64,000 nucleotides of DNA from the NCBI GenBank assembly GCA_963701855.1, contig CAVPBK010000011.1:192001-256000 (forward strand). The letters are read 5' to 3'. The stretch comes from Nitrospirota bacterium (GTDB lineage Bacteria > Nitrospirota > Nitrospiria > Nitrospirales > Nitrospiraceae). The notes under the pieces were generated by a model, which was not told the origin of the DNA, did not search any database, and saw nothing but the letters and a program-made list of their open reading frames with translations. Of the stretch, positions 1 to 64,000 are shown piece by piece. Position 1 is the first letter of the stretch; the number at the start of each line of letters is the position of its first letter. The position numbers and the translations under genes are program-made.

Positions 1-441
1 TTGGCAGACTCTGATCTGGAGGCGGCGGTTCTCCTTGACGCGTAACTCCACTGGCAATAGATCCATCACACGTTGCTGAATACGGCCGGACACCTCCACC
101 GCAGAGTCTTGCCCCAGAACTGTTAAGACCCCTCCGACCATGCGACCCTCGACATACCAGCCGATATAGTCCGTCTCCCGAAGAGTACGGAGCAAGGCCT
201 TCACCACTGTATCGGCCACGTCGCGATCCATTTGCACAATCAATCCCTGTTTGTCGGTGGAATAGATGAGAAGGATACTGAAAGAACGCCCTGACCGGTC
301 CGAGCGCTTAGGTTCGCTGAATAACAGGCCCCGAAAGGCTTGTTCGTTATACAGCCTGGTCTGTGAGAAGCGCGTTATCCCATTGAGCCACCCACTCAGG
401 CCTGTTCGAGGAAAGCATTGCATTGAAAAATCGTTGGGCAT
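1..441 (-). CDS. Partial (runs off left edge) protein with degenerate GGDEF-like domain, of the kind found in EPS loci
   Basis: Manual translation from ATG at 441: MPNDFSMQCFP...LYNEQAFRGLLFSEPKRSDRSGRSFSILLIY...LRETDYIGWY..., open to base 1. Resembles the GGDEF fold N-terminus without a GG(D/E)EF motif. Confidence 0.6.
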   Translation of the reverse strand, partial: MPNDFSMQCFPRTGLSGWLNGITRFSQTRLYNEQAFRGLLFSEPKRSDRSGRSFSILLIYSTDKQGLIVQMDRDVADTVVKALLRTLRETDYIGWYVEGRMVGGVLTVLGQDSAVEVSGRIQQRVMDLLPVELRVKENRRLQIRVCQ

Positions 442-586
442 TTGGTCCCGCCCCCAACAAGTTGAAACGAAAGAAGAGTTTTCCCACCATTGGCTTGTCC
501 CCAAACTCGATCAATACCGCTAACGTAGGGACACCCCCTACTTTAGCGGTATTGTGCAGACCTCTTGATTCATGCGCAGCGTGTCG

Positions 587-630
587 ATGAAAAAGAGCAG
601 GATTTCGGAGGAACAGATTGCCACGGCGAA
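587..630 (+). pseudogene. IS3-family orfA N-terminal fragment
   Basis: MKKSRISEEQIA matches the typical IS3/IS407 OrfA start (MKKSRFxEEQI); similarity is lost afterwards. Confidence 0.4.
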
Positions 631-759
631 AACGACGGCCGAGGAGCTGCAGCGTGCCTTGTCCCTGGTGAAGAATTCCCGTCTTGTGTTGGAGACGGTG
701 CTGAACAAGGATGGGCAAATGGCCAGAGCTTCTGCTAGCATGCGAAAGCCACTCTCTCA

Positions 760-962
760 CTAGGAGTCTGCGGAAAAACTATTATGGTAAACATTTAATG
801 GTCCCCATATCTAGGACAACAGGATAACACCGTGCAGGATGCTCAAAAAGGCCGTTCAGCAAGGCCGCAGCGAGTGAAGGTCCGAGTCGTACCCTCTGTG
901 GTACGTTGAGGGTCTGAACGATGCGAGAACGACGCTGGCGGACTTTTTCAGCATCCTGCTAG
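760..962 (+). mobile_element. MITE-like element, family 1 (GTAC-hairpin core variant)
   Basis: CTAG at both ends (760-763, 959-962); outer TIR GAGTCTGCGGAAAAACT; 53-nt spacer; inner GCAGGATGCTCAAAAAG (834-850); terminal CTTTTTCAGCATCCTG. Homologous to copies at 23910, 27624 and 37953. Confidence 0.8.
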
Positions 963-997
963 ATTCCCGATGCCTCCTGTCGGAAGACACACGCTGA

Positions 998-2453
998 ATG
1001 TACGAGTCATTTTACAATCTTCGGACTAAACCCTTCGCGCTCCTGCCGGATAGCGACTTCTTGTATCCTGGTTCTGCACATCGTGCGGCCTACAGCATCT
1101 TGGAATTCGGCCTTCTCAACGAGGCGCCGTTTATGGTGCTCACCGGCGATCCAGGGATGGGCAAGACGTCGCTCCTCCAGAAGCTGATTGCAGAGCACGG
1201 GGCGAAGCATTCGATCGGTCTCGTCACAAACGCGCGCTACGACATTGACCATCTCCTGCCCTGGATTCTGCTTTCCCTCGGGTTGAGCAAGAAAGCAACT
1301 GGACCCGGTTGAGGCCTATCACCTCTTCTCGGAGTTTCTGCTTCAGGAGTCCAAACAGTACCGACGGGTCATTCTGATTATCGATGAAGCCCAGAGTCTT
1401 GGCGCCGAACTGCTCGAAGAACTGCGGCTGCTGTCCAATTTGAACGACGGGAAAACGTTGAAGCTGCAGATCATCCTGTCCGGCCAGCCGGACCTCCACA
1501 CATTACTGCAGCGGATCGACATGACCCAGTTTGCCCAACGGATCGTCGTCGACTATCACTTGGAACCGCTCCCGGAGGCGGAGACGGGGCATTACATTCG
1601 TCACCGGTTAAAGATTGCCGGCGGACATCCGTCATTGTTTACGAATAAAGCCTGTGCGTTGGTGCATCGTTTGACGAGAGGCAATCCGCGTCTCATCAAT
1701 CAGATGTGCGATAGTGCGTTGACCTATGGCTTTGCCGAGCAAGCGAGGGTGATCTCCTCCAAGATGGTCGCTCAGGCCGCGTTCGACCGAAGTAAAGGCG
1801 GGATTCTGCCGCTTGCGGCACGAGAGGAACTGGGTGCTTTAGCCAGCGCTCCGGAAGATACCACCGAGATCGATGCTGTCCCTCCGCAACCCAGCTCACC
1901 GCAGCAGAGGCCGGAAAGTTCATCTCAGGAATCCAGCTCACCCCAGTCGAGGCCGGCAAGCCGATCTCCGGAACTCACAGCCACGCGTTCGGTCGACACG
2001 CCCGACTCCCTCTATACAAAGGGAGTCGCGATGAGGAAGGAAGGCCGTTTGAGAGACGCGATTGATACGCTCGAACTGGCGGGGAAGAGTCCGTCCTATG
2101 TGCTGAAAGCCCAGGGGCAGATTGGACTCTGCCACATGGCGATGGGAGATCATGGGACCGCGATTCAGGCGTTCCGCACTGCCTTGAGCGATCAGTCGGC
2201 ATCTCGGAAAGATGTGATCGATGTCCAGTATTTTCTCGCACGGACCCTCGAATCGGTCGGGCAGATAGCAGAAGCGGCAACCCTCTATCACCGTATCGCT
2301 CAAATGAATCCGCGTTTTAAAGATGCGGCTCATCGAGCCAAGGAGTGTTCTTCGAAGTCGAAACATCCAACCAATGGCAACCGGGCGAGCAACGGGTCTT
2401 GGTTTGGCCATGCCATCGAGAGTTTCAACAAGCTTATCGGCAGTCTCAAGTAG
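998..2453 (+). CDS. ExeA/GspA-like AAA ATPase with C-terminal TPR domain; frameshift near 1291
   Basis: MYESFYNLRTKPF start and Walker A GDPGMGKT. Removing one A in AAGAAAGC restores ...KQLDPVEAYHLF...LIIDEAQ (Walker B), which joins ORF 1440..2453 (LSGQP, GNPRLINQMCD, TPR-like C-terminus). Confidence 0.85.
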
Positions 2454-2485
2454 AGGAATGGCAGTTCCTGTCCATCAACCTTATT

Positions 2486-2720
2486 GGAAGGTTAAGGCTC
2501 ATCCTCATGTGGTGTGAGGTGAGAGGCTTGAGGAACGAGGGCTTGAAGCAAGAACATGCCACGGTTTCCACCCTCGAACCTCCAACCTCCAACCTTCTTC
2601 CCCGCTCAACCTCGACCTCAGCCTTCTTCAGATGTTGCGGCCTTGCATGGGATAAGGCGCGTCCAGAAGCTCGAAGTTCAGGGTTCGAAGTTCCAAAAAC
2701 CTCGAACTTCGGAGTCGGAA
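2486..2720. repeat. Short-tandem-repeat hairpin region (6/7-mers) with partial MITE junction
   Basis: Purine arm GAGGTGAGAGGCTTGAGG, then pyrimidine arm CCTCGAACCTCCAACCTCCAACC...CTCAACCTCGACCTCAGCC, then GCGGCCTTGC (MITE core junction) and CGAAGTTCAGGGTTCGAAG, which is shared with 39935-39975. Confidence 0.65.
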
Positions 2721-2739
2721 CCGCAAGCTCAAGCAACTC

Positions 2740-2920
2740 GTGACGGACCTGATGCTATACAAGATCAGCTTACAGGAGGAACGTTTGCAAAAAGGGCCTG
2801 ACTCCCACGCGCAACCGTGCGCTGGTGCAGACCGTCACCGGTCACTTCCCGATCAGCGTGCGGCGAGCGTGTGGGTCTCCTGAGATTGAATCCGGCGTCA
2901 TGGTATTACCGGCGCCACAG
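2740..2920 (+). pseudogene. IS3-family orfA-end/orfB-start fragment
   Basis: Reads ...DLMLYK.SLQE, then a CAAAAAG slippage-like tract, then LTPTRNRALVQTVTGHFPISVRRACG/LLRLNPASWYYR, typical of the IS3 OrfB N-terminus (S.RRAC..L....YY). Confidence 0.65.
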
Positions 2921-2950
2921 ACTAGACCTAACTTACGGTCTTGGGACAGA

Positions 2951-4546
2951 TCATCGAACATCAAGACCCATCGGTCGAGTAGGCTTTGTCGTGTTACGAG
3001 TGTTACTCTGCACAGACTGCAACGGATGCGGATAGGTGTAGGGCGTATACGCAAGCATCCATCGAAGCGCGGGATTGCCATTCGCGCAATCGGTCCCTTT
3101 GTAGAGTACGCCTGAGCCGTGCCCGTCTCCACTGACATTCCAACTCCCTTGATCCGTGGCCCAATACGCCACCCCATTAGTACAGGTAGCGGGTCGTGCC
3201 GCCAGCGTGCCTCTGCCCGTTCCAGCTGTCCCGTTAAAACTCGGCACTTCCATGTAGAAGTCTCGATTGTTGAGGATTTGGAAGGTGCGCAATCGCTTGT
3301 TATCCCAATTCCCTTCTGGTCGTGCAGTGACAATGTCGATGTCCGAAATCGTCGGGGGCGAGCCCTTAAAGATGTTCCCCCAGGAGTACCCTGGCATCAA
3401 AACCTGAGAGTCCACGGACGTTGTCGTGAGGGTGGGCCAATCTTTTGCCGGATCAGTTGAGGGGCCACGTCCGACTTGATCACGGCAAGGGTAACCCTTG
3501 TGTCCTGGGGTGTTTCCGTCACGGTAGTTATCGCCGCCACAGATGCCCTTGTCCCCGACGTAAGCGGTGCCTTGTGGATCACTTCGATAACTCGTCAGCA
3601 CCATGTGCGCGGAGTAACTGTTGCCAGCAGAGGAAATGTTATTTTCCCAGATGTAATGGTGCCCACCACGCGTCTGAAACCATACCGGAATGGTGCCATT
3701 AGGATTGGCGATATTGGACATCGTGTTGCGATAGACTTCCTGCCGGAGCGTAGCTCGCATCGCACTATCAAACCCATGCCCACCCATATTGGTGTTCTTG
3801 ACGGTGTTGTAACGAAACACCAGCCGTGCGCCATCGTAAGCATCATAGGCCCCGTTATAGGCTTGGTCATAATCAAAATGATTGTCTTCGACGTAGGTCG
3901 CCTTCTCGTCTCCTGGCGTCATTGAATGTTCCCAACTTTGACTGCCACGGACCACTTCTCCCGGTTCGTCACCATGGGGGTTTACACCTCCATTCAGCGA
4001 TTTGAAGTAGTTATGGTCGATAAGCTGAGTGCCGGTAATATTCGTGCCATTATAGGACTGAACGACGACGCCATGAATCGGCCCTGCTGGGTTATCCTCC
4101 GTCAAGGAGTTATGATCGAGTCGACAATCGTTGCACTGCATCCGCACCTGCGGCCCGGAGTCCACGAGGTTCCGAGGATCTTTGAAACTGATCCCTGAGA
4201 CACGCGCATTCGGACCCGTAACATAGAGCAGATCTTCACCAGCGAGCGCAGTGGTGCCATCATTAATGATCGTGCCATCCACACAGGTGACGGGCGCGCC
4301 CATGCAACTCGTGGTTCCAAGCAGCGTGACGCCCTTATTGAGCGTGACGGACGGGGTGAGCGCGGTGGTGGTCGTCCAGGTCTGCGTGCCCGCAGGCAGA
4401 CAGATGGTATCGCCAGCGGTAGCATTATTAACCGCCTTCTGTATCGTGTTTTGCGAGAGATTGGCGGTCGTCGTGGTGCATGTAGCCCAGGATGGCACGG
4501 CAAAAAAGAGTAGCGCCAAAACAAGAGCTACTATCCGCATTTTCAT
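2951..4546 (-). CDS. Secreted right-handed beta-helix (pectin-lyase-like) protein
   Basis: Sec signal ending VPSWA; IQKAVNNATAGDTICLPAGT cap motif; N/G-rich repeats (IDHNYF, VEDNHF, FRYNTV, VYRNTM, IWENNI); AAGGAG RBS. Confidence 0.7.
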   Translation of the reverse strand: MKMRIVALVLALLFFAVPSWATCTTTTANLSQNTIQKAVNNATAGDTICLPAGTQTWTTTTALTPSVTLNKGVTLLGTTSCMGAPVTCVDGTIINDGTTALAGEDLLYVTGPNARVSGISFKDPRNLVDSGPQVRMQCNDCRLDHNSLTEDNPAGPIHGVVVQSYNGTNITGTQLIDHNYFKSLNGGVNPHGDEPGEVVRGSQSWEHSMTPGDEKATYVEDNHFDYDQAYNGAYDAYDGARLVFRYNTVKNTNMGGHGFDSAMRATLRQEVYRNTMSNIANPNGTIPVWFQTRGGHHYIWENNISSAGNSYSAHMVLTSYRSDPQGTAYVGDKGICGGDNYRDGNTPGHKGYPCRDQVGRGPSTDPAKDWPTLTTTSVDSQVLMPGYSWGNIFKGSPPTISDIDIVTARPEGNWDNKRLRTFQILNNRDFYMEVPSFNGTAGTGRGTLAARPATCTNGVAYWATDQGSWNVSGDGHGSGVLYKGTDCANGNPALRWMLAYTPYTYPHPLQSVQSNTRNTTKPTRPMGLDVR

Positions 4547-4739
4547 CTCCTTTTGATTGTGAAAAAGTGGGCAGCAGGGCTATGCCTACCCCGATTAGAC
4601 CGGCACGTTCGTCCACTCCCTGTGCGCCACGTGCAATGCGGCCACTTTCGAGACCTTTCTGAAGACGCTGCTGCGGCATCTTGCCCACGGCACGCGCATG
4701 GTGCTGGTCTGGACAATGCCCGGTAGCACCACGCGATCC

Positions 4740-4903
4740 CGCTCAAGCCGAGTCCCGCATCTTTTCGCTTCCAGGTAAAAACGTTTGCGCCCTGATCCCC
4801 ACGTCTATGACAGATCGTCCGCGACGGTCGTCCCGCCCTCTGGAACTTGCCCCGCAAGGCGGCCAGAATCTGCTCCTCCCCATAGCCTCGTACGACGTGC
4901 CAT
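4740..4903 (-). pseudogene. Degenerate IS3-family orfA (HTH transposase) remnant
   Basis: GGAGG RBS and ATG at 4903; fragments GYGEEQILAALR...IC...FTWKRKDAGLGLS match OrfA, with several indels. Confidence 0.7.
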
Positions 4904-5071
4904 GGTCGGGTCCTCCTTCTGGCGTGAAGAAGACCAATGCGCGCACGGCCCTTCCTCAGGCACCACTTAAGGCCTAGTTTAGTATTCGTATGCTCCAAGA
5001 TCAGATAAGGGATGACCTGCCCTCTGTAGTTTTACCAGGGTCAATTGAGTCAGGCGTATTAATATGTGTCG

Positions 5072-5755
5072 CTAAGATTTCCCGTCTGACTTTTTGAGAA
5101 TACAAACGAGGTCTCCTCCTATACCAAACACCTTGCTCAAAATCATGTTTGCCGTAGTGATAACTGTGTTAAAAGCATACCTCCGAAGAAGACATGTGTC
5201 GATCTTGATCGAAAAAAACAATTTAGCATTCGGGTATCTAACAAAGTGTTTCTTGAGGTCTTCCCACGAATGGTATCGCCAGGACTCACTTCTTTTTGTA
5301 GAGAAATTTGAGTTGTACAAGAAGATTAACACACCCGATGGGCGAATATGCCTCAACAGATTATTAGTCACTTCATCATTTTCTGGAAAATCAGATCTAT
5401 TGTACAGAGAACATGACCGGACAAAAACGCAATCAAACTGCTCTGGGAATACGGCAGTCTCAATATCGGCTACGGCAAAGTTAATTCCCAGGTGCCCGTA
5501 CATATTTTCGGCCATACGGATTCCTACATCCGATATATCGATCCCATAGACCTTCATTCCATGTTTTCTAAAAAGACAAGAGAAGAAGCCTTGAGCACAG
5601 CCAACATCCAAAACAAGTGAGCCTTCCTTCAAGCCACATGCATGAATTAAACTAGAAACATATTGGTTATAGATCCATTTGTTATAACCAAAATAATTCT
5701 GCTTTTGATATTGGGAGTTGTAGTGAGCAGCTTTGTCCATTAGAAATGGCCCCAT
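5072..5755 (-). CDS. Class I SAM-dependent methyltransferase
   Basis: VLDVGCAQG motif I, YGIDIS, FDCVF, IRPSGVL; visibly AT-rich. Confidence 0.85.
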   Translation of the reverse strand: MGPFLMDKAAHYNSQYQKQNYFGYNKWIYNQYVSSLIHACGLKEGSLVLDVGCAQGFFSCLFRKHGMKVYGIDISDVGIRMAENMYGHLGINFAVADIETAVFPEQFDCVFVRSCSLYNRSDFPENDEVTNNLLRHIRPSGVLIFLYNSNFSTKRSESWRYHSWEDLKKHFVRYPNAKLFFSIKIDTCLLRRYAFNTVITTANMILSKVFGIGGDLVCILKKSDGKS

Positions 5756-5865
5756 TCGTTTAATCAGCAGCCCGAGTTTCTTAAGAGGAGTCCCTACTGA
5801 TGCTCACGCTGCCAGTTTACCCGTCGGCAGCATCACGCCATACGCCTCATCAGGTGTTTGCTTGT

Positions 5866-6084
5866 CTAGCAGGCTGCGGGAAAACCCGGGATGAATGAGA
5901 CCGATGCACCCCCAAACCCACTCACACGAGCCGTCGATGCCCCTTGGTGAGGAGAATGTTCTCGACCTTGGTCATCCTTTACGGATTTGTCCACAACTCT
6001 CCTGTAATGGTCATAGGCGGCTGATGCTTTCAGCCGGTGGTAGAGACCGAGATGCTTAAGGCAGGCCCGCCTCAAGGCCCTCAT
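5866..6084 (-). pseudogene. Truncated paralogue of the FkbM methyltransferase N-terminus, ending in an orphan MITE TIR
   Basis: LKHLGLYHRLKASAAYDHYRRVVDK aligns with LKRVGLYNRLKASCLYDLYWRFADK of the 14336 gene; the stop lies in CTAGCAGGCTGCGGGAAAAC (5866-5886). Confidence 0.7.
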
Positions 6085-6845
6085 CGCTTGTGTAACATTC
6101 CCGCCTCCAGCAATTTAGCTGACTCTGCTAAACTCGGAACGCGAATCACTCCGATACCGAATCCGTCCTGCTGCCGATCCTCAACCAATTCAATTACCTC
6201 GTAGTCCTCTCGGATCTCTGTCCAGAAGCGCGGCACCTCTCCGCCCAACCCCTCGGAATGAGGGAGGATGTCGTGGAATGCGACGAGCCCGCCCGGCCGG
6301 ACCATTGGCCCGTAGTCCAGGAAGTCGCGCCGCACCCCCTCATAGGAGTGGTCGCCATCGATGAAGAGGAAATCGATGGGTGTGCCCGCGAGGATCGCGA
6401 GGACCTCGTGCCGTGTCTCGGCCAGATGGGAATCCTGCCGCACAAAGTGTAGCGCTTGCCTCCCACGCCGGAAGCTCTGGAAGAGGTCGCGCTTCAATGC
6501 CTCCTCCGGATCGTCCAGCGCCCACGACGGCGGAAGATCCACGCTGATCAGTGTGGCCTCGTCCCCCACCAACCGCGTCCAGAGATAGAAGGTGCCACCT
6601 CTCGACGTGCCGATTTCGAGGACGCGTTCGGGGCGTAGCTCGCGTACCAAGTTGGCCAGCGACCGGATTTCCGACCGCTGCTGCGTCATGCCGATGTCGT
6701 AAGCTTCGAGCAGCATTCGCTCTTCCGGCGACGCGAGAGCACGCGCGAACGCGCGCTTGAGCCTGCGCGCGCCCGGCACGCTGGCGAGCGGCTCGCGCGC
6801 AAGTTTCAGCAATCTCTGCGCCTCGCCAACTATCGAGTGGTTCAT
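6081..6845 (-). CDS. Class I SAM-dependent methyltransferase (Methyltransf_24/CmcI-like)
   Basis: VLEIGTSRGGT, IDFLFIDGDHSYEGV, RPGGLVAFHD; visibly GC-rich. Confidence 0.85.
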   Translation of the reverse strand: MNHSIVGEAQRLLKLAREPLASVPGARRLKRAFARALASPEERMLLEAYDIGMTQQRSEIRSLANLVRELRPERVLEIGTSRGGTFYLWTRLVGDEATLISVDLPPSWALDDPEEALKRDLFQSFRRGRQALHFVRQDSHLAETRHEVLAILAGTPIDFLFIDGDHSYEGVRRDFLDYGPMVRPGGLVAFHDILPHSEGLGGEVPRFWTEIREDYEVIELVEDRQQDGFGIGVIRVPSLAESAKLLEAGMLHKR

Positions 6846-6910
6846 GTCCTAAATCTCCTTTATCCAAACCTCTAAGGTATGATCCGCGATGCCTAGATCA
6901 GGTTCTGATT

Positions 6911-8465
6911 TTACTGCTCGGCAGGAATCGCCGAATGGCTTTTCATCCAATCTCGTGCGACCTCAAAGACATTAAGCGCGGCGCGGCGCGACGGAGGATA
7001 CAGGCATACAACAGCAGTTCCTGCGAGAAGACCAGCGGGAACGCAAAGGTACAACTGTGTCAATGGAGTAGAGTTCTCGACTGATGCTCTGATCAGCCAT
7101 GTCGTGGCACAGACGACTCCCCACAGCGGCAAATGTTTGAAAAACAACGTCCATAGATCTCTCGCTGTGACCAGACCCGCTCTGCCTGCAATCCAATAAA
7201 CAACCGGCAACTGGATCAGGAGACACGAGAGAGAAAAGCTGACAGCTACACCGACCGGCCCGAAGCGTAAACCCAGTAGGTAAGACACGACTGTCACCGA
7301 AGAGGTACAGCAGCTCATAAGCAGAAAATCTTTGCCACGACCCTGGCTGGTGAGCAACCACCCCGCGACCATAACCATCGGGAGATAGAGCGCATACAAT
7401 GTAAAGGCGGCAAAAATCGGCGCGGCGGCTTCCCATTTCGGCCCCAATACCACGAGGGTCAAGGGCTGCGCCAACGCCAGCAACATTCCAGAAAAGGGAA
7501 GACTGAATAGCGCGAGAAGATCATAGACCTGGAAAACGACCCGACGGTAGCGTTCTGGTTCACCTTGCAATCGAGATAATGTCGGTACGAAAATCGCTTC
7601 AAGGGGTGCAAGAGCCTGCTCCAACGGCCGGTTTAGCAAGGTTGCCGCCCTCGAGTAGAGACCTAGAGCCTCCGCTCCGAACCACCTACCAATCAAAAGG
7701 CCGTCTAACCCTCTGGCGAGAGACCACAATAAACCGCTTGCAGTGAGGTTGGCGCCAAAGCTCAGCAAGGACCTTGTCCCACTATGCCTCGCGGGAAACT
7801 GGGGACGCCAGCTACAGGCCGACCATGTCATCAGGAGTGCGACTACCGGTGTGGATAGTTGCATTCCGACCAGACTCCAGTAACCAAAATCGAGCCAAGC
7901 CATGGCTATACCGACGGAAACCCCGGTCGCAGCCGAGCCGATCTGAATAAGCCCGACCGCTTTGAAACGCATCTGGCGTTTGAGCAGCGCCAGGTGCTGA
8001 ACTGTTAAACTTGTCAAGATGAAAGTCACGGAGAGTGCCAGCGTGACGGCAACCAGCCGTGGCTCCCGGTAGAACCAGGCAACCGCCAGGCCCAGAGAAC
8101 GCAAGGGCCAGAGTGATCATTCCCCCCAGCGCGACGTTAGTCCAGAAAAGGTTGGATACTTGTGCGTGCGTTATTTCCTCTTTTTGGACCGTGGCCGTAG
8201 AAAGGCCGGCTTCATTGAACACTCGAAAGAAGCCCATGACCGAGAAGACCATTGCCAGGAGTCCAAAATCCTGTGGAGTAAGCAGACGAGCCAGCACTAT
8301 CACCGATCCCAGATTCAGCATGAGCTGCGAGGCTTGGAGCAGGCTCGTGACGATGCCGCTTGAGACCGTGCGTGTTTTGAGACCTTTCAGTAGGTGAGCG
8401 GTCGCAAAGTGTATGTCGGAATGGGCGCCGGCCATAGGACTCTTCTGCGTGGAGGGAGTCGTCAA
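6911..8465 (-). CDS. wzx: Wzx flippase (WzxC-like); frameshift near 8095
   Basis: ORF 7812..8465 (VLARLLTPQDFGL) and ORF 6911..8104 (multi-TM, LSFGANL, LGLYSRA) are two halves of one flippase; the span is 3n+1. Confidence 0.85.
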
Positions 8466-8589
8466 CGAAGAAAGCTGATCGTCAATGAAGGCTGCAGCTT
8501 TGCCCCGTCCTTTACAAGCCTATTCGTATCAATTCAAACTCCCGGCTTGTGAAGTGGGTGTAACCGCTATACGGTCGAACGGTAACTCC

Positions 8590-9591
8590 TCAGGATAGTT
8601 TTGACATTAACTTATCCCAGTTTCTCGAAGCCCAAACTTTTGAGTTCCCGACTATAGTTTGGGACCTCTTCGCCATTCGCCAGCCCAAATATGATCTAAT
8701 CGCGTCGTACTTCCCTCCCAAGGGCGCTTCGGACAAGGTTTCGCCAAGCTCTTCCGCCACGGCATACATTCGCTGAACCAATTCCTGATGCTCAGGATAG
8801 AAGTAAATGAGTCGATTGCGAAGAAAGGTGACGCAGGCAGATCTGCTCCTTTCGCTATCCTCCAGCGATCGAAAATGTTGAATACACCGAAACGTTGATT
8901 CAAGGAATGCCTCCAAGGCGTCAATTGACCGTGCCTTGTTATAGCTAAAGCTGGCATAATTACCGACGCGCCAATAGGACCTTGCCGTAGAAACGAAGTG
9001 AATCCGTTCCGAAGAAGCAACCACCCTGCAAAAATATTCTCCATCGTCATCGGGTGTCCGAAGCTCCCACCAGTGACCAGCCAGCTCAGTAAGCTTCCTG
9101 CTCACCAGCCAACAAGTAGTATGCAACCATGTGTCTTCCTCAAATTTTAGGTAAAAGTAATCAAGCGGGGCCAGATCTCGCCACAGAGGGCCAGGAAGTA
9201 TCCTGGCTTTTTCCGGACGGAAGTAGAACCTGCCAAAACTCCCCGTCAGCAATACGCGATCACTCCCGATGGATTCAAGATGCCGCACCTGCTCAGATAT
9301 TTTATTATGAGCCAATAGGTCATCGTGATCGAGCCATTGGATGTAATCGCCCTGCGCTTGGGCCAAAGCCACATTTCTCGCAGCGGGCCCGCCCGCGTTT
9401 GGCTGATCGATTATCTTAATATTTTTTTCTTCGAACGCTTTCGCCATTTCCAGAGTACGGTCGGTGGAGCCATCGTTGACGAGGATGATTTCCGTTCTGC
9501 CGTAGTCCTGGTTGACGGCGGATTCCAAAGTAGCCTTGATCCATTTTTCGGCATTATAGGCAGGGATGAGTATCGATACGAGAGGTTGCAC
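8590..9591 (-). CDS. Glycosyltransferase family 2
   Basis: VSILIPAYN, VNDGSTD, NAGGPAARN, WLDHDD. Confidence 0.9.
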   Translation of the reverse strand: MQPLVSILIPAYNAEKWIKATLESAVNQDYGRTEIILVNDGSTDRTLEMAKAFEEKNIKIIDQPNAGGPAARNVALAQAQGDYIQWLDHDDLLAHNKISEQVRHLESIGSDRVLLTGSFGRFYFRPEKARILPGPLWRDLAPLDYFYLKFEEDTWLHTTCWLVSRKLTELAGHWWELRTPDDDGEYFCRVVASSERIHFVSTARSYWRVGNYASFSYNKARSIDALEAFLESTFRCIQHFRSLEDSERSRSACVTFLRNRLIYFYPEHQELVQRMYAVAEELGETLSEAPLGGKYDAIRSYLGWRMAKRSQTIVGNSKVWASRNWDKLMSKLS

Positions 9592-9779
9592 AAAGTCCTG
9601 TGGTTTATTAAATGTTGGCTGCGAATTTCGACTCGTAACAATGACCCGACAATTTCTAGCTAATGAAGAAACGCCGCACGAGGATGCTTAGTGTACGCTC
9701 CACACAAAGAGCACCTTGATCTATTCTGAAACGCGTGTGCGCATATCACAAGGGGGGCCGTCGGGCTCCCACAGCAGCG

Positions 9780-10442
9780 TTACACGGCGGAAGGCGGGGT
9801 GGTTTCGGCGTCAATGGCGCTTAAGAACTTCTCCACATCGCCGGTCAGTAATAAGGGAAGGGCAGCCTCGATTTTGGACTCCGGCCAATCCCACCAGGCT
9901 AGATGGCAGAGACGTTGAATCGTAGCATCACTGAAGCGAAACCGGATGTGTCGCGCTGGGTTACCAGCCACTATTTCATAGGGGCTAACATTACTTGAAA
10001 CCACGCTGCACGCACCGATGACGGCACCATTTCCGATCGTGACCCCCGACAGGATGACGGCCCCATGCCCAATCCAAACATCATTGCCGATCGAGACGTT
10101 GCCCTTGCTGCGGGGATGACCAGAAAAGCCCTTGCCTTCTGGCCACAAAACGCTGAAGGGGTAAGTCGTTACCCAATCCACGCGGTGCTCACCCCCGAGA
10201 AAGATGAGAACGCCCTCCGCGATGGAGCAGAACTTTCCGATACGCAACGTCGAACCTTCCCCCCAATTTTTCACCGTCGGCTGACCATAGGTCCATTTTC
10301 CGATTTCAAACCCATCGTAAGCCGGATTATCTTCCATGTAGAATGACTCAGTCATGTCCGACGTTCCCCCAGGTTTCCTTGCGCTAAGTCGACCCAGTTT
10401 CCTGAAAATTTTTCTCAGCCGTGATTTCTGATATGGACCCAT
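9780..10442 (-). CDS. CatB/Vat-related hexapeptide O-acetyltransferase
   Basis: IGKFCSIA, GNVSIGNDVWIG, GVTIGNGAVIGA, AGNPARHIR, WWDW. Confidence 0.9.
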   Translation of the reverse strand: MGPYQKSRLRKIFRKLGRLSARKPGGTSDMTESFYMEDNPAYDGFEIGKWTYGQPTVKNWGEGSTLRIGKFCSIAEGVLIFLGGEHRVDWVTTYPFSVLWPEGKGFSGHPRSKGNVSIGNDVWIGHGAVILSGVTIGNGAVIGACSVVSSNVSPYEIVAGNPARHIRFRFSDATIQRLCHLAWWDWPESKIEAALPLLLTGDVEKFLSAIDAETTPPSAV

Positions 10443-10482
10443 TTCCTGTTCCCTCTTACGCTGCTGAGTGAGCGACGCGTCC

Positions 10483-10845
10483 TCAAACCAGGCATTTGCA
10501 AATCAGTACCACGTCGAACAGGGCAATCCGATGCCGGGCTTTAACGAGGCGATGAATACTCAGGCGGGAGCAGAACCTGCTCAGAAATCTCACTGGAAAC
10601 GCAGAAGAGTAAAAGATAGAGATATTGCTGTTAAATAACTCCATTTTAGGGGCAGCCGTATAGACTTTTAATTGTCGTTCGACGACCTTGTCTTGTGACA
10701 CAATTTCCACCGCGTGAGACCTATTTTGAAGCTGCTCCGCGATCAATTCTCCTTTTGCGCTGGCGCCAAGACTGAGATTGGTGATAATGGGATACCGCTT
10801 CAATAAAGCCGGCCCTTGATACGGTGCGATATACGCTATTCTCAT
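10483..10845 (-). pseudogene. Truncated glycosyltransferase (GT4-like N-terminal part)
   Basis: MRIAYIAPYQG... GT-B N-terminal strand/helix pattern ending at FDVVLIC; only 120 aa, no C-terminal domain. Confidence 0.5.
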
Positions 10846-10929
10846 GAATGATTTGGCGTGTGGTCAACTGCCGGTCGTGTTTTTCACGGATTGCTGAGGC
10901 GCTCGACATAGCTGCCTTGACGGAGAAGC

Positions 10930-12171
10930 TTACAAGCGTATCGACGAGGCCGTAGAGGGTTTGTCTGAAAATTGTTCACCTAGCAACTCCCTATATACGC
11001 TCCCAGTTGACTCAGAAATCACGTCCCACGAGTACCGTTCGAGCGCATACTTCCGTATCTCCTGCCGGCGGTTGTTCAAATCCTTATAGAGATCGCTCGA
11101 GAAATACGTTTCGATGGCCCTTGCCAGGTCAACTGAATCCTCCGGTCTGCAAACAAACCCCGTTCTCCCCTCGATGATCTCTTCTCTTAAAGCCCCCACG
11201 TCTGTTGCGACTACAGGGAGGCCGAAACTATACCCCAAAAACAGTACGCCACTTTGGTAGATGTGCCTATATGGTAATACGAACAGATCGGCCGCTTTAA
11301 AGTACACTTCCGTTTCATCATCTGGAATGTACTCGATCTTCAGGAGTATCTGTCCCCCATTCCTGTCATGCGTGATCATTTCTTGAATACCGTTCCAATA
11401 CGTCTCACAGTTTTTTAAGTTACCCGCGATGATCAACCGATAACTGCCATTTCTCGTCGCAACTTGCCGGAATGCATCGACCAGGTATTCGAGCCCTTTA
11501 TAGGGGGCGATGTTCCCAAAGAATAGGATTACTCGGTCCTTCTCAGCAATTCCGAGTCGTCGTCTTGCCTCGTCAGAGGTGAGGTTTGTATTGGGAACGG
11601 CGTTGTTGATCCCAAAGGGAATGACAGTGATTGCTGAAGCAGAAATACCGAATTCTTCTATGAGTTCGCACTTCATCTTCTTCGTATGAACAAAGAGATG
11701 GTCCGCCAGTCGATATTGGATTTTCAACGTAAGCCGATTCAGCAGGGTATCGTTCAAGTCCCTCTTTTTCGCATTCACGTTGTGGACGGTAAGGACGATC
11801 TTTTTCCTCAGGAGTTTGTAGTAGAGCATAAGGAGAACTCGATCGAACACCTCAAACTTATTGTTCCACAGAATGTGAAAAATCTTTGGCCTTGCCGTCG
11901 TCGCGTAGCGTATAAGCCTGACATAGTACCTCAAGACTCTTGAAACCTTGGTTGCCCGACTAGCGTCTGGCCTCTGATCCCCCCGGAGATTAAGAAAGTT
12001 TACTTGGGATGTACCATGCCATTCAGGGCTATCCAGCTCATCCCCACCAATGAGATCCAGGCAGAGGCTTTTTGAAAGGAGCGCGGTGGCCAGTCCGAAC
12101 GCGTATGGCCGGTCCCCACCACCGGTGAGCAGGGCAACTTCCACCTCAGACTTCACATTCATTTCCCACAA
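10930..12171 (-). CDS. Glycosyltransferase family 4
   Basis: LFFGNIAPYKG, ADLFVLPY, GLPVVATDVG. Confidence 0.9.
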   Translation of the reverse strand: MWEMNVKSEVEVALLTGGGDRPYAFGLATALLSKSLCLDLIGGDELDSPEWHGTSQVNFLNLRGDQRPDASRATKVSRVLRYYVRLIRYATTARPKIFHILWNNKFEVFDRVLLMLYYKLLRKKIVLTVHNVNAKKRDLNDTLLNRLTLKIQYRLADHLFVHTKKMKCELIEEFGISASAITVIPFGINNAVPNTNLTSDEARRRLGIAEKDRVILFFGNIAPYKGLEYLVDAFRQVATRNGSYRLIIAGNLKNCETYWNGIQEMITHDRNGGQILLKIEYIPDDETEVYFKAADLFVLPYRHIYQSGVLFLGYSFGLPVVATDVGALREEIIEGRTGFVCRPEDSVDLARAIETYFSSDLYKDLNNRRQEIRKYALERYSWDVISESTGSVYRELLGEQFSDKPSTASSIRL

Positions 12172-12174
12172 CTC

Positions 12175-13383
12175 TCAATCTGCTGTCCCATACGCCGTGA
12201 GTGGTGACATAGGCGGAATGGCAGCCCACTGACGTTCGACAGCCGCTTCCACCATGTCGGTCGTGATCAATTCCATACAATTCGGCACGAAGTCACACGT
12301 CGCTTTATAACAGGAGAGACACTCCATATGGGGGACAACTTTTTCTCCAAGGCCGTACAGCTCAATCTCAGCAGCGCTGGTCGGGCCGAACAAGACAATT
12401 GTCCGACGGCGTAACGCCAGCGATAGATGCATCGCCAGCGTATCACCCGTGATCACCAGGCTGCATGCCCCGACAAGAGAAGCAAAGTGACGGACAGAAT
12501 TATCGCATCCGGCATCGATCAAGGGTACGCTCGATCGAGATGCCAGTCGTTTGTGCCGCTCGCGTTCCTCCGGTCCGCCAAGAAGCACGAACTGTGCTGG
12601 TCGTTTTTTCGCCACACGTTCGACCAACTCGAGATACCCCTCTTCGCGCCATTGCTTCAGCTCCCAGCGACGCCCTGCCCCGGTATTGAGACCAACGATC
12701 GGAAGGGAAAAGTCGACACCGAGCTTCTTTAGATGTGCCCGACCTCGCTCTCGTTCTTCATCAGTCAAGTGAAGGACGTATCGATGAGGATGCCCTGACA
12801 AACCAATGATATCCGCCATCATGTCCTGGTAGCTTTTTGTGCCTTGGCGCTTGAGGTCATCGAACACGCCCATCTCCAGCCACCTCCTGGCGGCGGCGTT
12901 GGTCGGCTGGACATAGCCTCTGGCGTCTAGAATGAAACCGTCCTTCCTTGCTGCATTTGCCGCACTGGCAAGCGCCGCGCTGGTCTTCCCTGCATCAAGA
13001 TTGATCACGCGATCGAAGGCTCGCACCCGCAGTTGAAGCAATGCATCCTCACCGTAATCGAGAATCTCGCTAATATACGGATTCCCCTCCAGCAATGGAC
13101 GGGCCTCGCGTCTGGTGATCCAGATGATCGATGCTCGAGGATGCGCCTCAGCCAACGCAGGAAGCAGCGCAGTGGTGCGCAACACATCGCCTATGGCGTC
13201 GAGCTTGATGATCAAGAGGCGTTCTTCGACCCGTTGGTAATGGTCACAGGGGCAGAGAACGCCCGTGGACTTATGCCATATGCAAGGCCGATCTCCTACA
13301 AAGAATCGACAGTCGAAGGCGATCTCACGTGTCGCGCCGTCTTGGCTCCCGGCTGGGTTATGAGCTGGTTCATTCTCTGCCAT
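12175..13383 (-). CDS. Glycosyltransferase family 9 (heptosyltransferase-like)
   Basis: IKLDAIGDVL, LNTGAG..W..KQW, ITGDTLAMHLS, LFGPT, CLSC..C..C tail. Confidence 0.9.
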   Translation of the reverse strand: MAENEPAHNPAGSQDGATREIAFDCRFFVGDRPCIWHKSTGVLCPCDHYQRVEERLLIIKLDAIGDVLRTTALLPALAEAHPRASIIWITRREARPLLEGNPYISEILDYGEDALLQLRVRAFDRVINLDAGKTSAALASAANAARKDGFILDARGYVQPTNAAARRWLEMGVFDDLKRQGTKSYQDMMADIIGLSGHPHRYVLHLTDEERERGRAHLKKLGVDFSLPIVGLNTGAGRRWELKQWREEGYLELVERVAKKRPAQFVLLGGPEERERHKRLASRSSVPLIDAGCDNSVRHFASLVGACSLVITGDTLAMHLSLALRRRTIVLFGPTSAAEIELYGLGEKVVPHMECLSCYKATCDFVPNCMELITTDMVEAAVERQWAAIPPMSPLTAYGTAD

Positions 13384-13489
13384 GAATCGCCTTACCCTTT
13401 TCTCTTTAGAAATACGCTAGTCGACCATTGCCTACGCACCCGGATGGTAGAGGAGGACATTCTCCGTAATGGTATGGATGCCTCAGCAC

Positions 13490-14336
13490 TTACCCTCGAT
13501 TCAATGAAAGACCAGCGTTTTTCCAAAACACTTCAAGGCTCGGCTCGGAGCAAGAGCCGAACACTTCTCTGAACTCATTTAATGTTACCCATTTGTCCAA
13601 TATTAGCCCTCGCCCACAGTCGACTACATAGTTAAACTTCCCATCAGCCGCAATGTTCCCCAGCAACTCGATGCACTCCAGCCCCTCCTGTTTAAATTCT
13701 GGCAAATTTACCTCAAACGAAAGATATGGGACAGGCCTCTTTAGGCCTCGCAATACGTGGGGCTCATGCCCCTCCACATCGATTTTTACAAAAAAAGGGC
13801 GCCCATATGTTACGAATAGCTCCTCCAATGAAATCGCCTCGACCTCTTTGTGTTGAGCAAAGTTCAGACGATGACCAAACCGCACCTCATCACGTCTCAA
13901 TGTATCTACCCACTTCTTGCTCAGTGTGTTTTTTGCAGATCCCGGCTCATCAATCCACAGCTTATGAACGGCGCACTTGTCGCTTACCGCTTTCCCCACA
14001 ACAATCACCGGCTTTTTAACCCATCTGTACCTCAAGAACTTATCCCTTAACGCCTCTTGATTCATCTCATCGGGATCAACTGCCAAGACTTTTGCGCCGA
14101 CTCGAAGAAATATATCCGTCTTCTGGCCATAATTTGCCCCAATATCGAAAATCAAGTCCCCGTCCTGAAACCCTTCTAACAGATCGCGGTAGAAGCTTTA
14201 CCTCTCTAGACCTTCCCTCAATCATCCTCTTATCGGCAAATCTCCAATAGAGGTCGTAAAGACATGACGCCTTCAGTCGATTATAGAGGCCGACTCGCTT
14301 AAGTAACGATTGGACAGACCGCTTAATCATTTGCAA
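13490..14336 (-). CDS. FkbM-family methyltransferase; frameshift near 14197
   Basis: IFDIGANYG and VKIDVEGHE motifs. ORF 14076..14336 joins after removing one A in GTAAAGC (REVSFYRDLLEGFQDGDLIFDIG). Confidence 0.85.
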
Positions 14337-14475
14337 GGTATGCCTTCGCTGGTGGCCAGAGTTTTCCGGTTCTTTGAATCACACAACGGAGCTTCCTATG
14401 ACTGCGTTGTTCGAATTAGATTAGTGACAGCCTCCCCGCTGCAGGCGGCTGGCGAGCAGCTTGGGCAGGAGAAAT

Positions 14476-15934
14476 TCAGCGGGGATTATCCGTTAACTTA
14501 ACCGCGACTCCCGGGGGTCTCCCATGAGAGTGTTGTACCCCAACCCCAGCCCACGAAAGTGGAGTCTTCTCATGATCTGGACCTCCGCCGACTGGTAGTC
14601 GGGCAGTGCGGTTTGCAAGTACCATAGCCCCGGTTATCGCCAAAAGAAGGAACATCCACACAGGAGTCATCATCCTGAAGAATGCTGCCTCGGTACAGTT
14701 GTAGACCACCCCAACCGAGAAATACGCCAGCATGAGGCTACCTATCTGGGGACTGCGGCGGAACGCAGCGATGACTCTCCGATACCCCGTCGCCATGACG
14801 ACGGCGAGCAAAGCCACTCCCGCCCACCCTAGGTTCAAGTAGACCTCAAGATAGCCATTATGAGACGAAAGCGGCTTCCACGTGTACACACTCCAGATCT
14901 TCTTGAGTCGCGATCCAAGCCAGAAACTTTCGTAACCGGTTCCGACAAGGGAGTTCCCGCTCACGGAGATGAGCAAAGCCCAGACCTCAGTCCGATCAGT
15001 AAGTGTGGGATCCCTTCCTATTGTTTCCAGAGCATCGGGGCTGACGTTGAAGAACAGGACAGAAGTAGTTACAGATACAATCGCCGCTATGATCACGTGC
15101 ACCACTACCGGATTTTTGACAACAACACGAAGGTTCCCCGCCAAGAGTATGGCGCTACCTATTATGAAGCATGACAGCGAGGTCATCGAATTGGCTAGCC
15201 AGAACAGCCACAGCACCATCATCAGAATGACACCATGAGCCAATAGCCGCCTGGTGCGGGCGGTGCCCTTCCTGTCCTGGTAGGCCATGAGTAAGCGCCA
15301 CACAGTTGCCAGCCCGCACAACAGGCAAATCATCCCAAGACCGTTCTTGTTGAGTGAGACGCCTGTATAGAACGTCTTGTACGTCCACCGATGGATTCCC
15401 CTCCCAATGTCGGGGTAAAATTTGATGAACAATACGGAAAGGGGGACAAGGAGATACGTCGTCCGAGCGAGGAGCCGCTCGAACGCTGCGGACGGTTCAC
15501 GATCGCTCAAGACCACCAGGACCATAACGAGGTCGCCCAAAGCCTTAATCCAACGCTTGAACGCCACCTCGGGGTAGTCCGACCAGAGGATGCTCACGGC
15601 GCAGTAGAGGAAGAATAAAATGATTAGCCCATTCGCCTGCAAAAGCTTCACAACCTGCCTGCTTCTCTTGACAAGCACGATTAACCCTAGGGCCAACAAC
15701 CCACTGTACACCAGGAGATCGATCGGACTCCCTTCCACCATCCGATCGGCCGTCAGCTGATCCATCGGCGTCCCCATCTGCAGCCATTGGCCCACCGATC
15801 GTGAACAAGCAAGAAACCACCAGACCACAGCGATCCAAAGAGCTCCTGAGGGACGAGAGTTCTGGTCTCCGGTCGAGCCAGAAAATCCCCAGAATCAAAA
15901 GCGCAAAAACGCCACTGGCAACTGCAGGAGGCAT
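14476..15934 (-). CDS. wzy: Wzy polymerase / O-antigen ligase family; frameshift near 15850
   Basis: Multi-TM; NKNGLG, SMTS, RDPTLTDRT, GTGYESFW, HNGYLEVYLNLG. 5' part is in ORF 15545..15934. Confidence 0.8.
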
Positions 15935-16085
15935 TTATCGTCTCTCCAGGGATTGAAGTGGCATTCGTTCACTCAAAATCGCTAAGGTTATGAAGGCAAG
16001 CTAGACGCATGGCATTACCCATAAGCAAGGGCATGAAATCGAGAGAAGATGACTGGCTGTACTATTGAATTGGCAGCGACTCTGC

Positions 16086-17511
16086 CTAAAACTGAAAATA
16101 AATAAAGGGTGCGGAATCCGTTACCCCCAGGCAAACGATCAGGAGCACTAGAGCCGCATAGAACATGATGCGCTCCGGGATCAGGCGCTGAGGAATTTCC
16201 TGTGCCCAGTTACGATCCTTCTGTATAAACAGGTGGGTTAGAAACACCGCGGCCACTGCGGGCAGTATGTAAGGCGAAACAAATCGAGTGCCGTCGTGGC
16301 TCCACACCATGAGCCTGCTAAGGTATTCGATGGCAGCCGGCCAGGATTCTGCTCGGAAGAAAAGCCATCCTATAAGCACTACACCGAGCGTCAAAAGACG
16401 CGAGAACAGAGCCCAAAAAAACTGGAAAGTTGGACGATTCTCCAGTGAAGACAGCGGAGCCCATGCCACCCATACTCTGTGAATTGCCAGAGAGACGCCG
16501 TGAAGTCCTCCCCAGAACACAAAATTCCAACTGGCGCCGTGCCACAACCCACATAGCAGCATGGTGACCAGACAGATTCGACATAGGTTCGTCCGATACC
16601 CTTGCGATTTCCTCCCAGCGGAATGTAAAGGTAGTCACGAAACCAGGTGGAAAGTGAGATGTGCCACCGCCGCCAGAATTCGGTGATATTCACGGCGCTG
16701 TAAGGCATCTGGAAGTTTTCCATAAACCGGAATCCCATCATGCGGGCAGCGCCAATCGCCATATCGGAGTAGCCGGAAAAATCACAGTAAATCTGTAATG
16801 CGTACCCAGCAGCCCTTGGAGCAATGTGAATCCGTCGTAGTTACCAGGCGCTTTAAAGATGAGATCAACATGCGGTGCGATTCGGTCTGAAATCACGAGT
16901 TTCTTGACCGCCCCCACACCGAACTGCGCAAGACCGATTTCAAAATCAAGCGCAATGACGCATAGGTGCTCCTTAAATTGCGGCAGTAAGTTGTTGGCTC
17001 GATTGATTGGGCCCGCCAGGAGCTGTGGGAAGAAGGCCACAAACAGCATGAAGTCCCGCAGGCTATGAACAGGCTGGACGTTTCGACGGTAGGTCTCAAT
17101 CGTGTACGTCATGCTTTGAAACGTAAAAAATGAAATACCTAAAGGCAAAATGATGTCATATTGCCAGCGAGCTACCTGGAATCCCAGTACGGTAAGGCCC
17201 GACCAGAGATTATCGAGCAAGAAATTCGTATATTTAAAGTAAGCCAGCACCCCGAGGTTGACCACAATGCTCACTACCAGAAGTAGTTTGCGTTTTCGCT
17301 GGTCCTCGATCCGTCCCAACCACACACCAACGGAATAATCAACGAGCGACGTAAACAGAATTAGGAAAGCACAGGGGATGCTCCAGCTCATGTAGAACAC
17401 GTAACTTGCGACTAGCAGAAACCATTTCTCCGCGGTGAAGTTACGTATACAACTCCGAACAAGTAGGACCCCCAAAAAAAAGACAACAAACTCGAACGAG
17501 GTGAAATTCAT
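16086..17511 (-). CDS. MBOAT O-acyltransferase (AlgI/DltB-like); split into three ORFs
   Basis: [21 protein letters not shown], (Y)[43 protein letters not shown]. Confidence 0.9.
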
Positions 17512-18509
17512 GGCAGAGTTATAAATTCTCTTAATCGGTCTAGGAGAGCGTCTGTTGCGATGTTCTGGCCGTAGGAGTTCATATGCACCAGGTCCTGGAA
17601 GTACTGGTTTGAGCTTAACCCATTCAACTGGTCCAGACGGACCCAGTGCACCTTCTCGACGCTGTGCCGTACCTCAGCCACATCTTCCTCAAAGCGCTGC
17701 TGCACCTCCGCGGTTAGGAATTCCTTGGCGTAGGCAGACGAGACCGGGAGCACCACCACGACCACGCTGCCTTGTTCCTGTGCTCGATGCAACATTCGTA
17801 GGAACGCCAATCTCTTAGGCCCGTTGAATACATGTCTCCCCTGACAGGCAATGCGCATTGCCACAAGTCGTCGCAACATCATGCCCTGAGACCAATCGGT
17901 GATTTTTTCCTTCTTGAAGTCATCGAATGACAGTGTCGGAGTTTCCTCGCTCTCCATAGGCCCCAATGGCATTACATATGTTGCGGCCTTCTCACGGAGC
18001 CCGCGAATGACGCCGGGCGAACGGCCGGCCGTCGGAAAGAGCGTCCTAACATAAGTCAGCGGGTACATACTTAGTACGCGCTTATGAAAGGTCCAATCGA
18101 GGTGGGTTTGCCAAAGATCTTCGATGGTTTGTGTCAAAGGCACCACGTGGGCGCGATAGTCTGATAAAAAGTATTCGTTGAGGTCATACAGCGACACTAC
18201 TAGGATCGTCAGCTTAGTATGGGATTCTAGATATTGAAAGCGTTCCCACTCCGGTGGTGACGACCCTGCGAGCCCCCACCCTTCAATTCTATGATTGAGC
18301 CTGCTGGCAATTAGTTGCCACGAGAGCCCGTCCCGCGCGAGAGAAGACCCGGCCATAAACACGGAAGCCTTGCCTTCACCTGGTCCGATCACCCAATAAC
18401 CGCCGGGAGCCGTCTCGATCCTCAACCATGAGGTTATGCCGTGACTTATAACTGCGGTAATCAATCCAACAGCGCATAGGATTGTTAGTAATTCAACCCT
18501 TCGGCTCAT
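17508..18509 (-). CDS. SGNH-like acyltransferase partner (AlgJ/DltD-like)
   Basis: N-terminal TM anchor, GSS block I, DLVH (DxxH) block V; overlaps the MBOAT start. Confidence 0.65.
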   Translation of the reverse strand: MSRRVELLTILCAVGLITAVISHGITSWLRIETAPGGYWVIGPGEGKASVFMAGSSLARDGLSWQLIASRLNHRIEGWGLAGSSPPEWERFQYLESHTKLTILVVSLYDLNEYFLSDYRAHVVPLTQTIEDLWQTHLDWTFHKRVLSMYPLTYVRTLFPTAGRSPGVIRGLREKAATYVMPLGPMESEETPTLSFDDFKKEKITDWSQGMMLRRLVAMRIACQGRHVFNGPKRLAFLRMLHRAQEQGSVVVVVLPVSSAYAKEFLTAEVQQRFEEDVAEVRHSVEKVHWVRLDQLNGLSSNQYFQDLVHMNSYGQNIATDALLDRLREFITLP

Positions 18510-18912
18510 AATCTCAATCCTCTTCCAGTCATAGTTCGAAGTACTCCTGACATGGGCTTACACAACGTGGGTGTTCGCCCTCATCTCGGCTCAAGGAACC
18601 TCAGACTGCAGCGTCATCTAGCAGTGGCTGGCGGTGTAGTGGTTGATCTGCTGCAGGGATAAATAAGAGACGCAGTCGTGGGTCTCGCCCATCCGGTTTC
18701 CCTTTATCGCCAGCATCTGGCCAAATAATTCCATTGGCAACTCCCTGAGGCATTTATCATTCCTCCGGGAGCATAACCGAGAGGAAGCTCTGAATCATTT
18801 CTGCTCCAGGCAGGCTTCTAGGATAAGCACGTTGTGGATTGTCATCGTCTAATGACCATGATCGCGTGGGCTCAGACCGATGAGACCGCCGGCACCTGGC
18901 AGGCCGCTATTT

Positions 18913-19809
18913 CTACGACTGTGCTGTAAGGGATTTGAGCTTGCGGTTATACCACGCGTTCCGGAGTTCGCGGAACCTGGTCAGTAAAGGTTCTGGAACA
19001 TAATCGAAAAAACTGTGGTGCAGGCCGAGGCGAAATGCCACGGCGCCGATGCGAGTCAACGGCACGTAGTATCGAGGCAAATCAATTCGCTGAAACCCGT
19101 TGTTTTCCTTAAAATCGCTGAGGCTGTCCCGCTGCTTTGCCCCATATGCGAACTTTGAGTACACAATATAGGGGATGCCGCGTTTCGTACAGCTTTGCAC
19201 TGCCTGGGCAATGAGCGCATTCATGGGAGCCTTGTCCCTATGCTGGACCATCGCAATAATGTGCATCACTGCGGCCTGCGATCGAGCGTCATCGCATGTT
19301 AACTTTAGGAAGCCTATGAGTTTTTCGCCGAGAAAGGCCCCGAGAAAGAGGCTGGTTTCCGGGAACGTGGCGCTGATTTGATGTACGGTCTCAACATCTT
19401 TGCCATAGTGAAAAAATGGCCTTCCCTGTCGGACAGGACACTCGTTGTAGATTTCCCAAATCCCACTTACGAGCGCGTCATCGAAGGGTACCTCGCGAAC
19501 CACTACGCCCTTCTTCTCGGCGCGTCGAACCATGTTCCGGGTCTTTCCGTCGATCTGCTGGGTCCACCAGTGTTCGAATGTCGACACGGGCAAGGCGGCC
19601 ACGTTGTCCCACTCCATCGGATAGCTGTATTCTGGCGACGTGGGGGGCAACTTCTGCATGAAGGTGAAGAGGTCTATCCCAATCCCCGCCTCCCGTAGGT
19701 ACTTGATCGCAGCGTCTGGATTCTCCAAGAACTCGAACCGGTCGTGTGCGAGGCGAGCAATCCGGACTAACCGGCCCTGCACGATGATTTCCTTACCGCA
19801 AACGTTCAT
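18913..19809 (-). CDS. GNAT/FemAB-like acyltransferase-fold protein
   Basis: KTRNMVRRAEKKGVVVRE, FLGAFLGEKLIG, FKENNGF pattern. Confidence 0.65.
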   Translation of the reverse strand: MNVCGKEIIVQGRLVRIARLAHDRFEFLENPDAAIKYLREAGIGIDLFTFMQKLPPTSPEYSYPMEWDNVAALPVSTFEHWWTQQIDGKTRNMVRRAEKKGVVVREVPFDDALVSGIWEIYNECPVRQGRPFFHYGKDVETVHQISATFPETSLFLGAFLGEKLIGFLKLTCDDARSQAAVMHIIAMVQHRDKAPMNALIAQAVQSCTKRGIPYIVYSKFAYGAKQRDSLSDFKENNGFQRIDLPRYYVPLTRIGAVAFRLGLHHSFFDYVPEPLLTRFRELRNAWYNRKLKSLTAQS

Positions 19810-19982
19810 AAACTATTCCTCTCCGAGGAGCGCCCGCCCCATGGCACAGCCGCGAGGAGCGCAATTCAGACACCCTTGTCAGCGTTCAATACGATTAATC
19901 CACAATCTGTTGGGGAGGGGGAAGAAGTGCATGTGGAACCAAGGAATGCGCTTGAGTCAGCGCAGCACCCTGTGAAACTGGC

Positions 19983-21134
19983 CTAGTTTTGGGGATGAGT
20001 CTGCACCGATATCGTGTCTTGCATCTGACATTCGTACGTAGACAGTAATTGTCTGGCATTGAGTTGATCAAAAATATTATCCATTATTTTGGCGGTCAAC
20101 AGAATTTCCCGGTATGGTATCGGTACCGGCCTGTCATGAACGATTGATTTATAGAACGACTCGATTAAGTACTTCATGCCGGATTTCATGTGGAAGTCAT
20201 GTGTTACGAAGGCTCTCATATTCGTAGTCAGGTTCCCGAGAAACTGTGATGCGAATATCACGGGGGGAATGAAATTCTCGGCGTAGCTCTTGAATCTCCC
20301 GCCACGAAGCTTGATTAAGGTCTCTTGATCCTGATCCAGAATGAACCCGTTCTTCGGCCCAAATACACGAAGCTGATGGATCGAAGGACGCATTTGTGAG
20401 GAGAATGTGAAATAGGCAGTAGTCCGCTCTTCTTCACTTATGATGACCCGTAATTCATCAATGATCTCTGTTTCGCCCATCCTCTTGAGCAGCGGACTCA
20501 CAAAGCCGTGCGCAATCACGTGCGGTGAATCGGCGGTCAAAAACTCAGCAATCTTGGCGATGCCGTGACTAATGATGTTGTGCAGCAGCTTACCAGGCAA
20601 GCGACGCACCCAATGTTGTTTATCGCTCAGAAGCGCCCGTACATAGCCATCGTCGCCAAGTTCGTAACAGTAGTAGCTCTCCATATGGACCGGCACTCCG
20701 CCTAAGTAACCACTTTGCACAAGTTCACGCATGCGTCTTGCCACAGGGTTGAACTGAGCATCATGCCCCACAGTCAGTTTGAGCTTCTTTTCATCAGCAA
20801 GAGCGATCAGACGTTGCGCATCCGCATAGTTGAGCGTGAAGGGTTTCTCCACATAGACATGACAGCCACGATCGAGACAGAAGCCGGCAATCTTGTAATG
20901 GCTTTCTGGCGGCGTGGTGATGTGAACCACATCTGGCCTGGCCTCATCCAGCAGTATCGCCAAATCTGTACACTGTTTCTTGACCTGGAATCTCTCAGCG
21001 AGTTGCTTGGCCATGAGCGGCTCAGTATCGCACACCCCCACAATCTCGCAGCCGCTGATTCTCTGGATCCGTGAGGCATGCTCATCGGCAATCTTGCCAC
21101 ACCCCACAATGGCGACTTTAAGCATTTCAGCCAT
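19983..21134 (-). CDS. Gfo/Idh/MocA oxidoreductase
   Basis: VAIVGCGKIA, HITTPPESH, HVYVEKP. Confidence 0.9.
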   Translation of the reverse strand: MAEMLKVAIVGCGKIADEHASRIQRISGCEIVGVCDTEPLMAKQLAERFQVKKQCTDLAILLDEARPDVVHITTPPESHYKIAGFCLDRGCHVYVEKPFTLNYADAQRLIALADEKKLKLTVGHDAQFNPVARRMRELVQSGYLGGVPVHMESYYCYELGDDGYVRALLSDKQHWVRRLPGKLLHNIISHGIAKIAEFLTADSPHVIAHGFVSPLLKRMGETEIIDELRVIISEEERTTAYFTFSSQMRPSIHQLRVFGPKNGFILDQDQETLIKLRGGRFKSYAENFIPPVIFASQFLGNLTTNMRAFVTHDFHMKSGMKYLIESFYKSIVHDRPVPIPYREILLTAKIMDNIFDQLNARQLLSTYECQMQDTISVQTHPQN

Positions 21135-22179
21135 TCTCCCGGCAGCCTTGGAAAAACCTCCGCAATCCCTCGTCCATAGACACCTTGGGTGCCCAGCCTA
21201 ACCGGTCCTTGAGTTTGTCGTTACAGTAACCTGTGCGTTTCATTTCGACGTGCCACCTCCGGCGGTTGAAGACAGGCGGCAATTGCCCATGCGACCACGT
21301 GGAATATTGTTCCCACAATCGACAGAATAGATAACTGACGGCATGCGGAACATAGATAGATCTAAAGTTTCTCACGTTCCGTTTGTAGAGGCGCAGAAAC
21401 TTCCGACTGGTCGGAAGGTCGTCGTCTACGATATTGAATGCCTCGCCATCCACTCCTGGCTTGAGACCGGCTAAGGCAATGGCGTCGGCGCAATTGTCGA
21501 CATACGTAAACGGTATGCGATTGCCCCCACCCAAATGCAGAAATACCCCGAATGTATCGATCCCTATCCGTCCGGTAATCTGTTTCTTCCCTGGCCCAAA
21601 CACGGACCCAGGCCTGAGGGTGACGTATGGGACGCCATATTTCTTGCCATATTCCGCCACAAGTTCCTCTTGCTTTACTTTTGCGTAGCAGTAGGCATCC
21701 GGTATCAGCTCGGGATACCGCTCGACCGGGCAGGACTCATCGAGAAGGTTTCGCGTTGGCTTTCGCACGTTGGTATACACCGTAAAAGAACTGATATTGA
21801 CAAATCGCCGGAGGCACCCTTGTTCGACAGTCGCCTCCAAGAGGTTTCGCGTCGTCACCGCTGAGTTCATAAACGCATCAGGAAAGGATTTTTGACCTGT
21901 CCCTGCAGCCAAGTGGAAAATGACTGCGACGCCCTTGGTCGCAGTGGCGCAGTTGCTTTTCGACAGTAGATTACCCTTGATGATCTCAACGCTGTGGCCA
22001 GGATACCGGGTCGCGATTGTCTCAAGTTTATCCACCGAACTGGATGGTCTGACGAAGCATTTCACATTACGAAATCCTCGCTCGATCAGATTTTCCACGA
22101 GTCTCAATCCCATGAAACCGGCGGCGCCCGTGACAAGGATCGGATCCTCGAAGCCGATTATTTCTGATCGATCTTCCAT
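21127..22179 (-). CDS. NAD-dependent epimerase/dehydratase
   Basis: VTGAAGFMG, HLAA, YCYAK (YxxxK), LRPGSVFGP. Confidence 0.9.
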   Translation of the reverse strand: MEDRSEIIGFEDPILVTGAAGFMGLRLVENLIERGFRNVKCFVRPSSSVDKLETIATRYPGHSVEIIKGNLLSKSNCATATKGVAVIFHLAAGTGQKSFPDAFMNSAVTTRNLLEATVEQGCLRRFVNISSFTVYTNVRKPTRNLLDESCPVERYPELIPDAYCYAKVKQEELVAEYGKKYGVPYVTLRPGSVFGPGKKQITGRIGIDTFGVFLHLGGGNRIPFTYVDNCADAIALAGLKPGVDGEAFNIVDDDLPTSRKFLRLYKRNVRNFRSIYVPHAVSYLFCRLWEQYSTWSHGQLPPVFNRRRWHVEMKRTGYCNDKLKDRLGWAPKVSMDEGLRRFFQGCRENG

Positions 22180-22213
22180 TTACTCTCACCCGATATGTTC
22201 TTCGCCCATGATC

Positions 22214-23881
22214 TCAGTTGTGGGTTACGAGACTACTGCTATCAAACCGGATTCTCATGTCACCGCTTAGCGCCGAATCGACATAGCGTTGGGAGGAATT
22301 TTCCCTGGCCTTCCCTAGGTTGTAGACCCGTAGCCTAAGCCCAGGGACATTCTTGCAGGAGGCCATGTCCATGTTCGTCTGAGCGACCTCTACTCCATGG
22401 CCGACTCGCGTAAACACAACGGAACGACGGTATTGAAACCAGGACACCACCGTGCCTGCGCTACTACACCAGGCACCTTTCTGTTTCAGTCCACAAATCA
22501 AGTCGGCGTAGAACTCTCCCCACAATCGTTCAGGCGCAATGCTTCGATCGTGCCAGTTGAATGTGACGGCACCGCCGAATTGACGCGCACAGTCGACAAT
22601 TTCGCCAATCCGTCTATCTGCTTCCTCAAACGTAAGATTGAGATAGTCCGGATAGAACAATGCTGTATCCATCACATGCAAGGGGAGCTCGAGCAAGCTG
22701 GTTGTCTGCAATGGTTTATAGACTTGAGCAGTTCCAGCTCGATACCCGACCGTCTGGTTATACCCAACGGTTGAATCGTAGGAGAAACCTGCCTTCTCTA
22801 GAACAACTGGAGAATTGTCATCGAAATACAGCCAATGCATCCGTACTCCGATGTTCTTCGCACCCGTAATGTTCGTAATCTGCGCCATTTCTTTCTGACC
22901 TTTTGCGCTGTCTATCCATGCATCAATACCATGGAGCCCGATCTCCCGGCCGGCAGAAACAAATGTCTGGAGCCGCTCAGCAATGTCAGCCGCCCCATAG
23001 CCAGACGCTCGGATTCGTGGCGCCGGCCCCGATGCCGTTCTTCCCGGTTTGTCCTTAAATGGCAGCACGAAGAAGGTGGAATCCAAGTCTTTTTCTATCG
23101 CCAAGTACCCATCGAAGTCATACCAAAAATCTTTTGCAAGACCTAGATGAACAAAAGGCAACTTTACAGCTGCCCACCAGTTTGTCATGAGATGACGAAA
23201 TGGAATCCTCCCTTGAAGCACCCGGATGAATGAACCAATCACTGCCCGGTACAAGAATCCAAACGTGGTGTGGTCCCATTTGTGCCGTCGGATTGAGGGG
23301 TGATCGACATCATGGGTTAGGCAAGCAATGAATGTATGCCCCTCTGGAATCGGTGGGATTTCTACCAATGGGATACCAGATTCGACGAGAAGATCGCGCA
23401 AGACAGCAATATGCATCTCCAATGTCGGGGTGCCGGCATTTTCGGGTGGTTGGCCATCCGTGAGCAACATTCGAATTTCTTGGAACAGATCATAGCCAAT
23501 GCGCGCCACAACCTTGCTGCCGGATTTGATCAGAGATCCTGCTGACTGTTGGGACTCTTCGTCTTTCAGGAGGCTAACGCCCTTACTCAGAAACGTGATG
23601 TGGTTGCCGTAAATCGGGAGCCGGCTACCTTTGTAGGACAGTGTTCCATTTTTTCGATGAGAGATGATCTCGATCTTTTCCTCCTCATCAAAGAGGGTTT
23701 CTTGGCCGGCATAGACTACGACGAGATTCGCCGTGGCACCTTGCGCGCCGGGATCTTCCCGAGCACACAGCACAACTTCGTACTGCCCTTCAGACCGATA
23801 GAACTCCCATGGAGTCTTGAACAGCTCGAAGAACTCGCGAACAAGAATATATTCTCCTGGATTTGCCACGACGCCTATCAT
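22214..23881 (-). CDS. Polysaccharide deacetylase-family protein
   Basis: CLTHDVD, STFF, EIGLHG, GVRMHWL, FSYDST, FNWH. Confidence 0.8.
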   Translation of the reverse strand: MIGVVANPGEYILVREFFELFKTPWEFYRSEGQYEVVLCAREDPGAQGATANLVVVYAGQETLFDEEEKIEIISHRKNGTLSYKGSRLPIYGNHITFLSKGVSLLKDEESQQSAGSLIKSGSKVVARIGYDLFQEIRMLLTDGQPPENAGTPTLEMHIAVLRDLLVESGIPLVEIPPIPEGHTFIACLTHDVDHPSIRRHKWDHTTFGFLYRAVIGSFIRVLQGRIPFRHLMTNWWAAVKLPFVHLGLAKDFWYDFDGYLAIEKDLDSTFFVLPFKDKPGRTASGPAPRIRASGYGAADIAERLQTFVSAGREIGLHGIDAWIDSAKGQKEMAQITNITGAKNIGVRMHWLYFDDNSPVVLEKAGFSYDSTVGYNQTVGYRAGTAQVYKPLQTTSLLELPLHVMDTALFYPDYLNLTFEEADRRIGEIVDCARQFGGAVTFNWHDRSIAPERLWGEFYADLICGLKQKGAWCSSAGTVVSWFQYRRSVVFTRVGHGVEVAQTNMDMASCKNVPGLRLRVYNLGKARENSSQRYVDSALSGDMRIRFDSSSLVTHN

Positions 23882-23909
23882 GATGGATGGGGGTATCCTC
23901 GCAGATGAG

Positions 23910-24144
23910 TTAGCAGGTTGTTGACAAAGTCCGCCAGCACAAAGAAGGTTGAGGTTCAGGCTAAGGTTGAGAAAAAGAGAGTCTGATCTTCGCTAAACCT
24001 TGACCTTAATCTCAGCCTATATCAGAAGCTGCGGCCTTGCTGGACGGCCTTTCTGAACAGCCTGCGATGGCTTCTGAACAGGTCTGTGAGTATCCGCGCC
24101 TTCCGTTTCTTCCATGCTCAATTAGTTTGTCTACACCCTGTTAG
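23910..24144 (-). mobile_element. MITE-like element, family 1 (hexamer-hairpin core), copy A
   Basis: TTAG duplicated at both ends; TIRs CAGGTTGTTGACAAA and TTTGTCTACACCCTG; internal TIR TTTCTGAACAGCCTG; 23911-24065 differs from 27625-27779 at one base. Confidence 0.85.
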
Positions 24145-25346
24145 ACGACGCTGCTCTGATTGGTCGATGCCACTCGGAGCAAGAGATGAGCTAGGGCTCT
24201 AAACATCGTACCCTGCCCCCAATGAAGCATGGGCGTTTTCGCTTTCATGATTGGGTATTGCCGATAGTAAAAATAGCCCTTCCTGTCTTGCATATTACGG
24301 ATCGTCCAAGCCGCAACTCGTTTGGCCAATGCCAATGACGCTGGGTCGTCTTCTGAAACGAAGGCCAGTGTATCGATTGCTTGTCCCGCACATTGGATAT
24401 CGACCGGGTACGTTCGCGTATGGTAATACTTCGGCCTTCCGCTCTGCTCAAAGAAATTGGCCTTGTAAAAGGCGAGCCCTTTCTCGAAGTTCTGGCGATA
24501 CGAATCGTCGCCTGTCGCGTCGGCATAATGTTTTAGACCATCCAGATTATATCCAGTGTGGAAATTGTCGATCCAATGGTTCGCCGCATTCTCGGCGTAC
24601 CACCACGATCCATCCGGTCGCTGGCGCGAGCAAGTGTATTCCATCGCTCCGCGTGCAACACGCCTGCATTCCTGGCTGCCGGTATGTTTTGCCGTTCTCG
24701 CTAATATGCCGGCTCCTAGCATATTGGCATTGTGAATTGAGCTCTGAACATGAGCCAAATAGCTTATGCAGTCCCCCTTCTCGGTTTTTTCACGGGGTAA
24801 ATCGAGGATCCAGTTACATACGCTATCTGCAATACGCAAAAACCATTCGTTCCCCGTCACTTCGAACGCGTCGATGTATGCGTGGCCGATCAATGCTGTC
24901 CACACAATGATCGGATCGTCTTTTGTATATCGGCCTCCGCGCGAAACAAAATCAAAATGATTACTCCAACTATGATATTGGAACCGGGCTACCTTGTGCT
25001 TATCAAGCCATTCCAAGCAATCAATTGCTTTATCAAGATACTCCTGCTGTTTTGTGACTCGATAGCGCATCACATATCCTGAGGCCATATATCCCCGCCC
25101 TTTTGTGGAGTCTTTTGGCTTCACTCCAAATGCTGGGCGTAAATTCAGCGGGCACTGGCGGATCAATTGTTGAAGCAGCCGCTCTGCAAGGAGACCACCA
25201 CATGCAAGCGGACGAAACCAGGACGACAGTCCGTCGAACGGTTCATATCCACGGTACCCCTGCTGCTCGACCCATCCTTGCGCTCGAGCAAGGCTTTGCT
25301 GGATCTCCTGAGGAGTGATTGCATCCGAACCACTATCGTGGTTCAT
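24141..25346 (-). CDS. Conserved EPS-locus protein, probable (alpha/alpha)6 barrel
   Basis: 401-aa ORF in operon; repeated helical units with W/Y-rich loops (QRPDGSWWY, IDNFHTGY, MQDRKGYFYY). Confidence 0.7.
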   Translation of the reverse strand: MNHDSGSDAITPQEIQQSLARAQGWVEQQGYRGYEPFDGLSSWFRPLACGGLLAERLLQQLIRQCPLNLRPAFGVKPKDSTKGRGYMASGYVMRYRVTKQQEYLDKAIDCLEWLDKHKVARFQYHSWSNHFDFVSRGGRYTKDDPIIVWTALIGHAYIDAFEVTGNEWFLRIADSVCNWILDLPREKTEKGDCISYLAHVQSSIHNANMLGAGILARTAKHTGSQECRRVARGAMEYTCSRQRPDGSWWYAENAANHWIDNFHTGYNLDGLKHYADATGDDSYRQNFEKGLAFYKANFFEQSGRPKYYHTRTYPVDIQCAGQAIDTLAFVSEDDPASLALAKRVAAWTIRNMQDRKGYFYYRQYPIMKAKTPMLHWGQGTMFRALAHLLLRVASTNQSSVV

Positions 25347-27604
25347 GTGGTCCGATCTCCATTGTTTAGAAGGTCTGCGGCGCTCCTCACCAACTTCTCC
25401 CTCTCTTTACTCCACGCATGTTCCAGATATACCGCTTGTCCTCGATGTGTTATCTCAAGGGCCTCTTTCGGGTGCAATGCAACCCATGTGAGTTTCAGCG
25501 CAAGGTCATCCGCGGTTCCAAGTTCAAAGAATACCAGCGCATCATCGTTAAAGTAGTCTTCAATGCCTGGAGCGCGAGGTGCTACAACAGGTTTCCCCAA
25601 TGCCAGGTACTCGAAAATCCGAGTCGGCGTGTTGATTTCCGTGAAGATACTCCGCTTATTCGGGATGACGCCTACATCGCATTCCTCAATCGCCTGAACG
25701 AGCTCTTCCAGCCGTCTTGGCCCGAGATAATAGACTGCTTTCTCCAGGCCCTTCTCAGACACGGTCAGCATGACCTGATCCAAGAATGGTGTCCGAGGAC
25801 CATAAATCCTCAATTCTGCTGCAGGGACGGATTGGCGCACCTTTATTAGTGCCTCCACCGCTAAATCTACACCGTTCCGCTCTACTAACGTGCCGTGATA
25901 CATGATGACGAAGGGAGCATTCACCTCATCTGACTGCCTGTTCCTCAGTTGCGCTGGAGCATACTTGAATATTCGCTCGTCCGGTGAATTCATAATGACC
26001 GTGACTTTTGACGGTGAACAACTGCGTGACACAAACAGCTTTTCGCAAGCGCGGTTCACAGTCAACACCACATCGGCACAGGTGATGCTCCACTTCTCGA
26101 GACGGGCCATCAGCCTCACTGCCGGGCTCTCCCTCCGCAGATTGTAGATCGTCATCATGAGCTCCGGCATTGGATCGTGCAGATCCAATATCACCTTGGC
26201 ACCAAACAACTTGGGAACCAAGGCAGCGAGAACGAGAACATCCGGCATATTATGAATGTGCACGATATGGTACGGCCTTGTCAGGGAGCGAGCAGCAAGC
26301 TTCGCAAACGCGATCATGATAAACAGGCAATACCGAAGCATATAGTTCAGTTTAGAACCACGGTTATGCTTGAAAGCAATCCGGTCGATCTCAATTCCCT
26401 TGAATGTGTCCCGCTTTGGGCTTCCCTCATCAATAAGGCATATCACCTCGACGCTCATGCCGGCATGCACAAAGGTTTCTGCCGCCCTGCGTGGACGTGG
26501 GTCACCTGGGAAACTTGAAAACGAAACCACTGCCATGCGCTTTCCTTGCAAACAGGAAATCCCAGGACTCTGAGCCTCTGACCGATCTCCTGTCTGAAGA
26601 TCGGCTGGACTCTCGGAGAAGACATCCTGAGCCTTCGGATGAGACATTGCAGCCTTCTCTTGAGCGAGCGAACTTCTATTCACACCTGACCCAGGGACCA
26701 TATTCGTATAGAAATAGTGCGCGACGTCTTTTGGCAACGCACACCAACACTGATCAGCATAGCGATCGGCAACATATTCGAGCAGATCCCGATACAGCTG
26801 CTGACTGTACTCACCGAGACGCTTCTGGCCGTTGAAACCTATGTAGTCCGGATGGACAATTACCAATGCTAAGCCACCTTTTTGAGCTACCCAATCGAGC
26901 TTACGCTTCCATATGTCGATCGAGTCTTCTTTCAACAATATAAACAGAGTGGAATCTTGTGCCAGCGTATAGGGCATCTCGACATAACCGTGCTGTCCAT
27001 CTTGCGATACCCAGAACGGGAAAATCGTGTCTACCCCGTCAGGCTGAGGCTCAAATGGATCCGTGTCAAAGGTGGAACTGTCATAGAGAACGTTTACTTC
27101 ATCAAGCCATCTGAGATTATGCCGCATGAATCCTGAACGAAAACCTTCCGCACCCCATTGCTCTATGTACCGGTTTATCTTCTTCGCCCCACTCCTAAAG
27201 CTTCCCCAGGAACGATACAAACTTCCGTCATGATGTAGATCATGAACCCCTACTTCAAACCCGTGCGCCGTCAGAAATCCTCGCAGAGACTCCGGAACTC
27301 GATACTCCCCCTCCGGCACGAAGTTAAACGCGGAACGGAACCCGAGCTGAATTTCCAAGTCAGCCAATGCACGAGAACGATCCAATCCTTTCCTGGTTTC
27401 AACGTCGTGCGTGAGAACAAATGCGAACTGTTTACCTTCAGGCCAACCTGGCCACTTTGCCGGCACCTTGCACGCTGCCTCATTGATCGGCCAGGTATTG
27501 GTATGCCTCCGCCTCAGCCGGTTAGCCAGAATGCGCCGAAGCGCTAACCGAACCCTCAACGGAATGGCAGGCTTTGCCATATAATAGGCATCATTTAATA
27601 TCAT
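25343..27604 (-). CDS. Polysaccharide deacetylase-like domain fused to GT4 glycosyltransferase
   Basis: N-terminal LTHDVE, EVGVHD, YDSS, IVHPDY; C-terminal HIHNMPD, YHGTL, PTRIFEYLALGKPVV. Confidence 0.85.
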   Translation of the reverse strand: MILNDAYYMAKPAIPLRVRLALRRILANRLRRRHTNTWPINEAACKVPAKWPGWPEGKQFAFVLTHDVETRKGLDRSRALADLEIQLGFRSAFNFVPEGEYRVPESLRGFLTAHGFEVGVHDLHHDGSLYRSWGSFRSGAKKINRYIEQWGAEGFRSGFMRHNLRWLDEVNVLYDSSTFDTDPFEPQPDGVDTIFPFWVSQDGQHGYVEMPYTLAQDSTLFILLKEDSIDIWKRKLDWVAQKGGLALVIVHPDYIGFNGQKRLGEYSQQLYRDLLEYVADRYADQCWCALPKDVAHYFYTNMVPGSGVNRSSLAQEKAAMSHPKAQDVFSESPADLQTGDRSEAQSPGISCLQGKRMAVVSFSSFPGDPRPRRAAETFVHAGMSVEVICLIDEGSPKRDTFKGIEIDRIAFKHNRGSKLNYMLRYCLFIMIAFAKLAARSLTRPYHIVHIHNMPDVLVLAALVPKLFGAKVILDLHDPMPELMMTIYNLRRESPAVRLMARLEKWSITCADVVLTVNRACEKLFVSRSCSPSKVTVIMNSPDERIFKYAPAQLRNRQSDEVNAPFVIMYHGTLVERNGVDLAVEALIKVRQSVPAAELRIYGPRTPFLDQVMLTVSEKGLEKAVYYLGPRRLEELVQAIEECDVGVIPNKRSIFTEINTPTRIFEYLALGKPVVAPRAPGIEDYFNDDALVFFELGTADDLALKLTWVALHPKEALEITHRGQAVYLEHAWSKEREKLVRSAADLLNNGDRTT

Positions 27605-27623
27605 GAGAAATCCATGACTCCGG

Positions 27624-27859
27624 CTAGCAGGCTGTTGACAAAGTCCGCCAGCACAAAGAAGGTTGAGGTTCAGGCTAAGGTTGAGAAAAAGAGAGTCTGA
27701 TCTTCGCTAAACCTTGACCTTAATCTCAGCCTATATCAGAAGCTGCGGCCTTGCTGGACGGCCTTTCTGAACAGCCTGCAGGCCATTCAGTTTCCGTCAG
27801 TGGTCTCAGAGGTGGTATCGCTTCCGGTGTCGTCATCTAGTTTGTCAACAAACTGCTAG
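27624..27859 (-). mobile_element. MITE-like element, family 1 (hexamer-hairpin core), copy B
   Basis: CTAG duplicated at both ends; CAGGCTGTTGACAAA...TTTGTCAACAAACTG; internal TIR ends at 27779. Confidence 0.85.
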
Positions 27860-27905
27860 AGCTCTTCGTCCGTATTTCGACGCGCGCATCAGGCCAAATC
27901 TCAAC

Positions 27906-28643
27906 TTATCCTCCTCTCCTAGCCTCGCGATCAACTTTTTGCATATTCGAGGACTCTATTGCCTTGAGAATATCCGAAGGGACCATTTTACTAAGGATCT
28001 CTATGTTGGCCATGACACAATGTCCCCCTATGACACCCGGGAAATACTTGACGCGAGGGAAGAATGGAATCTCATCGTAGATCGAGACAATTTCATCATA
28101 ATTCAGTCCCAGTTGATCGCAATAGCGTTCGACTTCCTGCGCCCATGCGATAATCAATCCGAAGTAGGTCGTCTCGGTCAGTTTTGCGAGTTCAGTCGCT
28201 TCGGGTGAGGACAGAATTCTCGTCTTCATGCCGACCGATTCGAAGTGTCGCGCAGCGCTCTCTCCGGATGCGGTATCGACTCCACCCACAAACTTGTCGT
28301 AATGCAGAAGATCTGCTGCCATGCGAATGTGTTTTCCGCGTACAGGACTATTGACAACAGTTGCGCCAGTTCGCTCTCCGACTGCACGCGTCGTCCCGAC
28401 TGCCACCGTGCTATGAATGACCGTAAGACGTGGATTGAACCGCTGAATATATCGAGCAGTTTCGCCGATAAAGTCATTGATTCTAAACGGGTAACAGACA
28501 TGCATGACCTCTATATCGCCTGCTGATTCGGCTGGAGGCGCAATGTCGACTCCGACCGTATTGTGGTGCCGCGAAATGACCTCAAGGAGAGGTTTCCCTA
28601 TTTCCCCTAACCCAATAACCATGACCTTCCCGGTTTTGCTCAT
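27906..28643 (-). CDS. Short UDP-glucose/GDP-mannose dehydrogenase-family protein
   Basis: GLGEIG, HSTVAVGTT, ELAKLTETT, PGVIGGHC; 245 aa, no C-terminal UDP-binding domain. Confidence 0.8.
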   Translation of the reverse strand: MSKTGKVMVIGLGEIGKPLLEVISRHHNTVGVDIAPPAESAGDIEVMHVCYPFRINDFIGETARYIQRFNPRLTVIHSTVAVGTTRAVGERTGATVVNSPVRGKHIRMAADLLHYDKFVGGVDTASGESAARHFESVGMKTRILSSPEATELAKLTETTYFGLIIAWAQEVERYCDQLGLNYDEIVSIYDEIPFFPRVKYFPGVIGGHCVMANIEILSKMVPSDILKAIESSNMQKVDREARRGG

Positions 28644-28673
28644 GTCATCACTCCTCTCATCATCAATTGCCGA

Positions 28674-29153
28674 TCACTGCGCCCGATCAACGAATACGAG
28701 CCACCAGTGGCACGGGGCTCGCAAGTCTCCGAACCGCCCTATGAGTAAGAACCATAGGGCGGTTCGGGTCGGAACATAGACTCTTTTCACGTAATGCCCC
28801 TGCTCGACGACGATATTGCCGTGGTCCTCATCCTCTGCACCCCCGGCGGACAACCCCATTGTGAAGGGCAAGTCCGAGGGCGCGACTCCATAGATCTTTA
28901 GTGTCGTGGCATATGGCTGGTCATGCTTATATCGTTCTGGAATCAAGAAGATCCCATACACATTATGCTGCCCCTGCCAAGGGCGAACAACTACCTGTAA
29001 CGCTCGGAACTTATGCTCTCCGGAACTTTCCGGAACCTCTAATCCACATACAGTCGTCGGCGACACATTCACCAGCCAGGCCATCACGATAGCCGCGGCT
29101 AGTGCCAGCAGGATCGAGACGCCCCACATACGCCTGCGAAATCCCCCGACCAC
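28674..29153 (-). CDS. Hypothetical membrane-anchored protein
   Basis: 159-aa ORF co-oriented in the operon, with an N-terminal hydrophobic helix. Confidence 0.55.
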   Translation of the reverse strand: MVGGFRRRMWGVSILLALAAAIVMAWLVNVSPTTVCGLEVPESSGEHKFRALQVVVRPWQGQHNVYGIFLIPERYKHDQPYATTLKIYGVAPSDLPFTMGLSAGGAEDEDHGNIVVEQGHYVKRVYVPTRTALWFLLIGRFGDLRAPCHWWLVFVDRAQ

Positions 29154-29232
29154 TAGAAATAATGCCTATGTTTTGCGTTTGAATAGCCTGTACTAATCAC
29201 GGCGGGTTGATGCGGAGGCATGGCGACTGATA

Positions 29233-30174
29233 TTACCCTCGCCAGGAGCTGGATCGCTGTGATTCGACCGGGGTGCCGAACTCCTGACTACGTCTCCCTA
29301 CAACTTTCCGGAATGCTTCTCGAAGTCTCTGCATCTGCTCTCTTTGATGGAATGCGACAAGTTGGGGGTCGATCGGTCTTTTTGTTCGGGAAACAAAAGC
29401 CCAGGCAAAGCCTGTCAGTAAGAGAGCGCCCCCAAGGAGATAGGGCTTGTTTCTCGCCTGTAGACATGATCTGAACAGTTCCCATAGAGGATGGCCCCCG
29501 AGATAGTAGTCTTGTCTGCCCAGGTTATACCAGGCCTTGAGTTTTCCGGATGATGCCGTGCCCATTGGACGGTGATGGTAACAAACTTTTTCCGAAAATG
29601 TTCTCGTTTTCCATCCTTTCATCCTGGCTGTGGTCACAGCAACCCAATCGATACCTCCGCCTTTTATCGGTCTGTACCCACCAACTTCTTCGAAGCATTG
29701 CCGACGAAAGAGCTGGCATGCCCCAGAGACATGTTCCACACTCGTGAACCGATAGTCGTAGGACTCCTTGCCCTCGACAAACGGGGTGCCGACAACGCCC
29801 AGGCCAGGATCTTCTGCGAGCGTCCCAAGAAGAAACTCAAAATAGTCTTTCTCGAACGTAATATCAGCGTCTAAATTCCCGATTACTTCATAAGAACACT
29901 CACCCACCCTCTGGTACCCGCCATTAAAACAATGTACCTTGGCTGCAAAGTTTCGGTCCCTCCGTTCAGGCATCCGCACCAACTCAATCCATGGATTTTC
30001 CAGAAGAAACCGTTTCACAAGCTCATCGGTACCATCCGTGGAGCCATCGCTGACAATAATCCATCTTACAGGACGAATCGTTTGAGCAATCACCGAACGA
30101 ATGGTCTGCTCGATGAACTGGGCTTCGTTTCTCGCAGGGGTAATCAATATGTAGCTGGGTAATTTCTTTTGCAT
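29233..30174 (-). CDS. Glycosyltransferase family 2
   Basis: ITPARNE, VSDGSTD, NLDAD, SGACQLFRR. Confidence 0.9.
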   Translation of the reverse strand: MQKKLPSYILITPARNEAQFIEQTIRSVIAQTIRPVRWIIVSDGSTDGTDELVKRFLLENPWIELVRMPERRDRNFAAKVHCFNGGYQRVGECSYEVIGNLDADITFEKDYFEFLLGTLAEDPGLGVVGTPFVEGKESYDYRFTSVEHVSGACQLFRRQCFEEVGGYRPIKGGGIDWVAVTTARMKGWKTRTFSEKVCYHHRPMGTASSGKLKAWYNLGRQDYYLGGHPLWELFRSCLQARNKPYLLGGALLLTGFAWAFVSRTKRPIDPQLVAFHQREQMQRLREAFRKVVGRRSQEFGTPVESQRSSSWRG

Positions 30175-30240
30175 ATTAGCTCAAGCAAAGCAGAACGCTT
30201 CATAACGTGGGGCACGCAAGATGGCATACCATTGTCTTTC

Positions 30241-31452
30241 CTACCTCGACCCGCTGCCGGGAACAGCGGGGAGAGATTTCAGCACCTCCGCCACGACGCG
30301 ATCCTGTTGCCGGGAGGTGAGCTCCGGGAACATGGGAAGCGACAACACCTGAGATACAGCTTTCTCCGCAACCGGGAAATCGCCGACACGAAAACCAAGT
30401 CCCTCGTAGGCTTTCGCCAGGTGAAGCGCAACCGGATAGTGAATCCCTGTGCTGACGCCGGCTTCGTCCAACCGTTTCTGAAGCTGAGCACGATCGGCAA
30501 CCCGCAATACGTAGAGATGGTACACCGATCGAGACCACTCCGGCTGATAGGGAAGCGTGATGCCTCCCTCCGCACCGGCAAAGAGTGTGTTGTAGCGAAG
30601 CGCAATGTCTCGGCGTTGTCCATTCCATTTCTTCAAATGGCGGAGCTTGGCACGTAGAAAGCCGGCTTGTATGGCGTCCAGTCTTCCATTGTAGCCCTCA
30701 ATGTCATGATAGTATTTCTTCGATTGGCCATGGTCGCGCAACATCCGGCAGGTCTGAGCCAAGTGTTCGTCGTCGGTCGTAATTGCACCGGCCTCTCCGA
30801 AGGCGCCCAAGTTTTTGCCAGGATAGAAGCTGAACGCCGCTGCGTGTCCCATGGACCCGGCCTTGCGCCAACGGTTTTCCTTCTTAGAGAAATACTCGGC
30901 GCCGTGCGCCTGGCAGGCATCTTCAATCACTTTGAGATTGTATTGGACTGCCAGATCAAGAATGGGGTCCATATCGGCCATTTGCCCATAGAGATGGACC
31001 GGAACGACTGCCGTCACCGGATTGCCCGTTCGGTTGTGGAAGGCCCGCTTCGCGCCTGCATCCCAAGAGCAGTCCTTCTCTAGGTACTGGCGGAGCTTCC
31101 CTGAATCTATGTTGTAGGTCCGCTCGTCGATGTCGACAAAATCAGGACGGGCGCCTGCCTGGGATATCGCCTCGGTCGTGGCGATAAACGTATTCGGCAC
31201 CGTGACCACGATATCGCCGGACCGTATACCCGCAGCGATGAGCGCAAATCGCAAGGCATCCGTGCCGCTGCCGACACCTACACAGAATCGCGATTCGCAA
31301 AACTTAGCGAAGTCCTCTTCGAATCCCTGGACCATCGGCCCGCCGATAAATCCTGCGGTACCGAGAGCCGTCTTGAGGATGTCGACGAACTCATCCTGCA
31401 GGTCCCGATGGACTGTCACGAGATCAAGAAATGGAATTTTTGCATCACTCAT
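30241..31452 (-). CDS. DegT/DnrJ/EryC1/StrS aminotransferase
   Basis: GSGTDAL, PVHLYGQ, IEDACQAHG, FSFYPGKNLG, GYNGRLD. Confidence 0.95.
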   Translation of the reverse strand: MSDAKIPFLDLVTVHRDLQDEFVDILKTALGTAGFIGGPMVQGFEEDFAKFCESRFCVGVGSGTDALRFALIAAGIRSGDIVVTVPNTFIATTEAISQAGARPDFVDIDERTYNIDSGKLRQYLEKDCSWDAGAKRAFHNRTGNPVTAVVPVHLYGQMADMDPILDLAVQYNLKVIEDACQAHGAEYFSKKENRWRKAGSMGHAAAFSFYPGKNLGAFGEAGAITTDDEHLAQTCRMLRDHGQSKKYYHDIEGYNGRLDAIQAGFLRAKLRHLKKWNGQRRDIALRYNTLFAGAEGGITLPYQPEWSRSVYHLYVLRVADRAQLQKRLDEAGVSTGIHYPVALHLAKAYEGLGFRVGDFPVAEKAVSQVLSLPMFPELTSRQQDRVVAEVLKSLPAVPGSGSR

Positions 31453-31466
31453 GGTTGGCTCCCTGC

Positions 31467-31592
31467 TTAGGTAGATAGGCTGAAGACCGAAGGTTGTCTA
31501 GGCTGAAGGTCATCGGACTATCGGAGGTCCGGATACTTCAAGTAACTAGACAGACCCGTCAGACTAAATCAGCCTTCAGCCTGAACCCCTGG
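31467..31592. repeat. GGCTGAA/TTCAGCC heptamer hairpin element, copy 1
   Basis: TTAGGTAGATAGGCTGAAG...TCGGAGGTCCGGATACTTCA...AGCCTTCAGCCTGAACCCCTG; reverse-complement homologue at 32140-32230. Confidence 0.75.
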
Positions 31593-31596
31593 ATCG

Positions 31597-32085
31597 CTAC
31601 CGCGATCCAAGATACCGCAACACTCTCCCCGGATTTCCTACCACGATCGCGTTCGCCGGCACATCGCTGGTCACGACACTGCCGGCGCCGATCAACGCAT
31701 TTTCGCCGATCACCACGTTCGATAGGATGGTTGCTCCCGATCCGATTGACGCGCCTCTTTTCACCAGAGTGACCTCGACCTTCCAATCTGCTTCAGTCTG
31801 AAGGGCGCCTGTGGCGCTTGTCGCACGAGGGAACGAGTCGTTGACGAACGTGACATTATGCCCGATGAGGACTTCGTCCTCGATCGTCACACCTTCACAG
31901 ATGAAGGTATGACTCGATATCTTGCACCGTTTGCCGACTTTGGCATTCTTTTGAACTTCGACGAAGGCCCCGATTTTTGTGTCATCACCGACCTCGCAGC
32001 CATAGAGGTTGATGAATTTCGAGAGCTTCACGTTCTGCCCCAACTTGACATCCGGCGCAATGCAGAGGTATCCGTTGGCCTGCAT
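31597..32085 (-). CDS. Hexapeptide-repeat N-acetyltransferase (WbpD/WxcM-like)
   Basis: KIGAFVEVQ, CKISSHTFICEGV, GASIGSGATIL, VVGNPGR. Confidence 0.9.
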   Translation of the reverse strand: MQANGYLCIAPDVKLGQNVKLSKFINLYGCEVGDDTKIGAFVEVQKNAKVGKRCKISSHTFICEGVTIEDEVLIGHNVTFVNDSFPRATSATGALQTEADWKVEVTLVKRGASIGSGATILSNVVIGENALIGAGSVVTSDVPANAIVVGNPGRVLRYLGSR

Positions 32086-32139
32086 ATCACCGCTCTTTGA
32101 GGTGCTGCACGCGGTCGTCTTTATTCATGCGGTTTGTAC

Positions 32140-32230
32140 TCAGGGGTTTTCAGGCTGAAGGCTGAAGTGTCCGGATCTCCGAACTCAGCTAGTCGCCTTC
32201 AGCCTAAAAGCCTTCAGTCTATCTACCTGA
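32140..32230. repeat. GGCTGAA/TTCAGCC heptamer hairpin element, copy 2 (inverted)
   Basis: CAGGGGTTTTCAGGCTGAAGGCTGAAG...GCCTTCAGCCTAAAAGCCTTCAGTCTATCTACCTGA. Confidence 0.75.
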
Positions 32231-32734
32231 GTAGTTAAAAGCCTGAGACAGGCTTACTTGGTCGATGCTCATGTTCAGCTTCGCATGAAGTCCCAGTGTA
32301 TTCAGCAGCAAGAGCACCCTGTTTCGGTCCGTCATTTCCCGCACGAATACGGCTTCAAGCCCCGCGAGCGGACCACCATTGATATGCAGAATTTGTCCCC
32401 TCTTGAAGTGCCTTGAATTCGGCGTGACATTTTCCAGCCGTTCCTTGATGGCATCGATCAATTCCTGACTTATTTCGGCCGGTTTGCCACCGAACCTCAC
32501 AATGGTCAGCACCCCTTTGGCATAGCTGACGGCTCGATACTGCGTACTTACATCGAAACACCCAAACATGTACCCTGGGAACAGTGGTGTGAGCACCATC
32601 TTCCGCGCTCGCCTCACCATCTTATTCTGCCTGAGCATGGGGAGGAAGGTCTCGACACACAACTGCCCTAGGTGGAATTCAGCCTGTTTTTCTTGGCGAG
32701 GTTTCGTTCTGATTACATACCACCGCACGGTCAT
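32219..32734 (-). CDS. NusG-paralogue antiterminator (RfaH/UpxY/LoaP-like)
   Basis: WYVIRTKPRQE, PLFPGYMF (NGN domain), FKRGQ...GGPLAGLEAVF (KOW). Confidence 0.9.
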   Translation of the reverse strand: MTVRWYVIRTKPRQEKQAEFHLGQLCVETFLPMLRQNKMVRRARKMVLTPLFPGYMFGCFDVSTQYRAVSYAKGVLTIVRFGGKPAEISQELIDAIKERLENVTPNSRHFKRGQILHINGGPLAGLEAVFVREMTDRNRVLLLLNTLGLHAKLNMSIDQVSLSQAFNYSGR

Positions 32735-32883
32735 GATATTAACAAGCAGTCCTTATTAATAAGATGAAACAGGAGACCAGGAACAGGAAACACGCGGGCT
32801 GCCGCCCTTCCGGTGCATCCCGGTTTCACCATTCACTCCTCTATCCCTTCCCACTCCGTCTGTCATAGATTCAGGTGGAAGGA

Positions 32884-35219
32884 TTATCTCGCCGCACTTT
32901 CTATCGATTGCTTGCCACTGTCAGTGTGGAACATGTGATAGCCATACAAATAGGACGGCATGCTCTGCTCCTCAACTGCATTGAGAATCACATGCGCGTC
33001 ACCGCTCAACCTGAGCATCGTGAAGGCTTGCTGCACGACGTGTATCGGCGTGGTTCCGGCTCGAATCACCATAATATGAAGGTCGGCCACACTCGCCAAT
33101 ATTTCCACCGATGCACTCGGCAACACCGGCGGGGCATTGAGAATGACATAGTCAAAGTTCATTCGGATTTTGGGTAATATGGCTTTCAGTTGCTGAATCC
33201 TCGTCAGCTCGTTGAAGTCCTCTCCCATTCTTCCAATCGACAGGATCGAGCAGGGCACCTCGTCAATGGCCGAGAGGCACTGTTCCAGAGAAGCCTCGCC
33301 ATCCAATAGCTCGATCAGTCCTCCCCAAGCAGGTTTATTGGCGTACTCGTGGAGCGAAGGATGGCGAAAATCACAATCGATGAGCAACGTCTTTTTCCCA
33401 AGGTTCCGGGCGAGCGTATATCCAAGATTCACGACCGTCGTCGTCTTCCCTTCCCCTTTGAGCGCGCTGGTTACTTCAAGTACTGTCGAGCGGCGACTCT
33501 CTGTCGACAACACCAGCTTTATTGCAGCCATGCGGTATTGTTCGGCAGCGATCGAGTGTGGCTGCCACTTCGCAACCAGATTGAGCTGTGACGAAAGCGC
33601 CTCCTCATCGCGTGCCCCGAACATCCAGGATGGGTACTTCCAACCTGCTCGTACCGCAGGCAAGGGAGAACCCACATCGGCACTGATGAGAGGACTCTGT
33701 GCTTGACGACTTAACTGATGGTACCTGGAATGAAAATTTGGAATCGCTGCCAACACTCGTATCCCCGGCAACATTTCCACTTCCTCTCGGCGTTTATATG
33801 TCGGATTTACTAGATCAAGTCCTATCGCCAGGCCTAGTCCCAGTCCACATCCTCCCAACAAGCCCAACACCATAATGAGCAATCGATTCGGCTTATCGAG
33901 CTTCTGCGGAAGATTGGCCGGATCCAACACGCGGAATTGCTCGCCTTTTTGGCGTTTCTCCAGATTCTCTGCCACATTGGCGTTCAGCCGTTTGTCCAGT
34001 AATGACTGATAATTCTTTTGCATATTTTCATAATCACGCATGAGGATCATCACGTCCTGCTCGCGCGATGGCGTCTGTTCCACCCGATGCTCAAATTCCC
34101 TGATATGTTCCGCAAGCCTTTGGCGGCGGTCCTTTGCCGAAGATACTTCAACGCGTAGCTCATTCCGCTGCTTCATCAGTTCCCTCAGGTAGGGATCGAA
34201 TGTCTTGGCTGCATCGCCATCCTTTTCTTTATCGGGACCCCCATATTTCTCGGCAAGCTGTTTCTTCACACTCTTGATTTCCTGCTTCGTCTCCACAATA
34301 TCCGGATAGGTTTCCTTGTACTCTGCTGCGAGCAGGGTCGTCAGGTTTTGTTCCAACTCTCGCAGCCTTCCGACAAGAGGGTCCATCCCGGCATGACCGG
34401 TAGGCCGTCGTGCCGGACGCGCCGGACGTGGTTCCACTCGTCTCATATTCCTTGATGGATTTCTCCGCCAAACTCACCTTATCAGTTAGGCTATGGATCA
34501 GTTCATCTGTGGCATTGAGATTCGTTTGCAACCGATCGAGCGCTCTGAGGTTGGCCTCCATTTGCTCAGGCAAAAGCCCAATATGTTTTGACTTGTACTG
34601 ACTGATCGCTTGCTCTTGAGCCTCCAAGGCTTTCTGCGCGTCACGTAATTCTCGTTCTAGAAAACTCAGACACTCCCGTCACCAGTTGCTCTCTTACTTT
34701 TAGATTTTCTTCGATGAACAGCGAGGCAAGCTTCGCGGTGACCTTCATGGCTGTCATCGGATTTTCGTGCGAGAATGAAATTGTCACGGCTTCAACGCTT
34801 TTCCCCCTGGCGCCGGCCGTTCCAACTGTCTCCACCTTGATTGCTTTTCGCATTCCTTCAATCGTCGATTCGATGCCGTCCCGCTTTACTTGTCCCTCGT
34901 AGAGTTTAAACTCTTCTATGGTCTGGCTCAGCAGCGTTCGGCTCATCACCTGCTGTTGGATCATCGTCAGTCGTTCCTCGATGCTCGCCCCTCCAATGCC
35001 TTTGACGTAGTCGTCAGGAATTTTCTGATTTTCGATGAGAATTAATGTGCTGGAGCGATAACTTTTTGGCAGCACCAGGCACAACACCCCTGCCACCACA
35101 ACGCCGGCCAGGATCGAACTCATGACCAGCCATTTCCTCCGGACGATCATTGCCCAATACGCTTGAATCACCACCGACGCTGGGTTGTTCGACGCTGGTT
35201 CGTTCGTATTCATTCCCAC
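32884..35219 (-). CDS. wzc: Wzc-like polysaccharide co-polymerase/tyrosine kinase; two frameshifts (~34662, ~34405)
   Basis: Wzz N-terminus (RRKWL..LPKSYRS), coiled coil, LDPANLP and TM2, Walker A SALKGEGKTT, LIDCD. Removing one base at each site joins the three ORFs. Confidence 0.85.
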
Positions 35220-36502
35220 TCCGCAAATATCCTCAGCATGACAATATTTCGATGGAAACTGGACTCTTGCGACGAAACCGTTCGGTCAAACAGGCTATAG
35301 GTATACGACAACGTCGCAGTCATGGCTCGATTCACCTTATACTGCGCACTGGGCGTTACGGAATACGACTTATACTCCACGAGCGAACTATCTGGGATCG
35401 ACTGATTGTTCCCATATCTCCCGTTGAGTATCACTGAAAAATCCCTCGTCACGTGATGTGTCGCAGTTGCCGCCACAACCTGGCTCAGTAATGGCACAGC
35501 CGCACCAGAAAAATTCGGTGCGATCATTCTCTTATAGGAGAGCATAAGGCTGGAATCCTGCCCATCCCACAGCAGAGATGCAGATCCCACATATTGAAGA
35601 TTATTGGTGTTGCTAAAAACAGCGACTCCTCCCGTCATACTTGCTGTGACTGTCGGTGTAACCTCCCTGGTCCACCCTGCAACCGCGCCCTGAGTGGAAA
35701 AGTCGCTCTTGGAACCCTGAACATCAAACGTACCCTTTTGATATTGATGAAAAAGCGTCACAGTATCTATTGGGGACACCTTGAGAACGGGTCCAGACGT
35801 TACAGTTTGGAAGGTCGTGTCAATTAAGTTAGTCAGTAGGCTGTTCTGCTGGATCCCTGCGGTTGGTATAGAAGATTGACTCCCGAATTGTCTTCGTAGA
35901 TCTGCATATGTTGAGCTGAAACTCAGTCGTGGAGATACGGCATAGGACACTGCTACATTCCCGGCATTAATGGTGGAATTCGCCCGCCGGGCCTGTATCC
36001 CAATCACTACTGAATCCGGAAGCTCATCACTACCAGTTGAAGCGGCGAATGCCGGCGGTTGGGGCGTATAGCGGTACCTATCTGATATTGTCAATCCCAA
36101 TCCTCGCACGAGTTTGTTCATAGCCCCATCGAGATTCAGATTTATTACCGCATTTGTCCCCACATAGTTAAGTCCGGGATTTTTCACATACGCCTCGGCG
36201 GTCAACCCGCCGCCGACCGTTCCTTCTACCAATTGCCCCCTATGAACCACCCGTAACTGCGGAGAAGCCGTCGTGACATAGTCCTCAAATGGGCCACCAG
36301 AGATAAAATACACGTTACTGTCATACCGTTCAGACAAGGCTAGCGACGGAATAATGTTTGTCCCTATTCCTGCGGCAGCTTTCGGTGCCGGCGTCGAGGG
36401 AATAGCCGCCTGTCCTTGAACTGGACCTGGATTCATCATCACCATGCCGCTGATCGTTGCCACCGCGACCAAAATTGCTACCCCTCGCCCCTGCCCTGCC
36501 AT
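35210..36502 (-). CDS. Outer-membrane beta-barrel protein of EPS export locus
   Basis: Signal peptide, ERYDSN motif, alternating beta-strands, C-terminal IFAEWE. Confidence 0.75.
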   Translation of the reverse strand: MAGQGRGVAILVAVATISGMVMMNPGPVQGQAAIPSTPAPKAAAGIGTNIIPSLALSERYDSNVYFISGGPFEDYVTTASPQLRVVHRGQLVEGTVGGGLTAEAYVKNPGLNYVGTNAVINLNLDGAMNKLVRGLGLTISDRYRYTPQPPAFAASTGSDELPDSVVIGIQARRANSTINAGNVAVSYAVSPRLSFSSTYADLRRQFGSQSSIPTAGIQQNSLLTNLIDTTFQTVTSGPVLKVSPIDTVTLFHQYQKGTFDVQGSKSDFSTQGAVAGWTREVTPTVTASMTGGVAVFSNTNNLQYVGSASLLWDGQDSSLMLSYKRMIAPNFSGAAVPLLSQVVAATATHHVTRDFSVILNGRYGNNQSIPDSSLVEYKSYSVTPSAQYKVNRAMTATLSYTYSLFDRTVSSQESSFHRNIVMLRIFAEWE

Positions 36503-36519
36503 ACCTCTATGCCATGCCT

Positions 36520-37167
36520 CTACGGCACGACCACCACATCTCCCGTTTTGAGGAAGAAATTTCCGATCTCCCCACTACCAGAGATCAGGTCATCATAGCG
36601 GGCCGGAATCCGGATTTCGCGCGACTCTCCATTCTCGGTTTGCACATTTCGAATCACCCGCATTTTATTTTTTGCGGCATAGATCCCGAATCCACCCGCA
36701 ATAGCCAGAGCCTGCAGGACAGTCGCCTGTGACTTGAGTTGATACTTGCCGGGCTTGATCACTTCCCCCAGAACATACACGTAATAACTGTTGACCTCTT
36801 TCACGCTCACGGTCACGGTGGGGCGTTCCTTGAATTCCTTCAATCGCGATGCAATTTGGCTCGCCAGTTGATTCGAGGTCAGTCCGCCTGCCATCACTTC
36901 TCCGATCAATGGCATTGAGATCTTGCCGTCAGGCCTCACCACCACGCCCTTCTGCGAGAGCTCTTCATTTTTCCAGACCACAATGTCGAGCACATCCTCA
37001 GGTCCCAGCAAAAAATCCTTCTGGGAGTTATGGGTATTACCGGCCTCTCCGACTACATCTATCTCTCTCTCTCTCGATGGGCCGACACAGCCGACCACGC
37101 CGCTCAACAAGGCGATGATCACCACCCCGTGCACTGTCTTTCCACCGAACATCGTCGGTGACCTCAT
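36520..37167 (-). CDS. Polysaccharide biosynthesis/export protein (short Wza-like lipoprotein)
   Basis: Lipobox VVGC; LGPEDVL, VRPDGKISMPLIG, VLGEV..PG, LKTGDVVVVP. Confidence 0.9.
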   Translation of the reverse strand: MRSPTMFGGKTVHGVVIIALLSGVVGCVGPSREREIDVVGEAGNTHNSQKDFLLGPEDVLDIVVWKNEELSQKGVVVRPDGKISMPLIGEVMAGGLTSNQLASQIASRLKEFKERPTVTVSVKEVNSYYVYVLGEVIKPGKYQLKSQATVLQALAIAGGFGIYAAKNKMRVIRNVQTENGESREIRIPARYDDLISGSGEIGNFFLKTGDVVVVP

Positions 37168-37898
37168 GGCGCCAGCACCATCGTTTCCGAAGGCACGACG
37201 ATTTGGTCTCCTGGTTTCAGTTCAATGTCTTGGGTGGAGCCGTCTCGCAGCACAATGTCATCGTAACTGGCCTTCATCTTGATCCGACCTCCGCCATCCT
37301 TCGCGAAGCGGAACACCACGATCTTGCTCCTCTCCGCCATGGGCGTAAAGCCGCTTGCAATCGTAATGGCCTGGAGCAACGTCGTCTTGCTCTTGAGAGG
37401 GTACTTTCCTGGCTTCACCACTTCTCCCAGCACATAGATCGCATAGCTATTCACTTCCTTTACGACGATCGACAGCTGAGGATGTTCCTTATACTCTTTC
37501 AACTTTGCCGAAATGTCTTCAGACAATTGGGCTGGGGTTTTCCCCACCGCCGTGATGTCTCCGATCAAGGGAAGCGAAATTCTCCCGTCAGGACGAACGG
37601 TGACTTGCTTGGAGAGATCGGCATTTTTCCACACCGTGATCTCGAGAACATCCTCGGGGCCGATGAAATAATCCTGCGTCACAATCAACGACGTTTTCTC
37701 GGCCTTCTCCAAAATTTGAGGAGCAGGTGCTGCGTCCTGCCCCATTCGACTCGGGTCCGCTTGCACCAATCCTGGAATGGTACCGTGGCTCACGCTTACA
37801 AGGATGACTAATGGTAAGGCTCTCTGCAACAATATCTTTCTGCAAAAGTGCTTCATCAGCCTGCTCCCTAAAACAGGCAAACAGGTTAATTCATGCAC
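37164..37898 (-). CDS. Polysaccharide biosynthesis/export protein (short Wza-like)
   Basis: IGPEDVL, VRPDGRISLPLIG, LKPGDQIVVP; tandem paralogue of 36520..37167; the true start may be downstream. Confidence 0.9.
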   Translation of the reverse strand: MHELTCLPVLGSRLMKHFCRKILLQRALPLVILVSVSHGTIPGLVQADPSRMGQDAAPAPQILEKAEKTSLIVTQDYFIGPEDVLEITVWKNADLSKQVTVRPDGRISLPLIGDITAVGKTPAQLSEDISAKLKEYKEHPQLSIVVKEVNSYAIYVLGEVVKPGKYPLKSKTTLLQAITIASGFTPMAERSKIVVFRFAKDGGGRIKMKASYDDIVLRDGSTQDIELKPGDQIVVPSETMVLAP

Positions 37899-37952
37899 TC
37901 TCGTTCACCGCTTCGCTATCCAAACGGCATTCCCTCCCTGATCGCGACGCAT

Positions 37953-38189
37953 CTAACAGGATGCTGAAAAAGTCCGCCAGCGCAAAGAAGGTTGAGGTTC
38001 AGGCTCAGGTTGAGAAAAAGAGAGTCTGAATCTTCGCTAAACCTTGACCTTGAGCTCAGCCTATCTCGGAAGCTGCGGCCTTGCTGGACGGCCTTTTTGA
38101 GCATCCTGATGCTCTGTTGACATCGACGCCAATAGGGAAGGTTCCAATGGCACATTGTGTATACACTGAGTTTTTCCACAGCCTGCTAA
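37953..38189 (-). mobile_element. MITE-like element, family 1 (hexamer-hairpin core), copy C
   Basis: CTAA duplicated at both ends; CAGGATGCTGAAAAAG...inner CTTTTTGAGCATCCTG...outer TTTTTCCACAGCCTG. Confidence 0.85.
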
Positions 38190-38555
38190 AGCTGATGTTC
38201 AGGAAGAGCCTTTTCCCGCTTTAGTTCGGCATGGCTTCGCCCGCTAAGGCCGGCTATTTATCATTTATACTTTATTGGGCTCAACAAAGTCACCCGCTCA
38301 CTGCTCAAAAGGTGAATGTTGCCCCCCCGAAAGGGCTAAGTACTATTTCCTCTCTAGAGCTACGTTCCTAATGTCAATGTGATGCTCATTTAGCTGAACG
38401 AACTGAATGCCCTGTCCACGTCCATGCCAAACGAGTAAACTTTCGACCACATGGTTATGTTGTCACCGCCGTCACTCGACCCTCGGCTATGACTCCCCGG
38501 CCGAGTACGAAGCAAGGACGGCTGTTGCTTAACCAGGTGTCCACAAAATTGGGGG

Positions 38556-38748
38556 AAGGTCAGTTGGAGGTTGGAGGGAGAAGCAGAAGGTTGAGGCTGA
38601 GGTTAAGGCTAAGCTTGAGGTCGAGCCGAAGAATCTCCCTACTCATCCTGAACCTCGACCTTAGCCTTCAGATCATCGGACTGGGAGAAGTAGAAGGCTG
38701 AGGTTGAGCAGCAAGGTGGGGGGAGAGGCTGAGAAATATCCGGCTCAT
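38556..38748. repeat. AGGYTR hexamer tandem-repeat hairpin
   Basis: AGGTTG AGGCTG AGGTTA AGGCTA AGCTTG AGGTCG followed by CCTGAA CCTCGA CCTTAG CCTT; ends in GAGAAATATCCGGCTCAT, shared with 47215-47232. Confidence 0.8.
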
Positions 38749-38821
38749 ATAGCGCGTCGATGATCGGCGCAATCTTCATGAAATTGGACCGCGCCCCTGC
38801 AATCAGATCAATCCGCTTCAT
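38749..38821 (-). pseudogene. wecB: UDP-GlcNAc 2-epimerase 5' remnant
   Basis: MKRIDLIAGARSNFMKIAPIIDAL matches the WecB N-terminal motif GARPNFMKIAP; it runs into the repeat after about 25 codons. Confidence 0.8.
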
Positions 38822-38883
38822 GGTCTGACCTTGATTAACATGACACCCTGGATGGCACGCTGGACCTATTCAAGAAAAACTGC

Positions 38884-39032
38884 GGCGATGCGGAAGTCCG
38901 CCAACAGCGTTGGAAGGTTAAGGATGAGGTCAAGGCTGAGAAAAAAAAGAGCCTGTTCGGCGCTTAACCTTAACCTCAGCCTTCTCCAGGTGTTACGGCC
39001 GCACTGGACGGACTGTTTCAGCATCTCGCTAG
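38884..39032 (-). mobile_element. Degenerate family-1 MITE, copy D
   Basis: GATGCGGAAGTCCGCCA...hexamer hairpin...CTGGACGGACTGTTTCAGCATCTCGCTAG. Confidence 0.7.
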
Positions 39033-39116
39033 GACTGGGGGAATGCTCGGCCTGTTGGAGGAGACGTTAACGGATTTGTTTGTTTTCCACAACTGAGAAA
39101 GGTGTTCGATGGACCG

Positions 39117-39775
39117 TTACTTCCCGTTTCGCAGAAGGCCCTGCCACATCTGCAACGCCTGCTGTGCCCACGGGCTGTTGCCTTGTCCTTGGCGGTTGTC
39201 GACGTGTATTCGCCTCATACTCAACGACTCGATGCGCATGGCGACATCTCGATATTGTGGTGCTTCACGGCGGAGCCATCGATAGGACTCCAAGGCTTCA
39301 GGAATACGCTCGAGCGACTCTAGCGTTCTCCCTAAGAGGTAGAGAATCTGCACTTGTTCTTTCGACGATGTCGAGGGCACTTGCAGCGCTCGACGAAAAG
39401 CCGCAACGGCTTCTTCCTGTTTTCCACTCTTCTTGAGACAGAAACCCATTTGGGCGAAGCCCTTCAGTCGCGTATGCCGGATCCTGTGCGGCTTGCTCAA
39501 AATGTTCTGCTGCCTGTCTGAAAAGACCCACATTCTTGAGCACCATTCCTCGTTCGTATGATTCATGTCCATCCGATGTCCCTATCAATCTCGTGGCTTC
39601 AACTACCTGTAGCCGTGCCTCCTGAATGGGGGCACTGGTCTTCATTCACCGGCAAGGCTCGGTTTGAGGCAAGATGGTTCTCTTGGGTCAGGGATAATGC
39701 GTTGGTTTCGTCCACGTTCTTGTTTCCTGTGGGAGATGAAAGCAAATGGCCATTATTTCGCAAGTCTTGGACCAT
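39117..39775 (-). CDS. TPR protein (frameshifted), paralogous to the C-terminal domain of the ExeA-like protein
   Basis: ORF 39298..39645 (YERGMVLKNVGLFRQAAEHFEQA) joins 39117..39572 (LKGFAQMGFC...YLLGRTLES) on removing one A near 39468. The 39775 start needs a further frameshift and is uncertain. Confidence 0.7.
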
Positions 39776-39899
39776 TTAGGTTGACTCGCAAACCTATTAC
39801 GTTTCAATATCTTTGAGTATGTTCTGTGGGTGAGTGAGAGGGGAAACAGCGCATACTTCGGCAGATTCGCACAAATTTGCTCTCACTTTCTGGATACAC

Positions 39900-40025
39900 G
39901 AGAGGGGTGAGACAGGCGGGACAAGCGCGACTCAAATTCGAAGTCCAGGGTTCGAAATTCCAACAACCTCGAACAGTCGTCCATATCGCTCGTCGCGCCT
40001 GTTGCGCAGGTCTTGCTTGTCTCTC
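39900..40025. repeat. Imperfect hairpin with 9-nt-periodic arms and CGAAGTYCAGGGTTCGAA core
   Basis: GAGACAGGC GGGACAAGC GCGAC ... GTCGC GCCTGTTGC ... GCTTGTCTCTC; core shared with 2668-2712. Confidence 0.6.
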
Positions 40026-40061
40026 TCAGAATTCACGAGCAACGAGGGCGGTTGGCATGAG

Positions 40062-41042
<981 letters not shown>

Positions 41043-41411
41043 TTAAGGTTGAGTAGTCCTGCGAAGTGAGCGAATCAATGCGTTGAGTTCTTTCCAGATT
41101 TCGTCGGTCAGCTTCATTGCAAGAATGCATTCACTCTGTTTGAAATACGATACCTTCTGTCCATAGATAAGATGGTTCTTCGTTTCAGCTAGTGATCCGC
41201 GAGAGGCGTAGTAGAAATTCAGTTTGTCCTTTGTGTGTTGACGACCAAATCCTTCAGCAAGATTTCCGGGAACCGAGAGGGCAGATCGTCTAACCTGCGA
41301 AGTCAACCCGTAATCTTCCTTTCTCGGAAGACTCTCGGTTAATGAAAATACCTTCTGGGCCAATTCCATGGCCTTTTGCCAAACCGGCATATCCTCGAAG
41401 GAACTAAACAC
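41043..41411 (-). CDS. Four-helix-bundle protein (23S rRNA intervening-sequence protein family)
   Basis: FEDMPVWQKAM, LPRKEDYGLTSQVRRSALSVPGNLAEG, SRGSLAET; 122 aa. Confidence 0.9.
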   Translation of the reverse strand: MFSSFEDMPVWQKAMELAQKVFSLTESLPRKEDYGLTSQVRRSALSVPGNLAEGFGRQHTKDKLNFYYASRGSLAETKNHLIYGQKVSYFKQSECILAMKLTDEIWKELNALIRSLRRTTQP

Positions 41412-41590
41412 CCGTTGGCCTCAACCTTAGCGGAAGGCTTAGGTCTAGGTTAAGACCGAGGGAAAGGTTGAGGTCGAGATTAAGGTCAAGCACGGAAGCC
41501 ATGAGCTGTCTGATCTCCCTCAATCCTCTCAACCTTCTCCAACCTCCTAACCTCCGCTTCTAACCTTCAAGCCTCCAACCTCAGCCTTTC
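41412..41590. repeat. AGGYTR hexamer/heptamer repeat hairpins between gmd and the four-helix-bundle gene
   Basis: AGGCTT AGGTCT AGGTTA..AGGTTG AGGTCG AGATTA AGGTCA and CAACCT-type runs; the reverse complement of 41464-41506 is homologous to 47227-47268. Confidence 0.8.
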
Positions 41591-42589
41591 TTCCTGTGTT
41601 CCTTCGAGTCGTTCTTGCTCGGCGGCAAGATCCGCATCCACCATCATATGTGCCAGTTCCTCGAATCGAACCTTCGCCTCCCATCCCAAATCCCGTTTGG
41701 CCTTGCTTGCGTCGCCGATAAGGAGGTCCACCTCGGTGGGACGATAGTACGTTGAGTCAATCTTTACGTGTTTCTGCCAATCCAGTTGAAGGCGATTGAA
41801 TGCCAGCTCCAAGAACTCACGCACGGTGTGCGTCTCGCCAGTCGCAATGACGTAGTCCTCCGGCTTGGGGGCCTGCAGCATCATCCACATGGCCTGAATG
41901 TAGTCTCCGGCGAATCCCCAGTCTCGTTTCGCGTCCAAGTTACCCAGAAAGAGATCCTGCTGCACGCCGAGCTTGATCCGTGCCGCCGCTTTCGTGATCT
42001 TGCGCGTCACGAATGTCTCACCGCGCCGGGGCGATTCATGGTTGAATAAAATGCCGTTACAAGCAAAGAGGCCATAGGCTTCTCGATAATTGACCGTCAC
42101 CCAGTAGGAATAGACCTTGGCCGCTCCGTAGGGACTGCGGGGATAGAATGGTGTGGTTTCACGCTGAGGGACGTCCTGTACTTTGCCAAACATCTCGCTT
42201 GACGATGCTTGATAAAACTTCGGCTTCAACCCGGACTCGCGAATGGCTTCCAGGAGGCGAATCGTTCCGAGGCCGGTAATTTCGCCGGTATACTCAGGAA
42301 TATCGAAACTCACACGCACGTGACTTTGTGCGCCCAGGTTGTAAATTTCATCAGGCTGGATCGTTCGGATGATGCGGTTCAGAGAACTTGCATCGTTGAG
42401 ATCGCCATACACCAGATGGAGTCTTCGATGTGGAACATGCGGGTCCTCATAAATGGGATCGATCCGTCCCGTATTAAATGAACTCGATCGCCGAATAATT
42501 CCATACACCTCGTAGCCCTTCCCAAGAAGAAACTCTGCCAGATACGATCCATCCTGCCCTGTAATGCCACTGATCAACGCTTTTTTCAC
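41567..42589 (-). CDS. gmd: GDP-mannose 4,6-dehydratase
   Basis: [56 protein letters not shown]. Confidence 0.97.
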
Positions 42590-42697
42590 AAGAGAACTCC
42601 TATATTTTGGCAGAAAATGGCTGAATTATGTCTCGATTACATTGCGTTGTCTATGACTAACCGGCTTTTGATCGTTTTACAGCACTGCTGGTTGTTC

Positions 42698-42727
42698 TTG
42701 CACGGAAGCTTCGCTCCGCACTAGAAT
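42698..42727 (+). promoter_or_regulatory. Candidate sigma70 promoter for gspC
   Basis: TTGCAC-18 bp-TAGAAT in the divergent gmd/gspC intergenic region. Confidence 0.35.
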
Positions 42728-42772
42728 GAGTCGTTGAATGGGGTGATCGGTTCGATTTCGGTCTTGAAAACT

Positions 42773-43639
42773 ATGAATATACGTCGGGGCATCATATTCG
42801 CCTATGTCCTGTGTGGCACCTTTCTCGTGGCCCACATCATCAACGCAGTAATTGCGGAGGCCTTGTCTGTACCGGGAGGGCTGGTGCGGCCATCATCAGT
42901 TTCCGACCGAGAGGCTGACGTGAGTACGGCCCTGCCTGTATTGGTTGAACGCATTCGGTCAAGCGGACTCTTTCCCTTACCAATCGACCCACTCGGTATA
43001 ACAGCCACAGGGTCTGTGGCGCCGCCTGCCCGTGCTCCGTTAAATCTGGCATCGAAGCTCAAGTTGCTAGGGGTAGTGATTGGCGATCATGAGGGAGTCT
43101 CGGCCATCGTTGAAGAACTTTCCAGTAAACGCCAACTATTTTTCCGGTTGCACGACCAAATACCTGATGCAGGGGAGATCAGCGAAATCCGGCGGGACGG
43201 GATAGTCGTTCGCCAGGGCGATCAACAGGAGCTGCTTGAACTCGCCGCCTCGCAGATCGAGAAGCCCCCGTCTCCCCCCGTCACAACGGCAGCAGCTGTT
43301 GCTCCGACGCCTGGAATCCCAGTGCGTACAGTGCTCGATCGGAGAGACGTTGAACAAGCAATGGGGGATGTGCCCAAGTTATTGTCCCAAGCGAGAGCCG
43401 TACCCTACCTGGTGAATGGAGCGATGAATGGGTTCCGTCTGGACTTTATCGCACCTTCTAGCTTTTATGAGAAAATCGGTTTGAAGTACGGGGATGTCCT
43501 CCAGCAGGTCAACGGCGTGGACATTCGTGATCCCGGTACGATGCTCACGCTCTTCCAGCAGCTTCGCAACGAGAAAACGGTGAAACTTGATGTCCTGCGT
43601 AACAATCAGCGAACCGCAATGACCTTTGACATTCGCTGA
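42773..43639 (+). CDS. gspC: T2SS protein GspC (HR + PDZ)
   Basis: N-terminal TM, LKLLGVV HR domain, PDZ GFRLDFI..KIGLKYGDVLQQVNG. Confidence 0.9.
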   Translation: MNIRRGIIFAYVLCGTFLVAHIINAVIAEALSVPGGLVRPSSVSDREADVSTALPVLVERIRSSGLFPLPIDPLGITATGSVAPPARAPLNLASKLKLLGVVIGDHEGVSAIVEELSSKRQLFFRLHDQIPDAGEISEIRRDGIVVRQGDQQELLELAASQIEKPPSPPVTTAAAVAPTPGIPVRTVLDRRDVEQAMGDVPKLLSQARAVPYLVNGAMNGFRLDFIAPSSFYEKIGLKYGDVLQQVNGVDIRDPGTMLTLFQQLRNEKTVKLDVLRNNQRTAMTFDIR

Positions 43640-43821
43640 GTCCTTTATATCCTCCGCAGTTGCAGCCCCTTCCTGTGTTCGACAAATGGCTGGCAATCTG
43701 GAGCCTCTAATATAGGCAGGATTAAGAAGACACCCCTCCTATTGACAGACTAAATTGCAGGGGGCCTTCATGACCTTGTCAGAAAGATCCGCTAGAGAGT
43801 ATTCTCTTAATCTCCAAAAGC

Positions 43822-45612
43822 TTGTGGCATTGTCCCGATACCGATGGACTTTCCAGGGATGAGCCATCTATTTGGTGTTCTGTGGTGAACGACGAACATT
43901 CCGGTCGGCCGCTGTTAGGAGCAATCCTCGAAGACAAATTCGGCTTGTCCGAAGCCAAACTGCTTGAAGCGATTAATCTCCAAGGGAGCAAGGGGGGACG
44001 CCTCGGAGAAATCTTGATCCGACTCAGGGCGATTACCGAAGAGCAACTCCTCCAGGCGCTAGCCGTTCAATTTGGACTTCCTTGGCTCCCACATCTTGAT
44101 GAGAGCCAGGTCGACCATGAATGGGTCAAGAAGGTTCCGATCCACTTCGCCCGCCGCTATCATGTGCTCCCTCTCAAGACAGAGGATGGATCGGTTCTTG
44201 TGGCGACAACAGATCCCATGGAAACGGCGGCATTGGATGACCTTCGACTGTTGCTCGGCCTTCCGATCAAACCGATACTGACGAGCAGCTTGTCGCTCCT
44301 GGCCTGCCTCAATCGTGTGTATGACGAAGCAGCGAGTCCTGCAGGGGCAGAGCAAGTAATGGAGGATATCGCGGCCAGTGAGAGTCTGGACCAAATTGCT
44401 CACGAGTTAGATGAGCCACAAGACCTCCTCGATGCCACAGACGAAGCCCCCATCATTCGGTTAGTCAATTCCGTGCTCTTCCAAGCGGTCAGGCAGCGCG
44501 CAAGCGATATTCATTTTGAATCGTTCGAACGGGGGCTGGTCGTGCGATATCGCATCGACGGAGTTCTCTATCCCGTCTTAACCCCCCCCAAACATCTGCA
44601 GGCCAGTATTATTGCGCGTTTGAAGATCATGGCGGGTCTGAACATCGCGGAGAAACGATTGCCGCAGGATGGCCGATTTCGGATCCGGACAGCTGGCAAA
44701 GATGTCGATCTGCGTGTCTCGGTGCTGCCGACCTCACATGGCGAACGGGTGGTCCTGCGTCTGTTGGAGAAAGAGAACCGTCTGCTGAACCTGCAAGAGA
44801 TGGGTTTTTCTCAGGATCGGTTGGGAATCATCCAGCAACTAATTCAGTTATCACATGGCATCATTCTCGTGACCGGACCGACAGGAAGTGGAAAGACGAC
44901 GACACTCTATGCGGCATTGACGCACATCAATGCGCCGGACAAGAATATTATTACCGTCGAAGATCCGGTGGAATATCAGCTGCTTGGCGTGGGCCAGATG
45001 CAGGTAAATCCAAAAATCAACCTGACGTTTGCCGCGGGGTTACGATCAATTCTCAGGCAAGATCCCGATGTCATCATGATCGGTGAAATTCGTGATCGTG
45101 AAACCGCTGAAATCGCCATTCATGCCTCACTCACGGGGCATTTGGTCTTCTCTACGCTCCATACTAATGATGCCGCGAGCGCGGCCACCAGATTGATCGA
45201 CATGGGCATTGAGCCCTTTCTCGTCGCCTCCTCGGTGGTGGCCGTCTTAGCGCAACGGTTGCTGCGCCAGGTCTGCTCGGACTGCAAGCAGCCATATCAG
45301 CCGACTGATGAAGAACTGATTCGCCTCGGTATCGTTCCACCGAGGGTACGCCCCACATTCTATCGTGGGGCCGGATGTCCGGCCTGTTCCCAAACAGGCT
45401 ATCGAGGCCGAACTGGTATTTTTGAACTCCTCGTGCTGGACGATGAGATACGCCGCCTCGTCGGTAACAAGGCGGACTCGACATCGATTCGTCAAGCGGC
45501 GATGGCGAAGGGGATGGTGACATTGAAAGATGAAGGGGCAGAGAAGGTCTTTCACGGGATCACGACGACTGAGGAACTGATGCGAATTACCCAACAGGAA
45601 GTCGAGATATAG
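43822..45612 (+). CDS. gspE: T2SS ATPase GspE
   Basis: ASDIHFE, RLPQDGR, GPTGSGKTT, LRQDPD, CxxC..CxxC; likely start is GTG near 43885. Confidence 0.95.
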   Translation: MWHCPDTDGLSRDEPSIWCSVVNDEHSGRPLLGAILEDKFGLSEAKLLEAINLQGSKGGRLGEILIRLRAITEEQLLQALAVQFGLPWLPHLDESQVDHEWVKKVPIHFARRYHVLPLKTEDGSVLVATTDPMETAALDDLRLLLGLPIKPILTSSLSLLACLNRVYDEAASPAGAEQVMEDIAASESLDQIAHELDEPQDLLDATDEAPIIRLVNSVLFQAVRQRASDIHFESFERGLVVRYRIDGVLYPVLTPPKHLQASIIARLKIMAGLNIAEKRLPQDGRFRIRTAGKDVDLRVSVLPTSHGERVVLRLLEKENRLLNLQEMGFSQDRLGIIQQLIQLSHGIILVTGPTGSGKTTTLYAALTHINAPDKNIITVEDPVEYQLLGVGQMQVNPKINLTFAAGLRSILRQDPDVIMIGEIRDRETAEIAIHASLTGHLVFSTLHTNDAASAATRLIDMGIEPFLVASSVVAVLAQRLLRQVCSDCKQPYQPTDEELIRLGIVPPRVRPTFYRGAGCPACSQTGYRGRTGIFELLVLDDEIRRLVGNKADSTSIRQAAMAKGMVTLKDEGAEKVFHGITTTEELMRITQQEVEI

Positions 45613-45804
45613 CCCGCATTACTCATGAACGCTTCTGCTACAATCACCGATTCGCTGCTACGACGAGCCTTCGGCCAGCGGGCTCGCCCCTCGGACCCTC
45701 AACGTACTACACGAGTACGCCTCGGATCCTCACGGCTCCGCACGCTGGTCTCGCAACGCGGCTCCGCGATTTCGCGACGAACCGTCATGAATAATGAGGG
45801 CTAG
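45610..45804. mobile_element. MITE-like element, family 2
   Basis: TIRs TAGCCCGCATTACTCATGA and TCATGAATAATGAGGGCTA; starts at the gspE stop codon; internal GACCCTCAACGTAC..GTACG shared with the 760-962 element. Confidence 0.75.
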
Positions 45805-45808
45805 CACG

Positions 45809-47053
45809 ATGCCCGTCTATCACTATAAAGGCTATCGGAACGACGGCGGAGCCGCGACCGGCATTATCGATGCCGAGAGCCCGAAGGTTGCGCGCGTAAA
45901 ATTGCGGAAAGTCGGCGTGTTTCCCACCGATATGGTGGAACAGGGCTCGGGCTCGACCACAGCCGGTTCGGCCACGGGCACTTCCAGCAAATCCGCTGCT
46001 GGAATTGGACGTTCCCCGGCTCTCAGCACAACGGATGTCGCAATGATGACCCGGCAGTTGGCGACCTTGCTGGTCGCAGGGCTGCCGCTGGTCGAAGCGC
46101 TCGGGGTGATGGTGGATCAAACTGAGAAGAAAGCCGTGAAGAGCCTCATGGCCGACATCCGCGAAGAAATCCGTGGAGGCGCGTCCTATAGTGCGGTGCT
46201 GGAGCGTTACCCTCGTGAATTCTCTCAGATTTATGTGCATATGGTGCGAGCCGGAGAAGCCAGCGGGGCCTTGGATCAGATTTTATTCCGACTTGCGGAA
46301 TTTCTGGAAAAACAGTTGGCGCTCAAACACAAAGTAACCAACGCCGTTCTCTATCCTGCTCTGATGTTAATCGTCGGCGTCTCGGTGCTGTTTTTCCTCA
46401 TGACCTTTGTTGTGCCCAAAATTACCGCCGTCTTTACGAGTATGAAGCAGGCCCTCCCCTGGCCCACCGTCGTGCTGATGAGCATCAGCCATTTCCTTGC
46501 CGACTATTGGGCAGTGATGCTCGGTGGGATTGGTCTGATCGTATGGGCGGCGCGCCGGGCAATGAAAACAGAATCAGGACAGCTCACGGCAGACCGATGG
46601 CTCCTCAAAGTTCCGCTCATGGGCGAGGTGGCCCGTATGGTCGCCATCTCGCGGCTCACGAGCACGCTCGCCACCATGCTGGCGAGTGGTGTGCAGTTGT
46701 TGGATGCCATGGATGTTGCCAAACGTGTGATGAACAATCGTGTATTGGAACATGCGGTCGAGGGGGCCAGACAGAATATACGGGAAGGCGAAACGATCGC
46801 CGAACCGCTGAAGCGCAGCGGAGAATTTCCCGCGCTGGTCACCCACATGATTGCGGTCGGCGAACGCAGCGGTGAAATGGAGGAAATGCTGCGTCGAATC
46901 GGACACATTTATGATGGAGAAGTAGACCGGGTCATTACACGATTCACATCGCTCCTTGAACCCATCATGATCTTGTTCATGGGTATCTTGGTGTTCTGTA
47001 TTGTGGTAGCTATTCTGTTGCCGATCTTTGAGATGGGACAGATGGTTCGATAG
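45809..47053 (+). CDS. gspF: T2SS inner-membrane platform GspF
   Basis: QLATLLVAGLPL, AGEASG.LD, YPA, VGERSG, EPIMI. Confidence 0.95.
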   Translation: MPVYHYKGYRNDGGAATGIIDAESPKVARVKLRKVGVFPTDMVEQGSGSTTAGSATGTSSKSAAGIGRSPALSTTDVAMMTRQLATLLVAGLPLVEALGVMVDQTEKKAVKSLMADIREEIRGGASYSAVLERYPREFSQIYVHMVRAGEASGALDQILFRLAEFLEKQLALKHKVTNAVLYPALMLIVGVSVLFFLMTFVVPKITAVFTSMKQALPWPTVVLMSISHFLADYWAVMLGGIGLIVWAARRAMKTESGQLTADRWLLKVPLMGEVARMVAISRLTSTLATMLASGVQLLDAMDVAKRVMNNRVLEHAVEGARQNIREGETIAEPLKRSGEFPALVTHMIAVGERSGEMEEMLRRIGHIYDGEVDRVITRFTSLLEPIMILFMGILVFCIVVAILLPIFEMGQMVR

Positions 47054-47268
47054 CAGGAGGCTGAAAAAGTCCGCCAGTTCGGGGAAAGCTGAGGTCAAGG
47101 CTGAGAAGAGAGGCTAAGGTTAAGGTTGAGGGGGGAAGGCTGGAAGTTAGAGGTTTGAGGGTGACGGTTGAAGCCTGAGAGCCAATGTAGAGGGTGCAGA
47201 ATTGAAGAGAGGCAGAGAAATATCCGGCTCATTGCTTCCGAGCTTGGCCTTAACCTCGGCCTCAACCT
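47051..47268. repeat. Half family-1 MITE plus hexamer repeat hairpin
   Basis: TAGCAGGAGGCTGAAAAAGTCCGCCAG at the gspF stop, then AGGTCA AGGCTG..AGGCTA AGGTTA AGGTTG and CCTTAA CCTCGG CCTCAA CCT. Confidence 0.75.
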
Positions 47269-47311
47269 ACCTCTGATCAGTGATGGGTGATGAGTCTATG
47301 GGAGGTGTTCG

Positions 47312-47839
47312 ATGAATGGAATAGAGCAGGTCGAGGGCATGTGGACGATGTGGAGCAGGAACCGCTGGCGCCGAGGTTCCGTCGCCAGGCGCCTCACGCC
47401 TCGCGACCTGGGTGGAACAGCCGGATTTACGTTTATCGAGATCATGGTCGTGGTGGCCATTCTCGCAATCCTCGCCGCCTTGGTCGTCCCTCGCATTATG
47501 GGACGGACCGACGATGCCAAGCGCACAGCGGCAAAAGTTCAAATTCGAAATATCGAAGGAGCCTTACAGCTCTACAAACTCGACAATGGGGTCTATCCTT
47601 CGACTGAACAAGGATTGAAGGCCTTGGTAGAAAAACCTTCGGTCGGGGTGGTCCCAAAGAAGTGGAAGATAGGCGGATATCTTCAAAAACTCCCGGAAGA
47701 TCCCTGGGCAAATCCCTATAAGTATCTGAGTCCTAGTCCGAAAGGTGACTACGAGCTGGTCTCCCTTGGAACAGATGGCGAAGTGGGTGGCGAAGGAATC
47801 AATGCCGATATAGCCAATTGGAATCTGGATAAGGATTAG
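47312..47839 (+). CDS. gspG: T2SS major pseudopilin GspG
   Basis: G/FTFIEIMVV, YKLDNG.YP, GLKALV, DPWANPY, GTDG..GGEG..ADI; exact start uncertain. Confidence 0.95.
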   Translation: MNGIEQVEGMWTMWSRNRWRRGSVARRLTPRDLGGTAGFTFIEIMVVVAILAILAALVVPRIMGRTDDAKRTAAKVQIRNIEGALQLYKLDNGVYPSTEQGLKALVEKPSVGVVPKKWKIGGYLQKLPEDPWANPYKYLSPSPKGDYELVSLGTDGEVGGEGINADIANWNLDKD

Positions 47840-47843
47840 CAGG

Positions 47844-48494
47844 ATGAAGCACGGGGTAAAGGGAGTAAGAAAGGGTAAGAAGGGACGAATATGGGAGATG
47901 CACGGGACGTCGTCCCGCGCCTCACGCCTGATGCCTCACGCCATACGATCCTCACGTGGATTCACTATCTTGGAAATCATCATTGTGCTGTTCTTGCTCG
48001 TCGGTTTGCTGGGAATCGTTCTGCCTCGAATTTCTCTGGAAGAAAACCTCGGTTCCGTCGGCCGCCGAATGGTCGGGACAGTACGATCCCTCCAGAGCCT
48101 AGCCATGTCAACCCAAAAGACGGTCCGTCTATACGTTGATATCGACCAAGGGGTCTATTGGCCGATGATCTTGGATGGGAACCAAGAAAAGGTGCCGATA
48201 GACGCCGCCTGGACCACGCCGCTGAGCCTCCCAGCCGCTATCCGCTTTTCAGATATTCTGGCCGCTCAAGAGAATAAGACGTTCGGTCGGGTCGATCTGT
48301 CCTTCTACCCTACGGGAAGGATCGATCCAGCAACGATGCATTTGGTGGATGCGCGCAACAACATTCTGGCCATTGCCATCGAGCCGGTCACAGGAGCGAT
48401 CCGCATGAGCGACGAACGGATTGAGCCTGCCAGACCACTCATCATTCTCGAACGTGTGAGGCCATTGCTCAAGACCACAGCGGCAGGCGGCTAA
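47844..48494 (+). CDS. gspH: Minor pseudopilin GspH
   Basis: G/FTILEII prepilin motif, FYPTG, position after gspG. Confidence 0.8.
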   Translation: MKHGVKGVRKGKKGRIWEMHGTSSRASRLMPHAIRSSRGFTILEIIIVLFLLVGLLGIVLPRISLEENLGSVGRRMVGTVRSLQSLAMSTQKTVRLYVDIDQGVYWPMILDGNQEKVPIDAAWTTPLSLPAAIRFSDILAAQENKTFGRVDLSFYPTGRIDPATMHLVDARNNILAIAIEPVTGAIRMSDERIEPARPLIILERVRPLLKTTAAGG

Positions 48495-48539
48495 CCACGC
48501 CAACGTTGAGGACGCTGTGTCATCGCAGAGTGTGTTTCT

Positions 48540-48956
48540 ATGGGGAGTGAACGGGGTTTCACGTTATTGGAAGTATTGATCGCGCTCGGCATTCTCGCGC
48601 TGGCGCTGCCGATCTTATTGGGGCTTCGCAATTGGGATCTCGACCTCCATGCGAGAGCCAAAGAACTCACGACCGCCACCATCCTTGCGCAGGAAAAGTT
48701 GATCGAGACGGAATTGGGAGCCCTCTTGCCCCTCGGTGAAACAGGCGGAGAGTTTCTTCCGATCCCCCTGGGATCGCAAGCCACCGCCGAGATCCAGAAC
48801 CGCCCGTCAAATTATCGATGGAAGCGAATTGTATCGCCTACACCGTTGCCGGCCGTGCGAGAAATCAAGATTCAGATTTTGTGGCCCCGAGGGAAAACGG
48901 ATGAAATGGTCGAAGTCAGTACCTACGTCTTTTCGACGAGCGCCACGGGATTCTGA
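48540..48956 (+). CDS. gspI: Minor pseudopilin GspI
   Basis: G/FTLLEVLIAL, size and position. Confidence 0.8.
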   Translation: MGSERGFTLLEVLIALGILALALPILLGLRNWDLDLHARAKELTTATILAQEKLIETELGALLPLGETGGEFLPIPLGSQATAEIQNRPSNYRWKRIVSPTPLPAVREIKIQILWPRGKTDEMVEVSTYVFSTSATGF

Positions 48957-49542
48957 AGGTGGCTTCACCTTGATCGAAGTCCTCCTGGCAGTGTCTCTGA
49001 TTGCCATGATGGCCACCGTGGTCTTTGGATCCCTCTATGTCACCATCAATGCGATCGATGCGGCACGAATAAAATCAGCCGATGAGCAAATCGTTCGCAG
49101 CACGCTGCGTCTCATGAACGATGAACTATCGGTCAGCATGGACCGCCCTATCGGTCCGTGGGTGGGCATCAATGCCCAATACGAAGGTCGTCCTGCCGAC
49201 TCAGTAGCCTTTCTTACCATGGGCCAGTTTCGAGGAGCGGAATCGGCCAAAGATACTGAGATGGTTCGTATCGTCTACACCAGAGAAGGCGATCGTCTCC
49301 TTCGATTCGTGCGAAGGAATCTCTATGGTTTGACAGACGAATCTGTCGAGCAAGTCGAGCTGGCCACCAAGGTAAAAGGGTTCAACGTGCGCTACTACGA
49401 CGGTAAGAGCAATCTCTGGCTGGATGAGTGGACTGGTGGTGGGAGTGCGCCTCCCAAAGCGATCTTACTTGAACTCACGCTGCTCCAAGAGAGGGCGGAA
49501 CTCCAGACCGTACGCCAATGGGTGGCGGTGGGGGCCTCATGA
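48901..49542 (+). CDS. gspJ: Minor pseudopilin GspJ
   Basis: G/FTLIEVLLAV, W..W..PKAI; ATG at 48901 with GAGGG RBS, overlapping gspI by 56 nt. Confidence 0.8.
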   Translation: MKWSKSVPTSFRRAPRDSEGGFTLIEVLLAVSLIAMMATVVFGSLYVTINAIDAARIKSADEQIVRSTLRLMNDELSVSMDRPIGPWVGINAQYEGRPADSVAFLTMGQFRGAESAKDTEMVRIVYTREGDRLLRFVRRNLYGLTDESVEQVELATKVKGFNVRYYDGKSNLWLDEWTGGGSAPPKAILLELTLLQERAELQTVRQWVAVGAS

Positions 49543-50441
49543 CAGCCTGGTCTCTCGCCTGGCCTGAGAGACTGAAGCTGAACGGCCCCCTGGGGTGGGG
49601 ATTAGCATCGCTGGCCTGCTTCATGATATTTCTGGTCCTGACCTTTCCCTATGGCCCACTCCAGAACCGCCTGTTGACCGAACTCAATCGGGCGAGTGGA
49701 TGGGAGGTCCGTGCTGCGGATTGGTCGGTGGGTCTTCCCGCAGCCATTGAGTGGCGTGATCTCGTCCTCACTGGACCGACGATCGGAACGATTCCCGTTG
49801 AAGCCGTCCAGGCAACAATTGGAGTCTTCCAAGCAATTTTAGGCCAAGTAGTGCTAGATTACGCCATCCAGCTGCCGAGAGTGACGCCGGCGGGAGTGGG
49901 ACGAGCCACGGGGTCGCTGACGGCAGCCTCGTGGTCCTTAGCGGGTCCTATTGCCGTCAAAGGCCGGCTTCAGGAGCTAGACCTTGCAGCAGTCCTAAAA
50001 CCCTATGTGAGCCGTGGGACAGTCCAGGGAGATTTTATGCATCGATGGGACAATGTACAAGGCGCCCAGGCTGCCATCAAAGGGGAAGGGACCGTGAATG
50101 TCGAAATCAAGGATCTCGTCGTCGAACGGATTGCTGCCGGCGCTACTGTGAATTCTTCGCTTGCGTTCGGCCATATCCAGGCTGCCATCGCCTGCCGCGA
50201 TGGCGCATGCGACGTCACGGAATTGAAGGGAGACGGTGTGGACGGATCCTTTACGGCCCAGGGACATGTGGCATTGCGGCAGCCACTGCAGCAGAGCCTT
50301 CTTGATCTCACGGTCACCGTGGTTCCCGGCGCCGGGTTTGCCAAAAAAGCAGCGAGCCTCTCGTTACCGCCATTCCAAACAGGCACCCCTTTGACGTTCA
50401 AGCTGATGGGCCCGATTATGAGTGCGAGGGTGGCGTTCTAG
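49539..50441 (+). CDS. gspN: T2SS protein GspN-like
   Basis: N-terminal TM ending LTFPY, beta-rich body, ATGA overlap with gspJ. Confidence 0.7.
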   Translation: MTAWSLAWPERLKLNGPLGWGLASLACFMIFLVLTFPYGPLQNRLLTELNRASGWEVRAADWSVGLPAAIEWRDLVLTGPTIGTIPVEAVQATIGVFQAILGQVVLDYAIQLPRVTPAGVGRATGSLTAASWSLAGPIAVKGRLQELDLAAVLKPYVSRGTVQGDFMHRWDNVQGAQAAIKGEGTVNVEIKDLVVERIAAGATVNSSLAFGHIQAAIACRDGACDVTELKGDGVDGSFTAQGHVALRQPLQQSLLDLTVTVVPGAGFAKKAASLSLPPFQTGTPLTFKLMGPIMSARVAF

Positions 50442-50458
50442 ATGAGAAACAAACAGAG

Positions 50459-52039
50459 TTGTCGATGATTGCTGAATGTGTCGGGCTCGATATTGGGCAG
50501 ACAGCCTTCAAGGCCGTGCGGTTTCGCCGCCGTCTGACAGGGCGTGAATCGGTGGAATACTTCCACCAACCCATTCCTTATAGCCGCCAGGAACACACGG
50601 AGCCTGCACATCGCACGGCCATGCTCAGAAGTTTCCTCTGGCAACATGGTTTGTATGGCGGTGGGGAAATCGTCACCGCGCTCCCCTGCCAGGATGTATT
50701 TGTCAGAACCCTCTCCTTCCCCTTTCGCGATGCCACCAAGCTGGCGCAGATCGTCCCATTCGAAATGGAAAATCTGATTCCTATGCCTTTGGAAGACGTC
50801 ACCGTCGGCAGTCTGTTGCTGCCGGCGAGAGAATCCCCTGAAGGGACCATGAAAACCAAAGGGTCCGATGTCCTCGTCACCGCAGCGCCCAAAACAAAGA
50901 TCACTGAGCATTTGCGGTTTATGGCCTCTGCTGATCTGAACCCCTCCGCAATCACGATTGACGGCATGGCCTTGTTTTCCGTCAGCCAGTTTCTGAAGGA
51001 GGAAGGGGCCCAAGTCCCCGGCGACATGGCGATCATCGATGTCGGGGCCTCAAAGACGACCTTGTGCCTAGTGCATGAAGGCCGCCCCGTGCTGCTGCGA
51101 ACCGTGCAGTGGGGTGGGAACCATCTCACCCTGGCGCTTGCCGTTCGCCATGCTTGCAGCTTCGCCGAGGCAGAACGGCGGAAACGAGCCATGGCCGTAC
51201 AGGAAATCGATGCCTGGCTCGAGCCGGTACTCAAAGAGTTGCGCGTCTCCCTCCACGCCTACGAAAGCACCGTCCATCAACGGCTGACTCATTGTTGGGT
51301 ATCGGGCGGCGGCTCGAAACTGAAAGAACTGAGCGGGCATATGGCGCATCAATTGGGGTTACTCCCGGTTGGCCCACGGCAAGGATTTGGGTCGAGCTGT
51401 CCTCGCGCGTTTTCCATTGCTTTCGGATTAGCGATCCATCCAGGCATTGTCCGCCCCCGCTGGAAATCGAGGCTGGCAGGGTCAAATCTCGCTCTTGATT
51501 TCAAGGCCGGCAGCGATGCCGCATCAGCCACCATAGATGTCTCGAAACAGGACCGGCGGCTGGCCCTATGGGGCGGGCTCATCCTGATTGTTCTGGCCCT
51601 GGTGGACCTTTCAGTGCGCGTCGTCCTCAAGGATTCGACGGTCAAAGACCTCAAGCTCGGACTCCAAACGCAATACGAGCAAACCTTCGGTCCAGGCGCC
51701 GGCCCCGGCGAGGAATTGGACCAAGCGCGCTATCGAGTCTCACAGCTTGAAAAAGGTCTCTCGATTGTCGACGGCACACGCTACAACGTCCTTGCCGGCC
51801 TTGCGGAACTGGTGAAACATGTACCACCAGGCATACCATTGAAAGTGCGAGAACTGACGATCGACGGGAGCACCATCCATCTGGAGGGAGAAACCACAAC
51901 CTTCGATGCGGTTGAGAAGATCAAGCAAGCCTTTGCGGGAGACGAAACCTTTCATGACGTGTCCATTAGCGATACCCGTGTCGGGGCTGTGCCGAACCAA
52001 GTCGTGTTTCGCCTCACCTATGCGGTGCAACGGCCATGA
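50459..52039 (+). CDS. gspL: T2SS GspL (PilM-like actin domain + TM + periplasmic domain)
   Basis: VGLDIG, IIDVGASKT, WGG, VSGGGSKL, TM, PilN-like tail. Confidence 0.8.
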   Translation: MSMIAECVGLDIGQTAFKAVRFRRRLTGRESVEYFHQPIPYSRQEHTEPAHRTAMLRSFLWQHGLYGGGEIVTALPCQDVFVRTLSFPFRDATKLAQIVPFEMENLIPMPLEDVTVGSLLLPARESPEGTMKTKGSDVLVTAAPKTKITEHLRFMASADLNPSAITIDGMALFSVSQFLKEEGAQVPGDMAIIDVGASKTTLCLVHEGRPVLLRTVQWGGNHLTLALAVRHACSFAEAERRKRAMAVQEIDAWLEPVLKELRVSLHAYESTVHQRLTHCWVSGGGSKLKELSGHMAHQLGLLPVGPRQGFGSSCPRAFSIAFGLAIHPGIVRPRWKSRLAGSNLALDFKAGSDAASATIDVSKQDRRLALWGGLILIVLALVDLSVRVVLKDSTVKDLKLGLQTQYEQTFGPGAGPGEELDQARYRVSQLEKGLSIVDGTRYNVLAGLAELVKHVPPGIPLKVRELTIDGSTIHLEGETTTFDAVEKIKQAFAGDETFHDVSISDTRVGAVPNQVVFRLTYAVQRP

Positions 52040-52584
52040 TTCAGATGTTGAAAGAACGGTGGCAGCATTTCTCACAGCGCGAGCGCATCATCGTGGCTGC
52101 AGGCGGCACCATGGTCGCAGCAGCGATTGTTTTTCTGCTGGTCATCGATCCGCTCATGACGTCGATCGACAAGCTCGATCGGCAAGCGCGCCGAAAAGCA
52201 AAAGACAGCCAGGAACTGGCGCTCGTTGCACAGGAATATGTCCTCAAGCAAGCGCGCATCGCCAAACTCGAACAGCGCATGCCCGCCCCGCCAGCCCAGT
52301 TTTCACTGCTCGCGTTCATGGAAGAAGCGACGACGACGGCGCAGATTCGCGATCGCATCGCCAGCATGCAGCCACAGACTCCCATTGTCGTCCAGGGCTA
52401 TCAGGAAACCTCGGTCGACGTTCGGCTCGACGGAGTATCACTTCCCCAGCTCCTCGCGCTGCTGGTGGCCATCGAACAGGCGCCCTATGACGTCCAGGTG
52501 CATCATCTGCAGATGAAACCAAAATACGACAACCCCATCAATCTCGACGCCACGCTGAAAATCGTGACCTATGCGAAGGTCTGA
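52036..52584 (+). CDS. gspM: T2SS GspM
   Basis: W..FSQRER followed by TM and a ferredoxin-like domain. Confidence 0.85.
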   Translation: MIQMLKERWQHFSQRERIIVAAGGTMVAAAIVFLLVIDPLMTSIDKLDRQARRKAKDSQELALVAQEYVLKQARIAKLEQRMPAPPAQFSLLAFMEEATTTAQIRDRIASMQPQTPIVVQGYQETSVDVRLDGVSLPQLLALLVAIEQAPYDVQVHHLQMKPKYDNPINLDATLKIVTYAKV

Positions 52585-53518
52585 TGAACGCGGTATCGCT
52601 CTTCTCCTCACCCTCCTGGTACTGACACTCCTCGTTGCGCTGATTCTTGAGTTCGACGCCGAGGCGAGACGGGAATACCGCGATGCCGCGGCCTTTCGCG
52701 ATAACTTCAAAGCAACGGTGCTCGCACGCGCGGCAGTGCAGGCTGCCCGTGGCACCTTGCAGCAGGACTTCTTGAAGGATAAGCAAGCGGGCCAGTCTTT
52801 CGATGCCCTCACCGACTTGTGGGCTCTTCCCATCAGGGATTATGCCATCGGCGATGGTCTGCTGACCGCCCAGATTGAAGATGAACTAGGCAAGCTGAAC
52901 CTGAACGACCTGGCAGCCGTCGGAGAACTCGAAGCTAAGAAAAAGAAGGTGGCACGGGTCAAACGGCTCTTCGAACTCGTACAGATCAATCCAGATTTGG
53001 TGGATGCCATCGTCGACTGGGTAGATAAGGACGAAACTCCGGAACCGTCCGGCGCAGAGAGCCTCTACTATCAAACGCTACACCCGTCCTACCGGGCGGC
53101 CAACCTCCCATTGCAGACCCTCTTGGAATTGCGCTTGATTAAAGGAATGACGCCCGACATCATCGCGAAACTCTCAAAACTGGTGACCGTCTATCCATCA
53201 GAAGGTCAAAGCAGGGTAAATATGAACACCGCCGATCCCCTCGTGCTGCAGGCCCTCGATCCTCGTATTACGCAAGGCACTGCCGCAGATATTGTCCAGG
53301 GGCGCCCCTTCAAGACCATTCAAGAGTTGGATCGTGTGAGTAGTTTTGAGGATATTGGAAAGGAGCTCCGTCAGCAAAACCTGTATGACGTCAAGAGCAA
53401 TCTATTCTTAGCCCGCATGATAGTTCGCCTAAACGAAGTAGCCAGGAATGCGACCGTGGTTCTCCAGCGTGATCCGAACGATGGAACAAGCACGGTGATA
53501 TACTACCGCGTCCTCTAG
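52571..53518 (+). CDS. gspK: Minor pseudopilin GspK
   Basis: RG/IALLLTL, DELGKLNLN, DWVDKD, GAES.YY, ELRLIKG, VNMNTA. Confidence 0.9.
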   Translation: MRRSDERGIALLLTLLVLTLLVALILEFDAEARREYRDAAAFRDNFKATVLARAAVQAARGTLQQDFLKDKQAGQSFDALTDLWALPIRDYAIGDGLLTAQIEDELGKLNLNDLAAVGELEAKKKKVARVKRLFELVQINPDLVDAIVDWVDKDETPEPSGAESLYYQTLHPSYRAANLPLQTLLELRLIKGMTPDIIAKLSKLVTVYPSEGQSRVNMNTADPLVLQALDPRITQGTAADIVQGRPFKTIQELDRVSSFEDIGKELRQQNLYDVKSNLFLARMIVRLNEVARNATVVLQRDPNDGTSTVIYYRVL

Positions 53519-53833
53519 CCAGCAGGACAAGGAATTCATCTCGCCCCCAGATCGCTTTGCTCGTAGCCAGACAACCGGCCTGAAAGCCGGCACCTCGGTG
53601 ACGAATGCGGCAGCATCCGTGACTGACCTTCGCTTGCAAGTTCGCAAACCCACCAACATTAATCGTGTTTCGGACTCTCAGCTGAATGAACGATCAGACA
53701 CCATTGTGAAACTACACGGCGAACACCAGCGGCCTCACAACGAAACAAAAACGGAAATCTCGAAACCTTCCTCTAAACGTCAATCCTCGCACAAGCAGAC
53801 TGCCCCGTAACAATTTTACACAATGTTAATAAT

Positions 53834-53872
53834 TTAACACGTTGGTAACACTCTGTTATCAGCCCTATAACA
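53834..53872 (+). promoter_or_regulatory. Pho-box-like array (4 half-sites)
   Basis: TTAACA 53834, GTAACA 53845, TTATCA 53856, ATAACA 53867: exact 11-bp period. Confidence 0.7.
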
Positions 53873-54063
53873 TGGCACCCCCATATTCCCGTGGTGTATA
53901 GGGCAAGTGATTTGAATCGAGGTTACCAGGTGAGCCTAGGGCTAGCACTCAGGATTGGCGATGGTCTTCGCTTCCTAACAAGCGGTTACCGCCTAACGCA
54001 GAATTTTTATCCATGGCGAGTTTGAACTGAGCCAACCATCCACCCCAACAAGGAGTGAGCCTC

Positions 54064-54633
54064 ATGAATCTTATGCTTCTTTCAACACTCATGACTCTGA
54101 CCCTGTACGCAGGGCTGTCAGGGTGCGCTGCTAACAAATTTTTTCCGCCAGAAGTCATGGAAAAGGTCTCTCCGACCTTTCATTTTGAGGCCTGGCGTGA
54201 CGCGGGTCCTTCGAATGAGTCAGGGAAATCCGATGCCGGGATCAAAGTCGAACTGGGAGGCCGGATCGTGCAAGCTGCCAAGAACGGCAAGGGTATCGTG
54301 ATTGTCGCGGAACAACTTCCCATCGTGAACCATCCTGCGTATGGACCGACGGAAGATGTCAAGAGAACCGGCGACTATGAATTCGCCTTTCTCTATTCAG
54401 GAGAGATTGACGCGATGGATCTGATGAAGGGGAACCGGTTCATCATTGTAGGAACGACCACGAGCAGACGTCCGGTCCTGGTGAACGGCATACCCAAAAC
54501 CGAGCCCTTCATAATCGCAGACTGCATCCATGTGTGGCAGACAGGCGGGGCCGAAATCGCCGAATTTAAAGAAGATCTGGGAGGAGGCCTTTCACCCCTT
54601 CCGGAAAAGAGCTACTGCGCCGCTAAAAAGTAA
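54064..54633 (+). CDS. Slp-family outer-membrane lipoprotein
   Basis: AAGGAG RBS, lipobox LSGC, VELGGRIV, G.RFIIVG, IHVW. Confidence 0.75.
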   Translation: MNLMLLSTLMTLTLYAGLSGCAANKFFPPEVMEKVSPTFHFEAWRDAGPSNESGKSDAGIKVELGGRIVQAAKNGKGIVIVAEQLPIVNHPAYGPTEDVKRTGDYEFAFLYSGEIDAMDLMKGNRFIIVGTTTSRRPVLVNGIPKTEPFIIADCIHVWQTGGAEIAEFKEDLGGGLSPLPEKSYCAAKK

Positions 54634-54776
54634 CGAGATTTGAAACAAACTATACGAGCAGGTCACTGCTGAGGAGCGGGTGACCCACGCTGCCGGCGGC
54701 AACCTGAAGCATATTTCACAAGGCCTCTCTTTGGAGGTGCCGGAGAGGGGATGAATGTCATGATGGAGGTATTCGA

Positions 54777-56273
54777 ATGACACGACTGTGGTTCACAACC
54801 ATCGCCTGCGTTATCAGCCTTGGCTTTATTGTTCAGGCCGAAATTGCTCAAGCCAGCCTTGAGGACCTTCTCTATGAGAAAGGGCAGATCACCAAAGAAG
54901 AATGGCTCAAACTTCAAGCCGATCGTGAGAAAGCAGGACCGGCAGTGCAAGGGGCGCAGGCGCCTGGTTCTGCTACGTCCGTACCAGATCCCGTCACGAA
55001 TCTCGATTCGCGCTTGGGCATGGTCGAGGAGTGGAAAGCCAAGATCGAAAGGCTTCCATCGCTAAGCGGCAAGTTTAACATCGGAATCAACGCCCTGCAG
55101 TTCCTCTACACGCACCAGGATGCCAAGGTCGCCGAAGGCAAAAGCCAAGATAACCTCTCAATCCGACGGTCCGAGGTACTCATGTACGGAAAGGTCAACG
55201 AATATATCCCGAAATGGCACACCCTGATGGAAATGCAGAGTAACAACTTGACCAACAACACACCGGGCTGTTCGGCGACAGCGGGACCCTGTAATGGCCA
55301 ACCAACAGGGACTCCGGCTGCGACCACGATGTTCCGTGAAGCCTATATCGATTTCAGACCGATGCCCAGCATCGCGCCCAATCTCAACGTCATTCGGATG
55401 GGGGTGTTTCGTATGCCCTTCGGCATTTTCACGGAAACCTCCGGCGGTATCCGGGATGTGATCAGTTCCCCCTACCTCAACTCAGTCGGCAGCGGCACAG
55501 TAACTCGAAACGGGTCGGGGAATAGCACCGTCGGCACGATCGAGTTCATTCAAGAGCGAGACTATTTTGCCGATGTCAGAGGTACCTTATTTAATCGACT
55601 GGACTATGTGGCGGGAATCATGAACAACAATAACTTTCAGGCCAACTCCGTGGGAGCGAATGGCCCCAAAGTCTTCTACTCACGGGTCCGTTTTCTGGTG
55701 ACGGATATTTCGTTTATCAGTTTTAACGTGCTGACGGGCGAGAGCAATAATACCAATACCGAAATCAACGGGCGTGGAAAAGGAGCATTTGATCGATACG
55801 GGATCGATGCCCGCTATACATCTCGCTATCTTCCCGGATTGATGGTGCAGGGCGAATGGTGGCAAGGGCATGACGGAGCCAACCAAACCACAGTCGGCAC
55901 CCCGGCTCAAGGAGCCTGTCTTAACGTGGCCCAGTGCGGAGGAAACGGAGCCCCTGGAGTTCAACGGCGGACATGGTATGTCCTCGGGAAGTATTTTATT
56001 TCGGACGGCCCCCTTCAGAACTTTGAGCCGGTGGTGATGTATGAACAGTTCGATCCCAGTACCACGATGAGCAATGACATGTACACGCGCACCATCGTAG
56101 GATTCAACTACTACTTTGAGAATCTTCCGCCCAAGATCCAAAGTAAGATCTCGATCGATTATGAGTTTCGCCACCATCAGGGGTTTGGCACGGGTCCAAA
56201 TTCGGCTCCAACCCCTACCGATGCCTTCGCACAGAATGTCTTTCTGGCTCAATTTCAGGTCCGGTACCAGTAG
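54777..56273 (+). CDS. Phosphate-selective porin (OprO/OprP-like)
   Basis: Signal peptide AQA, N-terminal coiled coil, IRRSE, REAYID, G.FRMPFG, C-terminal QFQVRYQ; Pho context. Confidence 0.75.
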   Translation: MTRLWFTTIACVISLGFIVQAEIAQASLEDLLYEKGQITKEEWLKLQADREKAGPAVQGAQAPGSATSVPDPVTNLDSRLGMVEEWKAKIERLPSLSGKFNIGINALQFLYTHQDAKVAEGKSQDNLSIRRSEVLMYGKVNEYIPKWHTLMEMQSNNLTNNTPGCSATAGPCNGQPTGTPAATTMFREAYIDFRPMPSIAPNLNVIRMGVFRMPFGIFTETSGGIRDVISSPYLNSVGSGTVTRNGSGNSTVGTIEFIQERDYFADVRGTLFNRLDYVAGIMNNNNFQANSVGANGPKVFYSRVRFLVTDISFISFNVLTGESNNTNTEINGRGKGAFDRYGIDARYTSRYLPGLMVQGEWWQGHDGANQTTVGTPAQGACLNVAQCGGNGAPGVQRRTWYVLGKYFISDGPLQNFEPVVMYEQFDPSTTMSNDMYTRTIVGFNYYFENLPPKIQSKISIDYEFRHHQGFGTGPNSAPTPTDAFAQNVFLAQFQVRYQ

Positions 56274-56403
56274 TCGGAGTCTGAATTCAACCAGACAAAG
56301 AAACGATGGACGATGGGGAGGTGGCGGCATACATCTGGGTTGATTATAATAGACAACTTCCCTTGGATAGGCAGAAAGACATCATCTTTCACTCTCCCTT
56401 TGT

Positions 56404-56862
56404 ATGAGCGAAGAATATTATCCGCGCAAGGATTACGTTATATCGTCATTGCAGCGCGGCGCTAGAGATGCAAATCCGCAACGCAGGCATGCTTCGCTAG
56501 ATCAGGCATACCAAGGACTTGAACCTCATGCTCCCCTTCTGGGGAGCCAACTGATTATGCTTGTTGTGTTTTCATTCACTCTGGCAAGCTGTATACCGCA
56601 CGCTCAACTCGTCAATGAAACACCTACAGGAGGAACAGTCCTCTACTCATACGTTGAGGAACAAGATGTGCTGACTTCGCCGGGACGACAAGATGCACTC
56701 CTCCTTCTTGAGGAAAAATGCCCAGCTGGCTACCGCATCTCTCGTGAGGGAGAAGTTCCTAGGATCGACCAAGCTGTCGATAGAGCATGGATGGGACAGA
56801 TATCCCGGGATGGGCAGGTATCCCGGGAAAAGAGCTGGGCGATCCAATTCTCATGCAAATAG
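56404..56862 (+). CDS. Hypothetical lipoprotein
   Basis: Hydrophobic stretch plus LASC lipobox; Cys pair (KCP...FSCK); the true start is probably downstream. Confidence 0.6.
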   Translation: MSEEYYPRKDYVISSLQRGARDANPQRRHASLDQAYQGLEPHAPLLGSQLIMLVVFSFTLASCIPHAQLVNETPTGGTVLYSYVEEQDVLTSPGRQDALLLLEEKCPAGYRISREGEVPRIDQAVDRAWMGQISRDGQVSREKSWAIQFSCK

Positions 56863-56887
56863 GCCCCTGTCCTTCCGGCATTGACAC

Positions 56888-57946
56888 GTGGTTCACAACC
56901 TGTGTCATCCCCTGGTTCAAGAGGTGAAAAGAATGCGACGGCCTGCCCATACATCCTCTTCTTGTGCCGTGCCATGGTTCGCGATGCGAGCCGGCCTTGC
57001 AAGCAGAGGAAGGACCGTGGTTGGACTCCTGTTTGGCTTGGCTTGCCTGTTGGTCCTGATAGGCTGCGGAGCAACCAGTCAGCAACGCATCCTCTATGAG
57101 GCCTCAGGTATTCAGGTCGGCATTATGACTGATTTGTCAACGAATGATGATGGCTCTTCCCCGGTGAGGAACAGGCACCCGGCAGATCTCACACCGCGAG
57201 AAATTCGCTCACTTATCGGTTCGCTTGAAGTGTCGGGATGGAGCGGGACAATACTTGGATTACTGACTGCCCCGCAGCCAAAGCCGTTGTTCACCGAGGC
57301 GGAGCGTGCCGAGCTGGCTGAGCCACTCGCCGCAGCATTCCAGGCAGCAACCCCACGCGAACGTGTCTTCTTTGTCATCCAAAATCCAGATGCACCGTAT
57401 GATGCGGACCGCACGTCCGGGAGCTTATTTTTTCGAGATGACTACCTGCATGTGGTCCTCACGGATCACTACGCCTTTTTACAGGCTGACCCGGGAGGGG
57501 GCGAGAAACGAGATCCGCGTGATACAAAAGGCATGAAACTATGGTTAGTCGGATCAGCCCACGCCGCCACTGTGCCTGAGAAGAAGGAGCCGCGCTGGAA
57601 TGCATTTGAAAAAGTTCACATCTCGCTCATACCGGCAGAAGTGCTGGCAGGACAACGGGTGCCCCAAGCAACTCCTCGCCCCCAGGTCGCAACGCCTGCA
57701 ATCCCACAGCCGTCCGTGAAAGCCGGCACCGCAGCAACGAACACGCCAGAATCCATGAATGACCTTCGTTTACAAATACGTGAACTCACCAACGACAATC
57801 TGTATCTGCGTTCTCAATTGAAAGACCAATCAGACACGATCGAGAAACTCAAAGCTGAATTCGAGGGACTTCGCAACGAGAAAAAGCCGGAACCCGTGAA
57901 GCCTTCATCAGGACAGAAGCCCTCTAGTAAACAGGCTACACCCTAA
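56888..57946 (+). CDS. Hypothetical lipoprotein with C-terminal coiled coil
   Basis: LIGC lipobox, globular middle, Pro-rich linker, heptad C-terminus; start uncertain. Confidence 0.7.
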   Translation: MVHNLCHPLVQEVKRMRRPAHTSSSCAVPWFAMRAGLASRGRTVVGLLFGLACLLVLIGCGATSQQRILYEASGIQVGIMTDLSTNDDGSSPVRNRHPADLTPREIRSLIGSLEVSGWSGTILGLLTAPQPKPLFTEAERAELAEPLAAAFQAATPRERVFFVIQNPDAPYDADRTSGSLFFRDDYLHVVLTDHYAFLQADPGGGEKRDPRDTKGMKLWLVGSAHAATVPEKKEPRWNAFEKVHISLIPAEVLAGQRVPQATPRPQVATPAIPQPSVKAGTAATNTPESMNDLRLQIRELTNDNLYLRSQLKDQSDTIEKLKAEFEGLRNEKKPEPVKPSSGQKPSSKQATP

Positions 57947-58036
57947 CTCTTTTTACAGCCTTGATTGTGCTTCCAAATGCAGCACGACGGCACCGATCGA
58001 CTCAGATACTGTCCTAGCGTTGCCATTCCAGCTGCC

Positions 58037-58061
58037 CACTGAGTTTTCCCGCAGCCTGCTA
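58037..58061 (-). repeat. Orphan outer TIR of family-1 MITE
   Basis: CACTGAGTTTTCCCGCAGCCTGCTA closely matches CACTGAGTTTTTCCACAGCCTGCTA at the end of copy C. Confidence 0.6.
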
Positions 58062-58097
58062 TGCACTTACCAGATTTTTTTCAATCTCCCTGAAAAC

Positions 58098-58136
58098 TTA
58101 ACAATTCTGTAATACCCCTGTCATCTCACCTTAATC
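58098..58136 (+). promoter_or_regulatory. Pho-box array (4 half-sites)
   Basis: TTAACA 58098, GTAATA 58109, GTCATC 58120 (within canonical CTGTCAT), TTAATC 58131; 11-bp period. Confidence 0.75.
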
Positions 58137-58273
58137 GATTGGACCTATCCTTCAAAGCAGCAACGACAATCGATAGTTCCCAACAGGAAGAAAATGGAGG
58201 TGTTGAAGGGATGGCAGCCTAGAGCCCGCCTTGTTAACTCGGTCACTTATAATGAGCAGAATTATTACGGGAG

Positions 58274-58312
58274 TTAACACCATTGTAACATTTCTGTAAT
58301 GCCCTGGTAACA
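58274..58312 (+). promoter_or_regulatory. Pho-box array (4 half-sites) upstream of pstS
   Basis: TTAACA 58274, GTAACA 58285, GTAATG 58296, GTAACA 58307; 11-bp period. Confidence 0.8.
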
Positions 58313-58355
58313 GGACACGGCCATCCTTTTGCGGATGATAATGAAAGGAGTTTCA

Positions 58356-59339
58356 ATGAAAACATTTTCTATCAGGCCTGGTTTATGGTGCTTTGCCCTT
58401 CTTGGGGCTCTTGTTTCCGATCTCCCATCAGCCTATGCCGACGACGCGATCACGCTCGACCCAGCCTTGAAAGGCTATATAAAAGTCAGCGGGGTCTCCG
58501 GCAACGTCAACAGCATTGGCTCAGATACGCTCAACAATCTCATGACCCTCTGGGCTGAAGGGTTTCGCAAACAATATCCTAATGTTAAAATACAAATCGA
58601 AGGCAAGGGTTCAAGTACTGCTCCTCCGGCTTTGATCGAAGGTACGGCGCAACTTGGACCGATGTCCCGCACGATGAAAAATACTGAGATCGATGCTTTC
58701 GAAAGAAAATTTAGATATAAGCCCACCGCGTTCCCCGTCGCCATCGACGCGCTTGCCGTCTACGTCAATAAGGACAACCCGGTCAAAGGACTTACGATGG
58801 CTCAAGTCGATGCGATTTTTTCGAAAAGTCGTCGCTGGGGCCACAATGAGAGCATTCAGCTTTGGAAACAAGCCGGTTGGGATGACACCAGTCCCATCAG
58901 TATCTATGGACGGAACTCGGCCTCCGGCACCTATGGATTTTTCAAGGAACATGCCCTCAAGAATGGAGATTTCAAGGACGAAGTCAAAGAACAGCCAGGG
59001 TCAGCCTCCGTGGTTCAAAGCGTGAGCGAAGATCAATCCGGCATTGGCTACAGCGGCATTGGGTACCTCACATCGAATGTGCGCGCCGTCCCGCTGGCTG
59101 AGAAAGAAGGCATGCCGTTTAAAGAGGCCAGCCAACAAAACGCGGACGATGGGTCCTATCCGCTCTGGCGCCATCTATATCTCTATGTCAACAAGGCGCC
59201 CAACAAACCGCTGGATCCGATCGTCGGGGAATTCATCAAATTTATCTACAGCAAAGAAGGACAAAAAGTGGTGATCAAAGATGGATTTTTCCCGCTGAAA
59301 GCCGACGCGATCGAGAAGGAACTCAAGAAACTTGACTAG
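58356..59339 (+). CDS. pstS: Phosphate ABC transporter substrate-binding protein
   Basis: AAGGAG RBS, signal peptide, [25 protein letters not shown]. Confidence 0.95.
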
Positions 59340-61623
59340 CGACAGCGATCCCGCTTTAGTCCCCTCTCCTCCCGCTGTAGGGGCGTATAGCCATGCGCCC
59401 CTACAAACAATATCGCACCATTCAGCCAGCATGATGCGTCGCCGCATCTTCGATCGGCTTGCTCAAGTCATCATCACCATGGGCGGAATTGCCGTTATCC
59501 TGAGCATTATCGGTATCTTTATTTTCTTGGCGAAAGAAGTCGCTCCCTTGTTTTTCCCTCCACAAGGGACCCAGGCCGGTCACTTTCCCGGTGCTCCTTC
59601 AGCACACGCCCTCCCTCAATCCAGTCTTGTTGGAATGGATGAATATCAAGAGATTCTCTATCAACTCACGGCAGGATCCGATCACCAGATTCGCTTCTTC
59701 AATGCGCAATCCGGCGCACCTATAACGCATGACCTTTCTACAACCTTAGCCAAGGTTCCCATCACCTCCATTGCGCGAGCGGTAGGGAGCGGCAACCGAT
59801 TCGCCTTCGGTACGGACGATGGACAGATTATTCCTGTCACGCTTGAGTTCACAGCCGGTTACGAAAAGGGGACACGCCACATCGTTCCAACGGTCACCCT
59901 GGGCTCTCCTGTACAATTGATTTCATCCAATGAACAGATTATTCGTTTGGCCTATCAGCCGACAGACCAAGGCACACACACCGCAGCCCTGACAGATCAA
60001 GGGCGTCTGTGGTACACCGCTACACCATTCGGCACTGCCCCTGTTGCACTGACCGGTCATGGCGCAGAACCTGTAACCGCCTTGATCTTCGACAGTCGTG
60101 GCGAAACACTTTCGATTGGAACGGCCGGCGGAAACCTCTACCACTATGACGTGCGAGAGGGCGCCCAGGCGAGTCTGATCGAAACCACTTCCGTGGCTCC
60201 GTCCGGCGTTTCAGTCACTGCCCTGTCCTACTTGATTGGAGATCGTTCGCTGGCCGTCGGCACCAGCGCCGGCGATGTCTCAGTCTGGATGCCGGTGCGT
60301 CAGGCTCAAGAAAGCTCGACGACTCGTTTTCGCCTGATTCATCAATTCGACGCGCACCCTTCTCCTGTCACTGGGATTTCTCCATCGCTCCGTGACAAGG
60401 GGTTCATCAGCGGCGACACGCAGGGCAATCTCTTTGTCCACTACTCCACCTCCGCACAGACCCTGTTGAAGCTTTCAGGAAACCACCAGGCGATTCGCAC
60501 CTTGACATTTTCCCCCAAAGCCAATGGAGCTGTGGCCCTCACCGACCAGGGAGAATTGCTCACCTATTCGATTCACAATCCCCATCCGGAGACGACACTC
60601 GCAACCCTGTTCAAGCCCGTCTGGTATGAGGGTTACGAGGGACCGGAACATGTGTGGCAATCCTCCAGTGGCGCCGATGACTTTGAAGCGAAGTTCGGCC
60701 TCCTTCCTCTGATCTTTGGCACGCTAAAGGGGACCCTCTACGCCATGCTGGTCGCAGTGCCTCTGGCTCTCTTGGGCGCTATCTATACCTCGATGTTCAT
60801 GCACCCCGATCTTCGCGCCAAGATTAAACCGACCATCGAAATCATGGCGGCACTCCCAACTGTCATCCTGGGCTTCCTCGCCGGCTTGTGGTTGGCGCCT
60901 ATGCTCGAACGGATTTTTCCTGCGATGGTCGCCATGACAGTGGTCGTACCCGTGAGCGTCGCCGTTACGGCGATTTTTTGGCAATATCTTCCAGCCGCAC
61001 TCATTCGCCGCCTTCGCCCTGGGATGGAATCGTTTGTCCTGATTCCTATCATCATCGGCGCCGTGTGGATCTGTCTGGGCTTGAACCAGTCGATCGAGGC
61101 ATTTCTGTTCGGAACCGACTATAAAGCCTGGTTTGCTACCCATTGGGGACTCAGGTACGACCAGCGGAATGCCCTCATAGTGGGGTTTGCGATGGGCTTT
61201 GCCATCGTTCCGATTATCTTTAGTATTTCCGAGGAAGCCCTGTCCAATGTCCCGCGGCATTTGATCGCCGGGTCTCTGGCGCTAGGAGCCACACGCTGGC
61301 AGACCTTGGTTAAACTGGTACTGGTCTCGGCAAGCCCTGGAATCTTCTCTGCCTTGATGATCGGTTTTGGCCGGGCCATTGGAGAGACCATGATCGTCCT
61401 CATGGCCACAGGGAACACTCCCATTATGGATTGGAGCCTGTTCAATGGCTTTCGCACGTTATCGGCCAATATTGCCGTGGAAATTCCAGAGGCTCCTCAT
61501 GGCGGCACACTCTATCGCATCTTATTCTTGGCGGCCGTGCTGTTATTTGTCTTCACATTTTTGATCAACACCGTGGCAGAAGTCATCAGACAACGGCTGC
61601 GGACAAAGTACAGTCAGTTTTAA
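59332..61623 (+). CDS. pstC: Phosphate ABC permease PstC with large WD40-like insertion
   Basis: [35 protein letters not shown]; about 400-aa beta-propeller-like region; start uncertain. Confidence 0.9.
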
Positions 61624-63269
61624 TGCGTACCACCTTCAAGAAATTCCTTGCCTCCGGCAACGTCTTCATCTGGGGGTGCGCCGCTGGCGTTTCAGTCTCC
61701 CTGCTCATGGTCTTTGGGCTGCTGCTGTTAATTATGATCAACGGCTTGGGATACTTTTGGACCCTGGACATCGTCGATCTCACCTTGAAAGACAAGCAGC
61801 ACGTGATGGGGCAACTGGCCGGACGCGAGGTCATCCCGCGTTCTGTTACGCCGGATCGTCCAGAAGGGAAAGGCCGCCTACGGGTAAAGATCGGGAATCG
61901 CGATATCTCTGGGCTCGATTTTAAATGGGTCAACGACGACCAGATTGTGTCGCAAGCCTATCCGACAGATACCGTGCTTTTAGAGCGACGTGAATGGGGC
62001 AACATGTATGCCAGGATCAAGGCCGTCTACAACGGAGAGACACTACTCGCAGAAGGGAATGAACCTGGATGGATTGCCTTGACCCCGCTGATCGACACCA
62101 CCAATGCTCTTTATCAACAGATTACTCGGATCGAGAGAGTTGAGATTGGCTCTGTTAACGCAGACATCGAGCAGGCGCGTTTGAAGATCCGTGCACTCGA
62201 GACAGGCGCTCCCGCCCCCGATACGAGTCAGAGAGGACAAATCGATAGCCTCAAAGCCCAGGTGGCTGCCGCCGAATCTCGTTACCAAGAAAAAACCACG
62301 GAATTGGAAAGGTTGCGCACACAATTCAATGAATTCTCAGTCTTTATGGTGGATGCGAACGGACGAGAAAAGCAGATCCCGGTAGGGCAGATCATTCGCG
62401 CCCTACGCCCGAATGAGATGAGCCTGTTGCACAAGAGCTGGATCTATCTCACGAATGTGTGGTCTGTCCTCAGTTCCGAGCCTAGAGAAGCCAACACGGA
62501 AGGCGGCATTTTTCCGGCCATTTTCGGCACCGTCATGATGGTCATCATCATGAGCCTCGCTGTCGTCCCCTTCGGCGTACTTGCCGCACTCTATCTGCGA
62601 GAATATGCCAAACAAGGCGCCACGGTTCGTCTCGTGAGAATCGCCGTCAACAATCTCGCAGGCGTGCCCTCGATTGTCTTCGGTGTGTTCGGATTAGGCT
62701 TTTTCATTTACGCCGTCGGCGGAACCCTCGACACCCTCTTCTTTCCTGAACGACTCCCGACACCGACATTCGGCACAGGCGGCATTTTATGGGCATCGCT
62801 GACCCTCGCCTTACTCACGGTTCCGGTTGTCATTGTCTCCACGGAAGAAGGACTGGCTGCCGTGCCCAGAGAGTTTCGTGAAGGATCGTTTGCGCTTGGC
62901 GCAACCAAGTTGGAAACGATGCTCAAAGTCGTGATACCCTCAGCCCTGCCGGGCATTCTGACCGGAGTAATTTTGGCGATGGCGCGGGCTGCGGGCGAGG
63001 TGGCGCCGCTCATGCTGACGGGAGTCGTGAAGCTTGCGCCTTCACTCCCTGTAGACGGTTCCTGGCCATTCTTCCATTTCGATCGAAAGTTCATGCACTT
63101 AGGATTTCATATTTATGACGTAGGCTTCCAGTCCCCTAATGTGGAAGCAGCTAAACCAATGGTCTACATCACGACTCTGGTATTGATTTCCGTCGTCGTC
63201 CTGTTGAATTTTACCGCGATTGTCCTTCGCAACCATCTGCGCAAGAAATATGCAGGGTCTGTGTTATGA
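61623..63269 (+). CDS. pstA: Phosphate ABC permease PstA with periplasmic coiled-coil domain
   Basis: [36 protein letters not shown] coupling to pstC. Confidence 0.95.
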
Positions 63270-64000
63270 AGGAACTTGTGCACCCTTTTCCACCGTCGAC
63301 ACAACAAGCATCCCCATCACAACCGCTCAACCTACAAAGGGTCACTGTGCAGGACGGACATCGACAGTCGCCTGGCAATCCGACCAACACGCAAGCCGTT
63401 AAATTGACCTTGAATCAGGTCAACTTTTTTTATGGAGACCGCCAGGCCCTCTTCAAGATCGATATCGAAATCATTAAAAATCAGGTCACGTCGTTCATTG
63501 GGCCATCCGGCTGTGGGAAGTCTACCTTGCTGCGATGCCTCAATCGGCTCAACGACTTGATTGAAGGCGCTCGGTTAGAAGGTACCATGCTGCTTGACGG
63601 CATGGATATCTACGGCCCCAACGTGGATATTACCGACCTGAGAAAACGTGTCGGGATGGTTTTTCAGAAATCGAACCCCTTTCCGAAATCGATCTACGAA
63701 AACGTGGCCTATGGGCCGCGTCTTCATGGAATAAAAAACCGTAGCCAGTTGGATCAAATTGTGGAAGAGGGAATTAAGGGCGCAGGGCTCTGGGATGAAG
63801 TGAAAGATCGTCTCCATGCAAGCGCGTTCGGTCTCTCCGGAGGGCAACAACAACGGCTCTGTATCGCTCGCGCGCTCGCGGTTAAACCGGATGTCTTGTT
63901 GATGGACGAGCCCTGCTCGGCGCTGGATCCTGTGGCCACTGCAAAAATTGAAGAACTGCTCTTTTCCTTGAAGCAAGATCTGACAGTCGTCATTGTTACC
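63266..64000 (+). CDS. pstB: Phosphate ABC ATPase (partial, runs off right edge)
   Basis: Manual translation from ATG at 63266: [48 protein letters not shown]. Confidence 0.95.

Follow-up and report, generated by a model that had tools for sequence, protein, structure and literature searches.

The four repeats in the window (the whole 64,000-nt stretch of DNA that was analyzed) belong to an abundant, non-coding MITE superfamily that is spread across Nitrospira and numbers about 200 copies in this genome of 4.3 Mb. The overall reading preferred here, which was given a probability of roughly 0.75, is that the repeats are MITEs in which the inner copy of the terminal repeat is a decoy end, that an inherited, fixed-length spacer makes up the segment separating the inner repeat from the outer one, and that the relationship between two of the copies, A and B, reflects gene conversion.

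All four copies were found where the preliminary description of this DNA had placed them, with the layout it had given: target duplication, L repeat, core, inner repeat, about 60 nt, outer repeat, and target duplication (Table 1). Segment lengths were 60, 61, 61, and 55 nt in copies A, B, C, and 1, compared to the 58, 59, 59, and 53 nt first reported, a difference that comes solely from the assumed start of the outer repeat. The covariation of the outermost repeats was recovered as described, with GACAAA in A and B and GAAAAA in C and copy 1. The right-hand TTAG of copy A overlaps the TAA stop of a minus-strand ORF (positions 24141 to 25346).

TABLE 1 Positions of the four MITE copies and their parts within the window
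Feature	Positions	Strand	Description
Copy A, whole element	23910-24144	+	Both TTAG duplications included; GACAAA lineage, type II core, A-type segment
Copy A, duplications TTAG	23910-23913 and 24141-24144	+	
Copy A, L terminal repeat	23914-23938	+	Predicted true end, G at position 10
Copy A, hairpin core	23939-24027	+	AGGTTGAGG-type, type II
Copy A, inner repeat R	24028-24064	+	Inverted L copy, C at position 10, plus conserved CCAGCAAGGCCGCAGC block; predicted not to be a transposition end
Copy A, spacer segment	24065-24124	+	A-type family, 60 nt
Copy A, outer terminal repeat	24125-24140	+	Predicted true end; reverse complement CAGGGTGTAGACAAAC
Copy B, whole element	27624-27859	+	Both CTAG duplications included; L-core-R as in A; B-type segment
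Copy B, duplications CTAG	27624-27627 and 27856-27859	+	
Copy B, L terminal repeat	27628-27652	+	
Copy B, inner repeat R	27742-27778	+	
Copy B, spacer segment	27779-27839	+	B-type family, 61 nt
Copy B, outer terminal repeat	27840-27855	+	Reverse complement CAGTTTGTTGACAAAC
Copy C, whole element	37953-38189	+	CTAA duplications 37953-37956 and 38186-38189
Copy C, L terminal repeat	37957-37981	+	
Copy C, inner repeat R	38072-38108	+	
Copy C, spacer segment	38109-38169	+	Beta family, 61 nt
Copy C, outer repeat	38170-38185	+	
Copy 1, whole element	760-962	-	CTAG duplications 760-763 and 959-962
Copy 1, outer repeat	764-779	-	
Copy 1, spacer segment	780-834	-	Alpha family, shortened, 55 nt
Copy 1, inner repeat R	835-871	-	
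Copy 1, core	872-933	-	Type I
Copy 1, L terminal repeat	934-958	-	

Across the 4.3 Mb of this genome, 236 inner ends and 184 L ends were counted, with element lengths of 195 to 235 nt. A 15-nt end motif (≤3 mismatches) occurred 716 times, compared to 10 times in 0.50 Mb of shuffled sequence, and was directly preceded by YTAR at 191 of the 716 occurrences. Each sampled genome of the genus Nitrospira held on the order of 100 to 400 candidate repeat copies. About half of all hairpin modules had no recognizable outer repeat within 140 nt (50 of 103 modules in the other genomes), and 145 of 227 segments in this genome were unclustered. YTAR-flanked ends closed an open frame of at least 100 codons in 74 of 191 cases, compared to 136 of 1,851 random YTAR sites. 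There were no Rfam matches at the gathering score across the 64-kb window, and around copy A Rfam returned solely a chance microRNA match far below threshold.

As read from the sequences, the mobile unit extends from the L repeat through the outer repeat, segment included, with a 4-bp YTAR duplication flanking it on both sides. The earlier claim that each copy has its own 4-bp duplication and that the unit includes the segment was borne out by flank permutation tests in both genome sets. Identical 4-nt flanks were present in 15 of 60 tailed copies in this genome (8.8 expected; reached in 56 of 10,000 permutations) and in 22 of 39 copies in other genomes (11.7 expected; 0 of 10,000 permutations). 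Among non-palindromic flanks in the other genomes, 6 of 8 pairs were identical and 0 of 8 were reverse complementary. No empty orthologous site was found, the flanks of copy A having no match among 40 genomes of the genus; the copies at the atp operon locus were truncated.

The proposal of a non-autonomous element mobilized by an IS5-type DDE transposase with YTAR duplications was supported by autonomous partners that share both the 16-bp ends and the duplications. Full-length IS5-family insertion sequences of 1.3 to 1.4 kb in related genomes carry the MITE 16-bp termini on both ends, and the transposase was matched (E ≤ 1e-20) in 30 of 151 family genomes. Clade 1 insertion sequences (1,353 to 1,378 bp) have identical 16-bp termini at both ends, CAGGCTGTTGACAAAC, as in copies A and B, and those of clade 2 (1,314 to 1,321 bp) have CAGGCTGCGGAAAAAC at both ends, as in the outer end of C and 1. 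For both MITE lineages, the outer repeat is an exact match to the terminus of a clade 1 or clade 2 element, whereas the L repeat departs from the insertion-sequence terminus at positions 5, 9, and 16. Full-length copies were flanked by CTAG, CTAA, or TTAG, and the YTAR flanks were identical in five of six clade 2 copies. The transposases of both clades contain the Pfam domains DUF772 and DDE_Tnp_1. Clade 2 passes the NCBI IS5-family model NF033581 (283 bits; cutoff, 140), while clade 1, the partner of A and B, falls below the cutoffs of both the IS1182 model (231 versus 270 bits) and the IS5 model (133 versus 140 bits). This genome has a single clade 1 copy, carrying an in-frame stop; a clade 2 copy was not found in it with the clade 1 transposase as the query. 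A cognate transposase supplied in trans would cut at the L and outer repeats.

These two repeats, with G at position 10, are identified by their bases and flanks as the probable true ends, and the inner repeat, with C at position 10, as a decoy copy of an end. In this genome, position 10 was G in 168 of 182 L repeats and 51 of 55 outer repeats and was C in 200 of 225 inner repeats; the corresponding counts in other genomes were 42 of 43, 37 of 43, and 42 of 43. YTAR lay directly outside 9 of 236 inner ends versus 95 of 184 L ends in this genome, and outside 2 of 103 inner ends elsewhere. An exception is the copy at C6:667558-667773, which uses an R-type end and has CTAA duplications that match. 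The G-to-C change would keep the inner copy from being cut.

The L repeat pairs with the inner repeat in a hairpin stem that shows compensatory changes around a conserved position-10 mismatch. In the hairpin alignment, 82% of cells were paired, changes on both sides were seen in 13 of 32 pairs (reached in 0 of 500 shuffles), and the position-10 pair was unpaired in 33 of 35 cells. The inner copy may be an accessory site that escapes cleavage, or it may partner L structurally; since the sampled full-length insertion sequences have no clear inner repeat, only in the MITEs would it have an accessory-site role. With its A5-stem-T5 shape, the hairpin would in addition serve as a two-way transcription terminator, which may explain the tolerance of copies landing on stop codons. 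The long hairpins were not picked up by a simple terminator scan.

By sequence comparison, the "variable" segment proved to be an inherited spacer module, belonging to sequence families that appear to recombine freely with different cores, and not cargo. Every segment in the window has relatives at 77 to 98% identity, in this and other genomes, that are attached to other cores, and a table of cores by segments is a mosaic. The segment of copy C belongs to the beta family (z = 11.8) and that of copy 1 to the alpha family (58 clustered members; 75 profile matches). The A-type segment recurs at 76 to 95% identity in at least eight other genomes of the genus, and the B-type segment, at 77 to 98% identity, has one further occurrence in this genome and is present in 5 of 40 others.

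Segment length, in contrast to sequence, is narrowly distributed. The distance from the inner repeat is 75 to 78 nt for 59 of 80 outer ends in this genome and 74 to 78 nt for 47 of 53 in other genomes, in 25 BLAST clusters, with the four shortest (41 to 58 nt) all singletons. The 74- to 78-nt length is held over at least 20 sequence-unrelated segment families. Alignment of 18 segment representatives required few gaps and left almost no conserved column in the middle, so that length appears to be held at 76 to 77 nt though the middle ~50 nt is unconstrained in sequence. The favored explanation is a geometric requirement of the transposition complex, under which the distance from the inner copy to the cleaved outer end would have to be maintained if a copy is to give rise to a family.

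A different origin of the fixed length, considered unlikely, is that the outer repeat and segment are the 5′ leader of an IS5-family element and the inner repeat comes from its ribosome-binding-site and start-codon region, with new segments arising by recombination of the MITE with a resident insertion-sequence leader. The transposase ATG lies 75 to 86 nt from the terminus in all sampled insertion sequences, whose leaders are unrelated in sequence, and the ATG of the MITE inner repeat lies about 81 to 83 nt from the outer terminus. AGGAG is kept just before the inner repeat in alpha segments, the exact match of the outer repeat to the insertion-sequence terminus set against the divergence of L agrees with such an origin, and clade 2 CAGGAGGGTCACAATG at 72 to 87 nt equals the inner-repeat start at 12 of 16 positions by eye, including the C at position 10. 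In the ATG register, 18 to 19 of 39 bases agree, a value reached by 0.2 to 0.5% of control windows, but this test was chosen post hoc, with the data already seen. Without the terminal repeat, however, the segments did not significantly resemble either terminus in a sample of 14 insertion sequences (P = 0.1 to 0.7), and BLAST matches were limited to the first 24 to 48 nt. MITE segment lengths (76 to 77 nt) are tighter than the leader prediction (71 to 82 nt), and the outer ends of A and B continue with ACAAACT, which corresponds to the transposase-distal end of clade 1, unlike the leader end. Moreover, the peptide readable in the inner repeat was not conserved between the MITE family and the sister family described below.

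An improbable origin is a nested or composite one, in which a two-repeat hairpin MITE (L-core-R) inserted in or beside a second short element that supplied the segment and outer repeat, the composite then moving via L and the outer repeat. The free assortment of modules would suit it, as would the few simple two-repeat copies, represented by the YTAR-flanked inner ends and the CTAA pair noted above, and the alpha segments joined directly to a different core without an inner repeat in 12 of 75 profile matches. Against this, no YTAR is present at the junction of inner repeat and segment in the four window copies or the family consensus, and the inner repeat carries C at position 10, unlike the true ends. 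The junction distance is also constant across the unrelated segment families, of which there are at least 20, and in a family that makes another type of duplication, which independent nestings would not yield.

The preliminary description had suggested the capture or swapping of a length-constrained cargo, spacer- or guide-like, a reading to which a fixed length with free sequence and the pairing of identical cores with unrelated segments in A and B had lent itself. It is now very improbable: the segments behave as heritable modules that recur in multicopy families, those of A and B had no match to other host DNA outside family copies or to phage and plasmid collections, no nuclease or recombinase is neighboring, and no Rfam family was assigned. 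Of two observations named beforehand as contrary to capture, alignment to an ancestral sequence with ordinary decay was found and a broad spread of lengths was not. Least probable of all is mobilization of the hairpins, as REPIN-like doublets, by a RAYT (Y1) transposase, with the IS5-like ends being incidental. The ~120-nt L-core-R hairpin is REPIN-like and the genome has four Y1_Tnp genes, but no L or R repeat lies within 1.5 kb of any of the four (3.3-kb loci), three are multicopy and 162 aa long, typical of IS200-like elements, and the repeats show target duplications and termini identical to those of DDE insertion sequences.

Copies A and B are separated by 3.7 kb, share an orientation, and differ in their duplications. 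Their near identity in the core was confirmed at 154 of 155 bases of L-core-R (99.355%), with the next best copy at 93% identity, and so was the dissimilarity of their segments, which could not be aligned (global alignment z = 0.8 versus 500 shuffles). The best explanation of this pattern is gene conversion, an alternative already raised in the preliminary description and preferred here from the pattern alone: with the conserved L and R as anchors, conversion between neighboring copies in one orientation would have given identical L-core-R sequences, and the different segments would have stayed in place.

A sister family in other Nitrospirales has the same architecture with 68- to 69-nt spacing and 5-bp duplications. 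By eye, arbitrary 5-bp duplications (such as AAGAT, ATTAT, TGGAT, and AAACT) bracketed the outer repeat to L in 10 of 12 copies with a recognized outer repeat (14 copies examined). Position 10 was C in all 14 inner repeats and G in all 14 L and all 12 outer repeats, so the position-10 rule holds in both families, which differ just in the outermost 10 to 16 nt and the spacer. The spacing gap between them (76 to 77 versus 68 to 69 nt) is 8 bp, not a whole helical turn. A tentative extension of the preferred reading is that the compound end is a functional device, in which an uncleavable inner repeat at a fixed distance acts as a putative accessory transposase-binding site or structural lock needed to propagate, and that the conserved hairpin module of ~100 nt, made up of the inner repeat, type I core, and inner part of L and shared by the two families, is a portable passenger that changed transposase.

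IS5-family MITEs with YTAR duplications are likewise non-coding, about 200 nt long, high in copy number, frequently positioned at stop codons, and identical at their ends to a co-occurring DDE insertion sequence. The Nitrospira element differs from them in having one compound end, made up of a cleaved repeat, a fixed-length spacer of free sequence, and an uncleaved direct repeat copy with a G-to-C change, and in the pairing of that uncleaved copy with the opposite end. Literature searches found no description of the compound-end layout or of this particular family. The L1-L2-L3 end of phage Mu and the ends of Tn7 combine a cleaved terminal site with uncleaved recognition copies at set distances, and the length of the spacer DNA matters more than its sequence. 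By analogy, the cleaved and putative uncleaved sites and length-governed spacer of the Nitrospira element may be comparable, although Mu and Tn7 are large autonomous elements with unrelated transposases and the sampled Nitrospira insertion sequences have no obvious inner copy. BIMEs/REP of enterobacteria, BOX of pneumococcus, Correia, and ERIC elements are intergenic, hairpin-forming, and built of modular recombining blocks, with proposed terminator or RNA-stability roles. The Nitrospira elements are similarly modular, hairpin forming, and intergenic but are set apart by clear DDE-type termini, by target duplications, and by their autonomous partners, and no REP/RAYT link was found.

The family offers a natural experiment in which cleaved and uncleaved copies of one recognition sequence differ at a single diagnostic base and the spacer between them keeps its length, though not its sequence, in at least 20 lineages and with both types of target duplication. 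It opens the questions of what sets a cleavage site apart from a binding site at the ends of IS5-family elements and whether a subterminal architecture is required by bacterial MITEs. Nitrospira are the main nitrite oxidizers, including complete ammonia oxidizers, of soils, waters, and wastewater plants, and the element shapes their intergenic regions and breaks their assemblies. If the portable-passenger proposal is true, the hairpin would be a selfish or domesticated module that outlives its transposases, perhaps a two-way terminator delivered onto stop codons.

Direct reading of all four places in the window confirmed the layout that the preliminary description had given for copies A, B, C and 1. 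Every copy opened with a 4-nt flank and a 25-nt left repeat (L); next came the core, the inner repeat (R), which is L in inverted form, a segment of about 60 nt, and an outer repeat of 16 nt, after which the identical 4-nt flank closed the copy (see table). Two of the flanking tetramers are not palindromic, and both were repeated in direct rather than inverted orientation, which identifies the flanks as duplications lying outside the repeat. The surrounding genome (4.30 Mb in 15 contigs, 55% G+C) contained 716 matches to the 15-nt end motif at ≤3 mismatches, compared to 10 when 0.50 Mb of shuffled sequence was scanned, and the tetramers most often preceding the motif were CTAG (104), TTAG (42), and CTAA (32). 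By best alignment, 440 end-motif hits were divided into 236 inner-type, 184 L-type, and 20 ambiguous ends.

Locations of the repeat copies and associated features. G000 is the source genome and C numbers are its contigs; other G numbers are other genomes, and L followed by digits denotes a fetched locus.
Feature	Location	Description
Copy A	window 23910-24144 (+)	TTAG/TTAG
Copy B	window 27624-27859 (+)	CTAG/CTAG
Copy C	window 37953-38189 (+)	CTAA/CTAA
Copy 1	window 760-962 (-)	CTAG/CTAG
Degenerate or truncated relatives, AGGTTGAGG-type cores	window 2470-2650, 38560-38750	
Same	window 38896-39030	R-like end, CTAG immediately after
Same	window 47051-47270	good L end only
Relative of B segment	G000:C6:312165-312411	93% identity, on another core
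Further A-like copy	G000:C9:407776-407984	
Copy matching A segment	L165:1501-1680 (G159)	95% identity
Copy matching B segment	G162:C8:58126-58209	98% identity
Copy after atpG	L169:3596-3725	begins right at TAA stop; outer end lost
Clade-1 insertion sequence	G000:C15:64760-66134	1375 bp, outside window; CAGGCTGTTGACAAAC at each end, CTAG either side
Y1 transposase genes	G000:C5:11607-11969, C12:66015-66377, C1:189485-189847, C11:87349-87693	three with a 162-aa frame, one with a 239-aa frame
Second, unrelated MITE	L169:2321-2508 (G000:C9:298820-299007)	about 188 nt, ends (C)TAGGAGCCTGYCCGACATTG
Sister-family loci	L010, L023, L037, L040, L044, L046, L068, L076, L078, L079, L088, L097, L117	other Nitrospirales and one Nitrospinota MAG

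The L and outer repeats behaved as the true ends of the element. YTAR adjoined the outer side of 95 of 184 L ends compared to 9 of 236 inner ends in the source genome, and of only 2 of 103 inner repeats in other genomes. An outer-end motif (≥11/15 matches) occurred within 140 nt of 80 of the 236 inner ends (random windows, 54/2,000), and approximately half of the hairpin modules had no recognizable outer repeat. Flanks of L and outer repeats were identical in 15 of 60 source-genome pairs (8.8 expected; 56 of 10,000 permutations as high) and in 22 of 39 pairs from other genomes (11.7 expected; 0 of 10,000 as high), where flanks reading CTAA or TTAG were identical in 6/8 cases and reverse complementary in 0/8. 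A single base separates the true ends from the inner repeat: position 10 was G in L (168/182) and in the outer repeat (51/55) and C in the inner repeat (200/225) of the source genome, with the same pattern in other genomes (42/43, 37/43, and 42/43, respectively). The right duplication of copy A (24141-24144) contains the TAA stop of an ORF at 24141-25346, and genome-wide, YTAR-flanked ends closed an open frame of ≥100 codons in 74 of 191 cases, compared to 136 of 1,851 random YTAR sites. This enrichment probably reflects no more than the survival of nondisruptive YTAR insertions; a rough estimate of the intergenic baseline was similar.

Two clades of insertion sequences, clade 2 of the IS5 family and clade 1 IS5-like, shared 16-bp ends with these MITEs. 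The only insertion sequence of the source genome whose ends match those of copies A and B was the clade-1 element on contig C15, in which the frame for DUF772 and DDE_Tnp_1 domains is interrupted by an in-frame TGA (263 aa, stop, 141 aa). An N-terminal query of its transposase found matches in 30 of 151 genomes of the family, and several clade-1 relatives at 83 to 89% identity carried an uninterrupted 405-aa frame. Clade-2 elements (approximately 44% identity to clade 1; 1,314 to 1,321 bp) had CAGGCTGCGGAAAAAC at each end and were flanked by CTAA/CTAA, CTAG/CTAG (three copies), TTAG/TTAG, and, in one case, CTAG/CTAA. Pfam domains were found in both clades; clade 2 passed the NCBI IS5-family model, and clade 1 fell just under the IS1182 and IS5 cutoffs. 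The clade-1 terminus is exactly the outer repeat of copies A and B, and the clade-2 terminus is exactly that of copies C and 1, so that the co-variation of the outermost repeats noted in the preliminary description is explained by two MITE lineages matching two insertion-sequence termini. A search of the source genome with the clade-1 transposase found no clade-2 element; given this and the in-frame TGA of the clade-1 element, most source-genome copies are probably immobile fossils. An IS5 copy on contig C3 with ends GGAAGGTCTGATTAATTC was unrelated and not involved.

The near-fixed length of the segment, also part of the preliminary description, held across genomes. The distance from the inner repeat to the outer terminus was 77, 78, 76, and 77 nt in the alpha, beta, A-type, and B-type segment families, respectively, though these are mutually unalignable (z = 0.3 to 1.5 for all cross-family pairs). 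In the source genome, 59 of 80 outer ends lay 75 to 78 nt from the inner repeat, and copies with insertions or deletions were common, the other 21 falling outside that range. At 121 loci in other genomes, register could be established for 103 inner repeats, of which 53 had an outer repeat; 47 of these 53 spacers measured 74 to 78 nt, with 18 copies each at 76 and 77 nt. The 53 segments formed 25 BLAST clusters, 20 of which had a 74- to 78-nt representative, and the four shortest tails (41, 42, 49, and 58 nt) were all singletons. An alignment of 18 representatives required few gaps and was conserved only in the first 21 to 25 nt and the last few nucleotides before the inner repeat. Since altered copies are common within the source genome and the shortest tails across genomes are singletons, selection on spacer length seems to act during propagation. 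The favored explanation is that the transposition complex would impose a geometric requirement, the inner repeat being a putative uncleaved second site; for origin of the spacer from a leader, a rival account of its fixed length, the support is suggestive but post hoc.

The preliminary description had also proposed that the segment is a swapped or captured cargo, which was not borne out: segments recurred as relatives on other cores, and those of A and B had no match in other host DNA, phages, or plasmids. When the 60 nt following each of 227 inner ends were clustered, an alpha group of 58, beta groups of 15 and 3, several pairs, and 145 unclustered sequences resulted; the segment of copy 1 was assigned to alpha and that of copy C to beta (z = 11.8). 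Sixteen relatives of the B segment (77 to 98% identity), none of them altered in length, were distributed over 5 of the 40 other genomes, and the inner repeat plus segment of A recurred in at least 8 other genomes (76 to 95% identity), including a compact copy in G159 that had a CTAA/CTAA duplication and a short, quite different core. Cores and segments combined freely, and 12 of 75 alpha profile hits were joined directly to a different core, with the inner repeat absent. These alpha-joined cores consisted of periodic GTTTGG/CCAGAC units (the copy after atpG and 12 sites). Judged by these sequence comparisons, the segment is inherited, not captured. Derivation from subterminal DNA of the insertion sequences was rejected: 49 MITEs compared to 14 insertion sequences gave 7 BLAST hits, all in the first 24 to 48 nt, and none of the four window segments gave a significant local alignment to 28 insertion-sequence ends (P = 0.1 to 0.7).

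The contrast between copies A and B that had been noted from the sequence was reproduced, with 154 of 155 bases of L-core-R identical (99.355%; next best copy, 93%) and no detectable similarity beyond (z = 0.8 versus 500 shuffles). Each copy is an insertion of its own, with a duplication that differs from that of the other. They share one orientation, are separated by 3.7 kb, and surround two polysaccharide genes; their segments each have closer relatives elsewhere. The simplest account is gene conversion of the stretch bounded by the conserved L and R anchors.

L pairs with the inner repeat. In a 41-row alignment (40 other genomes and copy 1), with the terminal stem and apical hairpin specified by hand, 82% of cells were paired (slid controls, 34 to 43%), and changes on both sides were observed in 13 of 32 pairs, a level reached in 0 of 500 shuffles. 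At position 9, 5 rows had G-C in place of U-A, and the position-10 pair was unpaired in 33 of 35 cells; the stem is therefore maintained around a conserved mismatch. The inner-repeat block CCAGCAAGGCCGCAGC had no partner in L and was invariant in this alignment, whose loci were chosen using part of it. Folding of 89 modules showed no strand preference (-21.8 versus -21.3 kcal/mol), RNAalifold recovered only a 4-bp GGCC hairpin from the 41-row alignment, and an Rfam search found nothing. A terminator and promoter scan flagged only a small hairpin in the B segment, the long hairpins going unflagged because the scan allows loops of 3 to 8 nt only. A REPIN/RAYT reading was rejected, as none of the Y1 transposase genes, of which the three with 162-aa frames are likely IS200-like, adjoins the repeats.

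A second abundant MITE, unrelated to the family described here, had copies at 83 to 94% identity in the majority of the 40 other genomes sampled from the genus. The core of this second element and the type I core of the three-repeat family have a common motif, CTCAACGTA..CCAG..TACG.

A 25-nt stretch of the inner repeat had exact matches at no fewer than 121 places in public genomes. Nearly all matches listed were titled Nitrospira, Nitrospiraceae, Nitrospirales, or Nitrospirota, among them N. moscoviensis, N. defluvii, and N. lenta; one was a Nitrospinota MAG. Literature searches on Nitrospira miniature inverted-repeat, MITE/IS5, and repetitive extragenic palindromic elements found nothing on the three-repeat family. 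Fourteen of the 121 loci had different termini (e.g., outer GGGAGTGTTGAATAAT, inner GGTCGGTTCAAAAAAG, and L GGGTCTGTTGAAAAAAG) and represent a sister family that keeps the inner block and the inner part of L, with a related core. Its spacing was 68 to 69 nt in 11 of 12 copies (66 nt in one), L to R measured 120 nt in 13 of 14, and the position-10 G/C rule was obeyed throughout (14/14, 14/14, and 12/12). By eye, 10 of the 12 copies with an outer repeat had a matching, arbitrary 5-bp duplication around the interval from outer repeat to L; nothing else proves the unit as cleanly. The sister-family outer repeat had 84, 37, and 19 matches in three genomes; the one pair examined as a candidate autonomous partner was two MITEs around a glycosylase gene and was rejected, and no sister-family transposase was found. 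This similar build with other termini indicates that the architecture predates any single terminal sequence.

MITE copies were present in all 40 other sampled genomes of the genus. An empty-site search with the copy A region returned nothing but MITE hits in 40 genomes, and repeat hits dominated at the atpG locus (L169), where both copies are truncated. The A and B segments had copies 95% and 98% identical in other species-level genomes (see table), and atp genes were only 70 to 78% identical in G159 in one comparison; this difference suggests horizontal spread of the elements, or of their insertion sequences, within the genus.
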